64,000 nt of DNA from an uncultured Gemmatimonadales bacterium (GTDB lineage Bacteria; Gemmatimonadota; Gemmatimonadetes; Gemmatimonadales; Gemmatimonadaceae): contig CAWKMU010000003.1 of NCBI GenBank assembly GCA_963850905.1, positions 2,528,001-2,592,000 on the forward strand. The letters are read 5' to 3'. Positions within the stretch are counted from its first letter, which is position 1. Each line of letters opens with the position of its first letter. This document shows positions 1 to 64,000 of this stretch, piece after piece. Below the pieces are notes generated by a model. The model was given only the letters and a program-made list of their open reading frames with translations, searched no databases and had not been told where the DNA came from. The translations under genes were made by a program, and so were the position numbers.

Positions 1-829
1 GCTGCAGGTCCGCGTCCGACCGGGGGCGGACGATGATGCGGTTCGCCGCGCGGCCCTTGTCACCGTCCTCGTCAATGCCGGTTCTGCCGGCGTCGTAGAG
101 GACGGGCCCGCGCTCGTCGGGTATCTGCCCGAGGGTGCGGACGAGGCGGCGGTCGGCGCGTCGCTCGTCGGCGCCGATGACACCGCGACTATCGAGCTCT
201 CGACGGCGGTGCCAGACGACTGGGTGCACCGGTGGCGCGAAGGAGTCCACGCGCATGAGGTCGGGCTCCTGCGAGTGTCACCCCCGTGGCTCGCTCGCGC
301 GGCCGACGAGACGCGCACGGTCGTGATTGATCCCGGCATGGGGTTCGGGACAGGCGAGCACGCGAGCACTCGCGGAGTCCTTCGATTGCTCTCGAGCCTC
401 GACCGCATAGGGGATCTCGTTGCGGATCTCGGCGCCGGAAGCGGCGTGCTCGCGATCGCCGCGGCGAAGCTCGGAGCGAGCCGCGTGGCGGCCATCGAGA
501 TGGATCCCGACGCGATTGCCAACGCGCAGGCCAACGTCGACTCGAACCGCGTGGCGGATCGCGTGCGCGTCATTGCTGGCGATGCCCGGTCACTGCTGCC
601 ACTCCTCGCACCGGTCGACCTGGTCACCGTTAACATCGCGTCGGCCGTGATCACGGAATTGCTGCCGGTCCTGCGCGCCGCGCTCGGACCCAAAGGGCGC
701 GCGATCCTCGGAGGGATGCTCCTCGATGAGCGAGAGATGATGTGCGAGCGTCTGGCGGCGAATGGGTTGCGGCGTGAGGCCGACGATGTCGAGGATGATT
801 GGTGGGCGACGATCGCCGCTCGGCCGTAG
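1..829 (+). CDS. prmA: 50S ribosomal protein L11 methyltransferase (5' end runs off window)
   Basis: IDPGMGFGTGEHAST and DLGAGSGVLAI motifs; the frame is open back to base 2. Confidence 0.93.
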   Translation, partial: LQVRVRPGADDDAVRRAALVTVLVNAGSAGVVEDGPALVGYLPEGADEAAVGASLVGADDTATIELSTAVPDDWVHRWREGVHAHEVGLLRVSPPWLARAADETRTVVIDPGMGFGTGEHASTRGVLRLLSSLDRIGDLVADLGAGSGVLAIAAAKLGASRVAAIEMDPDAIANAQANVDSNRVADRVRVIAGDARSLLPLLAPVDLVTVNIASAVITELLPVLRAALGPKGRAILGGMLLDEREMMCERLAANGLRREADDVEDDWWATIAARP

Positions 830-1593
830 CGCGATTCCTGGTCGCTGAGTCCTTCGCATCGGGCGCGACCGTCCCGCTCGGACGCGACGCTGCGCATCAC
901 ATCCGCGTCCTCCGCGTTGCCGAAGGCAGCCGTGTTGGACTGACGACCGGCACTGGCCTGGTCGGCATCGGTTCGCTCGTGGGAGTCACGCGAACGGCGG
1001 CATCCGTTGCGGTCGAGGAGGTCCGGCACGTGGCGCGCGCACCCGCCGTTCACATGCTGGTGCCGGTCGCGGACCGGGAGCGGATGCTGTGGCTCGCCGA
1101 GAAGTGCACGGAGCTCGAAGCCACGAGCTGGCGTCCGATCGAGTGGCGACGCTCTTCCAGCGTGTCACCGCGCGGCTCGGGACCCGCCTTTCAGCTGCGT
1201 CTCGAGGGCCGCATGATCAGCGCGCTGACGCAATCGGGAGGCGCGTGGCTGCCCGAGGTGTGCGATGCGGCGCCGCTCGCGCAGGCGATCCGCGCGACAT
1301 CGGTCGGCACGCGCGTGGTGCTCGACCCCGCGGGGCCACCGCTGCTCCACCTGGGCTCGTCCGGGCTGCGTGAGCCGGTCTCGATCGCCGTGGGACCGGA
1401 GGGCGGCATTGAAGAGACCGAGCACGCGCAGCTCGCCGACGCCGGATTCGTGCGCGCCTCGCTCGGCGATACTATTCTGCGATTCGAGACCGCAGGCGTG
1501 GCGGCGCTCGCAGTCGTGCGTGCTGCGATGGCATCGGATCGCCGCGCGACCCCTGCCAGTGTCCTTTGCCCGGAGCGTGGCGATGGCGAGTGA
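799..1593 (+). CDS. rsmE: 16S rRNA m3U1498 methyltransferase
   Basis: HHIRVLR, EKCTEL, VGPEGG, LGDTILRFETA motifs; follows prmA. Confidence 0.93.
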   Translation: MVGDDRRSAVARFLVAESFASGATVPLGRDAAHHIRVLRVAEGSRVGLTTGTGLVGIGSLVGVTRTAASVAVEEVRHVARAPAVHMLVPVADRERMLWLAEKCTELEATSWRPIEWRRSSSVSPRGSGPAFQLRLEGRMISALTQSGGAWLPEVCDAAPLAQAIRATSVGTRVVLDPAGPPLLHLGSSGLREPVSIAVGPEGGIEETEHAQLADAGFVRASLGDTILRFETAGVAALAVVRAAMASDRRATPASVLCPERGDGE

Positions 1594-1930
1594 CCCCGGC
1601 TGCCTGTTCTGTCGCATTGTGCGCGGTGAGATTCCCGCGCAGATCGAGTACGAGACGCCAACCCTCGTCGCGATCCGCGACATCAATGCGCAAGCGCCCG
1701 TGCATATTCTCATCCTGCCGCGCGACCATCTCTCGTCGCTCAACGATGTGCGCGACCCCGGCCTCGTCGGCGAGCTCGCCGCCGCCGCTACCGCGATCGC
1801 CCGTCGCGACGGCTTCGCCGACAACGGCTATCGCACGGTCGTGAATACGAACAAGGACGGGGGCCAGACGGTGGGCCATCTGCATATGCATCTGCTGGCT
1901 GGGAGGCGGATGGGCTGGCCGCCGGGTTAG
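1583..1930 (+). CDS. histidine triad (HIT) nucleotide-binding protein
   Basis: CLFCRIV, DINAQAPVHILILP, GQTVGHLHMHLL; ATG at 1583 overlaps rsmE end. Confidence 0.93.
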   Translation: MASDPGCLFCRIVRGEIPAQIEYETPTLVAIRDINAQAPVHILILPRDHLSSLNDVRDPGLVGELAAAATAIARRDGFADNGYRTVVNTNKDGGQTVGHLHMHLLAGRRMGWPPG

Positions 1931-1934
1931 GCTG

Positions 1935-2200
1935 AACGGCGGGGTCAGGGGTCAGGGATCGGGGAACGGCAACGACGACCGTCAACGGCTGGGCGGGCTG
2001 AAGCCCGCCCCTACATGTCGGCACGGATAGCTCGCAACGGAGCGCCATTCGGCGGCCCGAGGATGTGCGTCGACGAATCGAGGTCTGACATCCCACAACG
2101 ACATGTAGGGGCGGCCTTTAGGCCGCCCATCCTGACGGCCACAGCCCGTTGGTGTTGTTGCGGTTGTCGTTCCTGACCCCTAACCCCTGACCCCGCCGTT
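1935..2200. repeat. composite palindromic element: heptamer-repeat arms around an inverted GTAG-type REP pair
   Basis: Terminal IR AACGGCGGGGTCAGGGG / CCCCTGACCCCGCCGTT; REPs at 1991-2014 and 2105-2128; near copy at 18466-18700. Confidence 0.85.
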
Positions 2201-2205
2201 TGCCC

Positions 2206-3042
2206 TCAGATCTCCAACAGCGCCAACTCAGGCCTCGACCCGATCCGAAAGGGCGGCCCCGAATTCCCCAGCCCGCGACTCACGTACAAGGCATGCCTGG
2301 CATCGGCCGACGTGTACGTCCCCTTCACGTAGCGACCGCTCCCCTCGGGGAGCACGAGCGCAAAGCCGAAGGGGGCGATCTGGCCACCGTGGGTGTGCCC
2401 GGCCAGCACGGCGGTTCCGCGTTTGGCCACCCGCGAGACCGCGTCAAAGCCCACTGGGCAGTGACACATGACAACCGCAGGGATCGCGTCCGCTCCCACC
2501 ACGGGCAGCGACGAAACGAGGTCGTAGTCGGGCGAGCCTGCGCGCCAATCGTCGAGCCCGATCAGGTCTACTGGGCCGCCCGCGCCTGCGTCGAGCCGGA
2601 CGGTCTCGTTGACGAGGAGCCGAACGCCGGCGCGTTCGTACTCCCGGCGCAGGCGCCGCAAGTCACATTCTCCCTGGTACTCCCAGTTACCCAGGGTGGC
2701 GAACTTCCCGAGCCTGGCTGGGAGGTCGGCGTAGCGATGGACGAGGGGTTCGTCGCCTCGGCGGTCCACGGCGTCGCCCGCGATGCATACAAGGTCCGGC
2801 TGGAATCCGCCGGTGGCGGCGATCAATTCGTCCTGATCGATCCAGTTGTGGGGGCCATGCATGTCGGTCAGCAGCGCAACTCGCAGGCGCTGGCTACGTT
2901 GCGTGGCACCTGGCAACGTCGTCCGCGTCGAGTCGAGACCGTTGGACGACGCCCCATACAGCGACAGGAGAGCGACCCCACCAGCCGTAGCGACAAACTC
3001 CCGGCGAGTAAGCCGATGGGAGGGCAGGGAAGGCATGGCCAA
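2206..3042 (-). CDS. calcineurin-like metallophosphoesterase, probable Tat signal
   Basis: DMH, GD, GNWE, GHTHGGQ, SRGLG motifs; N-terminal TRREF. Confidence 0.88.
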   Translation of the reverse strand: MAMPSLPSHRLTRREFVATAGGVALLSLYGASSNGLDSTRTTLPGATQRSQRLRVALLTDMHGPHNWIDQDELIAATGGFQPDLVCIAGDAVDRRGDEPLVHRYADLPARLGKFATLGNWEYQGECDLRRLRREYERAGVRLLVNETVRLDAGAGGPVDLIGLDDWRAGSPDYDLVSSLPVVGADAIPAVVMCHCPVGFDAVSRVAKRGTAVLAGHTHGGQIAPFGFALVLPEGSGRYVKGTYTSADARHALYVSRGLGNSGPPFRIGSRPELALLEI

Positions 3043-3060
3043 ATATACTCGCGTTCGTGC

Positions 3061-3090
3061 TTGACACCCACTGGCTAAGCGTCCTAATTT
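3061..3090 (+). promoter_or_regulatory. sigma70-like promoter of rpsU operon
   Basis: TTGACA-18 bp-TAATTT upstream of rpsU. Confidence 0.6.
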
Positions 3091-3157
3091 CTTAGGCTTA
3101 CACTTTTCTCGGCACCCTGCAGATGGGTGCCTTCATTATCCCATGGAGGCCGCACGT

Positions 3158-3346
3158 TTGTCTGAAGTCATCATTCATGACGATGAGAATTTTGAACGCG
3201 CGCTGAAGCGGTTCAAAAAGAAGTGCGAGAAAGCCGGGATCCTGTCCGATCTACGCAAACACCGGCACTACGAGAAACCGAGCGAGCGCCGCAAGCGCAA
3301 GATGAACGCGGCGATGCGGAAAAACCGCCGGAGCCGGCACGCCTAG
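3158..3346 (+). CDS. rpsU: 30S ribosomal protein S21
   Basis: [18 protein letters not shown]...[16 protein letters not shown] 8 nt before TTG at 3158. Confidence 0.95.
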
Positions 3347-3790
3347 ATGTCTGCACTGATGGCGCGGTTACAGGAAGATCTTGTAACCGCACGCAAGGGG
3401 CAGGACAAGCCTTCCACGCTGTTGCTCAGCACCATCCTCGCAGACATCAAGAATCGGCGCATCGAGTTGATGCGCCAGCCGACGGACGATGAGGTCATCG
3501 AAGTCCTGCGGCGAGGCATCAAGCGCAGGCGCGAGTCAATCGAGGCGTACCAGAAGGGAGCCCGCGCCGACCTGGTTGCCAAAGAACAATTCGAAGTCGA
3601 CCGGCTCGAGCGTTACCTCCCGGCACCGGTCTCCCCGGATGTGATCCGCGCAGCCGCACGCGCGGCCATCGCGGGCGGTGCGACGACCATTGGCGCCGTC
3701 ATGGGCAAGGTGCTGCCGCAATTCAAGGGGCAAGCGGACGGCAGTGTGATCAGTACCATCGTGCGCGAGGAGCTCGCGGCACGCGGGTGA
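3347..3790 (+). CDS. GatB/YqeY domain protein
   Basis: RRESIEAYQKGARADL..E...L..YLP, GAVMG; canonical position after rpsU. Confidence 0.9.
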   Translation: MSALMARLQEDLVTARKGQDKPSTLLLSTILADIKNRRIELMRQPTDDEVIEVLRRGIKRRRESIEAYQKGARADLVAKEQFEVDRLERYLPAPVSPDVIRAAARAAIAGGATTIGAVMGKVLPQFKGQADGSVISTIVREELAARG

Positions 3791-3809
3791 CGTTGCACAG
3801 CGTCCAATC

Positions 3810-6206
3810 ATGAACGCTCACGCGCTGGATGTCTTGGAGCTTTCCCGGGCACTGGCGCTCGTCGCGGAACGTGCGGTCGCGGGGCTCGCCGCGCAACGCA
3901 TCCGGAACACGCAACCCACATCCGATCGCCGCATCATCGACCACGAGCTCGCCCGCGTCAGCGCCGCGCGCACGCTGAGCACGAGCGAGCATCCCTGGTC
4001 GCCGGAGGCCACTCCGGATCTCGTGCGTCCGCTCCAGCGCCTCGGCATCCCTGGAGCGCCATGGACCGGTCTCGAGTTGCGTGGTGCGCTGACATTGCTC
4101 GGCGCGAGCCGCCGAACGCGAGACACGCTGAGCGATGAGCGGCGACCTCCAGTGGCGCGTGCGGTTCTGGCAGATGTGCGCGAGCGGCTCGTCGGCAAGG
4201 TCGATGCGGAACGGAGCATTGACCGGGCGATCGCCGAGGATGGGACGGTTCGAGATGAGGCGTCGCCGCTCCTGCGTCGCGTGCGTCGGGAGTTGCGGGG
4301 GGCCGAGGGCGAACTGGTGGCGTTACTCGAGCGAATCATGTCGCGGCTCGAGGCGCATCAGCAGGTGGGCGACGCGTCAGTGACCGTCCGCAACGGGCGA
4401 TACGTCATTCCGATTCGCCGTGAAGCGCGTACCGTCGTCGGGGGAATCGTTCAGGATACCTCGGCGACCGGCGCCACGCTCTTCGTTGAACCGCCGGCCG
4501 CCGTCGAGGCAGGGAACCGCATTCGAGAGCTCGAGGCTGAGGAACGGCGCGAGGTGGATCGCATTCTGGCGGACCTGACCGACGAGCTGCGCCCGCTCGC
4601 ACCCGCGCTTCAGGAGACGCTCGACGCCTTGGTCGATCTCGACACGCTGCATGCCCGGGCGCGCTTCGCGGATGATTTCCACTGCACCGTGCCGGACCTG
4701 GGCTCCCCGACCGACGGATTCGTGATTCGGCAGGGGCGCCACCCACTACTGCTGGCGCAGGACGTGCCCGTGGTGCCATTCGACCTGACGATGGAGCCAT
4801 CGGAGCGCACGCTCCTCATCAGTGGTCCGAACACCGGCGGCAAGACGGTGCTGCTCAAATCCGTCGCGTTATGCTCGGTTCTCGTCCAGTGCGGCATTCC
4901 GTCCCCGGTCGGCCCCGCGAGCCGCATCGCGGTCTTTGATGATGTGTTTGCGGACGTCGGCGACGAGCAATCGATCCAGGCGAGCCTGTCGACCTTCAGC
5001 GCACACGTGCGGAATCTCGGCGACATCCTCGCGCGAGCGACGCCCAAGTCCCTCGTGCTGATCGACGAGTTGGGGTCGGGGACGGACCCGCTCGAGGGGG
5101 CGGCGCTCGGAGGCGCGGTGCTCGAGGCACTGACGGCACGCGGCACGATGACGCTTGCCACGACGCACCTGGGCGCGTTGAAGGAGCTCGCCACAGAGGT
5201 CCCGGGTGTCGTGAACGGGTCGCTCGAGTTCGACGCGGCGCGGCTTGCCCCTACGTATCGGTTCATCAAGGGAGTGCCGGGGCGGTCGTACGGATTGCGC
5301 ATCGCCCGTCGCCTGGCCCTGCCGGAGGAAGTCATCGCCCGGGCCGAAGAGCGCGTTCCTAAGGTGGAGCGTGACGTCGAAGCTTTGCTGGCGGACCTGC
5401 AGCAGCGCGCCTCCGATCTCGCCGAGCGGGAACAGACGGCGGCGCAGTCGCTCGCGAATGCGTCCGATCGCTCGACGCGGGTCGACGCGCGAGAACGCGC
5501 GGTGCGAGAGCGGGAGCGCGAGGTCGAGCGGCGGTCCCGTCAGGAGGCGCGCCAGTATCTGCTCAACGCGCGCGCGCAGATCGAGCAGGTCGTGCGCGAT
5601 TTGCAGGCGGCGCCAAGCAGGAGCGACGACACCACGGAAGAAGCGCGACGGGCACGACAGCGGGTCGAGCAGCTCGCCGGCGAGCAGGCGCAGGCCCTTG
5701 CCGATCTCGATGCGGCCGCCGCCTCTCCGCCCCCGGCTCAGGAGGCGCCGCGCGCCCGCCCATCGGTATTGGCCGTTGGGGACACGGTGGAGGTGCCGTT
5801 GCTGGGTGGCCGCGCCGCGCGGCTCGTCGACCTACACGACGAGGAGGCCGTGGTGGCGTTTGGCGGCATGCGGATGCGCGTTCCAGCGAGTACACTGCGT
5901 CGTGCCGCCCAAGCTGCGCCCCAGATCGCCGTGCCCGTGGCCGCCGAGGTACCGGAGATTCACGCGAGCTCGGAGATCGACGTCAGGGGCATGCGTGTCC
6001 TCGAGGTCGAAGAGATCGTGATGCAAGCCATCGACGCGGCCGTACGGGCCGACCTGCCGGAGCTTCGGATCATCCACGGAAAGGGGACCGGGGCTCTCCG
6101 TGAACGGGTGGGCGAGATGCTGCGTAAGGATTCGCGGGTGCGAGTCGTTCGCCTCGGGGCGTGGAACGAGGGCGGTGCGGGCGTGACCGTCGCGGAGCTA
6201 GCCTGA
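3810..6206 (+). CDS. mutS2: endonuclease MutS2
   Basis: ISGPNTGGKT, IQASLSTFSAH, DELGSGTDP, C-terminal Smr IIHGKGTGALR. Confidence 0.95.
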   Translation: MNAHALDVLELSRALALVAERAVAGLAAQRIRNTQPTSDRRIIDHELARVSAARTLSTSEHPWSPEATPDLVRPLQRLGIPGAPWTGLELRGALTLLGASRRTRDTLSDERRPPVARAVLADVRERLVGKVDAERSIDRAIAEDGTVRDEASPLLRRVRRELRGAEGELVALLERIMSRLEAHQQVGDASVTVRNGRYVIPIRREARTVVGGIVQDTSATGATLFVEPPAAVEAGNRIRELEAEERREVDRILADLTDELRPLAPALQETLDALVDLDTLHARARFADDFHCTVPDLGSPTDGFVIRQGRHPLLLAQDVPVVPFDLTMEPSERTLLISGPNTGGKTVLLKSVALCSVLVQCGIPSPVGPASRIAVFDDVFADVGDEQSIQASLSTFSAHVRNLGDILARATPKSLVLIDELGSGTDPLEGAALGGAVLEALTARGTMTLATTHLGALKELATEVPGVVNGSLEFDAARLAPTYRFIKGVPGRSYGLRIARRLALPEEVIARAEERVPKVERDVEALLADLQQRASDLAEREQTAAQSLANASDRSTRVDARERAVREREREVERRSRQEARQYLLNARAQIEQVVRDLQAAPSRSDDTTEEARRARQRVEQLAGEQAQALADLDAAAASPPPAQEAPRARPSVLAVGDTVEVPLLGGRAARLVDLHDEEAVVAFGGMRMRVPASTLRRAAQAAPQIAVPVAAEVPEIHASSEIDVRGMRVLEVEEIVMQAIDAAVRADLPELRIIHGKGTGALRERVGEMLRKDSRVRVVRLGAWNEGGAGVTVAELA

Positions 6207-6207
6207 G

Positions 6208-8058
6208 ATGATTCCGGACGACGTCGTGGAGCGGGTAAGGGAAGAGGCCGATATCGTCCAGATCATTGGCGAGCACGTCGCACTGAAGCGGGTTGGCACC
6301 GACTACCGGGGGCCCTGTCCATTCCATCAGGGAACGCACCCCAACTTCTCGGTGTCGACCCGAAAGCGCATGTACTATTGCTTCGTGTGCCACGAGCACG
6401 GAGACGTATTCAACTTCTTGTCCAAGCGTCTTGGGCTGGACTGGCCGTCGGCGGTTCGCCTCGCGGCAGAGAAGTCCGGCATCGAGGTGCCGGCGACCGA
6501 GACCCGGCGTGCCGGCCCGGACCCGCGCGAACCGCTCTGGGAAGTCACCGCGAGCGCGGCCGAATACTTTCGCCGCATGCTCTGGGATGACGACGGCGGC
6601 CGAGTGGCACGCCAGTATCTCGAGAGTCGCAGCATCGATCGGGAGACATCGGACCGCTTCGGTATCGGCTACGCGCCGAGTCCGATAGGCCTCATGCGAA
6701 GCTACCTGAACAGGCTTGGTTTCGAGGACGCGCGCTTGACCGAGGCTGGCCTGCTGTCACAGCCTGAAGACGGTCGCGAGCCGCGGCCACGCTTTCGCGG
6801 ACGGCTGATATTCCCGATCTTCGATGCGGTCGGCCACACCGTTGGATTCGGCGGTCGGATCCTCGGGCCGGGCGACGTCAAATACGTCAACTCTCCTGAA
6901 TCGGCCATCTTTGCGAAACGGCGGCTGCTGTACGGCCTCAATTGGGCAAAATTCGCGATCCGCCGCGATGAACGCATCCTCGTCGTCGAAGGGTACTTCG
7001 ATGTGGTGCGCCTGATGGCGGCGGGGCTCGAATGCGTGGTGGCGCCGCTGGGGACCGCCCTCACGGCGGAGCAGGCAGAGTTGATCGCCCGGTACACGAA
7101 GCAGGCATTCTTGATCTATGACAACGATCGCGCGGGGCTGCGGGCGACATTCCGGACGGCGGGCGAGCTGCTGCGCCGCAGCGTAGCGGTGCGGGTTGTC
7201 ACTCTGCCCGAGGGTGAGGATCCTGACACGTTTGTGGGCGCCCATGGACGCGACCAGATGGAAACGCAAATTCGCGCGGCCGTCGACGTGCTCGAGCGCG
7301 AGATCCAGATTCTGCACGGTGCGCACTGGTTTCGGGACCTGCATAACAAGCGGCGTGCGATCGACCGCCTCCTGCCAACCATTCGCGCCGCGGCGGATCC
7401 CATCCTGCGTGACCTGTACGTGACCCGGGCGAGCGAGGCTGCGGGAGTGCCAAAGTCCTTGCTCTGGCGAGAGGTCGGTGGAGAGGTCGAGGTGCCGGCG
7501 ACGCCGCGCGCTGAGCGTGCGGAGCCCCGTTCGCCTCGCGCCAATGGAGACCACACGCCAAAGACTGCCAGCTCGGTGGCCGACCCGGCCGGCGGCACGG
7601 CGGCCGAGCGCGAGCTCGTGCGCTGGTTGATCGCGAGCCCGGAGCAGATCGAGCGAACGGCCGAGCGCATCGGACCGGACGTGATCCGCAATGCGGACCT
7701 CCGGGTGATCTACGAGGAGTTGATCCGGTTGGGAGCGACTGCGACGCCGGAGGCGCTTGCTGTCGCGCTGCCGCCGGACGCCGCCGCCGAAGTGGCAGCG
7801 CTGGTCGCCGGGACATTCACAGGGGCCGATCCGGCGCGAGTGATAGAGGACAGCCTCGCGGTGCTGCGGGTGCGGGATCTGTCCGACCGGCTCGCGGAGA
7901 TTGATCGTCTCGTTGGGCTGGGATCGCGTGAGGAACAGCGGGCATTGATGGCGGAGAAGCTCCGCATTATGGCTGAAGTGCGTGGGTTACGTGGTCGAGG
8001 GTTCAAGCGGTATGGAAAGTCGCGATTGTCGCTGAGGAGGAACGACGGTGCACCCTGA
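6208..8058 (+). CDS. dnaG: DNA primase
   Basis: CPFH zinc finger, FRGRLIFPI, KYVNSPES, VEGYFDV Toprim. Confidence 0.96.
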   Translation: MIPDDVVERVREEADIVQIIGEHVALKRVGTDYRGPCPFHQGTHPNFSVSTRKRMYYCFVCHEHGDVFNFLSKRLGLDWPSAVRLAAEKSGIEVPATETRRAGPDPREPLWEVTASAAEYFRRMLWDDDGGRVARQYLESRSIDRETSDRFGIGYAPSPIGLMRSYLNRLGFEDARLTEAGLLSQPEDGREPRPRFRGRLIFPIFDAVGHTVGFGGRILGPGDVKYVNSPESAIFAKRRLLYGLNWAKFAIRRDERILVVEGYFDVVRLMAAGLECVVAPLGTALTAEQAELIARYTKQAFLIYDNDRAGLRATFRTAGELLRRSVAVRVVTLPEGEDPDTFVGAHGRDQMETQIRAAVDVLEREIQILHGAHWFRDLHNKRRAIDRLLPTIRAAADPILRDLYVTRASEAAGVPKSLLWREVGGEVEVPATPRAERAEPRSPRANGDHTPKTASSVADPAGGTAAERELVRWLIASPEQIERTAERIGPDVIRNADLRVIYEELIRLGATATPEALAVALPPDAAAEVAALVAGTFTGADPARVIEDSLAVLRVRDLSDRLAEIDRLVGLGSREEQRALMAEKLRIMAEVRGLRGRGFKRYGKSRLSLRRNDGAP

Positions 8059-8752
8059 TGTCCAGGCGTTGTTGGCGCTCCAGGTCGAAGACTTGGCTAT
8101 TCGTGAGATCGAAAGCCGGCGGGCGGCTCTCGAGCCCAAGCTGCGGGAGTTGGAGACCACCCGGCGTGCGACGGCAGAGGCCGCGACGCGCGCCCGCGAG
8201 GTGGTCCTGGTGGAAGAGAAAAGCCAGCGCGAGCTGCAAACCCGCATCGCACAGCACAAGGCGCTGCACGAGCGCAATGTGGCGCAGCTCGACTCGGTGA
8301 AACGGATCCGTGAAGCCACGGCCGCCGTCGCACAGGTCGAGCAGGCGCGGCGCATTCTGGCGGAGGAAGAGAGCGCCCTTCAGACGATTTCGCGGCGCCT
8401 CGTCGAGTTACGGGCCGCGGCGGAGGCGCGTGAGCGTGCCCTGGCCGAGCTCGAGGCGCAGCAGGAGGTCGACCGCCTCGCGATCGAAGAGGCCCGAGGC
8501 GAGGTCGAGGACGAGTTGGCGGCCCGGCGCGCCGCTCGCGCCGGGTCCGCGACCCAGGTCGAGCGCTCGCTCCTGCAGAAGTACGACCGCATCCGCTCGG
8601 CGAGACACGACGGCGCGATCTTTCCCTTGCGTGGTCCATCTTGCGGCCACTGCGATACGAGCGTTCCCCTCCAGCGTCGGAACTTGATGTCGGCGCGCGG
8701 CTCGATCGAGGTGTGCGAGACATGCGGTGTGCTTCTATACGCCGTAACTTGA
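8048..8752 (+). CDS. coiled-coil protein with C4 zinc ribbon
   Basis: Long coiled coil then CGHC...CETC. Confidence 0.85.
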   Translation: MHPDVQALLALQVEDLAIREIESRRAALEPKLRELETTRRATAEAATRAREVVLVEEKSQRELQTRIAQHKALHERNVAQLDSVKRIREATAAVAQVEQARRILAEEESALQTISRRLVELRAAAEARERALAELEAQQEVDRLAIEEARGEVEDELAARRAARAGSATQVERSLLQKYDRIRSARHDGAIFPLRGPSCGHCDTSVPLQRRNLMSARGSIEVCETCGVLLYAVT

Positions 8753-8756
8753 AGGC

Positions 8757-10490
8757 GTGACTACGCCCGAGACGTCGATCCGAGCGCGGCCGCGCGGGCC
8801 GGCGCGGTGGATCATGCCGCGAGCGTGTGACGACGTCGCGATTACTGCGCTGATCGACGCACTCCACCTGCCGGACTCGGTCTGCCGGCTGCTCCATGCT
8901 CGCGGGTTTACGGACACCGAAGCTGCCAAGCGCTTCTTGCGGCCCCGATTTGATCAGCTCCACGACCCCGCGCTGCTGCACGGGCTCAACGACGCGGTCG
9001 AGCGGCTGGCGCAAGCGATTGAGAAGGGCGAGACCATTTTCATCCACGGTGATTACGACGTCGATGGCATGGCCTCGACGGCGCTGCTCACCCGGGCGCT
9101 TCGCTCAATGGGGGCCAAAGTGGTTCCCTTCGTGCCCCGCCGCTTGCAGGATGGCTACGATCTGTCATCTGCCGGCGTCAATGCCGCGGTTGCGGCTGGC
9201 GCGCGCGTCGTCGTGACGGCGGACTGCGGCACGAGCGCCCACGCATCGGTTGCGGCCCTCAACGCCGCGGGCATCGACGTCATCATCAGCGACCATCACT
9301 TGCCGGGCGGCGCACTGCCGGACTGCGTGGCCGTGCTCAATCCACGTCAGCCAGGGTGCCGCTATCCCGACAAGGACCTGGCGGCCGCTGGGGTCGTGTT
9401 CAAGTTGGCGCTCGCGCTCGCGCGCCGTATGGGGGCGAGTGAGGGGCCGGTCTTTGGACTGCTCGATCTGGTGGCGCTCGCGACGGTTGCGGACGTCGCT
9501 CCGCTGCGGGGCGAGAACCGGGTATTCGTCCGCTACGGGCTGCGGCTCCTGGCCGAAACGACGAACCTCGGGCTGCGCGCGCTGGTGCACGTCTGCGGTC
9601 TGGATGCCAAAGCGATCACCGCGGGGCGTGCCGGCTACATCCTCGCGCCCCGCTTGAATGCGGTTGGCCGGATCGGGACGGCAATGCGGGGCGTCGAGCT
9701 CCTCCTCACGAACAACGAGGCGGACGCTGGCCGCATCGCGCAGGAGCTGGACGAGTTGAATCGGCAGCGTCAGGATATCGATCGCCGCACGCTCGTCGAA
9801 GCCCGTGAAATGGTGACGAAGCTGGATCTCGACGAGACCTACGGCATCGTGCTGGCCGACTCGAGCTGGCACCCTGGGGTGATCGGGATCGTCGCGTCGC
9901 GCCTCGTCGAGGAATTCGGTCGCCCGACGATGCTTGTGGCCCTGTCAGATGGCGACGGCCGCGGCTCCGGGCGCTCGATCCCGGCGTTCGATCTCCACGC
10001 GGGGCTCTCGGCGTGCCGGGACGTGCTGCTGCGGTTCGGCGGGCATCGAGCCGCTGCGGGGGTGACGGTCGCCCGAGAGCGCGTACCGGAGTTTGCCGCT
10101 CGCTTCAACGCAGTGGCCCGCGCGCAGCTGCGCAAAGAGGATCTCGTGCCGGAGGTCCATGTCGACCTCGAGCTCTCGATCGACGATGTCACTCCGGAGC
10201 TGGAGTCGGTCCTTCGCCACTTCGAGCCGTTCGGTGTCGGCAACCCCGCGCCGGCCCTGCTGGTGCGGCACGCGCGACTCAGCTGTCCGCCACGAACCGT
10301 GGCGCAGGACGGGGTGAAGCTGCGCCTGTCGCGTCGCGCGGGCGACCTGGACGCGGTGGCCTGGGGCGCTGCCCATCGCCTCGAGGAGCTGCAGGCCGGC
10401 GGACCCGTCGACGTCGTGTTCCGTGTCGAGCGTGACGACTGGCTGGGCGATGGTCGCGTGCAGGCCAAGGTCACCGACTTCCGCGTATGA
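8757..10490 (+). CDS. recJ: ssDNA exonuclease RecJ
   Basis: GDYDVDG, SDHH, LAPRLNAVGR, RFGGHRAAAG, EPFGVGNP. Confidence 0.96.
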   Translation: MTTPETSIRARPRGPARWIMPRACDDVAITALIDALHLPDSVCRLLHARGFTDTEAAKRFLRPRFDQLHDPALLHGLNDAVERLAQAIEKGETIFIHGDYDVDGMASTALLTRALRSMGAKVVPFVPRRLQDGYDLSSAGVNAAVAAGARVVVTADCGTSAHASVAALNAAGIDVIISDHHLPGGALPDCVAVLNPRQPGCRYPDKDLAAAGVVFKLALALARRMGASEGPVFGLLDLVALATVADVAPLRGENRVFVRYGLRLLAETTNLGLRALVHVCGLDAKAITAGRAGYILAPRLNAVGRIGTAMRGVELLLTNNEADAGRIAQELDELNRQRQDIDRRTLVEAREMVTKLDLDETYGIVLADSSWHPGVIGIVASRLVEEFGRPTMLVALSDGDGRGSGRSIPAFDLHAGLSACRDVLLRFGGHRAAAGVTVARERVPEFAARFNAVARAQLRKEDLVPEVHVDLELSIDDVTPELESVLRHFEPFGVGNPAPALLVRHARLSCPPRTVAQDGVKLRLSRRAGDLDAVAWGAAHRLEELQAGGPVDVVFRVERDDWLGDGRVQAKVTDFRV

Positions 10491-10529
10491 CGACCGCCGC
10501 CACACGGGCGCACCGCGCCCGCCGGTGAC

Positions 10530-11093
10530 ATGCGTATCGTCGCCGGACGCTGGCGCGGCCGTACGATCGCCGCTCCCGCGGGGCGAGTCGTACGACCGAC
10601 CGCCGATCGTGTACGGGAGGCATGGATGAGCGTCGTGCAGCCGTGGTTGCACAACGCGCGCGTGCTCGACCTCTTCGCCGGTTCAGGAGCACTGGGACTC
10701 GAGGCGCTGTCGCGCGGCGCGGCGCAGGCGGATTTCGTCGAGCAGGCAGCGCCGAGCCTGCGCGCATTGCGCGAGAACATCGCATCCCTTGGCGCCGCCG
10801 ACCACTCGCGCGTACGACGCGCCGACGCGCTGCGCACCATTGCCCGGCTCGAGCCGGGCGCGTATGACGTAGCGTTCGCCGATCCGCCGTACGGTCTCGG
10901 CTTGGCGGCGTCGGTCGCCGAACGCTGGCTCGAGACACCGTTCGCGACGATTCTCGGTGTCGAGCATTCCACGCGTGAGACCATGCCGCCTGGCGGCCAC
11001 ACGCGAACGTATGGATCGACCGCCCTCACCGTCTACCGCGCCGACGACAACGCGCGAACGGCTCGGGACGATCGGGAGGCGCCATCATGGTGA
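10530..11093 (+). CDS. rsmD: 16S rRNA m2G966 methyltransferase
   Basis: MRIVAG, RPTADRVRE, LDLFAGSGALGLEALSRGA, DPPY. Confidence 0.93.
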   Translation: MRIVAGRWRGRTIAAPAGRVVRPTADRVREAWMSVVQPWLHNARVLDLFAGSGALGLEALSRGAAQADFVEQAAPSLRALRENIASLGAADHSRVRRADALRTIARLEPGAYDVAFADPPYGLGLAASVAERWLETPFATILGVEHSTRETMPPGGHTRTYGSTALTVYRADDNARTARDDREAPSW

Positions 11094-11617
11094 GTCGGAA
11101 GCGGAAGCGGGGCGGCGCGCCCAGCGCGCCTGAGGGCCGGATCGCGGTCTATGCCGGGAGCTTCGACCCGATCACGCGTGGTCATGAGGACCTGATTCGG
11201 CGAAGCCTGGAGTTCGTGGATCGCCTCGTCGTGGCCGTTGCGTTGAACTCCTCGAAGCAGGCGTTGTTCGAGATCGACGAGCGGCTGGATCTCATTCGCG
11301 CCACCGTCGGCCCGAATCCGCGAATCGATGTGCGGTCCTTCAACGGCCTGCTGGTGGATTTTGCGGCCGAAGTGGGCGCGCGCCTGATTATCCGGGGACT
11401 GCGGGCAGTCAGCGACTTCGAGTACGAGTTTCAGATGGCATTGATGAACCGGCATCTGACATCGGGTCGGCTCGAGACCGTGTTCATGGTCCCATCCCTC
11501 GATACCACCTACATCAGCTCCAGCATCGTCCGCGAAGTAGCGCGCTACGGCGGCAACGTCCGCGATCTGGTCCACCCCAGGGTGGCCGCGGCGCTGCGGT
11601 CGAAGTTTCCGGCGTGA
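11087..11617 (+). CDS. coaD: pantetheine-phosphate adenylyltransferase
   Basis: [33 protein letters not shown]. Confidence 0.96.
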
Positions 11618-12600
11618 TCGACGATCGGCCCGGCGGCCCGGACCGCTCCACCGCGGGGCCGGAGTCCACACGCGGCTTTGTAACGAGTTTGCGCGCGCGC
11701 GCCTCGCGCGCGCATCGGCGCGTGGCATTTCCGGAGACTGGAGATCCTCGGACGCTCGTGGCCATCGAGCGGCTCGCTGCTGCTCGCATCGTCGAGCCCG
11801 TGGTCGTGCTGGACGAGTCGAATCCCGAGGCCCAGCGCGCAGCACGAGCGCTCGCTGACCGAGCAGGACTGGAGTGCGTGAGCCCGGGGCCGACGGGAGC
11901 ACTCGTCACGGCGCTCGAGCTTCTGCATGCCGGTTTGGTCGATTCGTGCGTCGCCGGGGCGTCGCACACCACGGCGGCGGTCCTCCGCGGGGCGCTCAGG
12001 ATCGTCGGGAAGGCTCCTGGTGTTGAGCTCGTTTCCAGCGCGTTCTATATGGTGCTCCGCGCCCAGCAGCACCCGGGCGTGGGAGGCGACGTGCTGACCT
12101 TCACGGACTGCGCGGTCGTGCCCGAGCCCACGTCGGTGCAACTGGCCGATATCGCCCTCGCGGCCGCGCGGGACCGCGCGCGCGTGGTCGGAGATGAGCC
12201 GCGGGTCGCGTTTCTTTCCTTCAGCACACTCGGGAGTGGTGGGACCGCCTCACCGTCGATTGCGCGCGTGCGTGCGGCTGTGGAGCTCACGCGCGAGCGG
12301 GAGCCCGGGCTGGCGGTGGACGGCGAAATACAGGTGGACGCCGCCCTGATCCCCGAGGTCGCCACCCGAAAGGGTGCCGGCCAAGTGCTCGCGGGACGCG
12401 CGAACGTGTTAGTCTTTCCGTCACTGGATGCGGGCAACATCGCGTACAAGCTCGTCGAGCGGTTGGGAGGAGCGACGGCGATCGGGCCCATCATTCAGGG
12501 CTTGGCGCGACCGTGTTCGGATCTATCGCGGGGTGCCAGTCCGGATGACATTATCAACGTGGCGGCAGTGACCGCCGTGCAGGCCACCGAGCCCGCCTAA
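11614..12600 (+). CDS. pta: phosphate acetyltransferase
   Basis: [38 protein letters not shown]. Confidence 0.9.
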
Positions 12601-12619
12601 CGCCGGAGAATTCCGTCCG

Positions 12620-12952
12620 ATGAGCTTCACGATGACGAAGCATGGAGCTGTGGTCGTGGTGGATGTCGAGGGACAGCTGATCGTTGGGAATCGCCAGGAG
12701 CTCAAGCAGAAGGTGCTCGACGAGCTGGAGAAGGGCGAGCGCAAATTCCTGATCGACTTCGGGCGCACGGGCTACATCGACAGCTCGGGGCTGGGCGTGC
12801 TGGTCTCGCTCTCCAAGAAGATTCGCGAGCAGGGCGGCGAGTTGCGGCTCGCGAATCTCAACGATGATCTCAAGACGCTCTTCGAGCTCACCAAGCTGGA
12901 CACGCTCTTTCAGATCGCCGACAGCCGCGACCGCGGGCTGGAGAGCTTCTAG
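12620..12952 (+). CDS. STAS anti-sigma factor antagonist (RsbV/SpoIIAA-like)
   Basis: YIDSSGLGVLV phospho-Ser motif. Confidence 0.92.
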   Translation: MSFTMTKHGAVVVVDVEGQLIVGNRQELKQKVLDELEKGERKFLIDFGRTGYIDSSGLGVLVSLSKKIREQGGELRLANLNDDLKTLFELTKLDTLFQIADSRDRGLESF

Positions 12953-12970
12953 CCTGGGACAGCGACGCAG

Positions 12971-13543
12971 GTGTGTGATCGCGACCGGGGTGAGCATGCC
13001 CGCGGTCAGCGCGCGCGGGCTGGACTGAGCGGCGTGCACGAGCGACGTCACTCGGGTGCGCAGCCGGCCCCGCTCTCGAGTGGCGGGGGCGGGCTCGAGC
13101 CCGCGCGGTTCGCGCTGGAGTTGGAGGTCGCCACTGACGTTCGGCTGATCGGTCGCATCGTCCAGATGGTGAGCCGGGAGATTCGGGAGTTCGACTTTCC
13201 CGCGCATCTCTGCTCGCTCAATGTGCCCGTCGCTTTGAGTGAGGCACTGTCCAATGCGATGCTGCGCGGCAACGCGGACGATCCCGAAAAGATGGTCCAC
13301 GTGCGGATGGCCGTCGACGACCGACGCCTCGTGCTGGAAGTCTCGGATGAAGGGCGCGGCTTCGACCTCGATCAGTGCACGCAAGACCCGACGACCGCCG
13401 ACAACATGCTGCGAGAGGACGGCCGCGGGCTGTTCCTGATGCGGCGCCTCATGGACCAGGTGGAGCGCTACACCGAGGACGGCGCGACCCGGCGCAACGT
13501 CGTCCGCCTGACACTCTTTCGGAGGCACCCGGCGGCGCCATGA
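12971..13543 (+). CDS. anti-sigma factor / Ser kinase (RsbW-like HATPase); start uncertain
   Basis: EALSNAMLRGN, VSDEGRGFD, GRGLFLM boxes. Confidence 0.85.
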   Translation: MCDRDRGEHARGQRARAGLSGVHERRHSGAQPAPLSSGGGGLEPARFALELEVATDVRLIGRIVQMVSREIREFDFPAHLCSLNVPVALSEALSNAMLRGNADDPEKMVHVRMAVDDRRLVLEVSDEGRGFDLDQCTQDPTTADNMLREDGRGLFLMRRLMDQVERYTEDGATRRNVVRLTLFRRHPAAP

Positions 13544-15147
13544 GAGAGCAAGACCTGAGCGTCGTGCTGACCGCGTTCTATGACGCCACGCGATGTCCAG
13601 CTACGCTCTGGATGCAGACCGATCCCGCCCGGCCCCTGCATCTATTGGCGGTCGCGCCCCCGAGCACGGCCGTCACGCCGCCCACTGCTGCACTCCTCCC
13701 GCGTGGCCCCGAGCCTCACACGCTGGCGGGACCCGAGGGGCGCAAGCTTGCAGCGCGCATTCCGCCCGCGAAGCATGTGTGGCTGGTCCTCGGGCCATCT
13801 CCGAGCGGCGGCTTGCCGCTCAACAACCTGTTCCAATTCCTCGCGCCGGTCGTATCGCAGATCCTGCAGACGGCGATGGAGGTCGAGCATGCCGCCACCG
13901 AGCTCGCCGAACGGTACGAGGAGATCAACCTGCTCTACACGATCAGCGAGATACTCGGCCGCACTGTTCGCCTCGAGGAAGCCGCCGCGACGATTCTGCG
14001 CGAGATCTCCGAGACGGTGGGTGCGCGCCGGGCTTCGATTCTGGTGCACGATCGGGTCACGGATACCCTGCAGGTCGTCGCTGCCTTGGGTGTTCCGGCC
14101 GAAGACGCGCCGCCGATCGCCGTCGACGATACGACCAGCGTGTCGGCGCGGGTGTTCCGCACGCAGCACGCCATGATCGTCGACGGCGATGAGATGGCCT
14201 GCGAAGCCGAAGCGTCATATCGCCGTGGCTCGATGATGTCGGTCCCGATCATGTGGACGTCGCCGGAGGGCGGTGAACCACTCGGCGTCGTGAATCTCTC
14301 CGAGCGGCGCTCGGGGCATCCCTTCTCGGCGGGTGACCAGAAGCTCGTCGCGGCGATTGCGACCCAGATCGGCACCGCGATCCAGAATGCACGACTCGTG
14401 CGGGCATCGCTCGCGCAACAGCGTCTGGTGCAGGAAATGGAGCTCGCCCACGATCTGCAAATGCGCCTGCTGCCGACGGGCGCGGTTGTCGCGCCCCAGG
14501 CGGAGGTGGCCGCGCGGGTCGTGCCGGCGGAGAGCGTGGGTGGCGACTTCTACAACCTCTTTCGGTTGGGCCCCGACGCCACGGGCGCGATGATCGGGGA
14601 CGTGTCGAGTCATGGCTATCGGGCGGCGCTCATCATGGCGCTCGCCATGAGCGCGTCCGCTATTCACGCCCAGGCGTCCACCGATCCGGGCGAGACGATC
14701 ACCGCCCTGCAGGCGTCGCTGCGAGATGAGCTCCTCACGACGGAGATGTTCATCACGCTGTTCTATGGGGTCGTCGACCGGTCCAGCGGCCAGCTGCGCT
14801 ACGCGAACATGGGGCATCCGCACGCCTTCGTCGTCGGCGGCACCGGCGCGGTCCAGCGACTCCCTGCGCTCGACCCGCCCCTCGGAATGGTCGACGCCCG
14901 GCCGCACTCGGCGGCTCGGTCGTGGGCGTGCGGGCGCGACGTACTGGTGTTGTTCACCGATGGCATCAGCGACGCGCGCAACCGCGCCAATGTGCGCCTC
15001 GGGGAACAGGCCGTGCTCGACACTGTTCTGGCCAATCGTGCACGGCCCGTTGCCGAGATCATCGACCGGGTGTTCGACACGCTCAGGGCGCATACGGGCG
15101 AAGTGCCGCCGCGCGACGACTTGACGCTCATCGTTCTCCGCAGCTGA
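13540..15147 (+). CDS. GAF + PP2C/SpoIIE phosphatase (RsbU-like)
   Basis: GAF domain; VGGDFY, GDVSSHG, FTDGI, DDLT; ATGA overlap. Confidence 0.9.
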   Translation: MREQDLSVVLTAFYDATRCPATLWMQTDPARPLHLLAVAPPSTAVTPPTAALLPRGPEPHTLAGPEGRKLAARIPPAKHVWLVLGPSPSGGLPLNNLFQFLAPVVSQILQTAMEVEHAATELAERYEEINLLYTISEILGRTVRLEEAAATILREISETVGARRASILVHDRVTDTLQVVAALGVPAEDAPPIAVDDTTSVSARVFRTQHAMIVDGDEMACEAEASYRRGSMMSVPIMWTSPEGGEPLGVVNLSERRSGHPFSAGDQKLVAAIATQIGTAIQNARLVRASLAQQRLVQEMELAHDLQMRLLPTGAVVAPQAEVAARVVPAESVGGDFYNLFRLGPDATGAMIGDVSSHGYRAALIMALAMSASAIHAQASTDPGETITALQASLRDELLTTEMFITLFYGVVDRSSGQLRYANMGHPHAFVVGGTGAVQRLPALDPPLGMVDARPHSAARSWACGRDVLVLFTDGISDARNRANVRLGEQAVLDTVLANRARPVAEIIDRVFDTLRAHTGEVPPRDDLTLIVLRS

Positions 15148-15152
15148 GCCGC

Positions 15153-15969
15153 ATGCGCCGGCACCCGCGGCGCGGCGCTGACCAATGGCCGCGTCCGAGG
15201 AAGCGACTGGGACAGCACTTTCTCACCGATCCTCGCGTGCTCGCGCGGATCGCCGACGCGCTCGCGCCGACGGGCGACGACACGGTCGTGGAGATCGGGC
15301 CCGGCCGCGGTTCGCTGACCGCGGAATTGCTCGCCCGCGCAGGGCGGGTCGTCGCGATCGAGCTGGACGGAGCACTCGCCGCGCGGCTTCGATCGGCGTA
15401 CGCGGACCGGGATGCCCTCACCGTGATCGAGGGCGATGCGCTGGACCTGTCCCTGGCCGGTGCCGCGGGCCGGGCCGATTACCTGGCTGCCGGCAACGTG
15501 CCGTACTACATCACGACGCCAATTCTTTTTCACTCACTCGAGGCGCCGCGCCCGCGCCGATCCGTGTTTCTTGTGCAGCGCGAGGTCGCCGAGCGCGTGG
15601 TCGCGCCCCCCGGCACCGTCGGCGTATGGCGCGCTGTCGGTCAACGTGCAAGCGCTCGCGGAGCCGACGATCGCCTTTACGATCGCACCCGGCGCCTTTA
15701 CGCCGCCGCCGCGCGTCGACTCGGCCGTGCTGCGCCTCGTCCCGCGACGAGACCCGGTGGTGACGGACCAGGAGCAGCCCGACTACTCGGCGTTTGTCAT
15801 CGCCGCCTTCGGCCTCCGCCGGAAGCAAATGCGCCGCGTCGTGCGGACGCTGCGCGGCCTCACGCCGAGCGCCGCGGACGCGCTGCTCGAAGGGGCGGGT
15901 GTCGCGCCAGACGCACGTCCCGAGGTATTGACGCCCGCACAGTTCGCGGCTGTCTACCGCGCATTGTGA
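15153..15969 (+). CDS. rsmA: 16S rRNA dimethyladenosine transferase, one frameshift near 15605-15625
   Basis: KRLGQHFL, EIGPGRG, NVPYYIT, QREVAER in one frame; YGALSV, FTPPPRVDS in another. Confidence 0.9.
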
Positions 15970-15972
15970 GAA

Positions 15973-16116
15973 CTGAACGGCGGGTCTGGGGTTTGGGGTC
16001 TGGGGTTTGGGGAACGGCAAAACCACACGGCCAGTCACCGTGTGCGGCGGCCGACCCTCGCGTTTTGGTGCGGCTTCCCGAGACCCCAAACCCCAGACCC
16101 CAGACGCGCAGTTCAG
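15973..16116. repeat. palindrome with GGGGT(C/T)T heptamer arms
   Basis: CTGAAC..GGGTCTGGGGTTTGGGGTCTGGGGTTTGGGG, spacer, then the inverted arm ending GTTCAG; between convergent rsmA and rex. Confidence 0.85.
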
Positions 16117-16784
16117 CCCTTCCCCTTCTCCTTGGCCAAGGCATACGACAGCACTTCCAATTCCGCTGCCATGTTGACCCCCTGCACAGCGACGCCGCCC
16201 GGGACGCGAATCCGAGTCGGTGCGAAGTTGAGGATGCCGGTGATACCTGCCTGTACCGCGCGGTCCGCCGTTTCCTGCGCGCGGTCCGCCGGCACGGCAA
16301 GGACTGCAATGTCCGGGTGCTCGCGCGCGGCATCGTGCTCGAGGTTCGACACGTCTCGGATCACGAGGCCCGGCGTGATCGCGCCGATCTTGGCCGGGTC
16401 GTTGTCATACACGGCGATCACGCTGAACCCGCGCCGGCGGAACCCCGAGTATTCGGCCAGCGCGCTCCCGATTTTCCCCGCGCCAATGATCACGACGCGC
16501 CACACCCGCCCGAGGCCGAGGATCTCGCGCAGCTCGGCGATCAGCTCTGGCACCCCGTAGCCGAGCCCTCGCTTGCCGAAGGAGCCGAATACCGAGAGGT
16601 CCTTGCGCACCTGCGCGGAACTCGTGCCGGCCAGCGCGGCAAGCTCATCGCTCGAGATCGTCGCCAACCCACGCTCCTCGAATTCCTCGAGCAGGCGGAG
16701 GTACAGCGAGAGTCGCCGCACCGTTGGCTCTGCGATGCGTTTCGTCGTTGTCGTGCGGCCCCCGGAACTCGAGTGGGACGTCAC
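16113..16784 (-). CDS. rex: redox-sensing transcriptional repressor Rex
   Basis: TVRRLSLYLR, QVRKDLS.FG.FGKRG.GY, GAGKIG, GILNFAP. Confidence 0.96.
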   Translation of the reverse strand: MTSHSSSGGRTTTTKRIAEPTVRRLSLYLRLLEEFEERGLATISSDELAALAGTSSAQVRKDLSVFGSFGKRGLGYGVPELIAELREILGLGRVWRVVIIGAGKIGSALAEYSGFRRRGFSVIAVYDNDPAKIGAITPGLVIRDVSNLEHDAAREHPDIAVLAVPADRAQETADRAVQAGITGILNFAPTRIRVPGGVAVQGVNMAAELEVLSYALAKEKGKG

Positions 16785-16909
16785 GGCGCAGGGGAGAGAA
16801 TCACGGCGTAGAATTAATTAAGTTGCTGCGTGCCAGTCCACGCCTTTCGTGAGATATCATTGCTTCTTAACTCGGTCTCCGTGTCGCGGCCATTGGCGGT
16901 GCACGCGGG

Positions 16910-17602
16910 GTGACGCTGCCGCTGCTGGGCCCAGATGCGATGCCGCCGTTGCTGACGAGTCAGCGTCTCACGACGTTGTCCTACGCGGTGGTCGATGTCG
17001 AGACGACGGGTGGTTCTCCCTGGACCGGACATCGCGTCACGGAGATTGCCGCCGTGATTGTCCGCGAGGGTCGAGTCGCCGACACCTTCGAGACGCTTGT
17101 GAATCCCGAGCGGCCCATCCCGGCGTTCATAACGCGCTTGACCCATATCACCCCGTCCATGGTGCGCGACAAGCCGCCCTTTGGCGCGATTGCGCCCCGC
17201 GTCGCGGAATTTCTGCGCGGGCACGTGTTCGTCGCCCACAACGCGGGGTTCGATCGCCGGTTCGTCGAGATGGAGGTGCAACGCGCTGGGCATTACTGGA
17301 CGGGAGATCGCGTGCTCTGCACCGTCCGTTTGGCGCGTCGCCTCGTGCCGCACCTGCGCCGCCGGTCGCTCGACCATCTGGCGCACCACTACGGCGTGCG
17401 CATCAACGACCGGCATCGGGCCATGGGTGACGCGATGGCGACAGCGCTCTGCTTCATCCGGCTGCTCGACGACGCCGGCACGTGCGGGCTGGACACGTGG
17501 GGCGACGTCGTGCGCCTGGTAACGCCCGGGAGGGCGCGCGGACGCAAGCGGCGCAAGCCGTCGGCGCTGCCGCAAAGCGGGCAGTGGGAGCTCGGAGCGT
17601 GA
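16910..17602 (+). CDS. DEDDh 3'-5' exonuclease (DnaQ-like)
   Basis: VVDVETTG, AHNAGFD, HRAMGDA. Confidence 0.9.
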   Translation: MTLPLLGPDAMPPLLTSQRLTTLSYAVVDVETTGGSPWTGHRVTEIAAVIVREGRVADTFETLVNPERPIPAFITRLTHITPSMVRDKPPFGAIAPRVAEFLRGHVFVAHNAGFDRRFVEMEVQRAGHYWTGDRVLCTVRLARRLVPHLRRRSLDHLAHHYGVRINDRHRAMGDAMATALCFIRLLDDAGTCGLDTWGDVVRLVTPGRARGRKRRKPSALPQSGQWELGA

Positions 17603-18465
17603 CCGCGACACCCTTGCACGAGCGACGCCAGATCGGCGGTCTGACCGTGCACGCCATCCGCTCCGGAAGCCTGCGATTGGATGGGGGCGCGATGTTCGGC
17701 ATCGTGCCCAAGCCGTTATGGGAGCGCCGTGCCGCGGCAGACGAGCGCAACCGGATCTTGCTCGGGATGCGGTCGTTCCTGATCGAGCACGACGTCGGCC
17801 TCGTGCTCGTGGAGACCGGGTTGGGCAACAAGGAGGACGCCAAGTTCCGGGACATCTACGGCGTCGAAAACGCCGGCGCCGACCACCGCACAGCGCTGGA
17901 AGATGGCTTGCACGCGGCCGGATTCCGGCCCGAGGACGTGGCGATCGTGATCGACACCCATCTCCACTTCGACCACGCCGGCGGCAACACGTACCGGGAT
18001 CGGGATGGCGCCATTCGCCTCACGTTCCCCAAGGCGCGATACGTCGTGCAGTCCGGGGAGTATCACTACGCGACGCACACCAACGAGCGCACGGCCGGGA
18101 GCTACTTCGCCCACAACTTTGTGCCGGTACGCGAGGCTGGCGCCTTCGATCTGATCGACGGCGAGCGAGAGATGGTTCCGGGCATCCGGCTGCTGCCTAC
18201 GCCAGGCCACACGCCGCACCATCAAAGTGTCCTGCTCGAGTCCGGCGGAGTCCGCGCCTGCATCCTTGCGGACCTGGTTCCGACGACCACCCATCTCCCG
18301 CTCCCCTGGATCATGGGCTACGACGTCGAGCCCCTGGTGACGCTCGAGACCAAACGCCGCGTGCTGGAGCGAGCCCAGGCCGAGGACTGGTTGTTGTTGT
18401 TTGTGCATGATCCGGGGATCGTCGGGGGCAGGTTGGTTGGAGGGGAGTTCAGGGCGGAGGGCTAG
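17599..18465 (+). CDS. MBL-fold metallo-hydrolase (YtnP-like)
   Basis: LDGGAMFGIVPK, THLHFDHAGG, GHTPHH. Confidence 0.9.
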   Translation: MTATPLHERRQIGGLTVHAIRSGSLRLDGGAMFGIVPKPLWERRAAADERNRILLGMRSFLIEHDVGLVLVETGLGNKEDAKFRDIYGVENAGADHRTALEDGLHAAGFRPEDVAIVIDTHLHFDHAGGNTYRDRDGAIRLTFPKARYVVQSGEYHYATHTNERTAGSYFAHNFVPVREAGAFDLIDGEREMVPGIRLLPTPGHTPHHQSVLLESGGVRACILADLVPTTTHLPLPWIMGYDVEPLVTLETKRRVLERAQAEDWLLLFVHDPGIVGGRLVGGEFRAEG

Positions 18466-18700
18466 GGCCCCGTGCAGGGTCGGGGGTCACGGGAACGACA
18501 CCCGCAACCGCGGGCGGGCTGAAGCCCGCCCCTACATGTTGCTGCGGGCGCCGACGTCATCCAATTCGGCGACTTGGCTTCGCGAACGAAGAAGGCCACC
18601 CGATTCTTTCGCCCTCACACCGACATGTAGGGGCGACCTTCAGGTCGCCCGCGGTTGTCCGGTCGCCGTTGGCCGTCCCCTGACCTCTGACCCCGCCGTT
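18466..18700. repeat. second composite REP-pair element
   Basis: GGGCGGGCTGAAGCCCGCCCCTAC at 18512-18535; inverted GTAGGGGCG... at 18627-18650; right end CTGACCCCGCCGTT as at 2200. Confidence 0.85.
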
Positions 18701-18719
18701 AAGGTTTCACCGCCTTCCC

Positions 18720-18910
18720 TTGACCGGCCGTCCCGACGCGCCTAACTTCCGACCCGACAACATAGTAAGCAGCCCCGCTTGGGCTCACCCTCTGGCCGCC
18801 GCGCGACATTTGTCCGCACGGCGCGCTGCAGGAGTTCACGACGACGCCGACGCGCAGCGAGCGACGGCGGTACGCGCGGACTCCATTGAGGGCCGCGCGT
18901 TTTCGTTGTG
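18720..18910 (+). promoter_or_regulatory. promoter plus putative L20-leader-like attenuator of infC-rpmI-rplT
   Basis: TTGACC-17 bp-TAACTT; AAGCAGCCCCGCTT..CTCACC; hairpin ACGCGCGG..CCGCGCGT followed by a T-tract. Confidence 0.5.
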
Positions 18911-18959
18911 ACTGTGGCGGGGCCGAGCGAGTCGTCGATTTCACACTGTGGAGGCAGGC

Positions 18960-19478
18960 ATTATCCAGGACAACACCAAGCGAGTTCGCGTCAATCGGCA
19001 GATCCGGATCAGCCCACTCCGGGTGATCGCTGCCGACGGCAGCCAGATGGGCATCATGGATGTCGATGCCGCGCTGGCCGCGGCACAGGACCAAGGCCTC
19101 GACCTCGTGGAAGTCGCACCGACGGCGCGACCCCCCGTGGTTCGCATCATGGACTACGGGAAGTTCAAGTTCGAGCAGGCCAAGATGGCGCGGCAGGCGA
19201 AGAAGAAGCAGCACGTCATTCACTTGAAAGAAGTGAAGTACCGGCCGGGCATCGAGGACCACGATTTCGAGACGAAGACGCGCCACGCCCGGGAGTTCCT
19301 GCAGGATGGCAACAAGGTGAAGGTCACCATGATGTTCCGCGGTCGGCAGATCGCGCACCCGGAGCTGGGGCGTGAGGTCGTGGATCGCGTCGCGGCAGCG
19401 CTGGCCGATGTCGCGAAGGTCGAGAGCGACGCCAAGTTGGAAGGCAAGTCGATGATCATGATTCTGACGCCGCGATGA
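18960..19478 (+). CDS. infC: translation initiation factor IF-3, non-canonical ATT (or ATC 18963) start
   Basis: RVNRQI, DLVEVAP..PPVVRIMDYGKF, KVKVTMMFRGRQ; GGAGG precedes ATT. Confidence 0.95.
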   Translation: MIQDNTKRVRVNRQIRISPLRVIAADGSQMGIMDVDAALAAAQDQGLDLVEVAPTARPPVVRIMDYGKFKFEQAKMARQAKKKQHVIHLKEVKYRPGIEDHDFETKTRHAREFLQDGNKVKVTMMFRGRQIAHPELGREVVDRVAAALADVAKVESDAKLEGKSMIMILTPR

Positions 19479-19504
19479 CGGCGTCGAGCAAACCAGGGTA
19501 GCGC

Positions 19505-19702
19505 ATGCCGAAGATGAAGACACACAAAGGCGCGGCGAAGCGCTTCAGCGTCACGGGCGCGGGCAAAGTGCGCCGCCTGAAGGCGTTCAAGAGCCACATC
19601 CTCACCAAGAAGTCGCCGAAGCGGAAACGAAACCTCCGTCGCCCCGCGATCGTGAAGACGCCAGGTGAAGTTCGGAACATCAAGCGCCTGATCCAGGCGT
19701 AG
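19505..19702 (+). CDS. rpmI: 50S ribosomal protein L35
   Basis: [21 protein letters not shown]. Confidence 0.97.
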
Positions 19703-19710
19703 GAGGAGCG

Positions 19711-20074
19711 ATGCCACGCGTCAAGTCGAACGTCGTGCGCCTCAGGCGCAAGAAGCAGGTGATGAAGGCCGCCCGTGGCGCGTTCGGCGGCCGGTCGAAG
19801 CTGTGGGGGCCCGCCAAGGAGACGGTGGAGCGCGGGCTGGCGCTATGCGTACCGTGATCGCAAGAACAAGAAGCGGGACTTCCGCCGGCTGTGGATCACG
19901 CGCATCAACGCCGCCGCTCATCAGAACGCGATGACGTACAGCGTGTTCATGAACGGTCTGAAGAAGGCGGGCATCGAAGTCGATCGGAAGGTGCTCGCGG
20001 ACCTTGCCGTCCACGACCCGCAAGCGTTTACCGCGCTGGCCGATCGCGCACGCGACGCGCTGACCGCCGCATAG
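19711..20074 (+). CDS. rplT: 50S ribosomal protein L20, +1 frameshift near 19833
   Basis: MPRVKS...[11 protein letters not shown] in one frame; [24 protein letters not shown] in another. Confidence 0.93.
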
Positions 20075-20242
20075 TTCTCGGCTTCATCGTTGGCACACGG
20101 TGGCGGCAGCGCGACGGGATCGCGGCTGCCGCGCCTTCGTTTTAGCGCCCGGGGGCGCGAAACGTCGGAGAGAGGAGCAAGGTGAGAGGTGAAAGGAGAG
20201 GACAGCAAACTGCGGCACGACATGGGGATCGGGGAGCGGAGC

Positions 20243-21317
20243 ATGACCGGAACGGGCGCTCGAGTAGATCACGAGGAACACCGGCTGTCAGCTGAGGAAT
20301 TTCTGCGCGCTGTCTCGGAGCTTCGCGCTGAGGCGACGGGCCGCATTCCCGTTGCCGCGGGCGTGTCCGAACTGGAAGCGGAGCGGGTCTACTTCCTCGG
20401 ACGGACCAATGGTCGCTTGAAGCAGCTCATGGAGCTCATTGCCCACGCTCGCGCCCGATGATCGCCGCCAGGCGGGGAAGGCGGCGAACGAGGCCAAGGC
20501 GGTCATCGACGCCTTGCTCGAGGAGCGGCGAGCGGCGCTCGCGTCGCGCGGCCGCCGCGCAGCCGACCCAAGACCTCACGATGCCGGGCCGCCGCGTCTG
20601 GACAGGCGGGCGGCACCCCGTCACGCTCGTCATCGACGAGATCGCCGACATCTTCCGCGAGCTCGGCTTCACGATCGCGCTCGGGCCCGAGGCCGAGTCC
20701 GAATGGTACAACTTCACGGCGCTCAACTTCCCGACCGATCACCCGGCGCTCGACATGCACGACACACTGTACCTCGAGAGCGGTACGCTGCTCCGCACCC
20801 ATACGTCGCCGGTGCAGATCCGGACACTACAGCGCTACCAGCCCCCGGTCCGCGTTCTCGTGCCCGGGCAACGTCGTATCGCCGCGACTTCTTCGATGCC
20901 TCGCACGCGCCGATGTTCGCCCAGATCGAAGGCCTGGCGGTCGACGAGGGCGTGAGCTTCGTCGATCTCAAGGCGACGCTGTCCCATTTTGCCCGGCGGT
21001 TCTTCGGCGCTGCCGTGACCCGCTTCCGGCCGAGCTTTTTCCCCTTCACCGAGCCGTCCGCCGAGATGGACGTCGAGTGCCAGATCTGTCACGGCGCCGG
21101 CTGTCGCACGTGCAAGTTCACCGGCTGGTACGAGATCATGGGCTGTGGGATGGTGCATCCGGCGGTGATCGAGGCGTCAGGGCTCGATGCGGAGCGCTAC
21201 ACGGGGTGGGCGTTCGGTATGGGGCCCGCCCGCGTCGCGCAGCAGCGCTACGACATTCCGGACATCCGCGTGCTGTACGACTGGGATGTCCGCGTCCTGG
21301 GCGAGCTCGGCCGATGA
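20243..21317 (+). CDS. pheS: phenylalanine-tRNA ligase alpha, about 3 frameshifts
   Basis: HPALDMHDT, LRTHTSPVQ, RPSFFPFTEPS, GWAFGMG across frames. Confidence 0.92.
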
Positions 21318-23762
21318 ACGCCTCGGTCGAGTGGCTGTCGGCGTTCGTCGACAGCGGCCTGTCGCCGGAAGGGCTGCGGGAGCTGATCACCGCCCGCGTC
21401 GCGACGGTCGATGCCCTCGAGGCGATGCGCGCGGACCTCGCGTACATCGTCGTGGGGCGCGTCGTCGAGGCGGCCCGTCACCCGGACAGCGACCACCTGT
21501 GGGTGACGAAAGTCGATGCCGGCGGGCCCGAGCTGCTCGACGTCGATTTGCGGCGCCCCGAATGTGGCGGCGGGTGTCCGCTATCCGTTCGCGCCGGTCG
21601 GTACGACCATGCCGAACGGCATGAAGATCGAACGTCGCAAGATCCGCGGGCGGATCTCGAACGGCATGCTCTGCTCGGCCCGCGAGCTGGGACTGGGTGC
21701 CGACCACGAAGGGATCCTCGCACTCTCGACCGACGCCGCGCCGGGCACGCCACTGCTCGAGGCCCTGCCGCTCGGCGATGTGCGCCTCGTCGTCGACGTC
21801 ATGCCCAATCGCCCCGACTTGCTGTCCCACCAGGGGCTGGCCCGCGAGATCGCCGCCGCGACGGGACGTCCAGTTGCGCGAGCCGGCAGTCCCCGGTGGC
21901 GACCAGGTCGCCGTGCCCACACTCCGGCGCACCGATAGCTCCGCCTCCGCCGGCGAGGTGCGCGTCACGGTCGACGACCCCGACGACTGTCCGACCTACC
22001 TCGGCGTCGTCTTCCGGGGTGTCAAGATCGGCCCGAGCCCGGCGTGGCTCGTCAACCGGCTCGCGACCGTCGGCATTGCGCGCCCGGTGAGCAACGTTGT
22101 CGATGTCACGAACTACATGCTTGCACGGCTACGGACAACCGGCCCACGCGTTCGACCTCGCGCGGTTGGCCGGTCGGGAGATCCGAGTCCGCCGCGCGCG
22201 GGCTGGAGAGCGGCTGACGACCCTCGACGGTGTGGCCCGCACACTCGATCCGTCGATGCTGGTGATCGCCGACGACGAACACGCGCAGGGTGTCGCGGGC
22301 GTCATCGGAGGACAGGACAGCGAAATCACCGCGGACACGACCGACATCGTACTGGAGCTCGCCGCGTTCGACCCGAAGCGCGTCCGCGCCGCGCGACGCG
22401 CACTTGGCGTATCAACCGATGCGTCGTTCCGCTTCGAGCGAGTCGTGCCCCCGACGCTGCCCGTCGAGGTGTTTCCGATGGCGGTGAAGCTCATGGTCGC
22501 ACTGACCGGTGCGCAGGTGAGCGAGCCAATCGCGCTCATCGGCCCTGCCGCCCCGCCTCCGCGTCGGGTCACGCTGCGGGCCGCTCGTGTCGCCCAGGTG
22601 CTCGGGGTCACTGTGCCCAGCTCGGAATCCGCGAGGCTACTGGACTCGGTCGGCTTCTCCACGATGGTGGAAGAGGACTCCGTCGAGGTCATCGCGCCCA
22701 GCTGGCGGGTCGACACGCAGGCGGAGATCGATCTCGTCGAGGAGGTCGCCAGGCTCCGTGGCTACGATACCTTCCCGGACACACTCCGCCCGTACCGATT
22801 GGGGACCGTCCCTGACGATCCGCTCGTTGCGCGGACGGCGCGCCTCCGGGAGCTGCTCGTTGGCCGTGGGTTTCTCGAGGTCCGGCCGATGCCTTTCGTC
22901 GCTGCCTGCTCAGGCGGACGGCGGCGTCCGCGTCACGAACCCGCTCGCCGATACCGAAGCGTTTCTGAGGAGCGACGTGTTGCCGTCGCTGGCCCGTCGC
23001 GCCGAATACAACCTGGCCCGCATGGAGGGGGACCTGCGGCTGTTCGAGGTCGGCACGGTCTTCCTGCCGACGTCCGAACCGCGTCCGCGCGAAGAGATCC
23101 GGGTCGCCGCCCTGTGCATGGGTGCGCGCCGGCCGCCTCATTTCACGGAGCCGAGTCCGCCGTCGTGGGACGAGTGGGACGCGAAGGAGCTGGGGGAGGC
23201 GATCGCTGCGATATCCGGCGCGACCGGTCGCGTCGCGCTCGAGCCAGCCGACGGTCCCGATCTCCTCTGGGACATTCGAGCCGACGATGCGGTCATCGGG
23301 CGCGTGACGCGGGTGACGCTCGATGCGCCGCCGTGGGCTGCGCCCGCCTTCGGGGTCGAGGTCGTCGCCTCGGTGATGGAAACGGCGCCCGTCGCACCAC
23401 CGGGCGTGCACGCACCTGCGACTGCAGACACGAGCGTCACCGCGCCGCCGGCGCCACGGTACAGTCCCCCTCCGACTCAGCCGGCCGTGCGCGTCGATCT
23501 GACCGTGCTCGTGCCGGAGGGTGTGACCGCGGCGGCGGTCGAGCAGGTTTTGGCCCGGTCGGCCAGCCAGTTGCTTGCCGGCGTGGAACTCCAGAGCCAG
23601 TATCGTGGGTCGTCGGTGCCGGCGGGCTATCGGAGCGTGACGTGGCGGTTGACGTTCCGACATCCCGAGCGCACTCTTCGCGAGAAAGAGGTTGAAGCCC
23701 AACGGGATAAGCTGTTGCGCGCCTTGGAGAGCGAACTGGGTGTCCGACAACGAACGGCCTGA
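21314..23762 (+). CDS. pheT: phenylalanine-tRNA ligase beta, about 4 frameshifts
   Basis: HPDSDHL, CGAPNV, SNGMLCS, PNRPDLLS, EIDLVEEVARL, C-terminal FDX-ACB across frames. Confidence 0.92.
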
Positions 23763-24051
23763 AGGTGTCGCGTTTCGAGAGTTGGAGCTCCTGGTGCGGC
23801 ACCTCGGCGATGAACTGGCTAGCTTTCGGCGGCGGGCCCTACAAGCGGAGACACAACTCCGAGCCGTCGAGGCGCGCGGTGCATCGCTCGGAGACTTGAA
23901 GCGACTTGAGACGCTCGAAGCCGAAAATGCGGCGCTGCGGGGCCGACTGGAGGCGGCCGCTGGGCGTGCCCAGGCTATGCTCGAGCGGGTGAGATTCCTA
24001 CGGCAACAATGCGATCAATCGGCTGCAAGTAGCTCGGGGAGCCAGCGGTGA
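23740..24051 (+). CDS. coiled-coil protein (ZapB-like position)
   Basis: Coiled coil between pheT and zapA, overlapping both. Confidence 0.6.
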   Translation: MSDNERPEGVAFRELELLVRHLGDELASFRRRALQAETQLRAVEARGASLGDLKRLETLEAENAALRGRLEAAAGRAQAMLERVRFLRQQCDQSAASSSGSQR

Positions 24052-24350
24052 CGGGCAAGAACGCAAAGCAGGTCGTGCGAGTCACGATCGTCGGCGAGGA
24101 GTACTCGATCCGCAGCGAGGCGACCCCCGAGCACACCCGGGCGGTCGCGGCCCATGTGGACGAGGCGATACGCCGCGTTCTCAATGGCGGAGGCGTGGTC
24201 GAGCCACGGAAGGCCGCCATTCTTGCGGCGCTTCAGATCACGGATGAGCTGATGCAAGCCGAGCAGGCTGCGCAGACCCTGACTGGATCGCTACGCTCGT
24301 TGAGCTCGGAGGTTCAGCGGTGGTTGCCGCCCCCAAGCGCGAAGATCTGA
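24048..24350 (+). CDS. zapA: cell division protein ZapA
   Basis: VRVTIVGEEYSI, VAAHVD, AILAALQITDEL. Confidence 0.88.
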   Translation: MTGKNAKQVVRVTIVGEEYSIRSEATPEHTRAVAAHVDEAIRRVLNGGGVVEPRKAAILAALQITDELMQAEQAAQTLTGSLRSLSSEVQRWLPPPSAKI

Positions 24351-24364
24351 GCCAGATGGTGGAT

Positions 24365-24425
24365 GGGCGACGCATGCGTCGCCCGTGGGTTCGCTGGGCA
24401 GTGTAGGGGCGACGCACGCGTCGCC
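24365..24425. repeat. REP-like palindrome doublet
   Basis: GGGCGACGCATGCGTCGCCC and GTAGGGGCGACGCACGCGTCGCC. Confidence 0.7.
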
Positions 24426-24470
24426 GCAGACAATCGCCGCGGCCTCGGCCGCGCTGGAGTATAGATCGCT

Positions 24471-26057
24471 ATGTCAGTCGTCGCCATTACTGCGGCCATC
24501 CTGGTCGCGTGCTTGTTGGTTGCTGTTGTATCAGTAGGTGCTGGGATTCGAGCCGGACGTGTCGCTGAATCGAAGCGGCAGCTGGCGGCCGGACGGTCGG
24601 CTGAAGAGACGGGCAAACGGCTCGTCGCGGAGGCGGAGCGCGAGGCCGATACGCTTCGCAAGTCCGCCGTCCTGTCGGGCCGAGAGGAGTTGATGAAGCT
24701 CCGAGAGGCCTGGGAGGCCGAAGTCCGCGACCGACGCACCGAGGTCGAGCGCGAGGAGAAGCGCGTCAAGGAGCGGGAGTCGGTCCTCGACCGCAAGTTC
24801 GAAGTGCTCGACCAGCGTGAGAAAGAACTCAACACGCAGGCCTCGGACGTCGAGCAGAGGCGAAAGCGACAGGCCGAGCGGGATCAAGACCTCGACCGCC
24901 TGACGACCGAGGCCCAACGGCGGATTGAGCAGCTGGCCGGCATGTCAGCCGAGGACGCCAAGGCGGAGCTGATGCACCGCATGGAAGAGGCGGCGGTGGC
25001 GGACGCCGCCAATCGGCTGCGAGAGATCCGGGAATCATCGAAACGGACCGCCGAACGCGAGGCGAAGAAAATCGTCGCGCTGGCCGTGCAGCGCATCGCC
25101 GCCGAGCACACTGCCGAGTCGACCGCATCGGCCGTCGCGCTCCCGAACGACGAGATGAAGGGCCGCATTATCGGTCGTGAAGGCCGAAACATTCGAGCCT
25201 TCGAGCTCGCCACCGGCGTCGACGTCATTATCGATGACACACCCGACACGGTGGTCGTGTCGTGTTTCGACCCCGTCCGTCGTGAGGTCGCGCGCCTGGC
25301 GCTCGAGAAGCTCGTGGCCGATGGACGCATCCACCCTGGTCGGATCGAGGAAGTCGTCAGCAAGGCGCGCCGCGAAGTCGACGCGACCATCATCGAAACG
25401 GGCGAAGAAGCCGCCTACGAGACAGGGGTGCACGGCTTGCATCCCGAGCTCGTGAAGCTGATCGGCCGGATGCGATGGCGGACCAGCTATGGCCAGAACA
25501 TCCTCGAGCACTCCAAAGAGGTCGCCTGGCTCGCCGGCATCATGGCGGCAGAGCTTGGATTGGACGTCGCCATCGCGAAGCGAGGAGCATTGCTGCATGA
25601 CGTCGGCAAGGTCCTGACACACGAGCACGAGGGCACTCACGTGCAGCTTGGTGTAGAGGTGGCGACCAAGTACGGTGAGAGCCCCCTCGTGGTCAACTGC
25701 ATTGCCGCGCACCACGACGACGTGCCCCACGAGAGTGAAGTATCGGTGTTGGTGCAGGCTGCCGACGCGATCTCGGGATCGCGACCCGGCGCCAGGCGCG
25801 AGGCCTTCGAGACGTATGTCAAACGTCTCGAGGGGCTGGAGCGGATCGCGTCGAGCTATCGAGGAGTCGAGAAGGTCTTCGCCATTCAGGCGGGTCGCGA
25901 GGTCCGCGTCGTGGTCACGCCGGACACGGTCGATGACGGACGGGCCGCCTCGCTCTCTGACGAGATTGCACGCCGGATCGAGTCCGAGCTCCAGTACCCA
26001 GGCCAAATCAAGGTGGTCGTGATTCGCGAAACACGGGCGGTCGACTTTGCCCGCTGA
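24471..26057 (+). CDS. rny: ribonuclease Y
   Basis: TM, coiled coil, KH ([14 protein letters not shown]), HD (LLHDVGK). Confidence 0.97.
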
Positions 26058-26937
26058 GCTGATCGACGGGACCGCGATCGCCCGGGAAGTCCGCGCCGAC
26101 GTCGCCCGAGAGGTCGAACTGTTGGCTTCGCGGGGGATTCGGCCCGGTCTGGCCGTAGTCCTGGTCGGCGACGATCCGGCGAGTGCGGTCTATGTCCGGT
26201 CAAAAGGGAAGGCGACCGAAGAAGCCGGAATGCACAGCGTGACGATCCGACTGCCCGCCGATACGCTGGAACGGGCGCTCCTGGCGCAGGTCGATCAGCT
26301 CAATGCGGACAAAGCCATTCACGGCATTCTCGTGCAGATGCCCCTTCCCAAGCACATCAACGCCGAACACGTCATCGCGCGCGTCGATCCCGCCAAGGAC
26401 GTCGACGGTTTCCACCCGGTCAATGTCGGCAAGCTGCTGATTGGCGACCGCGATGGCTTCGCTCCCTGCACGCCGGCCGGTGTGCAGGAGCTGCTCGTTC
26501 GATCCGGCGTGGATACTCGCGGCAAGGACTGCGTGATTGTGGGGAGAAGCACGATCGTCGGCAAACCGATGGCGGCCATCATGATGCAGGACCGGCCCGG
26601 CGCGAACGCGACGGTGACCGTCTGCCACAGCCGAACAACAGACCTCGCCGCCCATACGCGACGAGCCGATGTCCTGATCGTTGCGGCTGGTCGCCCGCGG
26701 TTCGTCACGGGAGCGATGATCAAGCCGGGTGCCGCGGTGATCGATGTCGGCATCAATCGAGTCGACGATGCGCGCGCGAAAAACGGGTATGTGCTGGTGG
26801 GCGATGTGGACGCGGCAAGCGCCCGCGAGGTCGCCGGTTTGCTGACACCGGTCCCCGGAGGGGTTGGACCCATGACGATTGCGATGCTCCTCAAGAACAC
26901 GGTGCGTGCTGCGCAGCAGGGCGCGGGGATCGCCTAA
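26047..26937 (+). CDS. folD: methylene-THF dehydrogenase/cyclohydrolase
   Basis: [32 protein letters not shown]. Confidence 0.96.
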
Positions 26938-28269
26938 TGCCGACCGGGGGCGACCGGGGCCGCGGTGACTGGACCGGACGCGGGTGGCCGCTGACGGGCC
27001 GCTCCCTCGGCGCGCCTCCACAGGGGACCGCACGGGCAGCGCCATCACTCTTCGATGATGTGACGCCTGGCCGCAGCCCTCGTTCGGCTGTGTCGGTCAC
27101 CACGATCGCGGAGTTGACGAGGAAAACGCTCGAGGGAGCGATCCGCCCGCTCTGGGTGCGCGGGGAGGTGACCGGGTTCAAGGCGTACCAGAGCGGCCAC
27201 TGGTATTTCACCCTCCATGACGACAAAGCCCTGCTGAAATGCGTCGTCTTCGCGAGCGATCAACGCGGGATGGCGGCGCCGCCGCGCGAAGGGACCGACA
27301 TCCTGGCGTTCGGGCAGATCACGGCCTATCCCGCTCGCGGCCGAGATGCATTTCCGTGTGACGGCACTCGAGGTGCGCGGCGACGGCCTGAATCGCAAGG
27401 CGATAGAGCGCACGCTGGAGCGCCTCCGCAATGATGGGCTGCTGGCAGCGGATCGGAAGCGACAGCTCCCGCGATTCCCGCGGTGCCTGGCCGTCGTGAC
27501 GAGCGTGGACGGCGCAGCGCTGCACGACATTATCGCGGTCGCTCGCCAACGCTCACCCTCCCTGCGCATCGTCGTCGTGCCGGCGCGCGTGCAGGGCGAA
27601 GGCGCGCCTGAGGCGTTGTGCCTCGCCCTTGACCGCCTCCACCGTTGGGGGCGCGCTGACGTCGTCATCGTCGGGCGCGGCGGTGGCGCGAAAGAGGATC
27701 TGGGCGCCTTCAATCACGAGCAAGTCGCCCGGGCCGTCGCCGCGTGCGGATGCCCGACCGTATCGGCCGTCGGCCATGAAATCGATACCACCCTGTGCGA
27801 CCTCGTCGCCGATCACCGGGCCCCTACACCGTCGGCAGCAGCGGAGGCCGCGGTGCCGCTCATGGCGTCGCACGACGTGCGAGTGCGCGCGCTTGCGGTC
27901 CGGCTCGCGAGTGTTGCCCGCCGCCGATTGAGCTACGCCGAGCAGCGGCTGACCCACGCGGCGTCGGCTGCTCGCCGAGGTGCCGAGCGCCTGCACGAGC
28001 GCCGCGGAGCCACGCTCGCGCACCTGGCGACTCGCGTGCAAGCCCTCAGTCCCTTGGCCGCGCTGGCGCGCGGATTCTCGGTCGCACGAGACGCGGACGG
28101 ACGGACACTTGCCACCGCTGCCGACTTCACTCCCGGCGGCGAGTTCGAGCTGTTTGTGCGCGACGGCGTGATCCAGGCGGTCACGTCGGACGTGTTGCCA
28201 CCGCGCTGGCCCGCTGACGTCGCGGAGGAAATCACCCGAGCGCAGTCGACATCAGAGGAGCAACCGTGA
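26937..28269 (+). CDS. xseA: exodeoxyribonuclease VII large subunit, frameshift near 27340
   Basis: WVRGEV..SGHWYFTL in one frame; GRGGG, SAVGHEID, APTPSAAAE in another. Confidence 0.9.
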
Positions 28270-28520
28270 GCTTCGAAGAGGATGTGGAGCGTCTCGAGGC
28301 AATTGCCGCCGAGTTGGAGCGCGACGGCATCACGCTGGACCGGGCGTTGAAGCTGTTTGAGGAAGGCGTCAAACGCCTGCGCCGCGCGTCAGCAGAGCTC
28401 GGGCGCGCGCAGACGCAGGTCGCGCTCCTGGTCGAGCAGGTCGACGGCACCTTCGCGCTCCGCCCGCTGGCAGGTGACAGCCCTGGCGCCGTCCGCGGGC
28501 GAGCGGCAGACAGGCCGTGA
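28266..28520 (+). CDS. xseB: exodeoxyribonuclease VII small subunit
   Basis: SFEE..RLE.I..LE...L..AL.LFEEG. Confidence 0.9.
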   Translation: MSFEEDVERLEAIAAELERDGITLDRALKLFEEGVKRLRRASAELGRAQTQVALLVEQVDGTFALRPLAGDSPGAVRGRAADRP

Positions 28521-29425
28521 CATCTGCCGTTGTCGGCGCACCCGACGACGCCTTTGCGGCTGACCGGGCCGCCGTGCAGCAAGCGCTCGCACGCATCTGT
28601 CTGGAGTCGCTCGAGGGGGTGCCGGACGCGGTCGCGGCCGCGATCCGCTACAGCCTCATGGGCGAAGGCAAGCGATTGCGCGCGATCCTGCTCCTGGCGG
28701 CCTATCGGGCGTGCGGCGGCAACGGGGATGCCTCGGGACTCGCGGCCGCCGTGGAGGTGGTTCACGCGTACTCCCTGGTGCACGATGACCTCCCCTGCAT
28801 GGACGATGATGACATGCGTCGCGGTCGACCGACTGTGCACCGTGTCTTTGGGGTCCCGGTGGCCACGGCGGCGGGACTGGTCATGGTGCCGTTGGCTGCC
28901 CGGAGCGCGGCTGCTGCGGCGCGCAGCCTCGGGCTGCCGCCCACGGCTGTCGGCAGGATTGTGCGAGAGCTGATGAACGCCGCTGGCGCCTCCGGTATGA
29001 TCGGTGGGCAACTGCTGGATCTGGAGGGCGAGGGGCTCGCCCTGTCGCTGGAGGAGCTCGAGCGCATGCATCGGGCGAAGACAGGCGCGCTTCTCACTGC
29101 GTCGGTGCTGTTAGGTGGTCTCGCGGCATCGGCGGAGCCCGCGACACTCGACGCACTGAGCCGATACGGCGCAGCAGTCGGCCTCGCTTTCCAGATCGCT
29201 GACGATGTGCTCGATGTGACCTCGACGACCGATCAGTTGGGAAAGACCGCAGGACGAGACGTTGCACTTCATAAGAGCACGTATCCTGCGCTGTTGGGCG
29301 TCGCCGGGGCTGTCTCGCGCGCTCAGGCGCTGGTGCAGGAGGCGTGCGGGGCAGTCGACGAGGCGCGGCTCCTGACGCCCGCGCTCGAGCGCTTGGCGCA
29401 GTTCATTGTGGAGAGGCGCAGTTGA
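28517..29425 (+). CDS. ispA: farnesyl diphosphate synthase
   Basis: GKRLR, SLVHDDLPCMDDDDMRRG, FQIADDVLD. Confidence 0.92.
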   Translation: MTSAVVGAPDDAFAADRAAVQQALARICLESLEGVPDAVAAAIRYSLMGEGKRLRAILLLAAYRACGGNGDASGLAAAVEVVHAYSLVHDDLPCMDDDDMRRGRPTVHRVFGVPVATAAGLVMVPLAARSAAAAARSLGLPPTAVGRIVRELMNAAGASGMIGGQLLDLEGEGLALSLEELERMHRAKTGALLTASVLLGGLAASAEPATLDALSRYGAAVGLAFQIADDVLDVTSTTDQLGKTAGRDVALHKSTYPALLGVAGAVSRAQALVQEACGAVDEARLLTPALERLAQFIVERRS

Positions 29426-29560
29426 CCCGCACCGCCCGGCAACAGCTGGGCCTGCACACGGATTAGAATTGAATCTGGTGCTGTGGCATATCACCTGTAG
29501 CCCGCCGTCCGACCTTCAGTAGCAGCAGGCGCCGTCCCTTATCTCTCGGATCGTCTCGTC

Positions 29561-31453
29561 ATGCCGCTTCTCGCCCGAATCAAGTCGCCCGCAGATCTCA
29601 AGCCGCTCACCCGAGACCAGTTACGCGAGCTGAGCGCCGAGATCCGCGCCCGGTTGATCGACGTCTGCTCTCGAACCGGCGGGCACATCGGGGCGGGGCT
29701 CGGCGTCGTCGAGCTCACCACGGCTCTCCACTACACGTTCAACACGCCGCGCGATCAGCTGGTGTGGGATGTGGGACATCAGGCGTACCCGCACAAGTTG
29801 CTCACCGGGCGGGATGGCGAAATGGAGACGCTGCGACAGGAGAACGGCCTGTCCGGCTTTTTGAAGCGCTCCGAGAGCCCCTATGACACCTTTGGCGCCG
29901 GACACGCGGCGACCGCGATTTCCGCCGCTCTCGGGATGGCAGTCGCGCGCGACCTGCACGGGGACCAGTTCAAGGTGATCGCTGTCCTTGGCGACGGCGC
30001 GCTGACGTGCGGCCTGTCGTACGAAGGGTTGAACAATGCCGGCGTATCTGATCGCGACATCATCGTCGTCCTCAACGACAACGAGATGTCCATCGCCCCG
30101 AACGTCGGGGCGATGTCGAAGTATCTGACGTCGGTTCAGCGCAATCCCCTGTACAATCGCGTTCGGTCGGCGATCGGCGCGGCGGTCGACAATGCTCCCG
30201 GCCCGCTGTCGGGCGTCGGCGCGCTGGTGCGGAAGTGGGAGGAGAGCGTCAAGTCATTCTTCACACCTGGCGTGCTGTTCGAGGAGCTGGGATTCCGCTA
30301 CTTCGGGCCGATCGATGGGCATGATCTGGATGCACTCATCGACACGTTCACGGCTGTTCGGGACCTCCGGGGGCCGCGCCTCGTGCACGTGATCACGCAG
30401 AAGGGGAAGGGCTTCCCGGCGGGGGAGCACGGCGAGAAGTGGCACGCGTTGCCGCCTGGTCACGATCCCGCGACCGGGAAACAACGCGCGACGAGCGCGG
30501 CCAAGGCAGCGTACACCGCTGTCTTCGGGGCCGGCTTGACTGAGCTCGGCAACGAACGGAGCGATGTGGTCGCCATCACCGCGGCGATGCCTAGCGGCAC
30601 GGGTACGGCGGCGTTCGCCAAGGCCCACCCCAGTCGCTTCTTCGATGTCGGGATCGCCGAAGGTCACGCAGTGACCTTTGCGGCCGGGCTCGCGACGCAG
30701 GGCATCCGCCCGGTGTGCGCGATCTACTCGACGTTTCTCCAGCGCGCGTACGACAACGTCATCCACGACGTGTCCGTCCAACGGTTGCCGGTCGTGTTCG
30801 CGATGGACCGCGCGGGGTTGGTCGGCGAAGACGGGCCGACGCATATGGGGCTGTATGACATTGCGTACATGCTGGCCGTTCCTGGCATGACGGTGACGGC
30901 ACCAAAGGATGGTGCCGAAATGCTTGCATTGCTCCGGTCCGGGGTCGAATACACGGGTGGCCCGTTCTGCTTCCGGTATCCGCGCGACAGCGTGCCGGAC
31001 GTGCCGCCACCGATGGCGGAGATCCGGGCGGTCCCCTACGGCACGTGGGAGGTCTTGCGCCGCGGATCGGAGGTGGCGGTATTAGCCGTGGGCACAACGG
31101 TGCTGCCAGCACTCACGGCAGCGACGGCGCTGGCGGCCGAAGGACTCAACATCACCGTGGTCAATTGTCGCTTTCTCAAGCCGCACGACGAACTGACGCT
31201 CGCCGCGATCCTCGCCGATCACCGACACTTGCTGGTCGTCGAGGAAGGCACGATCGTCAATGGCTTTGGGGCCTACATGACGGCGGTGGTGGCGGCCATC
31301 GACCCGGGGGTACGAGTCGCGATCCATGGAGTGCCGGACCGCCTCATCGAGCAGGCGCCACGCGCACGTCAACTGGCGCTCGTCGGCCTCGACGCGGCGG
31401 GCATCGCGACCCGGGTCCGTGCGCTGCACGAGACGGAGGCCATCGCGGGATGA
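29561..31453 (+). CDS. dxs: 1-deoxy-D-xylulose-5-phosphate synthase
   Basis: WDVGHQAYPHK, GDGALT, DVGIAEGH, YSTFLQRAYD. Confidence 0.97.
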   Translation: MPLLARIKSPADLKPLTRDQLRELSAEIRARLIDVCSRTGGHIGAGLGVVELTTALHYTFNTPRDQLVWDVGHQAYPHKLLTGRDGEMETLRQENGLSGFLKRSESPYDTFGAGHAATAISAALGMAVARDLHGDQFKVIAVLGDGALTCGLSYEGLNNAGVSDRDIIVVLNDNEMSIAPNVGAMSKYLTSVQRNPLYNRVRSAIGAAVDNAPGPLSGVGALVRKWEESVKSFFTPGVLFEELGFRYFGPIDGHDLDALIDTFTAVRDLRGPRLVHVITQKGKGFPAGEHGEKWHALPPGHDPATGKQRATSAAKAAYTAVFGAGLTELGNERSDVVAITAAMPSGTGTAAFAKAHPSRFFDVGIAEGHAVTFAAGLATQGIRPVCAIYSTFLQRAYDNVIHDVSVQRLPVVFAMDRAGLVGEDGPTHMGLYDIAYMLAVPGMTVTAPKDGAEMLALLRSGVEYTGGPFCFRYPRDSVPDVPPPMAEIRAVPYGTWEVLRRGSEVAVLAVGTTVLPALTAATALAAEGLNITVVNCRFLKPHDELTLAAILADHRHLLVVEEGTIVNGFGAYMTAVVAAIDPGVRVAIHGVPDRLIEQAPRARQLALVGLDAAGIATRVRALHETEAIAG

Positions 31454-31520
31454 CGGCCCGCGCGGCGTGTGCGAGCGCATCGGTCGGCCTGGCCGGCGGT
31501 CGCGCCCGCGGGGCCGCTGA

Positions 31521-32402
31521 ATGATTCGCGTTGGCGTAGTCGGGCACCGCGGGTACGCGCGCCTCCAGGATCTCTTGCAGGAGGTGTTGCGATTGGCCCC
31601 CGAGCTGGGGCTCGACGTGTGTGTCGAGACCGACCTGCACGACCTCCTGCCACAGGCTGGGCGCCTCAGCACCGGACAACCGGTCGACGTCCTCGTGACG
31701 CTCGGCGGGGACGGGACCATGCTTCGCGGCGCGCGCACCCTCGGCGGGCGCCCAGTGCCCATCCTCGGGGTCAATTTGGGCCGCCTCGGGTTTCTCACGA
31801 GTTGTGGCGGCGACGAAATGGTGGACGCGCTCTGTCGATTCGCTCGCGGCGACTATCGGGCGGAGCCGCGGATGGCGCTCGACGCGCGCGCGATTGACCG
31901 AGGTGGCGTCGAGCGGCGACGATGGTACGCGCTCAACGATGTCGTGCTGCACAAGGGTGGCTTCGCACGCGTCGTGCGACTCGCGGTCGCGTCCAACGGG
32001 GAGGCGATCGCCGCGTACGCGGCCGATGGGATTGTCCTGTCCACCCCAACGGGGTCCACGGCGTACAGCCTGTCGGCCGGCGGACCCATCGTCGAGCCGA
32101 CGGTCGACTCCATCATCCTGACGCCCATCTCGCCGCACACGCTCGCGATTCGGCCCCTCGTGCTGCCGGCGACGGCGGCGATCCGCATCTGGGCTGAGGA
32201 CGGTCCGGAAGAGCTCCTCGTGACCGTCGACGGACAGGTGGGGACGACGTTCGCCGAGGGCGAGGTCCTGGAAGTCAGGAGAGCGGGGCGGCCCGTGCTG
32301 CTCGTGCGATTCTCTGGGACCACGTACTACGGCCGACTGCGCAAGAAACTCGGATGGGGCGGGACGCCGAGCGGCAGTCAGCTGCTCGAGCAGCGAGGCT
32401 AG
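31521..32402 (+). CDS. nadK: NAD+ kinase
   Basis: LGGDGTML, GVNLGRLGFL, TPTGSTAYSLSAGG. Confidence 0.95.
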   Translation: MIRVGVVGHRGYARLQDLLQEVLRLAPELGLDVCVETDLHDLLPQAGRLSTGQPVDVLVTLGGDGTMLRGARTLGGRPVPILGVNLGRLGFLTSCGGDEMVDALCRFARGDYRAEPRMALDARAIDRGGVERRRWYALNDVVLHKGGFARVVRLAVASNGEAIAAYAADGIVLSTPTGSTAYSLSAGGPIVEPTVDSIILTPISPHTLAIRPLVLPATAAIRIWAEDGPEELLVTVDGQVGTTFAEGEVLEVRRAGRPVLLVRFSGTTYYGRLRKKLGWGGTPSGSQLLEQRG

Positions 32403-32404
32403 GC

Positions 32405-34123
32405 GTGCTGACCGAGCTTCGCATCAAGAATTTCGCGATCATCGAATCCCTGTCGCTTCCGTTGGCGCCCGGTCTCAACGTGCTGTCCGGCGAGACCGGC
32501 GCCGGCAAGTCCATCATTGTCGGGGCGCTGGGCCTGTTGTTGGGCGAGCGGGCGACGTCGGACATCGTTCGGAGCGGTGCGGATCGCACAACGGTGGAAG
32601 GCGTCTTTGACGCAGAAGGTCGACCAGAGATTGCGGCCGGCCTGGACGCGCGCGGGATCGACTTCGAGGATGCGCAGGTGGTCTTGCGGCGCGAGGTCAC
32701 GGCAGCGGGCCGCACGAGGGCGTGGATCAACGGTACGACGGTCACCGCCTCCGTACTGGCCGCGATCGGGCGTCTTTTGGTCAACATCCACGGCCAGCAC
32801 GAGGCGCAGACCCTCCTCGAGCCGCCGGTTCAGCAGGGCATTCTTGACGCTTTCGGCGGCGCGACTGAGCTCTCGGACCGTGTCGCGACGGCGTTCGCTG
32901 CGCTCGCTGAGGTGCGGCGACTGAAGACGGAGCTCACCAACCGGCGTGCGGACGCCGAGCGGCGTGCGGACTACTTGCGCCATGTTGTGCGTGAGATCGA
33001 AGACGCCAAGCTCTCCGTCGGTGAGGATGTCCGCCTCGAGGACGAGGCTAGGCGGCTCGAGCACGCCGACGAGCTGCGCACGCTGGCCGAAAGCGTCGCC
33101 GAGGTTCTCGACGGCAGTGGTGATGAGGACGGCGTCTTGAGTCAGCTGGCGCTCGTGCACCGGTCGCTCCTCGGACTGGAGCGAATCGACGGCAGCGTTG
33201 GCCGCTTCCAGGAACTGTACGACGCCGCCTACTATGCGTTGGAGGAGTTGTCGCGAGACTCGGACGCCTACGCACAGGCGGTCGATCTGGATCCGCACCG
33301 GCTCGCCGAGGTCCAGCGGCGGCGTGATCTCATCTTCGGCCTCCTCAAGAAACACGGGCCGGCGCTCGAGGATGTGATCGAGACTGGTCGGCGCTCGCGG
33401 GCCGAGCTGGACCTCGTCGACTCAGCGGGGTTTGACATCCGGCAACTCGAGGCCCGCGAGCGGACCGCGCGCGAGCAGCTGGCCGAGGCGGCGGCGGCTT
33501 TGACCGCGGCACGCGAGGCCGCAGCCGCGCGTTTGAGTCACGCCGTCGACCAGATCATGCCGGAGCTCGGCCTGGTCGACAGTCATTTCAGTGTCGCCCT
33601 GGAGCGGCGAGCCGAACCGGGTCCGCAGGGTGCCGAAGATGTCGAGTTTCGCGTGGTGCTCAACGTCGGCCACGACGCACGTCCGCTCGCGCGCGTCGCG
33701 TCCGGCGGTGAGCTCTCACGCATCATGCTGGCGCTGACCACAATCCTCGCGCGACTCGATCGCGTGTCCACGCTCGTATTCGACGAAGTGGATGCGGGGA
33801 TCGGCGGCCGCGTGGGCGCGAAGGTCGGAGCGACGCTGCGAAAGGCCGCGACCCACCATCAGGTGTTTGCCATCTCGCACCTGCCACAGATCGCGTCGGC
33901 GGCGCACCACCACATTGTCGTGAGCAAGGGCGCTCGCGGCGGCGTCACGACGGCCGACGTGCAGGTGGTCGACGGCGAAGCCCGCGTTCGGGAAATCGCC
34001 CGCATGCTTGGCGGCGACCCTGAGCGTGAGGTCAGCCTCGCGCATGCGAGGGAGTTGTTGGGAGGGTCGAACGGGCGCGGCGCCCGCGTGCGGGAGAGGG
34101 AAGCCGCGGAGAGGAGAGAGTAG
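32405..34123 (+). CDS. recN: DNA repair protein RecN
   Basis: SGETGAGKS, IHGQH, ASGGELSR, FDEVDAGIGG. Confidence 0.96.
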   Translation: MLTELRIKNFAIIESLSLPLAPGLNVLSGETGAGKSIIVGALGLLLGERATSDIVRSGADRTTVEGVFDAEGRPEIAAGLDARGIDFEDAQVVLRREVTAAGRTRAWINGTTVTASVLAAIGRLLVNIHGQHEAQTLLEPPVQQGILDAFGGATELSDRVATAFAALAEVRRLKTELTNRRADAERRADYLRHVVREIEDAKLSVGEDVRLEDEARRLEHADELRTLAESVAEVLDGSGDEDGVLSQLALVHRSLLGLERIDGSVGRFQELYDAAYYALEELSRDSDAYAQAVDLDPHRLAEVQRRRDLIFGLLKKHGPALEDVIETGRRSRAELDLVDSAGFDIRQLEARERTAREQLAEAAAALTAAREAAAARLSHAVDQIMPELGLVDSHFSVALERRAEPGPQGAEDVEFRVVLNVGHDARPLARVASGGELSRIMLALTTILARLDRVSTLVFDEVDAGIGGRVGAKVGATLRKAATHHQVFAISHLPQIASAAHHHIVVSKGARGGVTTADVQVVDGEARVREIARMLGGDPEREVSLAHARELLGGSNGRGARVREREAAERRE

Positions 34124-34125
34124 CA

Positions 34126-34224
34126 GAACAGCAGGGGTCAGGGATCAGGGGTCAGGGAAAGACCACGGCACGTGCCGAATAGCACGCGGTGTTGTCGTTC
34201 CCTGGTCCCTGACCCCTGTAGTTC
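34126..34224. repeat. palindrome with GGGGTCA heptamer arms
   Basis: GAACAGCAGGGGTCAGGGATCAGGGGTCAGGG ... CCCTGGTCCCTGACCCCTGTAGTTC between convergent genes. Confidence 0.8.
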
Positions 34225-35974
34225 ACCGTTTGAACGCCCCTCCGTGGCCCAGCAGCCTGACGTACACTCGCATCAACACCTCGTCGCTCCCGATTCGCGG
34301 CAGCGAGCCGTACGCGCCGGCGGAGCCGGTGAGCGTCTGGAAGTGGAAGTACGTGATATCGAATGGCAAGCGCGAGGCGTGTCGGGTCGCGGCAGCCACG
34401 GTCGAGAAAGTGATGCCGAGTCCGACCAATTGCTGGGTCGATGCCGTACCGGCGCCGAGCAGATCGGCATTGAGAGCGACAGGACCGAAACCCGTGGCGG
34501 CAGAATCGAGCGTGAACGTGCCCGAGTACTTGTCTGCGCTCCTGTTCACGTACCGATATTGGGCCACGATGCCCACGTACGAGTTGATGGTCAATTGCGG
34601 GTTGAAGGTGAAGTCGAGGACACGGCCCAGCGAGCGCGTCACCGTTTGGCGTGTGAAGAGTGGAGCGAAAACGTCTCCCAACCCGAGGGGAATCCGCGCT
34701 GACACCTGATCGGTAAGCGGCTGCGTGCCGCCGAACACGAGTGAGGCCCAGAAGTGAGAGCCGAAGAGGAGATCCGTCTGGGCGTGCAGCCCGACGGCAT
34801 TTGCCCCCGTGCCGGTCCCGACTCCGACTAGCGCATCGGGTGAGTTGGGCGTGCCGGTCCCGAGTTGAAATGTTCCGGTGAGCGCGAGCCGGTAGTTGAA
34901 GCCATGCGGGTGGACACGCGCGCTGTCGCTCCCGTGGAAGGAATCCAGGAGCAGTGCGGTCGCACCGAGCTGAATGTCACCGATGCCGTACTGGTCGACG
35001 GACTGGAGCGAGTCGTACGCGAGTCCGATGGCATTGGTGGTCAGCAAAGCCTGCGCATCGCCGAGCCCGAGGGGCGGTGCGCCAACCGGTCCCTGGCTCG
35101 CGATGCCCGGGCCGCCAGTCAGGGAGTCGAAGTGCGCGTAGCGAGCCGCAAACGACTGCATCCGCTGATTGATGGCGGCCAGTGCGGCGCTGCTGCCGAT
35201 CGGCACGACGGGGGCCGGCGCTCGGCCGTCACCGCCATACACCTGTGAGAGCGACGACGCGAAGGAATTGCTCTGCGCAACCAGCGCGGACGCGGTCGAC
35301 CGTTGGGCATTGAGCGAGGGGCAGTAGGAGGCGCTCGCGGGGTTGGCTGCGCACGCCGCGAGGGCGCTCTGGAGATTCGCGGCCGCGTGCGCAAACTGCC
35401 CGTACAGCATGGTATCGATGGCGCGCGACGCCGCGATATACAGCGCCGGATTGAAACCCACGTTCCCGGTGCTGCCCCCCGGATTGGGATTGAATAGGAT
35501 CTCGTTGTGGGTGTGCACGATCGGCACGAGGGCATGGAGCGTCAGCCGGTGCGTGATGCCGATGTCGAGACCGATCGGGGCCGTCTGGACCAGAACGCTG
35601 GACGTGGTCTGGACGCTGCCGAGTGAGACGCCGAGAGTCGGGTCCAGAGTCAGCGCGCGAAGGGAGCTCTGGAGTGGCGCAAGGATCGGCAACTCAGCCG
35701 GCCCAAGAGAGTCCAGCGACAGGTCGCTGCCCAGCGGTTGCAGGCCGCCGGTGCCGTAGCGGGAGTTGTAGCGCGTATCGATGAACGCGCCGGAGAGGCG
35801 CACCACGCCGCCTGGCAGGGTCAGCGCGTCGTCATCGATCGCTGACACCGCTTGTGCCCCCGCCACGCGAGTGCTGCCGGCCACGAGACCGGCGAGCAGG
35901 ATGACTGCGGGGATCGGGCACGCGTGTCGCGTCGCACTGCAGTAGAAGCGCGTCCTTCGAATCGAGAGGGCCAA
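34223..35974 (-). CDS. secreted / probable outer-membrane hypothetical protein
   Basis: 583 aa ORF with signal-like segment and amphipathic beta strands; start uncertain. Confidence 0.7.
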   Translation of the reverse strand: MALSIRRTRFYCSATRHACPIPAVILLAGLVAGSTRVAGAQAVSAIDDDALTLPGGVVRLSGAFIDTRYNSRYGTGGLQPLGSDLSLDSLGPAELPILAPLQSSLRALTLDPTLGVSLGSVQTTSSVLVQTAPIGLDIGITHRLTLHALVPIVHTHNEILFNPNPGGSTGNVGFNPALYIAASRAIDTMLYGQFAHAAANLQSALAACAANPASASYCPSLNAQRSTASALVAQSNSFASSLSQVYGGDGRAPAPVVPIGSSAALAAINQRMQSFAARYAHFDSLTGGPGIASQGPVGAPPLGLGDAQALLTTNAIGLAYDSLQSVDQYGIGDIQLGATALLLDSFHGSDSARVHPHGFNYRLALTGTFQLGTGTPNSPDALVGVGTGTGANAVGLHAQTDLLFGSHFWASLVFGGTQPLTDQVSARIPLGLGDVFAPLFTRQTVTRSLGRVLDFTFNPQLTINSYVGIVAQYRYVNRSADKYSGTFTLDSAATGFGPVALNADLLGAGTASTQQLVGLGITFSTVAAATRHASRLPFDITYFHFQTLTGSAGAYGSLPRIGSDEVLMRVYVRLLGHGGAFKR

Positions 35975-36016
35975 CGGCTAACCAGGGTGTAAACAACCGA
36001 CTCGGCGGCCCTGAGA

Positions 36017-37954
36017 ATGGCACGTCGAGGCACGGTGGTGCAATGGATAAACGGCACAGCTCAGGCGATCTTCCGCGACAATGCTAACACAACACCCCCT
36101 GTCGCGCCGCCGCCTGGGCCCGGTTCCGTGAGCGAGTACCCCGGACCGGTCGTGCCGGTCCCTCCGGTCTCGTGGCAGCTCACCGGCAACCACTGGTTCG
36201 CTGTCCCATGCATTCACCCCGCCGACGGTTCCATCCACGCGGTCGGGGTTGTCCACCGGGGGTCGCGCTCTGCGGTCGAGTTTGCGGGCGGCCCGAATTT
36301 CACCGACGGTCATGGGCCAGCCCTGTTGCGGCCGCGAATCGTGATCGACGGCGCCGAGCATGCATTGGCGACCGAGGGCATCGCCTGGGAGCACGTCCAT
36401 GGCTGGCTGCCGACCTTCACCGCGGCGATGAGCAAAGGGCAGTTTGTCGCCCGCGGTACTATCTTCGCCCCCGTCGGTCGGGATGCGGATGTCCCCGGCG
36501 CCATCTACGTGATCACTCTCGAGAATCGCAACGGCGAGAATGCCGAGGTGTCGATCACGTTGGAGGGAACGCTCGCTCATCGACAGGCACGTGTTCGGAC
36601 CGCGCGCACGTTCGGCGATGCACACCGCGCGATCCGGTGTGCCGGCGACGCGGTGCTGTTGGATGGCGCCGGGCTTCCCGGGACCGCCGCGCTAGCGATC
36701 GCCGCCGATGACGGCGTGGCGGTCACGATCGACAGCGCCGAGGGCGTGCCCCGCTTCACGCTGCGCAGCGCCGCGGTCGTGCAGCCCGGCACCACGATGC
36801 AGGTCGCGTTCTATGTGGCCGCGGCGCCCGAGCGCGATGGCGCGGCAGCGACGGTGCTCGCGATGAAGCGGCGGGGCTGGCGGTCACTCCTCACGGCCAC
36901 GGGTGAAGCCCTCCGCACGCTGGAGCAGAGCACGGGGAGCCCGGCGCTGGATCGCATGGTCAACCGCAACCTGCTCTTCGCGTACTTCTACGCGACGGCG
37001 CGGGCGATCGATGACGCCCGCTTCTATTTGATGCGGTCACGCGCGCCGTGGAATGGCCGTGGTGTCACGGTTCGCGACTGGGACGCGCTCACATGGACCG
37101 TGCCAGCGGTGCAACTCGCGGACGCAGGCCTGGCGCGAGAGTTGATCATCCGGGCGTGTGAGATCCACGGGGTCGCACCCGGTCGGGGCGTGCACTACAT
37201 CGACGGCGCGCTCTTCGAGCCCGGCTTCTCGATCGAGGGCGTCGCGTCCTTTGCGTGGGCGACTGAGCGCTATATCCGGGAAACCGGAGATGATCAGATC
37301 GTCGAGGAGCCGGCGCTCGCGGACACGTTGTACGCGAGCTCCGATGATCTGTCGGCGCGCCGCCACCGCGACGTACCGCTGTACGAGAGTGAGGTGTACC
37401 CCTCGGGCGCACCGGTGCCCTTGCCGTATACCATCCATGCGAACGCCGTCGCCGCGCTCGCGCTGGATGTGTTCCGACGGACCCTCGACGCGGAGACGGC
37501 CAAGGACGTCGAGGATCCAAGCGCGGTTCGAGCAGCGTTGCTACGGCACTTCACGGTCGATCGCGAAGGGAAGCCGCAACTCATGTCCGTGACCGATCTG
37601 CACGGTGAGTCCGGTCGGCGGGACGATGCAGTGGGGTCGGTGCTGTGGCTGCCGCTCTATGAGGCGGTCGATCGGCAGGACTCGGTGTATCGACGCACGG
37701 TCAAGGGTCTCGCTGGGAACGGCGAGGCGGAAGGCGAGCCCATCGCGCTCGCGCGTCAGTGCGCACGGCTCGTCGGGCCAGATGCGGGATCCGCGCTGGC
37801 GTGGTTGCGGCAGGCGCCTCTCGACAACGGCCTTGCAGCCGAGCTCCTGGATGTGGACGGTCGCGCGGTCGCCAACGGCGCCGACGCATCGCTCTCCGGA
37901 TTACTCGCTTACGCGATCTGGTACGCGGTCCACGCGCTGGGAGTGACGCCGTGA
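36017..37954 (+). CDS. six-hairpin glycosidase-like (GH125-like) protein; start may be 36127
   Basis: RDWDAL.W..PA...D...ARE, HYIDG..FEPGF, Y..ETGD resemble (alpha/alpha)6 glycosidases; next to galK. Confidence 0.55.
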   Translation: MARRGTVVQWINGTAQAIFRDNANTTPPVAPPPGPGSVSEYPGPVVPVPPVSWQLTGNHWFAVPCIHPADGSIHAVGVVHRGSRSAVEFAGGPNFTDGHGPALLRPRIVIDGAEHALATEGIAWEHVHGWLPTFTAAMSKGQFVARGTIFAPVGRDADVPGAIYVITLENRNGENAEVSITLEGTLAHRQARVRTARTFGDAHRAIRCAGDAVLLDGAGLPGTAALAIAADDGVAVTIDSAEGVPRFTLRSAAVVQPGTTMQVAFYVAAAPERDGAAATVLAMKRRGWRSLLTATGEALRTLEQSTGSPALDRMVNRNLLFAYFYATARAIDDARFYLMRSRAPWNGRGVTVRDWDALTWTVPAVQLADAGLARELIIRACEIHGVAPGRGVHYIDGALFEPGFSIEGVASFAWATERYIRETGDDQIVEEPALADTLYASSDDLSARRHRDVPLYESEVYPSGAPVPLPYTIHANAVAALALDVFRRTLDAETAKDVEDPSAVRAALLRHFTVDREGKPQLMSVTDLHGESGRRDDAVGSVLWLPLYEAVDRQDSVYRRTVKGLAGNGEAEGEPIALARQCARLVGPDAGSALAWLRQAPLDNGLAAELLDVDGRAVANGADASLSGLLAYAIWYAVHALGVTP

Positions 37955-37966
37955 GGGTGGGGCGGG

Positions 37967-38092
37967 AACTGCGGGTTAGGGGTTTCGGGTTTGGGGTAAC
38001 TGCTACGAACCGCCGACGCTGAGGATCGTCGGGATGCCTCGCTTGCAGCGGTTTTCCCCAGACCCCAAACCCCAGACCCCAGACCCCGAGTT
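37967..38092. repeat. palindrome with GGGGT(C/T)T heptamer arms
   Basis: GGGTTAGGGGTTTCGGGTTTGGGG ... CCCCAGACCCCAAACCCCAGACCCCAGACCCC. Confidence 0.8.
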
Positions 38093-38098
38093 GCCGTC

Positions 38099-39238
38099 AT
38101 GACCCTCGCGACGGACTCTCAGGTCTACGCCCTCTTCGACCATCATTTCGGTGGCGAACCGACGGTGGTCGCGTCGGCCGGAGGCCGCGTCAATCTGATC
38201 GGCGAGCACATGGACTACAATGGGGGCGAGGCGTTGCCGATTGCGATCCAGCAACGCACGTATGTCGCGGCGCGCCCGTGCGCCGGCACACGCTCGCAGG
38301 TCGTCTCTGCAGGACACACGGACCGCGGCTCGTTCGACGCCGTATCGCCGGAGCGCTCCGGCGCCTGGTGGGACTACGTCGCCGGCGTGGCGCTCGAGCT
38401 GCGGCTGGCGGGCCGAGCCGCGGTAGCGGCTGATATCGCGATCTGGAGCGAGATCCCCACTGGTGCGGGCCTCTCTTCATCCGCGGCGCTCGAGGTCGCG
38501 TCGGGGTGGGCGCTCCTGGGGCTGGGCTCGGAAGAGATGTCGGACGAGGCGGTCGCGCTGACGGCGTGGCGGGCCGAGGTGGAGTTCGTGGGCATGCCGT
38601 GCGGCATCATGGATCAGTTTGCGATCGCGCTCGCGCGTGAAGGAGAGGCATTGCACCTCGAGTGCGACCGCGCTCGGTGGTCGCATGTCCCCATGACCGA
38701 TCCGGTGCTCATCTTCGACACCGGCGTCGCACGCGCCTTGCGCGGCTCGGCCTATGCGCAGCGCCGGGCCGAGTGCGCGGAGGCGTTCGCGCTCCTGAAG
38801 CGCCCGTATCCGGAGCTGCCACGACTCGCGGCCGCGACGACCCAGATGCTGGATGCCGTCACGCTCCCGGCTCCGATCGATCGGCGCGCGCGCCACGTCG
38901 TGACCGAGAACGAACGTGTCCGCGCGGTCGTTGCAGCGCTACGGGATGGGATGCCGATCAGCGGTGCACTGTTGTCCGCGTCGCATCGGTCGCTGCGCGA
39001 CGATTTCGAATGCTCGACGCCCGAGCTGGACTGGTTCGTCGAGCGCGCGATGCGCTGCCCTGGCGTGCGGGGTGCACGGCTCACGGGTGCGGGATGGGGC
39101 GGCTGCGGGATCGCGGTTGGTGATGAGGACGCGTTACGGGCTGCGGTGCCGCTCCTCTTGACGGAGTACAGCCGCCGGTTCGAGCACGGCGCGCGTGCGT
39201 GGGTGACGCACGCCGCTGGCGGACCGTCGGTGGTGTAG
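38099..39238 (+). CDS. galK: galactokinase
   Basis: GRVNLIGEHMDY, GAGLSSSAA, CGIMDQ, GARLTGAGWGG. Confidence 0.95.
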   Translation: MTLATDSQVYALFDHHFGGEPTVVASAGGRVNLIGEHMDYNGGEALPIAIQQRTYVAARPCAGTRSQVVSAGHTDRGSFDAVSPERSGAWWDYVAGVALELRLAGRAAVAADIAIWSEIPTGAGLSSSAALEVASGWALLGLGSEEMSDEAVALTAWRAEVEFVGMPCGIMDQFAIALAREGEALHLECDRARWSHVPMTDPVLIFDTGVARALRGSAYAQRRAECAEAFALLKRPYPELPRLAAATTQMLDAVTLPAPIDRRARHVVTENERVRAVVAALRDGMPISGALLSASHRSLRDDFECSTPELDWFVERAMRCPGVRGARLTGAGWGGCGIAVGDEDALRAAVPLLLTEYSRRFEHGARAWVTHAAGGPSVV

Positions 39239-39256
39239 CGGGCGGCCGCTTCGCGG

Positions 39257-39340
39257 CCGAGAAAGTAGACCTGCAGAGAGTAGAAAGTAGATTAAGCGGT
39301 CCTTGTCCACTTTCTACTTTCTGTGCTTCTGCTTTCTCGG
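39257..39340. repeat. palindrome with AGAAAGT heptamer arms
   Basis: CCGAGAAAGTAGA..AGAGAGTAGAAAGTAGA ... CACTTTCTACTTTCT..GCTTTCTCGG. Confidence 0.65.
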
Positions 39341-39366
39341 GCGCTTTGGCGCCCGGGCGGCTCGGC

Positions 39367-39395
39367 TTGATGGGGTCCGGTGGGCCGGGTATACT
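39367..39395 (+). promoter_or_regulatory. sigma70 promoter of tRNA-Gly
   Basis: TTGATG-17 bp-TATACT. Confidence 0.7.
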
Positions 39396-39415
39396 AGAGT
39401 CGCACGGTACGTTGT

Positions 39416-39488
39416 GCGGGAATAGCTCAGTTGGTAGAGCACAACCTTGCCAAGGTTGGGGTCGCGGGTTCGAGTCCCGTTTCCCGCT
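39416..39488 (+). tRNA. tRNA-Gly (GCC)
   Basis: 73-nt cloverleaf GCGGGAA...TTCCCGCT; anticodon arm CAACC-TTGCCAA-GGTTG; T-loop GTTCGAG. Confidence 0.98.
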
Positions 39489-39494
39489 TTGAGA

Positions 39495-39527
39495 TAAGCC
39501 GCTGACTCGTTGGGAGTTGGCGGCTTT
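39495..39527 (+). terminator. intrinsic terminator-like hairpin after tRNA
   Basis: AAGCCGCTGACTC-GTTGG-GAGTTGGCGGCTTT. Confidence 0.7.
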
Positions 39528-39637
39528 CGTCTTCGTGCCAAGCACTTGCTACACGCGGGTCTGGCACTACGCTTGGCACTAAGCACAAGCGGCGGTCCTC
39601 AGATTGTGGTGAACGGAGAGCGACCTCATGGCGAAGT

Positions 39638-40291
39638 TTGACGTCAACGTTCGAGCTGCCGGAGGAAGGTGAATATCAGGCGGTGTGCACCGACGTCGTC
39701 GACCTGGGCGAGTTCCATAACGAGAAGTGGAACAAGATCGACCACCGCATCGCGTTTCTTTTCCAGCTCGACTGTCTCGACTCGCACGGCCACCGCTTCG
39801 AGATCGCGAAGCGGTGCAACCTGGCAATGGGCGAGAAGGCCGTGCTCCGCACCTTTCTCGAGCAGTGGCGTGCCAAGCGCTACACCGGCCAGGAACTCGA
39901 GCGGCGGCTTGAGTTGGACGCGTTCGTCGGCATGAACGCGATGATCGTGGTCGAGCACGCCGTCGTGAACGAGAAGACCTACGCCAACATCCTGAGTATC
40001 CGACCGCTGCCGAAGGGCGGCGTCCCGATCGCGCCACTCAACTACACCCGCCGCGACTACTGGAATACGACGGCTCGCGCGTCAAACGGATCGACCGGTA
40101 GCACATCACGGCCAGCGGCATTCGCCGGGAGCGGCACCACCACCAAGCCAGCACCGAAGCTGGTCCGATCGGCAGTCACGCCGCCGCGTGGCGCGGCGCT
40201 GCCACGCGAGAACAACTTCAGCGACTTCGACGTGCCAGTCGATGAGCAGGGTGGCCATCCGTCCGACACCGAGCAGCGGGGGGCCGCATAA
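39638..40291 (+). CDS. phage replication/ssDNA-binding-like protein; true start may be ATG 39628 with a 1-nt error
   Basis: PEEGEYQAVCTDVVDLG...KAVLRTFLEQW...YANI.SI, basic linker and acidic tail, typical of phage SSB/OB-like proteins. Confidence 0.6.
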   Translation: MTSTFELPEEGEYQAVCTDVVDLGEFHNEKWNKIDHRIAFLFQLDCLDSHGHRFEIAKRCNLAMGEKAVLRTFLEQWRAKRYTGQELERRLELDAFVGMNAMIVVEHAVVNEKTYANILSIRPLPKGGVPIAPLNYTRRDYWNTTARASNGSTGSTSRPAAFAGSGTTTKPAPKLVRSAVTPPRGAALPRENNFSDFDVPVDEQGGHPSDTEQRGAA

Positions 40292-40357
40292 CCGTCAACG
40301 GCACTGCCCCGGGAGCACGGGGGCCCGGGGCAGTGGACGACGGCAGGCGGTACGACG

Positions 40358-42553
40358 ATGATGATGCTCTCGTTGCTCGACGCTGCGCTGACCTACGCGC
40401 GCCGGGGCTGGGCCGTCTTTCCCTGCCATGACACGCGGGCCCGGAAGTGCAGCTGCGGCCATCCAGACTGTGACTCACCCGGCAAGCACCCGCGCACGGC
40501 GCATGGCGGCAAGGATGCCACGACGGACGCGGATGTCATTCGCGGCTGGTGGACTAAGTGGCGCGATGCGAACATCGGCATCGCCACGGGGGCTGTGAGC
40601 CGTCTGGTGGTGGTGGATGTCGATGGCTCAGATGCGGAGTGTGCCATCGCGCCATACCTCGCGGCCGTGACGGGTCCGTTGTTCGTGGTGCGCACCGGTC
40701 GGGGGCGACACCTCTATTTCGCTGAGCCAGCGACGCCGCTCGGCAACCGCGCCAACGTCCTGCCGCATGTCGATGTCCGTGGAACTGGTGGGTATGTCAT
40801 TGGCGCCCCGAGAGTGCATGTCACGGGCCCAGTGTACGAGACTGACGACCTACTGGCGCCACTGCCGATCATCCCGGACCCCTTGTTCGCATTGCTCGCC
40901 CCATCATCGGCGTCACCAGCGCTGGCCAATGGCGAGGGTTCGCTCTGGACTCCCGCACTACACGGACCTGACGAAATCGACCGGCGGGTCCGGGGCTACA
41001 TGGCGACGCTGCCAACGGGGATGCATGACGGGGACGGCCGCGACAATGTCGCGTACCAGCTGGCGACCTTCGTGGGTCGCGATCTGGGGCAGCCGTTCGA
41101 TGTTGCGCTCGAGTTCCTCAAGGAATGGGACCGAGGGAACGCGGAGCCACTCGGGGATGCGCTGCTCGAGGTCAAGCTCACCTCGGCGCTCAATAGCAAA
41201 TCACCGACGGCGCGCGCGATCGGTTCAGGACTCGACCGACCGATGGTGCCACGGCCGATTGTCAGCGACACGCCGACGGCAGCGGACGATGATGGTCGTG
41301 GTGATGAGGATGTGGGACTCGTGCCCTGGCCAGCGGATTTGGCGGATGTCGCTTATCGCGGAATCGCCGGTGAGTTCGTGCGCGTGGTCGGGGACGCGAC
41401 CGAAGCCGACGCCAGTGCCGTCCTGGTGCAGTTCCTGGTCGCCGCTGGCAATCTGATGGGGCGACACCACTACGTCACGTTGGACGTGGCCGAGCACTAC
41501 TCCAACCTGAACGTCGTCCTGGTGGGCTCGACCTCGCTGGGTCGGAAGGGGACGGCCTGGTCGGTCGTGCGCGCACTGCTCAAGGCCGTCGAGCCCGAGT
41601 TCGATCGCCGCGTGGTCTCTGGGTTCCAGAGCGGGGAAGGGCTCATTCATCAGGTGCGTGACGCCGAATGGGGCGTCGACAAGAACGGGATGCCGACCTT
41701 GATCGATGAGGGCGTCGAGGACAAGCGGTGTCTGATCGTCGAGAGTGAGTTCGGCCGGATGCTGCGCACGATGGCGAAGGACGGTTCGACACTGTCGCCA
41801 GTCTTTCGGCTGGCGTTCGACACTGGCACGCTTAACATCCCCGCCAAGACGACGCGGAACAAAGCGACGGGTGCGCACCTCTCGATGGTCGGGCACGTCA
41901 CCAAAGCCGAACTCCGCCGTCGGCTGGAGGCGGACGAGATCGAGAACGGGTTCGCGAATCGGATGCTGTGGTGGGCCTCGCGCCGATCGAAAGTGCTGCC
42001 ACGGGGTGGGGCGATCGACGTCGATCGGTTCAAGACTGTTGTGGCTGACCTGGGGATCGCCCTGCGACTCGCAACCGCTCAAGAGGAGATGGCGTTCAGT
42101 GTCACCGGTGCGGCGTGCTTCGATGCCATGTATCGGGAGGATTTCGGGATCGAGGTGTCCGGACGACTCAATGATCTCACGGCGCGTGGGTCGGCCATCA
42201 TCGCGCGGCTGGCGCTGATCTATGCGTTGTTGGATCTGGCCCAATCAATCGGGCCTGAGCATGTCGAGGCTGCGCGGGCGGTGTGGGACCGGAGCGTGGC
42301 GACCGTGGCGTACATCCTGGGCGCCAGCCTCACAGACCCGCTGGTCGGTCGACTGATTGAGGTATTTCGCACCCGGGGAGAAGGCCGGGTTTTTCGCACA
42401 GCCGAACTCTATAACGCGTTGGGCCACAGCGTGACCCGGAACAAGCTGCACGACGCGCTCGAGCTGCTCGAGGACCGGGAAATGATTCGGCACGACACGG
42501 TCCACGGCCGTGGTCGGCCGGTCCACCAGTTCTGGTGGGTCGGCCGTGCTTAA
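40358..42553 (+). CDS. bifunctional DNA primase/polymerase fused to DUF3987-like helicase
   Basis: AALTYARRGWAVFP, PGKHP, NIGIATG..VVVDVD, TGRGRHLYF, DVRGTGGYV; C-terminal Walker-like VGSTSLGRKGT, SGEGLI, NGFANR. Confidence 0.88.
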   Translation: MMMLSLLDAALTYARRGWAVFPCHDTRARKCSCGHPDCDSPGKHPRTAHGGKDATTDADVIRGWWTKWRDANIGIATGAVSRLVVVDVDGSDAECAIAPYLAAVTGPLFVVRTGRGRHLYFAEPATPLGNRANVLPHVDVRGTGGYVIGAPRVHVTGPVYETDDLLAPLPIIPDPLFALLAPSSASPALANGEGSLWTPALHGPDEIDRRVRGYMATLPTGMHDGDGRDNVAYQLATFVGRDLGQPFDVALEFLKEWDRGNAEPLGDALLEVKLTSALNSKSPTARAIGSGLDRPMVPRPIVSDTPTAADDDGRGDEDVGLVPWPADLADVAYRGIAGEFVRVVGDATEADASAVLVQFLVAAGNLMGRHHYVTLDVAEHYSNLNVVLVGSTSLGRKGTAWSVVRALLKAVEPEFDRRVVSGFQSGEGLIHQVRDAEWGVDKNGMPTLIDEGVEDKRCLIVESEFGRMLRTMAKDGSTLSPVFRLAFDTGTLNIPAKTTRNKATGAHLSMVGHVTKAELRRRLEADEIENGFANRMLWWASRRSKVLPRGGAIDVDRFKTVVADLGIALRLATAQEEMAFSVTGAACFDAMYREDFGIEVSGRLNDLTARGSAIIARLALIYALLDLAQSIGPEHVEAARAVWDRSVATVAYILGASLTDPLVGRLIEVFRTRGEGRVFRTAELYNALGHSVTRNKLHDALELLEDREMIRHDTVHGRGRPVHQFWWVGRA

Positions 42554-42654
42554 TTCCTTAGTTCCCTTTTCTCCGGAGTGTTTCCCGGAGCAAAAACGGT
42601 CCAGAATTAAGGGAGTTAAGGAATTAAGTCACTCGGTAGTGCGGAATACCACGG

Positions 42655-43074
42655 ATGACTGACCTGCTCACGTGGGCTCAAGGCCGGACGTGGCCAGTCC
42701 CTTACGCGGACCCGCCGTGGCCCTACCGCTTCTCGCGATCGAAGCGTCGGCGCGTCGAACGGCACTTCCACACGATGAGTGTTGACGAGATTGCCGCCGA
42801 GCCAGTGGCCGACATTGCCGAGCGGAACGCAGTGCTCTTCCTCTGGGGGACGGCCCCAAAGCGACGTGAGGCGCAGGCCGTCATGGCTGCGTGGGGGTTT
42901 GAGTACGTGACCGACTGGGTGTGGGACAAGCGGCGCACTCCGCGCGACCTTGGCGCTGGCTACTGGGGCCGTGTCAATCACGAGTACGTCCTGATTGGCA
43001 GGCGCGGCAAGAGGGGCGTCACGCTGGTGTTACCCTTCTTCGGACCATTCGCTCGGACCGTGCCGAAGCGTTGA
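42655..43074 (+). pseudogene. MT-A70 family adenine methyltransferase, C-terminally truncated
   Basis: YADPPW, LFLW, AWGFEY..WVWDK, GYW.R..HEYVLIG; lacks the HSxKP/ELFAR tail. Confidence 0.75.
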
Positions 43075-43397
43075 CCCAGCTTAGGGGGCCAGCCTGCAAA
43101 CCTTTTCGGCGGCTGGGCGGTCTCAACACGAGTATCCGGCTGCGCCATCTGGCTGTCGCGGCCTGGCGTACGGGCGACACCGCTGGCTTCAAGGGGGCTG
43201 TGTCCTTCGCACTCCAAGGGTCATGGGCAGATAACGCCAGCTCTCATCCATGAAACTCGTCCGCTATGGTGCGTCCAACATGATCGTCGACACGCCCCAT
43301 TCCGGTTATTCGTACCGAACTGATTGGGCATCTGACCGTGACCGAGGTCTTCTACGAGCCACGCGTGAGGCTCAGAACACATTTCCACGAGCTCCGC

Positions 43398-44864
43398 ATG
43401 AAACGGGTTCTGCTGCGTTTGATCGTATTTGGGGGTTTAGTCGCCACTCGACCTGCATGGGCCGATCAACTCGATTTTCGGCTCCAGCCGCCGAAGCGTG
43501 CGTTGACGCAGGCGCCGGCGGAGTTATCGGGGCTTTGGCTTTGGCGAACTGAGGGCTACGGATACGTCATACAGGTGGTCGGTGACTTGCTCAAGGCGTT
43601 CGAGGTGACTGATCTGAGCTGTATCCCGAGTTTCCAGGCGCGTCAGGTCGAGCAGGACGGATCGCGCGTCGTTTTCCAGCGAGTGGACGACTCGTCGAGG
43701 CTCGTATTCGTCGGTGCCACGGGAGCGGCCGATCAAGGCCGCCTGACCTATACTAACGCCGAATCGGACATGATTTTGCATCGCGTGGACTCATTCCCCG
43801 CGGTCTGTGACCGGACCACGGCCGATAACTCTATCACCAACTTCGACGTGTTCTGGGAAACGTATCGAGAGCAGTATCCGTTTTTTCATCTCCACCACGT
43901 GGACTGGCAAGCCACGCGTGATCACTTTCGCCCTCGCGTCATCCATGCGTCGCCCCCTGAGCTCTTCGGTGTGCTCCGCGCGATGATCGAGCCGCTTCAC
44001 GATCACCACACCTACATCTACTCGACCACGGACACATTGCTCGACTATGGCGGTGAGCGCCCCGATCCCGATCCGATCGGTGACGCCGGTCGTGCGCGGG
44101 CGCTCGAGATCATACAGAATCGTTTCCTCGTCGTTCCTCTCCGTTCGTTGGCCAACGGCAAGGTGTCGTTCGGCATGCTGCGGGACTCCATCGGATATCT
44201 GCGGCTGATGGGGTTCGGGGCGTACTATCCGGACAGAAGCTACGAGCGGCAGGGAGAGGATAGGTTCGCGGCCGATCTGCGTGCGCTGGACGCCGCGCTC
44301 GACACGATCTTCGCGTCCTCCGCTGGATGGCGAGGGCTCGTCATCGACATGCGGCTCAGTCACGGTGGTGCCAGTGCACTCGGCTTGGCGATCGCCAGCC
44401 GGCTGGCGACGGCGCCTTACACGGCTTATGCCATAGTTGCGCGTCGCGATCCAAATGACCCGACGCTCATGACCGCTCCGCAGCTCGCCATGGTCGTGCC
44501 AAGCGCGCGGCCGGGATGGCATGGGCCGGTGGTCGAGCTCACAAGCCGCTACAGCGTAAGCGCCGTCGAGACATTCACGCAGGCGCTCATGGGCCGCCGT
44601 CCGGCGGTCGATCGAATCGGAGAGCACACGAATGGAGTGTTCTCTGGTGTCCCGAACCGTCACCTGCCGAACGGGTGGATCTTTGGCCTCCCCAACGAGC
44701 TCTATCTCACCGAGCGCGGTACAAGCTTCGACGTCTCCGGGATCCCACCGACGATCCCCGTTCCGACGCTCAGGACGGCGGATCTCGCCGCGGGCAGGGA
44801 TCCGGGACTCGATCGCGCGATCGCAGTGCTGTCGGCGGGACGGGTGGACTCGCCGAAGAAGTAG
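43398..44864 (+). CDS. S41 family peptidase, secreted (cargo)
   Basis: Signal peptide; NFDVFW..YPFF..VDW, IGYLRL, LVIDMR..GG, SAVETF, IGEHTNG, GIPP. Confidence 0.88.
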   Translation: MKRVLLRLIVFGGLVATRPAWADQLDFRLQPPKRALTQAPAELSGLWLWRTEGYGYVIQVVGDLLKAFEVTDLSCIPSFQARQVEQDGSRVVFQRVDDSSRLVFVGATGAADQGRLTYTNAESDMILHRVDSFPAVCDRTTADNSITNFDVFWETYREQYPFFHLHHVDWQATRDHFRPRVIHASPPELFGVLRAMIEPLHDHHTYIYSTTDTLLDYGGERPDPDPIGDAGRARALEIIQNRFLVVPLRSLANGKVSFGMLRDSIGYLRLMGFGAYYPDRSYERQGEDRFAADLRALDAALDTIFASSAGWRGLVIDMRLSHGGASALGLAIASRLATAPYTAYAIVARRDPNDPTLMTAPQLAMVVPSARPGWHGPVVELTSRYSVSAVETFTQALMGRRPAVDRIGEHTNGVFSGVPNRHLPNGWIFGLPNELYLTERGTSFDVSGIPPTIPVPTLRTADLAAGRDPGLDRAIAVLSAGRVDSPKK

Positions 44865-44919
44865 TCGGGTTACCTTGCCGCCGCCGCCCATTAAACGCAG
44901 TCCGGTCGTGCAACGGCCA

Positions 44920-45162
44920 ATGACAAGCAAGATCCCGGACCCGGAGCGTCCGGCCGTCGTCGTCCACGTCCAGGGCAGTCCGTCGTTTCTCCTCATGCGG
45001 AACGCCCAGGCGATTCAAGCACACCGCAGGGACATTGCGGCGTTCAATGCGAAGCCCGCGCGCGCTGTGGACGCCCGTCGGGAGCGCACGCGCAAGGCCG
45101 CCGAGCGCGAAGCGATCGCCGAGAAGCGTCAGCAGATGGGAACGATCGGCGTCGGGTCCTAA
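44920..45162 (+). CDS. small basic hypothetical protein
   Basis: 80 aa ORF co-oriented in the element; no motif. Confidence 0.35.
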   Translation: MTSKIPDPERPAVVVHVQGSPSFLLMRNAQAIQAHRRDIAAFNAKPARAVDARRERTRKAAEREAIAEKRQQMGTIGVGS

Positions 45163-45181
45163 ATCGGGTAATAGTGAACCG

Positions 45182-45688
45182 GTGGCTCGATACTGTACCA
45201 TTTGTCGCCATCCTCGACGTCGCGCGATCGAGCGATCGCTGTGGTGCGCGACAGAGTACGAGATCGCCGCGCGATACCGCGTTAGCCGAGCAGCTGTCCA
45301 GCGCCATGCGGCCGAGCACGTCAAGGTCCAACGCGACGAGCAGATGCAGCACGCGGTCGCCGCCGCCTGGTCCGACTTTGAGACGGTGTGGCAACGTGCG
45401 GTGGCGCATGTGGTGAAGGTCGAGCAACACGGCGAGTATCGGGACGTCATCTCGGCCCTCGCACTCATGGGCTCGCTCTGGGAGAAACGCACCCGGGCGC
45501 TCGGCATGGTGTCGGCACCGTCGGTGCATGTCGACGCGTCGCAGCGGACGGCGAACGTGACGCAGCTCATCTCGAGCGGCGCTCGGTTCGGCACCATGAT
45601 CGAACAGCTCGAGCCATCGTTTCCCGGTATCACGGCTGCCATCGTGCGACAACTCACGGCACCATCGAATGACGTGCATACCGAGTGA
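45182..45688 (+). CDS. CxxC/HTH protein, putative terminase small subunit
   Basis: CTICRHP, HTH EYEIAARYRVSRAAVQRH, helical middle; overlaps terminase ATPase. Confidence 0.6.
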   Translation: MARYCTICRHPRRRAIERSLWCATEYEIAARYRVSRAAVQRHAAEHVKVQRDEQMQHAVAAAWSDFETVWQRAVAHVVKVEQHGEYRDVISALALMGSLWEKRTRALGMVSAPSVHVDASQRTANVTQLISSGARFGTMIEQLEPSFPGITAAIVRQLTAPSNDVHTE

Positions 45689-46460
45689 CCTCGAGTGCCG
45701 CGCTGCGCTCTGGGCGCTGGATCCGGCGGCGTTCGCTCGAGCGTGTGGCTTTGAGCCGGATCCGTGGCAGCTCGAGGCGTTGCGCAGTGCACACCGCCAG
45801 CTCGCGTTCAACTGCTCGCGGCAGAGCGGAAAGACGACGACGACGGCGGTACTGGCTGCCCGGGAGGCCGTCTTGCATCCCGAATCGCTGACGCTGGTCT
45901 ACGCCCGAGCACAGCGGCAAGCCGTCGAACTCTTGCGGAAGGTGAAGGGCGCGCTGGCCGCATTAGGTGACGCCGCACCGCCGCTCATTCGCGACAACGA
46001 GCAGGACGTGGAACTAGAGACGCATGCCAGAGTGTTGGCGCTGCCATCGACGGAACACACGACGCGCGGCTTCAGTGCGCCACGGCTCGTCGTGTTCGAC
46101 GAAGCGGCGAGAGTAAGTGACGACCTGTATTACGCTGTAAGGCCTATGCTCGCGGTATCACAAGGCCGATTGGTTCTCTTGTCGAGCAGCTGGAACGCGT
46201 CCGGCTTTTTCTACGAGGTGATGACCGGCGGCGATCCCAACTGGCACCGCATTGCTGTGCCCGCGTCCAAGTGTCCGCGACTGTCGAAAGCGTGGCTGGC
46301 CGAAGAGCGTGACGCCATTGGCGAGCGCGCGTATCGCCGCGAATACCAGTTGGAGTTCGGCAGCACCGACGAAACCGTGTTCGACCGTGACGTCATCGAC
46401 CGGTTCTTTTGCTCGACGTATCCGCCGCTGCACCCGCCGCCGCTGCGTCGGATCGCATGA
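45669..46460 (+). CDS. terminase large subunit, ATPase domain only
   Basis: Q motif PDPWQ, Walker A SRQSGKTT, Walker B VVFDEAA, motif III LLSS, YRREY. Confidence 0.88.
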   Translation: MTCIPSDLECRAALWALDPAAFARACGFEPDPWQLEALRSAHRQLAFNCSRQSGKTTTTAVLAAREAVLHPESLTLVYARAQRQAVELLRKVKGALAALGDAAPPLIRDNEQDVELETHARVLALPSTEHTTRGFSAPRLVVFDEAARVSDDLYYAVRPMLAVSQGRLVLLSSSWNASGFFYEVMTGGDPNWHRIAVPASKCPRLSKAWLAEERDAIGERAYRREYQLEFGSTDETVFDRDVIDRFFCSTYPPLHPPPLRRIA

Positions 46461-47312
46461 GGCGCGCCGTCGTCGGTTTTGATCCCGGCAAGCTGCGCGA
46501 TCGCGCGGGACTCTCCGTCATGTGGATCGACGATCACGTGCTGCCGTACGCCGAGCAAGTCAACGGGTTGTTCGGCGGCAACGATCACGCCGTCAACGTG
46601 TTGCCCTTTCCCGGCGAATCCGCACAGTCCCACGCGACCCGCGTCCGGCAAGTCGAGCGCGAAGAACCCGGCGCCATCGCCACGGCGCTCGTAGAGAACC
46701 GGCGACAGCAGCCGATCCGTCGCACTGGCGATATCGTGCATATGCGAACTCTTGCCGCGCGGCATGTCGTATCCGGACATGGCGCGACGGATCGTGCGGG
46801 AGTTGGCGCTCCCCGCGTTGCAGGCGCCGAGCGGCGGCAGTATCGTCACGCTCACCACGCCGTTCTTGGTGTTCGATCAAGGCGGCGTCGGTGAAGCCCT
46901 CTCCGACATTTTCCGCGAGATGAGGATCACCCACCGCCGCGGGATCTGGAGCACCACCGGCGACAAGCCGCATTTCGAGAAAGGCACGTGGTACGTCTCG
47001 AAGTACGAACTGGTGACGACGACCCAGGTGGCCATGCAGCGAGACCCGCCGGACCTCCAATGCGTCGAGAGTATCCCGGACGTCCACGCTCTGCGCGCCG
47101 AGTTGAACAACTATCGCGTCGTCGAGAGTCCGTCGGGCCGCGACATCTTCGGCGCGCAAGAGGACAGTCGGGACGACGAGCGGCGGATCAACGACGACCT
47201 GCTGTCGTCCATTTTCGTCGCCTGGTGGTTCGGTAGTAAAAAGCTGGAACTCACCGTGCCGACGGGCGCGGACTACGCGTCGGTTGTGCGCCCAGTCGCC
47301 CGCCCCGATTGA
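46457..47312 (+). CDS. terminase nuclease (RNase H-like) domain as a separate gene; frameshift near 46750
   Basis: VGFDPGK.RD; after the shift LPRGMSYPD, VFDQGGVGE, ELNNY, DDLL; ATGA overlap with the ATPase gene. Confidence 0.72.
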
Positions 47313-47718
47313 TCCGGACTCATCCAACAGCGTGACGTACCTGAATGCGCACGGCTGCACCGCGTACTTCGACGCGAAGGGCCGGTTTAGCACCTATACC
47401 TGCGATAAGGACTCCGCTGCGACGCATCGGTTTTTGGCCGCCTTCGAGCGCGAGATAGAAACTCGTGAACGCATGGAAAAGGAGGGAGGCGTGCTTCACG
47501 CATTAAGTGAGGATCTGGAGGCATTGCAGGCCTTGGGCGGAGCGAATGCCACATCCGCTGACACTCGCGCAAATTATGACGAGACCCTCAGACTCCATGC
47601 AGCGGCGCAAGAGACCTACGACTCCCTAGATGCCGCACACGCGATCGCCGCAGAGGATGTTGAGCACGAAAATGCGGTGCGCAGGTACCATGAGGCCCAC
47701 CCGAGTTCACCCCAGTAA
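47284..47718 (+). CDS. hypothetical protein
   Basis: ~140 aa acidic helical ORF at element end; start uncertain. Confidence 0.4.
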   Translation: MCAQSPAPIDPDSSNSVTYLNAHGCTAYFDAKGRFSTYTCDKDSAATHRFLAAFEREIETRERMEKEGGVLHALSEDLEALQALGGANATSADTRANYDETLRLHAAAQETYDSLDAAHAIAAEDVEHENAVRRYHEAHPSSPQ

Positions 47719-47974
47719 CAGCAAGGTGGTCGCTCAGGGCTTGCTTCAAGCTGCTGGACGGAACAGACTTTATTTCCTTAATTCCCGAGCGCTCTGACGG
47801 CTTTTTTGGCCTCGATCCTTGGCACTACGCTTGGCACTATAGGTCGTGCATTCCGGTATCGCGCTGTGATGTGCGGTGGTGCGGCGTGAGAGTGCGGCAG
47901 GGACTGTACCTCTGGTGGTACAGTCTTGCCAAGGTTGGGGTCGCGGGTTCGAGTCCCGTTTCCCGCTCTGAGAT

Positions 47975-48009
47975 AAGCTCGTAGCCGTCACGCGGTTACG
48001 AGCTTTTTT
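47975..48009 (+). terminator. intrinsic terminator after att repeat
   Basis: AAGCTCGTAGCCG-TCACG-CGGTTACGAGC-TTTTTT. Confidence 0.8.
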
Positions 48010-48365
48010 CGTCTCCTGCGGGGGATGGGCCTCCTCTTGAGTGCAGTGCGGGTGCAGTAGAGGTCAGCAAGTCCTCTCGCTTGTTTCGTTCCGCGCCAGT
48101 GGGCAGAAACCGACCACAGAGCTCGAGCGTGAGGCGCGGAGAGGCGTGACCCGGCCGGGTCTGCGGCACGGGAATCGGTGTGCCGATGCAGGCGCGGATC
48201 GCGGCTGCGTCCCGAGCAACTCAGTGTTATAGCGCGCGCATGCGTGCTGCGCGACTGGTGTCATAGCGACTGCCTATTGTCCCGATCCAAACAAAGTATT
48301 TGGCGCGCGAACGGTGCCTGCGTACCCTTGCTTACCGACAGCCCGCGTACCGCAGGAGGACCGTG

Positions 48366-49677
48366 ATGACGAGCGCCGTCAGCGACCTGATGACCCAATC
48401 GTCGACGTCGAAGAGTGGCCTTCGGATGGCGATGATCGCGGGGGCCGGACTGACATTGTCGATCGTCGCTCTGTTGGCCCGGATGGCTGGCATACTGGCC
48501 GCCGGCCCCACCACACTGATCGTGCTGATCGGCGCGGCAATCGGCATCAAGGTCGCCTTTTCGTACGCTGCGAACGCAGCGTCGGCGCCGAGCCGCGCGC
48601 GAGTGGCGAGTATCGTTTCGACGGTGGGGTTGGCGATCTCCGGAGTGACGATACTCGCCGCGCTCCCGCATCTCACCAAGTCGGCGGGAATCGGAACTTT
48701 CGGCATCGACCTCCTCGCACAGATGTGGACGCTGACGGTTCTCGCGGTAGCCGCTGGATCAGTGCGGACGCTGGGGTGGCGCACGTTTGTCGGCGCTGGC
48801 ACCGCGGGGTTTCTCGCCGTGTCCGCGCTCGCCGTTGCCCTCGGAAGTCCGGTCGTGACCGCCTTTGCCCCGTCAGGTATCGCGGCGGCAGGTCGATCAA
48901 GCCTATTCGCCGTCGCCGCGTGGGTGCCATTCACCGAGGAGCTGTGCAAGCAAATCCCGGCGGCCTTTGTCATTATCGTTGCGCTGCGCCGTAGGGCTGT
49001 ACGACCGTCAGCGCTCGATCTCATGCTGCTGAGCGCCTGGACTGGCGCCGGATTCGCGTTGTACGAGAACGCCATCTACGGCAGGGGGTTCTTTCAACTG
49101 TTCGCGGTGCCGCCGTTCACGCTGCTATTTCCCGCTGAGTACACGGGCAGGTCGCTTGCAGCGGCGGGCTATGGGATCCGAATGACGAATTCGGGCTTGG
49201 CCCAGCTGCATGGCGGTCATTCTCGTACTCTCCGCTCTCATCGGACTCGGCATTGGCCTCAGCCTGCTCTACAGGAAACGATTCCGTCGTCCAGGTCTCT
49301 TCCTGCTCGCCGCGGCGCTGACGTCACTTCTCGAACACGCCGTGGCCGGCACGTTTGCGGTGGCCGGTATGGACCCGCCGGCGTACGCTGAACTTTTGTT
49401 GACACTGACCCTCGGTGGATATCTCTCGTCGCTCCTGCTGATCGTGGGAATCGGGTACGCGCTTTATATCGAGCGGCGCGCGATCGGCGCGGTCGCCTCT
49501 CGCCCACAGGATTGGTTGCGGCTGCTCCGGCCTGAAGCGTGGTTTCAGCTCTCCCCGGCCGAGGCCCAGCGCCGCGCCGTGCTCCTCGCGCGGGCGCAAC
49601 TCGGGGAGGTTGCCTCTTCATCGATGCAGCTGAACTCGTCTCCATCCATGGCAGCGGGTCAGGGGAGTCTCCGATGA
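48366..49677 (+). CDS. PrsW-family intramembrane metalloprotease, frameshift near 49200-49225
   Basis: Multi-TM; PFTEELCK, GAGFALYENA; later TMs with EH in a second frame. Confidence 0.75.
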
Positions 49678-50504
49678 TCGACTTCCTGTTTACGGTCCTG
49701 CATTGGTGCGCGAGCTGCGCCCCGGCAGGTAACGGCGTTTCATTGGCGGTGGGCGCCCTCGGTGGGGGGGCAGGCGCAGCCGGAGGGATGGATGGAATGA
49801 GTGGCCTGGCCGGCGGAGGCTCGGGAGACGAACCCTTGTGGCAGATCTCGGGGACACAGAACGCCGATGGGTCGACCACGACGACGACGACAGCACCCGA
49901 CGGCACCGTCACGAACACGGTGACGACGCAGACCACGTACAACGCCGACGGGAGCAGCACGACGACGGGATCCGACGGCAGTACGACGACGACGCTGCCG
50001 GACACTCCCGTAGAAGGCGACCCCACGGCGGGCACCGCCGAGGCGAGCGACCAACCCTTATGGCAGGTCTCGGGGACACAGAACGCCGATGGGTCGACCA
50101 CGACGACGACGACAGCACCCGACGGCACCGTCACGAACACGGGGACGACGCAGACGACGTACAACGCCGACGGGAGCAGCACGACGACGGGATCCGACGG
50201 CAGTACGACGACGACGCTGCCGGACACTCCCGTAGAAGGCGACCCCACGGCGGGCACCGCCGAGGCGAGCGACCAACCCTTATGGCAGGTCTCGGGGACA
50301 CAGAACGCCGATGGGTCGACCACGACGACGACGACAGCACCCGACGGCACCGTCACGAACACGGGGACGACGCAGACGACGTACAACGCCGACGGGAGCA
50401 GCACGACGACGGGATCTGACGGCAGTACGACGACGACGCTGCCGGAGACCACCGTGGAAGGCGACCCCACCGCGACCACCGGCGAGGCAATCGCCCACCG
50501 GTAA
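49674..50504 (+). CDS. Thr/Gly-rich repeat protein with three 74-aa repeats
   Basis: ATGA overlap with PrsW end; Gly-rich leader then PLWQVSGTQNADGSTTTT repeats. Confidence 0.7.
   Translation: MIDFLFTVLHWCASCAPAGNGVSLAVGALGGGAGAAGGMDGMSGLAGGGSGDEPLWQISGTQNADGSTTTTTTAPDGTVTNTVTTQTTYNADGSSTTTGSDGSTTTTLPDTPVEGDPTAGTAEASDQPLWQVSGTQNADGSTTTTTTAPDGTVTNTGTTQTTYNADGSSTTTGSDGSTTTTLPDTPVEGDPTAGTAEASDQPLWQVSGTQNADGSTTTTTTAPDGTVTNTGTTQTTYNADGSSTTTGSDGSTTTTLPETTVEGDPTATTGEAIAHR
49831..50471 (+). repeat. 222-bp tandem repeat, ~2.9 copies
   Basis: Units start at 49831, 50053, 50275; nearly identical. Confidence 0.95.
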
Positions 50505-50688
50505 CCAGTCGAAGCGGCGTAAGACCGCCGTGCTGAGGCTTCGCTCTCGATAAGCCGCTGACTCTTTGTGAGTTAGCGGCTTTTGCGTTGATGCCAAACT
50601 GCCATACCCCGGTCGCGGGACCGACACGCCTTCAACCCTGCGCGCGCATGTAACTGTCTAAGCGTTCACACCTTGAACGGAGCGTTGG

Positions 50689-51582
50689 GTGAACAGTTGC
50701 GGCCGGATACTTCGGGGCGTCGTCTTCGCCGGTCTCACGACTATGGCGATGTCAGGCGCCGAGGCGCAGGTGACCAGAGCTGACACGTTCGATTGGACCG
50801 GCCGCCTGCCTCCCGGGGCCACCCTCCGTGTCTTTGGCACCGACGGGGCGATCACGGTCTCGCGGGCCAGTGGTGACCAGGTGGTTGTCCATGGCCAACG
50901 ACAGTCCGACTACGGCCAGCATCACGACGATGGGCGCTGGACCGAGGGACCACTCGCGTTCGAGCGTTTGCAAGACGGCGACAACGTCACGCTGTGCGCC
51001 TACGAGGCGGACGAGGGATCATGCAGCGCAGACGGCGTGCACGAACACACGCACCACCACCGTTGGGACTCGAGCCCGTCCGCGGACTTCACCATCCAGG
51101 TGCCGGCGGGAATCCGGATCACGCTGGGTACCGGGGACGGCGACGTCAACGTTCGCGGCGCCGGCGCGGAGGTCTCCGCTTCGACGGGCGACGGTGACAT
51201 CACGGTCGACGAGACCAGCGGGCCGGTGCGCGCGTCGAGTGGTGATGGCAGGGTGTCGATTTCGACCACGACGGGGCCCGTCGAGGCGTCCACGGGCGAC
51301 GGTGCGATCGAAGTGCACATGTCATCCCTTTCCCATCCCCAAGACCTGCATTTCAGCACGGGGGATGGGTCGGTCACGCTCTACCTGCCAGCATCCATCT
51401 CCGCGGAGCTCGACATCAATACGGGGGACGGGCACATCGAGAGCGAGTTCCCCCTGGAAGTCCAGGGTCGACTCCACGCCCCGCACATCCACGCCGCAAT
51501 CGGCGGCGGCGGTCCGACGCGCTTGAGCATAACAACCGGGGATGGCGACGTTCGCATCAGAAAAGAAGCCGGTAGCCAGTAG
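50689..51582 (+). CDS. DUF4097 beta-strand repeat (adhesin-like) secreted protein
   Basis: Signal peptide; repeated STGDG.I/V motifs. Confidence 0.85.
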   Translation: MNSCGRILRGVVFAGLTTMAMSGAEAQVTRADTFDWTGRLPPGATLRVFGTDGAITVSRASGDQVVVHGQRQSDYGQHHDDGRWTEGPLAFERLQDGDNVTLCAYEADEGSCSADGVHEHTHHHRWDSSPSADFTIQVPAGIRITLGTGDGDVNVRGAGAEVSASTGDGDITVDETSGPVRASSGDGRVSISTTTGPVEASTGDGAIEVHMSSLSHPQDLHFSTGDGSVTLYLPASISAELDINTGDGHIESEFPLEVQGRLHAPHIHAAIGGGGPTRLSITTGDGDVRIRKEAGSQ

Positions 51583-51805
51583 TCGGTCGCACCATGCGTT
51601 GGGTGACGCGAGACAACGCCTCGAGTCTGCCAAGGCCCTTCACGAAATGCCTCCCTTGGCAGTCCAGTCGGAGTCCGTCGCCGCGCATAGCCGTCGCCTA
51701 TCGGCATTGTTGAAACAAAGTATTGGAGGCGCAGGTCGCGGGGGCCTAACATGCGAGTGCGTACACGGTCACGCACATCGTCTGGCTCGCGGATTGGAGG
51801 TCGCT

Positions 51806-52273
51806 ATGGCACCGCACGTCGTTGGCACGCGTCGCCGTCTCGCTGCGGCGCTCCTCGTCGCTCTCGCACCCGTCGCGCTTTCCGCTCAACAGTCAGCGGC
51901 CAAGGGTGACTCGGGGGCGAAGAACAGTGGAACGTCCGCTCCGTCGGCCCAGGTTGGCGGGAGCGCAGCAGGCAACTCGTTGGTGCTGCCGACCTCAGGG
52001 AGCGCACCCCAGGAGGCGGTGCACAACACGACCACTCTGACCAATACCCAGATCGTCCACCCCTGGACCGGATCGAGCGGCACGGGAACGAGCGGAAGCT
52101 CGGGCTCCATCTGGCGATCCTGGACGGACACGTCATCGCACCTGCCCAATCTGAATGGCAAAGGCAACGACGTCGCGATCGAGCACATCCATCTCTCCCC
52201 GGGAAACATCGTGACCGGGTCCCCCCCGGGATCGAACAAGGACTCGACGTCGAAGAAGACGTCTCATCCGTAG
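51806..52273 (+). CDS. secreted Ser/Gly/Thr-rich hypothetical protein
   Basis: GGAGG RBS; signal peptide ..LAPVALSA-QQ. Confidence 0.6.
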   Translation: MAPHVVGTRRRLAAALLVALAPVALSAQQSAAKGDSGAKNSGTSAPSAQVGGSAAGNSLVLPTSGSAPQEAVHNTTTLTNTQIVHPWTGSSGTGTSGSSGSIWRSWTDTSSHLPNLNGKGNDVAIEHIHLSPGNIVTGSPPGSNKDSTSKKTSHP

Positions 52274-52376
52274 AGCGGCGACCTCAGCCCATCCGCAGCC
52301 CGTCGTTCGCGGTCAGCCCCGCGAACTGCCGCCCCGTCCTGGCTATTTTTACCCCATACACACGGGAGGCGTAGAC

Positions 52377-53177
52377 ATGGCGGACACGATCGTGCTGATC
52401 AACGGGCTGTGGTTGACCGGGCTATCCTGGGAACACTGGGTCGAGCGCTACACCGCTCGCGGATATCGCGTGATCGCGAGGAGCTGGCCGGGAATGGAGG
52501 GCGACATCGAGGCGCTTCGGCGCGATCCATCGGCCATCGCCGGGCTCGGTCTCGACGCGATCGTCGATCACTATGATCGGATCGTGCGCGAGCTCGATCA
52601 TCCGCCGATCATCATGGGCCACTCGTTCGGTGGGCTGATCACTCAGATCCTGGTCGACCGCGGGCTTGGCACGGCAGGTGTGGCTATCCACCCAGCACCG
52701 ATCAAGGGCATCTGGGTGTTGCCATTCTCTGAGCTCAAGTCGGCCTTTCCCGCGCTCAAAAATCCCTTCGAGCAGCATCGCGCCGTAGCGCTCACGCTCC
52801 AGCAATTCAACTACGGCTTCACCAATTATTTGAGCGAGGAGGAGACGCGGCCGATCTATGAGCGCTATGCGGTGCCCGGACCGAACCACGTCCTTTTCCA
52901 GGCGAGCTTCGCCAATTTCAATCCCCACGCCGCCACGACGGTCAATGTCCACAACGACGAGCGCGCCCCGCTCCTCCTGATCGCGGGCGGCAAGGACCAC
53001 ACGGTCCCCGCCTCTGTGACGCAGGCGAACTACAAGCTGTTCGGGCACTCCACGGCCATCACCGACTTCAAGGAGTTTCCCGATCGTACGCACTGGACGA
53101 TCGGGCAGCCGGGCTGGGAGGACGTCGCCGACTACGCGCTCGACTGGGCGAGCCATCACGTTCCTGCTGCGCGCTGA
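52377..53177 (+). CDS. alpha/beta hydrolase
   Basis: GHSFGG nucleophile elbow, GGKDHTV, RTHW. Confidence 0.9.
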   Translation: MADTIVLINGLWLTGLSWEHWVERYTARGYRVIARSWPGMEGDIEALRRDPSAIAGLGLDAIVDHYDRIVRELDHPPIIMGHSFGGLITQILVDRGLGTAGVAIHPAPIKGIWVLPFSELKSAFPALKNPFEQHRAVALTLQQFNYGFTNYLSEEETRPIYERYAVPGPNHVLFQASFANFNPHAATTVNVHNDERAPLLLIAGGKDHTVPASVTQANYKLFGHSTAITDFKEFPDRTHWTIGQPGWEDVADYALDWASHHVPAAR

Positions 53178-53266
53178 TTGGCCGTCGGCCATCCCAAGCG
53201 TGATGCAGTGTCGTCTCCTTTCTCCTCTCTCCTTCCCCCTCTCTACGTGGCGAAGCGCCGTCCGGG

Positions 53267-53857
53267 CTAACCGCTAGAGGAAATCGCTCGCAGCGCCGAA
53301 TCGGCGCGCGCCGCAAACGCGCTGGCGTCGAGAAACGAACCAGAGAGGCCAGGTCGCCGCGGGAGATGCAGTTGGTGCATCCAGAAGTCCGGCGCTGGCG
53401 GCAGCGCGCCATCCCATCGCGCCTGTGGGCCATAGATCATGTACAGGTCCCAGGCGTCCTGGCCCAGTGTGAGAACGGTGTCGTACTGATGAACGAGCAC
53501 CGCTGAGTCATCCCAGAACTGCTGCGCGCGCGCGTCGGGAACGAAACGCGTGGCCGTGGGGACGTCCGACTCCTCACCGAACAGCTTCGGCACCCATACG
53601 ACGAACGCGGCAAGACGCGGATCTGGTTGTTTGGCGAGCAGGACCTGCTCGACTTCGGAAGCGCCCCGAAGACACTCGCCTCACGTTGGTGCAACCAGCA
53701 TGATGATGCGGACCTTCCCGACATTGGCATTGAACGCCGCCCGCAGGGGCGCGGCTGTCGCTCCGAGGACGCGATAGCTCGACGGCGGTCCCTTGGGCAT
53801 GCACGCACTCGCAAAGAAGGTGAATACGCCGGCGAGCACCACCTGGAAGCGCTTCAT
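53267..53857 (-). CDS. putative selenocysteine-containing thioredoxin-fold lipoprotein (UxxC), 196 aa with UGA readthrough
   Basis: MKRFQVVLAGVFTFFASA-C lipobox; ..IMLVAPT-TGA-GEC..; frame continues into listed ORF 53267-53593; ATGA coupling to upstream gene. Confidence 0.8.
53635..53680 (-). promoter_or_regulatory. bacterial SECIS-like hairpin(s)
   Basis: After UGA: CUUCGGG-GCGCU-UCCGAAG (loop 16 nt from UGA, starts with G), then CGAGCAG-GUC-CUGCUCG. Confidence 0.6.
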
Positions 53858-54573
53858 CGCTCAATGACCCACAGTGCTGCACCGGCAATCCAGGCGATGC
53901 TCGCGATCGTGAGGCTCATTCGCATCCAGCGCCCAACGCCTATCGAGCAGGCCGGCCCGGCCGATCTAGCGCGGTACACGCGCCAATAACCCCCGAAGAT
54001 CAAGAGACCGGAAACGAGCAACAGAGGGAGCCGATAGGGTGCGAGCCCGGCCGCGGCGACCGCGCCGCCCGCTCCCAGCAGGAGAACCGTGATGGGGCCG
54101 GCGCAGCACAACCCGGCGAGCGCCGCCACTGACGCACTGGCGAGTCCACCGATCGCTGCGCCAGCTGCCAACAGCGACGGTTTGGCGGCGGCGCTTGTTC
54201 CACCCCGGGTCGGAGCGTGTGCTGGGCTGGCGTCGGATGGCGAAGCAATCCCTTCACGGACTCCGTCAGCGGCGCTCAACGCGGCCAGAATCATCGGCGC
54301 GGTCGGCGCCGGCACGAGCACACCTCCCGGGTCAACATAGATCCGGCAGCCCGAACCGGCATCGAGCGGCGTACAACCTGCCACGTCGCGCCCCGCGACG
54401 AGCACGCTCGGCGAGGCGTAGCCACGGACATAAGCTGGCGCATTCGGCGCGGTGCGCTCCCACTCCGTCCACACCGCTGCGCGGCCCAAACGAGTCATGG
54501 CTTCCCGCAGGTGTTCGCGAGCCTCGTCCACATGCGGGCACGCCTGGTCGAAGATCAACTCAATGCTCGACAT
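53854..54573 (-). CDS. thioredoxin-like domain fused to MerT-like mercury transporter
   Basis: N-term IFDQACPH, YASPSVLVAGRD, CRIY; C-term three TMs with LCCAGP, PYR, GYWRVYR..AC. Confidence 0.78.
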   Translation of the reverse strand: MSSIELIFDQACPHVDEAREHLREAMTRLGRAAVWTEWERTAPNAPAYVRGYASPSVLVAGRDVAGCTPLDAGSGCRIYVDPGGVLVPAPTAPMILAALSAADGVREGIASPSDASPAHAPTRGGTSAAAKPSLLAAGAAIGGLASASVAALAGLCCAGPITVLLLGAGGAVAAAGLAPYRLPLLLVSGLLIFGGYWRVYRARSAGPACSIGVGRWMRMSLTIASIAWIAGAALWVIER

Positions 54574-54974
54574 CACGCGTCCGCCGGCTTCTCGAGAGCG
54601 TGGAGAATCGGGCAGTCGCCGGTGAGGTCCTGCCTCCGACACGCTGCGGCGAGCTCCGACAAGGTGTCCCGGATGCGCTGAAGGTGAGCCAGGCGCTCGT
54701 CGATTCGATCGATGGCCGCTTCGGCCCTGGATTCGACCCTCGCGCACGCGCGCTCGGACGTGACACGCAACGCCAGAAGCTGGGAGATTTCATCGAGCGT
54801 GAACCCCAGCGCTTGCGCGTGTTTGATGAAGCGGACCCGATTGACGGCGTCGGGCTGGTAGTCCCGATACCCCGATGGCTGGCGACTCGGCGCCGGCAAG
54901 AGCCCTCGGCGCTCGTAATATCGGAGGGTCTGGATGTTGACCGCGGCCTGCGCGGCGATTTGCCCGATCCGCAT
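54573..54974 (-). CDS. merR: MerR-family heavy-metal regulator (three-Cys Hg/Cd/Pb/Zn type)
   Basis: MRIGQIA..TLRYYERRGLL..GYR.Y HTH; Cys in ERAC, AACR, DCPIL. Confidence 0.9.
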   Translation of the reverse strand: MRIGQIAAQAAVNIQTLRYYERRGLLPAPSRQPSGYRDYQPDAVNRVRFIKHAQALGFTLDEISQLLALRVTSERACARVESRAEAAIDRIDERLAHLQRIRDTLSELAAACRRQDLTGDCPILHALEKPADA

Positions 54975-54980
54975 AGTCGT

Positions 54981-55012
54981 AGGCTAAACCGTATACCGCA
55001 GTATAGGGTCAA
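54981..55012 (-). promoter_or_regulatory. MerR-type long-spacer promoter/operator
   Basis: TTGACC-20 bp-TAGCCT with dyad ACCCTATAC-TGCG-GTATACGGT. Confidence 0.8.
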
Positions 55013-55028
55013 CCCCGGCCCTAAACCA

Positions 55029-55062
55029 ATGGCAGCGACAGCCGTGAGGCCGTCGCTGCCAT
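55029..55062. terminator. stem-loop between upstream gene and merR promoter
   Basis: ATGGCAGCGAC-A-GCC-GTGA-GGC-C-GTCGCTGCCAT; no T-tract. Confidence 0.45.
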
Positions 55063-55141
55063 CGGTCGTGCAGTATCCTTCCGTTTCGAGGCGCTTCAGG
55101 GAGGTCGTCCCATCACACCTCTGGTGCGTTCACGTGCCGCG

Positions 55142-56752
55142 TTAGGGTGACGGCGTCGGTGGCGTGAGTGGCGTCGTGGGTGACAATCGGGCGTCGATAT
55201 AACTCTCGCCGCCGCGGTCTCGTGCCCGGATCGCTAGTGTGTTCGTCGCGCCGAGGTTCAGCAAGGAATTGCTCACGGTGAAGACGAAACCCGGAGCGTC
55301 CTGCGCGGCGCAGCCCTCGTGGATCACGAACAGTGGCGTCCCGCCGCTCGCGGTCGGTGTCACCGCTGTCCCGTTCACGAAGACTTCGACGTCGTTGTCG
55401 ACGGCAATGCCGACCTGCAGGTCCTGCGTCCACGATGCGGGGACGAAGAACGTGCTGCGCAGCAGGAAGATCGTGGATGGGTCTTGATCCAGGTTACCGG
55501 TGCTTGTTTGAATCGGGAAGGTCGGCCACACCGTGTTGAGGTAGGGCAGGGCGCTGAGCGCACACCCAAAGCCTTCACTCCCACTGCCGAACGGCGCATT
55601 GCCGAAGGCGGATGTGTTCACCACCCACGTGGGGTCGGGCACAAAGCTCGGCGCCTGGAAGCCCGGGATGTCGCCGGTTGCCGGCGCCGGAATCCCCGTG
55701 AAGGTCGGCGCGTGGTAAGTCCACTGACCGTTCCGGTACGCGTCGAAATCGTTTACGTCGACGATGCCAAATGGGCTGAATGACTTCGTCTTGCCGGTGA
55801 TGCCCCCACCCGTCACTAACGCATAGGCATCCGGGACGGCGAAGTCCGACAGCCTCGAGGCCAACTCTGAGGCCAATCCACCCACGTCGCCCTTCCGCGC
55901 GAGCTCGAGCAGATTTCGCCGTGGCGCCATGCCCAGGCCCACATCGCAGGCGAGGCCCAGATTGCCCGACGCTAAAGGAAGGACCTGTGCGGAATCTGCG
56001 CTCACGTTATGTGCGATGAACAGCTGACTCAGCGGCACGTGCACCTGGGTCGTGTCGACGCAGTCTTCGACTGTGAACGGCGGCGCCGATGCGCCCAGCT
56101 GCGGCGCTGGAGTGACCGAGTAGTCATAGAACGGCGGGAACTGTGCGAGCGGCGTGCAGAGCGGCCCCGAATACTGTGTGCACGTTGGCGTCTTGGCGTT
56201 GTCGGGGAGCCGCGTGATGACGACCACCTCTTGCGGCAGCTGCTGGGCGGCGAAGAGCGCCAGGCCGGCAGTCGCGGTTCCGGTCTTGATGATCGTATCG
56301 GTATTCGGCGGGACGATGGCCACAACGTTGTCGTCGAGGTTCGGCGACAGGTTGACGGTCAAGCCGACGTTGCAAAAGAGGCCGTTACCAAACGCAACGA
56401 CCGCCTGCGCCCCAGCGGTCGTCCCGGCGCCGGTCAACTTCCCCGCGTCGGACTGCTTCATGGTGAACGCGAACAGTTGCGCAGCGAGTTTCTGCGCTCC
56501 CGACATGTCATGATGATTGTACGCAATGATCGTAAGCTCGAAATCCGCGATGACGAGGCCGCGGAGGCCGGGAGGGAACAAATTGCGGATCATCGCTCTG
56601 ACGTCGTCCGGCGACGCGCATCCCGCGTTACCCCTGGTCTGCACGTTCGCTCTGACAGCTCCCGTCGGAATGCTCGAGAGGGAATTTGGATCCGTCGAGC
56701 ACGCGGCCATTGTGAGTGCAATTCCTACAGCACCTGCCTTACGCCATTTCAT
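55142..56752 (-). CDS. Cys-containing lipoprotein, hypothetical
   Basis: MKWRKAGAVGIALTMAA-C lipobox; C-terminal beta-sandwich-like VDNDVEVFVNG...N.LAIRARD. Confidence 0.72.
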   Translation of the reverse strand: MKWRKAGAVGIALTMAACSTDPNSLSSIPTGAVRANVQTRGNAGCASPDDVRAMIRNLFPPGLRGLVIADFELTIIAYNHHDMSGAQKLAAQLFAFTMKQSDAGKLTGAGTTAGAQAVVAFGNGLFCNVGLTVNLSPNLDDNVVAIVPPNTDTIIKTGTATAGLALFAAQQLPQEVVVITRLPDNAKTPTCTQYSGPLCTPLAQFPPFYDYSVTPAPQLGASAPPFTVEDCVDTTQVHVPLSQLFIAHNVSADSAQVLPLASGNLGLACDVGLGMAPRRNLLELARKGDVGGLASELASRLSDFAVPDAYALVTGGGITGKTKSFSPFGIVDVNDFDAYRNGQWTYHAPTFTGIPAPATGDIPGFQAPSFVPDPTWVVNTSAFGNAPFGSGSEGFGCALSALPYLNTVWPTFPIQTSTGNLDQDPSTIFLLRSTFFVPASWTQDLQVGIAVDNDVEVFVNGTAVTPTASGGTPLFVIHEGCAAQDAPGFVFTVSNSLLNLGATNTLAIRARDRGGESYIDARLSPTTPLTPPTPSP

Positions 56753-56847
56753 ACAGTCCCTCTGCTCAGAGTGAAGACACGGAACCCACTGCGGGCAGCC
56801 GCGCGATGCGGCGTGTCCGCCCTGCACTTACCGGAGCGATGGTGTGG

Positions 56848-59388
56848 TTATTGGGCGCTCGTCCCCTTGGTCAGGAGCGCCTGGTAGCGCGGATCGTCGC
56901 GCAACGCTCGGAATCGCCAGCTGTTGTCGTCCGCCATTCCGTTGCCCTGGGCCGGGTTGGCGGTCACGTAGATCTTGAGTTCCCGCAGCGCCGCGTCCTT
57001 GTTGCCCGCGAGCAGCCAGGCGAAAGCCTTGTCCATGCTGATGTCTCTCGTCGGGTCGGCCGCCGCGGGAACGTCGGCTCGTGCCAGCACGTGTCCGACG
57101 CTGTCCGGCAGCTTCGCCTTGGCCACGACTGCCGCGGCCAGGGCCTGCCCCTGCCCACGCCGGAACGCGGTGTCGCCGCCGGCCGCGCGTGCGACGAGGT
57201 TGTCGGCCAGCCGCCACGCACGCGGGACATCCGCGCTCTCCGCCGGTGTAGCCAGGAGACGCAGCGCACACTCCGCGAACCGCGGTTCCTGCGGGAACCG
57301 ATGGGCTCCTACGTCGCACCAGTGCTTCGCTTCAGGGAACTGCTCGAGATCAAACGACGTACTGAACAGCCGCCACAGTACGAGATCGGCGTTGCTCAGA
57401 TAGGCGTCCTCCTCGTAGGCTCGGCGGGCAGCGATCTTGGAGTCTGTCATGTCGAGCTTCACCGCGTACAGGTGACTCAGTGCCGCCCACGCACCGGCCT
57501 GGGATGGATTGAGGGTCGTGGCTTCCTCCAAGTCCTTCTGCGCGGCTTGGAGTGAATCGTCCGCCTTCTTCTCGTCCGGCTCGATGTTCAGGAGGTAGCG
57601 CCAATATCGCAGCGTCCCGCGCAACTCGAACGCCGTCGGATTCTTCGGCGAAAGCGCGAGCGCTTCTGCGGTGCGTGCGACCCCGCTGTCGATCCACGGG
57701 GCAGCGCGCAGCGGATTGTCGCCAAAGAACCGCGAGGCGCGGTAATCGATCAGCGCACGTTTGACCTGGGGCTCGGCCCACTGCCCATCGAGCGCGTGCG
57801 CCTGGATCAACAGGCTGTCGGCCGCGCGGAATGCGGCGAGCACGCCGGCGGTATCGTTGGCCGCCATGCGCTGCTCGCCGTCGTCTCGCCGCTGCTCGGC
57901 GCGCTGCACCAGCGCCCACGCGTCGGCATTCTGCGTCGCCCCCCGCTGCGCTCGCAGCTCGATCTCCTCCCCCAAACGACTCCGGACCATCCGGGCGACC
58001 TGGGCGACGAGCGTGTCCTTGAGGGCCAGCACCTGGGCGGCTGGCTGGTCGAAGCTGGCCCGCTCGAAGTCGGCGCCGCTCGCTGCATCGACGAGCCGCA
58101 CGTTGACGTGGAGTCGGCCGCCCTCCTGATCGATGTCACCGCGCACCAAGGTGCCGACCCCCAGTGCGCGCCCGATGCTGTCGGGTCGGACGGTGGTGCC
58201 TTGGAATGGCTGCACCCCGCCACGAGAGATGATCGAGAGGTTGCGGACGTCGGAGAGCTGATCGATCAGGCCATTGGTGAGGCCGTTGGCAACGTAGCCG
58301 AGAGTGTGCTGCGGGGACAGGTCGTCGAAATACAGGACCGCGATCTTGCGGGCGTCCGCCGCGGTCGACGACCCGGACGAGCCATGGTGCAAGAATCGCC
58401 AGCCCGCGAAGGACGCAACTGCGATCAGTGGAATGGCAATGAGCGCCGCGATCGCCGGCCACCGTCGTGCAGGCGGCGGCGGTGCCTCCAACGCACGAGT
58501 GCCGCCAGCCCGTGCACGTGTCGTCGCCGTATAGCGCGAGATCTGAGCCTGTTCGGGATGCCGAAGGGCCTCGCTGAATTCGTGAGCTGTCTGGAAACGA
58601 TCGGCCGGTACCTTCTCGAGGCCCCGGAGAACGACGGCTTCCAGCTCCGGGGACACGGTTGGCCGAACGATGGTCAGAGCGGGCACTTGATCCAGCGCAT
58701 GCCGAGCGATGAGTGCTTGCGCCGAGGTGCCGGCGAAGGGAGGTTGCCCGGCCAGCATCTCGTACACCACACACGCCAGACTGTAGATGTCCGTCCGCCC
58801 GTCGATGTTGCGCTCGGCCGATCCCTGTTCGGGGCTCATATACTGCGGCGTGCCAAGCGTCAGCCCCGTCTGGGTGAGCTTTTCCTCACCTGCGGCGACC
58901 GCGGCTCGCGCGATGCCGAAGTCGACGACCATCGCGTGCCCGTCTTCCAGCAGGATGTTCTCAGGCTTTATGTCACGGTGCACGACCCCCTGAGCGTGCG
59001 CGTAATCGAGGGCGTCCGCTACCTCAGCTCCGATTAGCGCCGCCTCGTCGATTCCCAATGGGCCGGCGCTGTCCAATCGCGCGCGCAGCGACTCGCCGGC
59101 GACGAAGGGCATGACATAGTACAGCTGTCCTTCCCATTCGCCTGAATCGTACAGCGGCAAGATCCGCGGGTGACTGAAGCGCGTCGCCACGGTGATCTCT
59201 CGGCGGAATCGATCGGCACCAACGGCCAGGCCGATCTCGGGGAGCAGCACCTTGACGGCCACGTCGCGGTCATCGCGGATGTCATGGGCGAGATAGACCG
59301 TGGCCATTCCACCCCGTCCAATCTCTCGCAGGACGCGGTAGCGTTCATTCAACAGAACATTGGTCCACTGCGCGACAGCCTGTGCCAC
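56848..59388 (-). CDS. Ser/Thr protein kinase with TM, TolB-N-like and TPR domains
   Basis: IGRGGMATVY, VAVK, HRDIKPEN, DFGIA, GTPQYMSPEQ; IAVLYF; TPR-like helices. Confidence 0.93.
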   Translation of the reverse strand: MAQAVAQWTNVLLNERYRVLREIGRGGMATVYLAHDIRDDRDVAVKVLLPEIGLAVGADRFRREITVATRFSHPRILPLYDSGEWEGQLYYVMPFVAGESLRARLDSAGPLGIDEAALIGAEVADALDYAHAQGVVHRDIKPENILLEDGHAMVVDFGIARAAVAAGEEKLTQTGLTLGTPQYMSPEQGSAERNIDGRTDIYSLACVVYEMLAGQPPFAGTSAQALIARHALDQVPALTIVRPTVSPELEAVVLRGLEKVPADRFQTAHEFSEALRHPEQAQISRYTATTRARAGGTRALEAPPPPARRWPAIAALIAIPLIAVASFAGWRFLHHGSSGSSTAADARKIAVLYFDDLSPQHTLGYVANGLTNGLIDQLSDVRNLSIISRGGVQPFQGTTVRPDSIGRALGVGTLVRGDIDQEGGRLHVNVRLVDAASGADFERASFDQPAAQVLALKDTLVAQVARMVRSRLGEEIELRAQRGATQNADAWALVQRAEQRRDDGEQRMAANDTAGVLAAFRAADSLLIQAHALDGQWAEPQVKRALIDYRASRFFGDNPLRAAPWIDSGVARTAEALALSPKNPTAFELRGTLRYWRYLLNIEPDEKKADDSLQAAQKDLEEATTLNPSQAGAWAALSHLYAVKLDMTDSKIAARRAYEEDAYLSNADLVLWRLFSTSFDLEQFPEAKHWCDVGAHRFPQEPRFAECALRLLATPAESADVPRAWRLADNLVARAAGGDTAFRRGQGQALAAAVVAKAKLPDSVGHVLARADVPAAADPTRDISMDKAFAWLLAGNKDAALRELKIYVTANPAQGNGMADDNSWRFRALRDDPRYQALLTKGTSAQ

Positions 59389-59673
59389 CCGTGCCTCGCC
59401 GGATTCTCGCTCGCATAAGCTATGGGTACGGCGTGCGACAGGCCACGCTGACGTTGGGACGACAGGAGTTTATTCCGACGCCGGGTGCGCCCTTCGCAAA
59501 GGGGTTCGACAAGTCTCGACGTCCCTGAAACGCTGCCGCTCGTACCCGGGGCTGGTGACGCGACGCATCACGTGTGGCGCGTCTGCCGCAGGGCAGGGTC
59601 GTTCTGCCACGTCAATGGTGAAGCGCCCCGTGCGTCTGCTCACTCAGCCGCCAGCGGGGCGCTCGTCGCTCAG

Positions 59674-60177
59674 CTAACTCGTCGTCGTTGGCGCGTCGAG
59701 CGCCGCTTTCCAGCTGCCATCCGCCTGCCTCGACCACACGACGACGTACTTCCAGTTGCTCGTGTGCGGTTTGCCAGCCTTGTCGGTGGTCGTGAGGGCG
59801 TAGGAGCCGATCTCGTAGGCGACATCGCCAGAGATCACGATCTTGTCGGGCGCGAAGGTCAGCGCGAATCCTGGGAGGGCCATCACCGCGGCCCAACCCT
59901 TCTGGACCGCGTCCCGCCCGGTCGCCATGGGGTCGCCTGGCGGCATGAGCACGCCGTCCTCCGTGTAGTAGGACGCGGCCTGCTGTGCATTCTTACTTGC
60001 GATGGCCTTGGCCCACGCCGAGTCGATGGCGCGGATCGCGGCTTCATCCGCGGCCCGGTGGTCGGCTTGCGGAGGCGCCTGGGCGGTTTGGGTCTGCTGA
60101 TCCGCCCTCGTGCAGACGGTACCGGCGAGGGCGATGCCAACGAGCGAGAGCGCGACGGCCACTGGGCGGGACGGCAT
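59674..60177 (-). CDS. DUF4440/SnoaL-like (NTF2-fold) secreted protein
   Basis: DEAAIRA..W, YTEDGVLMPP, SGDVAYEIG, KYVVVW..DGSWK. Confidence 0.85.
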   Translation of the reverse strand: MPSRPVAVALSLVGIALAGTVCTRADQQTQTAQAPPQADHRAADEAAIRAIDSAWAKAIASKNAQQAASYYTEDGVLMPPGDPMATGRDAVQKGWAAVMALPGFALTFAPDKIVISGDVAYEIGSYALTTTDKAGKPHTSNWKYVVVWSRQADGSWKAALDAPTTTS

Positions 60178-60521
60178 GTGACACCTCATGCGTGCGAGGA
60201 AGAGTCACCGGGCAGAACTCGGGGGGCGAAGATTACGACGCCCGGCGCGTGGTGTCCAGCGAGAGCGGCTGCGTTGCGCACACCGAGAGCGGGGCGACGC
60301 CGTGGGGTCCCGACGGAACAGCGTCAGGTGGCGAGCCCCGCTCTACCATACAAGCACAACCGGTCCCTCGAATATATGGGTGCCAAAACATCCGCGCAAG
60401 TCGGCGGCCAACGTCGGCGCACGCCAATGCGGCCGCCGCTAGGAGATTGAGGATCGGCGGCTACGGGCGACGCACGCGTCGCCCTGCGGCGATGCCCATG
60501 AGTTGTGAGGGTCGGACGGAT

Positions 60522-60715
60522 TCACCCGAACGTATGCGTATGCGCGGACGCCCGGGTCGAGGAACTCGATCGTGATCGTCCGATTGGCGATCGTACCGTG
60601 CTGGCGGACGAGCTAATAGAGCCGCTGTTCGGTGACTGTTCCGCTCCCATCGTGCCGCGTGTCCGACCCATGGTCGCCCATGGGCTCCTGACCATCGATC
60701 CGCACACGGAACCGA
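60522..60715 (-). pseudogene. remnant of DipZ-like C-terminal domain
   Basis: RFRVRIDGQEP..HGSD..DGSGTVTEQRLY*LVRQ..RTITIEFLDPGVRAYA/TFG; internal TAG and frameshift; no 5' part. Confidence 0.7.
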
Positions 60716-60723
60716 TTCGGAGG

Positions 60724-60969
60724 TTAGTGGAGAAGCTTCGCCTTCTTCGCCGCGAACTCCTTCTGAGTCAGTACGCCGGCGTCGCGCAGCTCGGCGAGCT
60801 TCTTGAGCTGATCCACTGCCTCGTCGGTAATCTTCCCCGGCTTGGCGCTGGCCCGGTGCGTGGCAGCCTGTTGGCGCGCCACACGCCCCGATACCGATTG
60901 GGCGGTCCCCGCTATCACGGCCGTCCGTCCCACGGTCCGCACTAGTCCGCGCGGTCTCCCTCTTCGCAT
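60724..60969 (-). CDS. SHOCT-domain small protein
   Basis: GLVRTVGRTAVIAGTA..VSGRV; QLKKLAELRDAGVLTQKEFAAKKAKLL; AGGAGG RBS. Confidence 0.85.
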   Translation of the reverse strand: MRRGRPRGLVRTVGRTAVIAGTAQSVSGRVARQQAATHRASAKPGKITDEAVDQLKKLAELRDAGVLTQKEFAAKKAKLLH

Positions 60970-61379
60970 CTGACCTCCTTCCTAACGTTGGCTGTGCGTG
61001 GACTAACTCGCTGCGACCGGAAGGTGGGCGGGCCGGCCGAGCCGAAACTCACGCACGGACTCGCTCGGAACTGAGACGTGCCGTCCCTCGGCAGCTGCGG
61101 GCGCGGCTGTGCCTGCGCCAGCACCCGCAGCAACTGCAGCTTCTGTACCTTCACCAGCATGCCACTGCGGAAGCGAGCGAATGTACAGCCGCTGATGCCG
61201 GCGACGACGGAGCTCGAGAACGCACTGGCCGCGACGGACGCCAGCATTGAAGGAGCCGGGCACGTAAGTCGTGAGGAGGGGGCGAGCATTTCGACGCGGT
61301 GGGCCGGCCCGTGATGAGCCCGATTGAACGATGTCTGCGGTGTGTTCGGTCCGACGAATCCCATGTGATCACACCTCGA

Positions 61380-61561
61380 CCGCGCGCATCGATGACGCGG
61401 GACCCCGACCCACCCACGGCGACTACCGGACGAGCTTCGCAAAACGCGTGATCCAGTCGCTGCCACGCTTCAGATTCGACGCTGCGCATATCGCGGGATG
61501 CGTCGTGCCGCAGTTCGTGCGACAGCGGTTTGGCTACCGCATCTCGAACGAAGGGCAATGA
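61380..61561 (+). pseudogene. possible TonB C-terminal domain fragment
   Basis: FAKRVIQSLPRFRFDAAHIAGCVVPQFVRQRF resembles TonB_C; no N-terminal part found. Confidence 0.35.
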
Positions 61562-61630
61562 CTCGAGTCATCGTTGATTGAGCGTCTGAGAGCGCGGTAG
61601 ACTGTCCTCAGTGACACGGGAGGCGACGTC

Positions 61631-62909
61631 ATGAAGTCAATGATGGGAGTCGTTCCGGTGGCCGCGCTGTGCGCGTGGGGTCTTTGCGTGCAGATGCAAC
61701 CAGCCACGCAAGTTCTTCCTGCGGAGGCCTCGAGACGCGGACCCTCGTCTCGTATTGCGCCAGCGCCCACGGAGCCCGTACTGACCTACACGCCTGGCTC
61801 GACCATCAAGCTCGAACAGCTGATTGGTGACGAGGACAAGCAATTGCGTCAACCGACGTTGAGCCAAACCGTCACACGATACGGGATCGTGGGGACTGAC
61901 CTAGGCAATTCCTTTGAGCATGGGGGCCGAGTCTATTTCCTCTTCGGCGACACCATGGGGCGTTTGGACCGCGCCCTGGATGTGATCGGGACGACGGATG
62001 CGACGGATCCTGAGAGCGGCGTTCGTTTGGATTTCCTCACGTCCGGCAGCGACTATTTGACGATTCAGCCACCGGGTGTCAGCATGGGACCGTTCGAGGT
62101 GCCCGTGGCAGGTATCAGCCTGGCCGATCAGGCGTACGTCGCTGTCTCGACGAACCATTCGGAAGATCGGGCGACGGATCGGTCCGTGCTGACGAAATTC
62201 ACGCCGCCCGCAGCTTTCCAACCGTTGCGGACGATCTCGCAGCTCCCCGAGGGGCATTTCGTCAAGATGTCGTTGCACACGCAGCCCGGGCCGATCGCCG
62301 GGCTCCCTCCCGGCGGGCCGTTCGTGCTGGTGTGGGGCACAGGCGAGTACCGCAAGAGCGACGCGTACTTGTCTGTCGTGCCAGTGGCTCAGTTCGAAAC
62401 TGGCAACGGGACGCGGTACTTCGCTGGCTTGGATGGGAGCGGTGCTCCGACCTGGAGCGAGAAGGAAACCGACGCGCGGCCGACCGTCCAAAACGGCACC
62501 ATGGGCGATCTATCCGTGACGTGGTGCAACGAGCTCGGTGCATGGCTGATGACGTACGACAGTCGAGATCCGGCGCCGCGTGGCATCTCTGTTTTCATAC
62601 TCCCGCACGCCGTGGGGACCTTGGAGCGAGCCGCAGATCATTTTCAATGCGGTGCGGGATGGTGCCATCGGGAAATTCATCCACAACCCCCAGGCCAATC
62701 CGGACGATGGGCTTGCAGGACCCGCAATCGGAAAAGGTCAGGCGAATCCCCAGGCCGTTCGTGGTGGCGCCTACGCGCCGTACGTCATCGAGCGGTGGAC
62801 CAAGGTGCAGGGCTCCGAGCTGCGCCTCTACTACGTGCTGTCGACGTGGAACCCCTACACCGTCGTCCTGATGAAATCACGACTGCGTGTCGAGAATGAC
62901 AGTACGTAG
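61631..62909 (+). CDS. DUF4185-like secreted protein, frameshift near 62590
   Basis: GTDLG, YFLFGDT; after the shift PWGPWSEP, GGAYAPY, STWNPY. Confidence 0.75.
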
Positions 62910-63240
62910 GCTCGGGTGCTGCGCGCCGATCGTGCCGGTTGCAGGCGCGCCGCGTGATCGATGCGGGTTCATTCTCCTGGCGGCGGTGCTCAGCACGGAC
63001 GCGGCTGTCCGAAGACGTGGATCTCGCGGATGTCGGTTCAGGCCTGGCAGAGCTCCTGCGACGCTGCGTCCCCGGGATACCAAAGTCCACTGGCTGATCG
63101 GTCTTTGTCGGCGCAACGATTTCATCGTGTCCCGACGTCGTGCGCGCCGAGCATCCACCAGGATGCCGACGCCGTGCCTCACTGGTGCCGACGGACGGCT
63201 CTACTGCGTGTCTCTCGAGACCTGACCGAGGTGAGCAGCG

Positions 63241-64000
63241 ATGCAGAACAACCTCAACGCGACCATCGATGCCGATGCTGAACGACTGGTCCGCATCTTC
63301 AAGGACATACACCAGAACCCAGAGCTCGGCTTCACCGAGACTCGCACAGCGGGCATCGTCGCGAAGGAGCTGACCGCGCTCGGGTATGAGGTCAAGACCG
63401 GCATCGCCAAAACTGGCGTCGTGGGCATCTTGCGAAACGGCGACGGGCCGGTGGTGATGTATCGAGCCGACATGGATTGCAACGCCGTCAAGGAAACTAC
63501 GGGACTGCCATACGCCAGCACCAAGACGGCCGTACGCAAAGACTCGGACGGCGAGGACGAGGAGGTGCCGCTGATGCACGCGTGTGGGCACGACGCGCAC
63601 ACGACGTGGCTGCTGGGGTTGGCGAAGGCGATGGCTGCGGCCAAGTCCGAGTGGAAGGGCACGTTGGTGGTGGCTGGTCAACCGGCCGAGGAATTGGCCG
63701 CGGGCGCGAAGGCAATGGTGCGAGACGGGATGTACAACAAGGGCGTCCCGAAGCCGGATTATCTCGTCGGCTTGCACACCGCTCCTTTGCCGACAGGTAC
63801 GGTTGTATGCAAACCGGGCGACATGTTCGCGGGTTCGGATGTGCTCGACGTCACGTTTCACGGCATTGGCGGGCACGGCTCGTCGCCCCATCTCACCAAG
63901 GACCCAGTGCTGATGGCATGCGCAGCCGTGGTCCAGTACCAGTTCGTCGTCAGCCGCGCGATCGATCCACTCCGCGCGGCCGTGATCACGGTGGGCGCGA
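63241..64000 (+). CDS. M20 amidohydrolase (runs off window)
   Basis: DIHQNPELGFTE, YRADMD, MHACGHDAH, QPAEE, GIGGHGSSPH. Confidence 0.92.
   Translation, partial: MQNNLNATIDADAERLVRIFKDIHQNPELGFTETRTAGIVAKELTALGYEVKTGIAKTGVVGILRNGDGPVVMYRADMDCNAVKETTGLPYASTKTAVRKDSDGEDEEVPLMHACGHDAHTTWLLGLAKAMAAAKSEWKGTLVVAGQPAEELAAGAKAMVRDGMYNKGVPKPDYLVGLHTAPLPTGTVVCKPGDMFAGSDVLDVTFHGIGGHGSSPHLTKDPVLMACAAVVQYQFVVSRAIDPLRAAVITVGA

Follow-up and report, generated by a model that had tools for sequence, protein, structure and literature searches.

Described satellites and the tRNA-Gly element

Phage satellites of the PICI (SaPI-type) group are small islands with a median size of 9.5 kb (de Sousa et al. 2023, PMC10085698). 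As far as that survey describes them, they share several traits with the locus presented here: site specificity, a length of about 9 kb, a primase-replicase, a small-terminase-like gene and the lack of tail and lysis genes. Relatives of our element also have the integrase-regulator-primase-TerS order given there. Unlike the PICIs of that account, the element has its own two-gene large terminase, and of the five core components it lacks two, the integrase and the regulator (PMC10085698). A capsid morphogenesis gene, optional in many PICIs, is absent as well. The cf-PICIs of the same survey, as outlined in it, encode TerL besides TerS and primase; the element likewise has a TerL (with ATPase and nuclease as separate genes) beside a TerS-like gene and a primase. 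In contrast to them, the element has no portal, capsid, protease or head-tail genes, and its split TerL is of the Terminase_6N / G20c type (PMC10085698).

Two further groups are instructive. PICI-like tycheposons have been found in virus particles (bioRxiv 10.1101/2020.12.28.424599). They share with our element tRNA integration, a primase/helicase and one packaging function; they differ in that this function is TerS or a capsid protein and in carrying an integrase, and the parts of that preprint drawn on here mention no TerL. CIMEs (PMC5704250) and proto-hitchers (PMC11389934), in the descriptions used here, have retained attL and attR and lost the integrase, like our element. However, CIMEs are presented as conjugative in origin with their transfer genes also lost (PMC5704250), while the element retains replication and packaging genes.

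In this context, our verdict is that the element is a PICI-like satellite, of which this copy is non-autonomous and partly eroded. We lean, with restrained confidence, towards a main reading in which it belongs to a family of capsid-less elements, has probably lost its integrase-regulator block, retains both att cores, both arm pairs, the primase and the packaging genes, and is probably still excisable if a cognate integrase is supplied from outside. The family itself probably packs its own DNA into the heads of other phages.

Boundaries and gene content

The element lies in a Gemmatimonadales genome assembly (G000, 82% complete), within a window of 64,000 nt (the whole stretch of DNA analysed). 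An exact 43-bp core brackets a unit of 8,479 bp in tRNA-Gly (table 1). This core begins at tRNA position 31, in the anticodon loop, runs to the end of the tRNA and is part of an imperfect direct repeat of 59 nt (95%; 39441-39499 and 47920-47978). In the congener G278, which has 91% identity to the source genome over galK-tRNA, the tRNA joins directly to DNA matching 47925-48086, that is, the site is empty. The right flank is also matched in the genomes G401 and G404. The element is therefore real and not an assembly duplication. The duplicated 3' part of the tRNA, from the anticodon loop onwards, had been proposed in an earlier, sequence-only reading and is borne out; the assembly artefact that this reading had allowed for is contradicted by the congeners.

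Table 1. Features of the element and its target gene, in window coordinates.
Feature	Position	Strand	Remarks
tRNA-Gly(GCC)	39416..39488	+	target gene, restored by element; contains attL core
attL core, 43 bp	39446..39488	+	anticodon loop to tRNA end
Element-side hairpin behind tRNA	39493..39527	+	conserved in four other elements at same site, where loop/stem changes compensate
Left short direct-repeat pair	39562..39581	+	putative arm-type integrase sites
SSB-like phage-type protein, 217 aa	39638..40291	+	phrog_862 E 6.5e-4; putative function
Prim-Pol primase with C-terminal helicase-like domain, 731 aa, intact	40358..42553	+	PF09250 E 2.4e-36, primase/helicase PHROGs
Inverted repeat with iteron-like 8-mers	42549..42628	none	candidate replication origin
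MT-A70 methyltransferase, 5' two-thirds	42655..43074	+	PF05063, profile positions 6-109 of 172
S41 peptidase cassette, 1,926 bp	43003..44928	+	PF03572; ORF ends 44864
Start-less open frame	44929..45162	+	likely 3' remnant of cassette-cut gene
TerS-like protein, 168 aa	45182..45688	+	CxxC-H knuckle, HTH, long helical hairpin
Stand-alone TerL ATPase, 263 aa	45669..46460	+	Terminase_6N PF03237 / phrog_7579 E 1e-51; Walker A and B retained
Stand-alone TerL nuclease	46457..47312	+	284 aa in public twin P0143; frameshift near 46750 here
orf144, 5'-truncated cargo gene	47284..47718	+	87% nt to tRNA-Ile island copy, same genome
Third iteron-like 8-mer copy	47777..47785	+	
Right pair of putative arm-type repeats	47820..47839	+	19-mer match to left end
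attR core	47925..47967	+	repeat continues with mismatches to 47978

Both arm pairs are perfect, and their 19-mer has just two copies in the genome, one at each element end. The left pair lies at equal distance in three other loci (L171, L172 and L180) and is also found beside the tRNA of L165. Searching for the att core together with the arms gave one match among metagenome contigs, the source genome alone among 401 genomes of the class and none among viral contigs; arm-like pairs in G511, G308, G472 and G508 were dropped for want of a nearby tRNA. The unpublished genomes G157 and G489 underlie none of the conclusions given here. Three of the seven genome copies of the iteron-like 8-mer, a motif spotted post hoc, are inside the element. 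Promoter and terminator scans of the element stayed at chance level.

All element genes are on the plus strand, in line with the single strand noted in the sequence-only reading, and the first ATG follows the left arms after only 46 bp. The gene list of that reading held for Prim-Pol, S41 and the TerL ATPase and nuclease, is to be corrected for MT-A70 (cut short at its 3' end by the cassette), and for the ‘SSB-like’ and ‘TerS-like’ proteins stays at resemblance, with presumptive roles. The SSB-like protein has viral hypothetical proteins as Atlas neighbours, the nearest name being DUF669 (18% of members); its true start may be an out-of-frame ATG with a ribosome-binding-like site at 39628. MT-A70 homology stops near 43002, at the edge of the S41 cassette. 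Two congeners have the cassette at 99.6% identity in loci unrelated to this one; judging by sequence it was captured recently and took the place of the MT-A70 3' end. The region of the start-less frame gave no Pfam match in the two frames tried. Between the nuclease and attR sits orf144, whose match to a capsid family (phrog_2522, E 0.038) was rejected, the gene being a copy of cargo. A word share of about 0.20 in 20 of 24 soil runs (among the matches listed) was likewise rejected as evidence of the element, because it corresponds roughly to the S41 cassette in size and the S41 protein cluster has 215 members.

The split-terminase family and its packaging genes

The element has the layout of a widespread family of about 8-18 kb, in which a TerS-like gene accompanies a large terminase whose ATPase and nuclease are products of two genes: a CxxC-HTH gene, ATPase and nuclease follow the replication gene in one run, with no portal. 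It departs from the family in having no integrase of its own beside the att site. Among well-flanked genomic relatives (n=42), 34 carry an integrase, two a capsid and none a portal; for the repeat-bounded ones (n=16, 5-18 kb) the counts are 15, one and none. Such a large portal-less family supports the earlier suggestion of a satellite with its own packaging motor. A literature search found no paper on a capsid-less family with split terminase. Intact members are present in cultured hosts: L016 (Bradyrhizobium), L052, L053 and L056 (Luteimonas-type) and L020 (Methanospirillum). Circular members occur among viral contigs (L097, L107 and L110), although the claim that L110 is an integrase-less circle was dropped over weak recombinase matches (E 0.03-0.04).

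A TerS role for the 168-aa protein is suggested by its gene position. Its family directly precedes TerL in portal-bearing phages too, and two of 45 members match Sf6_terminase, below the cut-off. The protein itself matches no TerS family; BFVD returned weak matches, one of them an annotated TerS (E 0.064), and the fold has no structural match in the PDB at E<=0.001, which counts against the main reading.

The ATPase falls in a 32-leaf clade without any portal-bearing locus (FastTree support 0.956). In 50,697 phage records it matches, at E<=1e-20, nothing but the TerL proteins of Thermus phage Riverbug and Meiothermus phages MMP7 and MMP17 (39-43%). These are single chains in genomes with head genes (the MMP17 terminase has 1,248 bp), whereas the element uses two genes. 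Of 70 columns that are highly conserved, the ATPase deviates at 12, among them the motif that follows Walker B. None of 59 homologues deviates at so many (median 2, maximum 11), which counts against the main reading. The nuclease is a TerL RNase H domain of the same type as the G20c and P74-26 structures (profile E 1.5e-16; G20c is the top fold match). It retains D9, D15, D140 and D247, corresponding by motif to D294, D300, D347 and D429 of G20c (PMC5389553). For the public twin P0143 the phage records gave no match, and viral contigs scanned with the ATPase alone or with Prim-Pol alone gave none.

If the family packages itself, it would be a satellite that needs only empty proheads, with a helper range set by the fit of motor to portal and not of TerS to TerL, and would form a type outside the PICI and cf-PICI definitions of SatelliteFinder. 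Moreover, a natural two-piece TerL makes the switching between nuclease and ATPase during packaging testable with purified subunits. This single locus is a damaged family member, and its value is thereby limited.

Probable integrase loss, mobility and rival explanations

In a six-frame search of the element, 13 relative-derived profiles (E<=0.05) detected no integrase, portal or capsid, in agreement with the sequence-only reading. The 10 ORFs scanned, all of at least 50 aa, contain no regulator family of alpA, merR or stl type, which leaves induction of the element unexplained. At L180 the same tRNA core and arms are followed by an integrase, an HTH_17 gene and an AAA_25 helicase; among 301 genomes, the nearest relative of this integrase (54%) belongs to the split-terminase element L165, with the same arms. 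Because L180 and 15 of the 16 bounded relatives carry an integrase, its absence here is most likely a deletion in this copy, and borrowing one is not the family trait that had been supposed. The element is thus a candidate for excision in trans, with a named family of integrase donors and defined arm sites, and may still leave the chromosome through a borrowed enzyme.

A public 8,453-bp contig, known from its encoded proteins, has near-identical Prim-Pol, MT-A70, TerS/ATPase, nuclease and orf144 proteins, and differs from the chromosomal element by a few substitutions. None of the six flanking host proteins found has a near-identical public twin. The contig would fit an excised unit-length circle, and being element-only it suggests that the element may still be mobilised in trans. 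On the other hand, no intact cognate integrase was found in the source genome (82% complete), which counts against the main reading, as do the plainly decaying integrase-less relics L171 and L172 at the same site. The cognate enzyme sought elsewhere in the genome came down to a truncated relative (35%) at tRNA-Leu and a fragment at window positions 48038-48217; two other integrase ends inspected have different arm repeats. The same assembly yielded no portal, capsid, second terminase or helper prophage, which likewise weighs against the main reading.

The missing integrase and helper, together with the ATPase divergence, the two cargo-linked deletions, the same-site relics (in G405 and G334) and several truncated island ends in the source genome, would fit a dead, CIME-like relic of the same origin. 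Such a relic would be fixed in the chromosome with a drifting terminase, the 8,453-bp contig being either a by-product of assembly or the outcome of rare homologous looping-out at the 43-59-bp repeat. We take this as a serious alternative, albeit an unlikely one: the frames of five core genes are still full-length with the catalytic residues in place, each arm pair is a perfect 19-mer, the cassette was captured recently, and the contig lies a few substitutions from the chromosome without a host twin. A stable lineage that is integrase-less by design, hitching on an integrase donor and a phage, is quite improbable. Both ends are cleanly kept, no integrase remnant lies inside, and in eight of the 42 relatives with good flanks the locus retrieved, which may be unbounded or incomplete, shows no integrase; yet bounded relatives nearly all carry one, and no second element with this gene set was found.

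The sequence-only reading had offered an eroded prophage as its other branch, here with head and tail genes deleted. True phages do carry the same terminase family (portal in 22 of 49 split and 27 of 29 one-chain viral loci), and some DNA was lost under the cassette, in a slot that holds scaffold and capsid genes in L018, L074 and L075. Against this, none of 82 genomic loci has a portal, the ATPase clusters with portal-less loci, and the unit size is that of bounded relatives (8.3-18 kb); we regard this origin as very improbable. Scarcely credible is a terminase kept for interference, competing for the helper portal or cutting helper DNA: the diverged ATPase, and a portal partner and pac site that were not identified, would suit it, but the TerS-ATPase-nuclease order is kept across bacteria, archaea and portal-bearing phages, and circular members exist among viral contigs.

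Returning to the main reading, an ancestor with the order attL-integrase-regulators-SSB-primase-TerS-ATPase-nuclease-attR would have entered the tRNA gene at its anticodon loop. Deletion would then have taken out the block that separated the left arms from the SSB-like gene, and the captures of the S41 cassette and orf144 would have removed further DNA. A same-arm integrase from a co-resident or incoming element could excise the 8,479-bp circle, which Prim-Pol might copy from the iteron cluster. Once a helper phage has infected the cell, TerS would bind to the pac site of the element itself, and ATPase and nuclease would dock on the helper portal and fill helper proheads. That the present copy does all of this, as a doubly dependent satellite excised by a foreign integrase, replicating as a circle of 8.5 kb (to which the 8,453-bp contig would correspond) and loading itself into foreign heads with a split motor, is a speculative and rather unlikely extension. 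If true, packaging would have a third strategy, intermediate to those of PICIs, with TerS only, and of cf-PICIs, with the whole head, and in use by a family that extends over bacteria and archaea.

As for the frameshift in the nuclease, it probably arose in assembly, given that the public contig encodes the gene intact. It was rejected as a sign of decay on account of this twin and of a general excess of frameshifts in the source genome, which shows 79 events (69 insertions) in 92,842 coding bp against G278, compared with 16 in 75,254 bp in the reverse direction.

Insertion site and gene content

The sole tRNA of the window, a tRNA-Gly(GCC) found by ARAGORN, is followed at the far end of the element by a second copy of its 3' part, as the sequence-only reading had noticed. 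The two share an exact core that begins at tRNA position 31, beside the anticodon loop (a known class of crossover site), and sets the unit length at 8,479 bp. The congener G278, 91% identical over galK-tRNA, passes from the tRNA directly into DNA like window 47925-48086, and the right flank is also matched in two further genomes, G401 and G404. Judged by this empty site and the shared flank, the insertion is real. G+C content is 63.6% in the element, 67.4% in the left flank and 65.1% in the right flank. The stretch from galK to the tRNA holds a REP- or MITE-like palindromic repeat with many copies in the source genome (G000) and congeners.

Features of the element and its surroundings (window positions)
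Feature	Position	Strand	Remark
Palindromic repeat	39240-39355		~115 bp
tRNA-Gly(GCC)	39416-39488
attL core	39446-39488		43 bp exact
SSB-like	39638-40291	+	phrog_862, E 6.5e-4
Prim-Pol/helicase	40358-42553	+	intact
S41 peptidase cassette	43003-44928	+	1,926 bp
Startless frame	44929-45162	+	directly after S41 cassette
TerS-like	45182-45688	+	putative role
TerL ATPase	45669-46460	+	phrog_7579, E 1e-51
TerL nuclease	46457-47312	+
Copy of tRNA-Gly 3' part	47920-47978		59 nt, 95%
attR core	47925-47967		43 bp exact
Older tandem island	47968-50600		2.6 kb, behind attR
Integrase C-terminal fragment	48038-48217	-	in older island
Degenerate att-like end	about 50540-50597		in older island

Every element gene lies on one strand, and thirteen profiles built from relatives (six frames, E<=0.05) found no recombinase, portal or capsid; both observations had been made by eye and hold. 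The SSB label is a resemblance: neighbours in the Atlas are viral hypothetical proteins, and the nearest named family, DUF669, accounts for 18% of members. Directly after Prim-Pol stands an inverted repeat with iteron-like 8-mers, a motif picked post hoc after inspection, with three of its seven G000 copies inside the element.

The MT-A70 gene, covering only profile positions 6-109 of 172, is interrupted at 43003 by the S41 cassette. This cassette recurs at unrelated loci, with 99.6% identity in G403 and G405 and 97% in G404 and G443; overall, six other genomes of three genera carry it at 95-99.6% (L210-L215). Partial or full matches occur in 12 of 300 family genomes (at least 95% identity in 6), and its protein cluster (215 members) spans several phyla, with names including Bryobacteraceae, Gemmatimonadaceae and Xanthobacteraceae. 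Neither a mobility gene nor a terminal repeat was identified for the cassette. The startless frame that follows suggests that element DNA was lost at the cassette site. A further gene, orf144, comes after the nuclease as the last of the element; it is a 5'-truncated copy (87%) of a cargo gene from a tRNA-Ile island in G000.

A portal-less family with a split terminase

Of 7,996 candidates scored for likeness to the stand-alone ATPase, 937 homologues (144-461 aa) reached E<=1e-10, and an alignment search returned relatives on both kinds of contig, 452 genomic and 261 viral. Our loci comprise the best 80 of each plus four from the host's phylum; an ATPase ORF was present in 162 entries, window included, and removal of L166 (the same as L011) left 82 genomic and 78 viral loci. 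The usual genomic order is integrase, regulators, primase/other replication gene, CxxC/HTH gene, ATPase, nuclease, att, in hosts from Bacillota, Actinomycetota, Pseudomonadota, Chloroflexota and Acidobacteriota to methanogenic archaea. Division of TerL into two genes is a family trait.

Among the 82 genomic loci, those well flanked (6 kb or more of upstream and 3 kb or more of downstream sequence) encode an integrase in 34/42 cases, a capsid in 2/42 and a portal in 0/42; for those bounded by an exact repeat of at least 24 nt, the counts are 15/16, 1/16 and 0/16. When 134 additional genes of family loci (at least 180 aa, simple ORF rule) were compared with PHROGs, no portal or capsid appeared; tape-measure-like genes did, in five split-terminase loci that have neither portal nor capsid (L020, L031, L043, L045, L084). 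In a FastTree phylogeny of 159 ATPases (midpoint root), the window ATPase is a long branch within a 32-leaf clade (support 0.956) holding no portal-bearing locus. Three circular viral contigs of the family (L097, L107, L110; 11.6-15.2 kb) also lack a portal. Among the 78 viral loci, a portal accompanies the split terminase in 22 of 49 cases and the one-chain form in 27 of 29; by this count, true phages also use this terminase family.

The sequence-only reading had offered a satellite with its own packaging motor or an eroded prophage. The portal-less relatives and ATPase clade argue for the former and against the latter; borrowing an integrase is not a trait of the family, since nearly all bounded relatives encode one.

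Several loci vary on this plan. Five portal-less ones (L018, L036, L059, L074, L075) have a phrog_422-type capsid gene, accompanied in some by a scaffold gene, and are possibly a small-capsid sub-type. A Neck1-like gene occurs in L020 and L053, and L020 has three consecutive nuclease genes. In the archaeal L037, L066, L070 and L079 the ATPase ORF (616-634 aa) exceeds both split and usual one-chain lengths.

The missing integrase

Each end of the element contains, on its inner side, a perfect 19-mer consisting of two short direct repeats; G000 has no more than these two copies. The pair recurs at equal spacing behind the tRNA-Gly core in two genomes, G405 and G334, and in one metagenome locus, L180. 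The L180 pair is directly followed by a tyrosine integrase, an HTH_17 gene and an AAA_25 helicase; G334 has an integrase fragment there (90-92% identical), and G405 an IS-filled 8.7-kb relic without integrase. The closest full integrase in 301 genomes of the order (54%) belongs to L165, a tRNA-Met element that shares these arms and has a split terminase and no portal. Because the pairs adjoin integrases in L180 and L165 and the fragment in G334, we infer that they are putative arm-type sites of this integrase family.

The left arm pair stops just 46 bp short of the first ATG. In relatives such as L019, L025, L031, L068, L069 and L074 this interval holds a divergent integrase and regulators; loss of these by deletion is the simplest reading. 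G000 (6 contigs, 82% complete) has eight PF00589 matches; searches of it for a portal, a capsid or another terminase were negative. The cognate integrase proposed to lie elsewhere was not found intact there: the only representatives of its family are the fragment in the older island and, at tRNA-Leu, a truncated relative (35%), and the tRNA-Ser and tRNA-Leu integrase ends carry repeat pairs unlike the element's arms.

Satellite or relic

We put at slightly better than even the chance that the element descends by deletion from a PICI-like satellite with a split terminase, and that a borrowed cognate integrase would excise it, Prim-Pol would copy it, and it would package its own DNA into helper proheads. 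It would work like a PICI, but PICIs as described in PMC10085698 have an integrase and regulator and no TerL of their own, and cf-PICIs carry head genes; the element belongs to neither. The resemblance to CIMEs (PMC5704250) is confined to the lost integrase, a loss also seen in proto-hitchers (PMC11389934); PICI-like tycheposons (preprint 10.1101/2020.12.28.424599) were part of the comparison. The openly available literature searched gave no account of an element that lacks a capsid and combines TerS with a TerL encoded by two genes; subscription journals or supplements may hold one.

The main rival, a dead relic, seems rather unlikely to us; the state of the genes bears on both. By profile, the nuclease family pairs with the TerL nucleases of G20c and P74-26 (E 1.5e-16; Terminase_6C on 25/48 members), and the model of P0143, a second copy of the nuclease, has G20c as its best fold match (pLDDT 80.9). 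D9, D15, D140 and D247 are retained, corresponding by motif to G20c D294, D300, D347 and D429; cleavage needs three of these G20c residues according to PMC5389553. N245 takes the place of H427, whose change to N there lowers activity and leaves some. The ATPase keeps Walker A and B and deviates at 12/70 highly conserved columns, which may reflect relaxed selection or divergence of the lineage. In the model of the TerS-like protein (pLDDT 79.2, pTM 0.52) a knuckle, an HTH and a long helical hairpin can be seen, with no match at E 0.001 in PDB or BFVD; its putative role is assigned from its position and from the annotated TerS families (phrog_4044, 6299, 4102) that other loci of the set encode.

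Frameshifts need care. Against G278, G000 shows 79 events (69 insertions) in 21/62 genes over 92,842 bp; the reverse comparison gives 16 in 13/54. Single-base insertions are frequent and patchy in G000, so a frameshift alone is insufficient to call a pseudogene. In the protein collection, the element proteins are represented once more, with slight differences, on a single 8,453-bp ENA contig: Prim-Pol (P0122), MT-A70 (P0141), TerS/ATPase pieces (P0001, P0124), orf144 (P0147) and P0143, unbroken at 284 aa; the SSB-like protein is recorded from 2 contigs. Aligned in-frame segments are 95-100% identical, and the contig has its own frameshifts. Its MT-A70 is cut at the same position, so that break is real. 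Six of ten flanking host proteins are in the collection, none with a twin on a like contig; their other cluster members are the congener's galK or short Logan/JGI contigs. Lying within 26 bp of unit length, with element genes lacking a matching host copy, the contig fits an excised circle; an assembler loop or a copy from another strain is possible.

G000 has other islands. The older island behind attR also encodes a PrsW-like gene and a protein with three 74-aa Thr-rich repeats. L001 (G000:C3:63952-72818), an 8.8-kb tRNA-Ile island with an integrase and a rolling-circle initiator (phrog_10883/3419), carries the complete gene that was the donor of orf144; G000 has nine copies of the tRNA-Ile 3' end. 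Small att-bounded islands in G000:C3 sit at tRNA-Met 2689774, tRNA-Arg 3325971 and tRNA-Leu 3515548 (5.6, 7.8 and 8.4 kb), the last with its integrase reduced to the C-terminal half.
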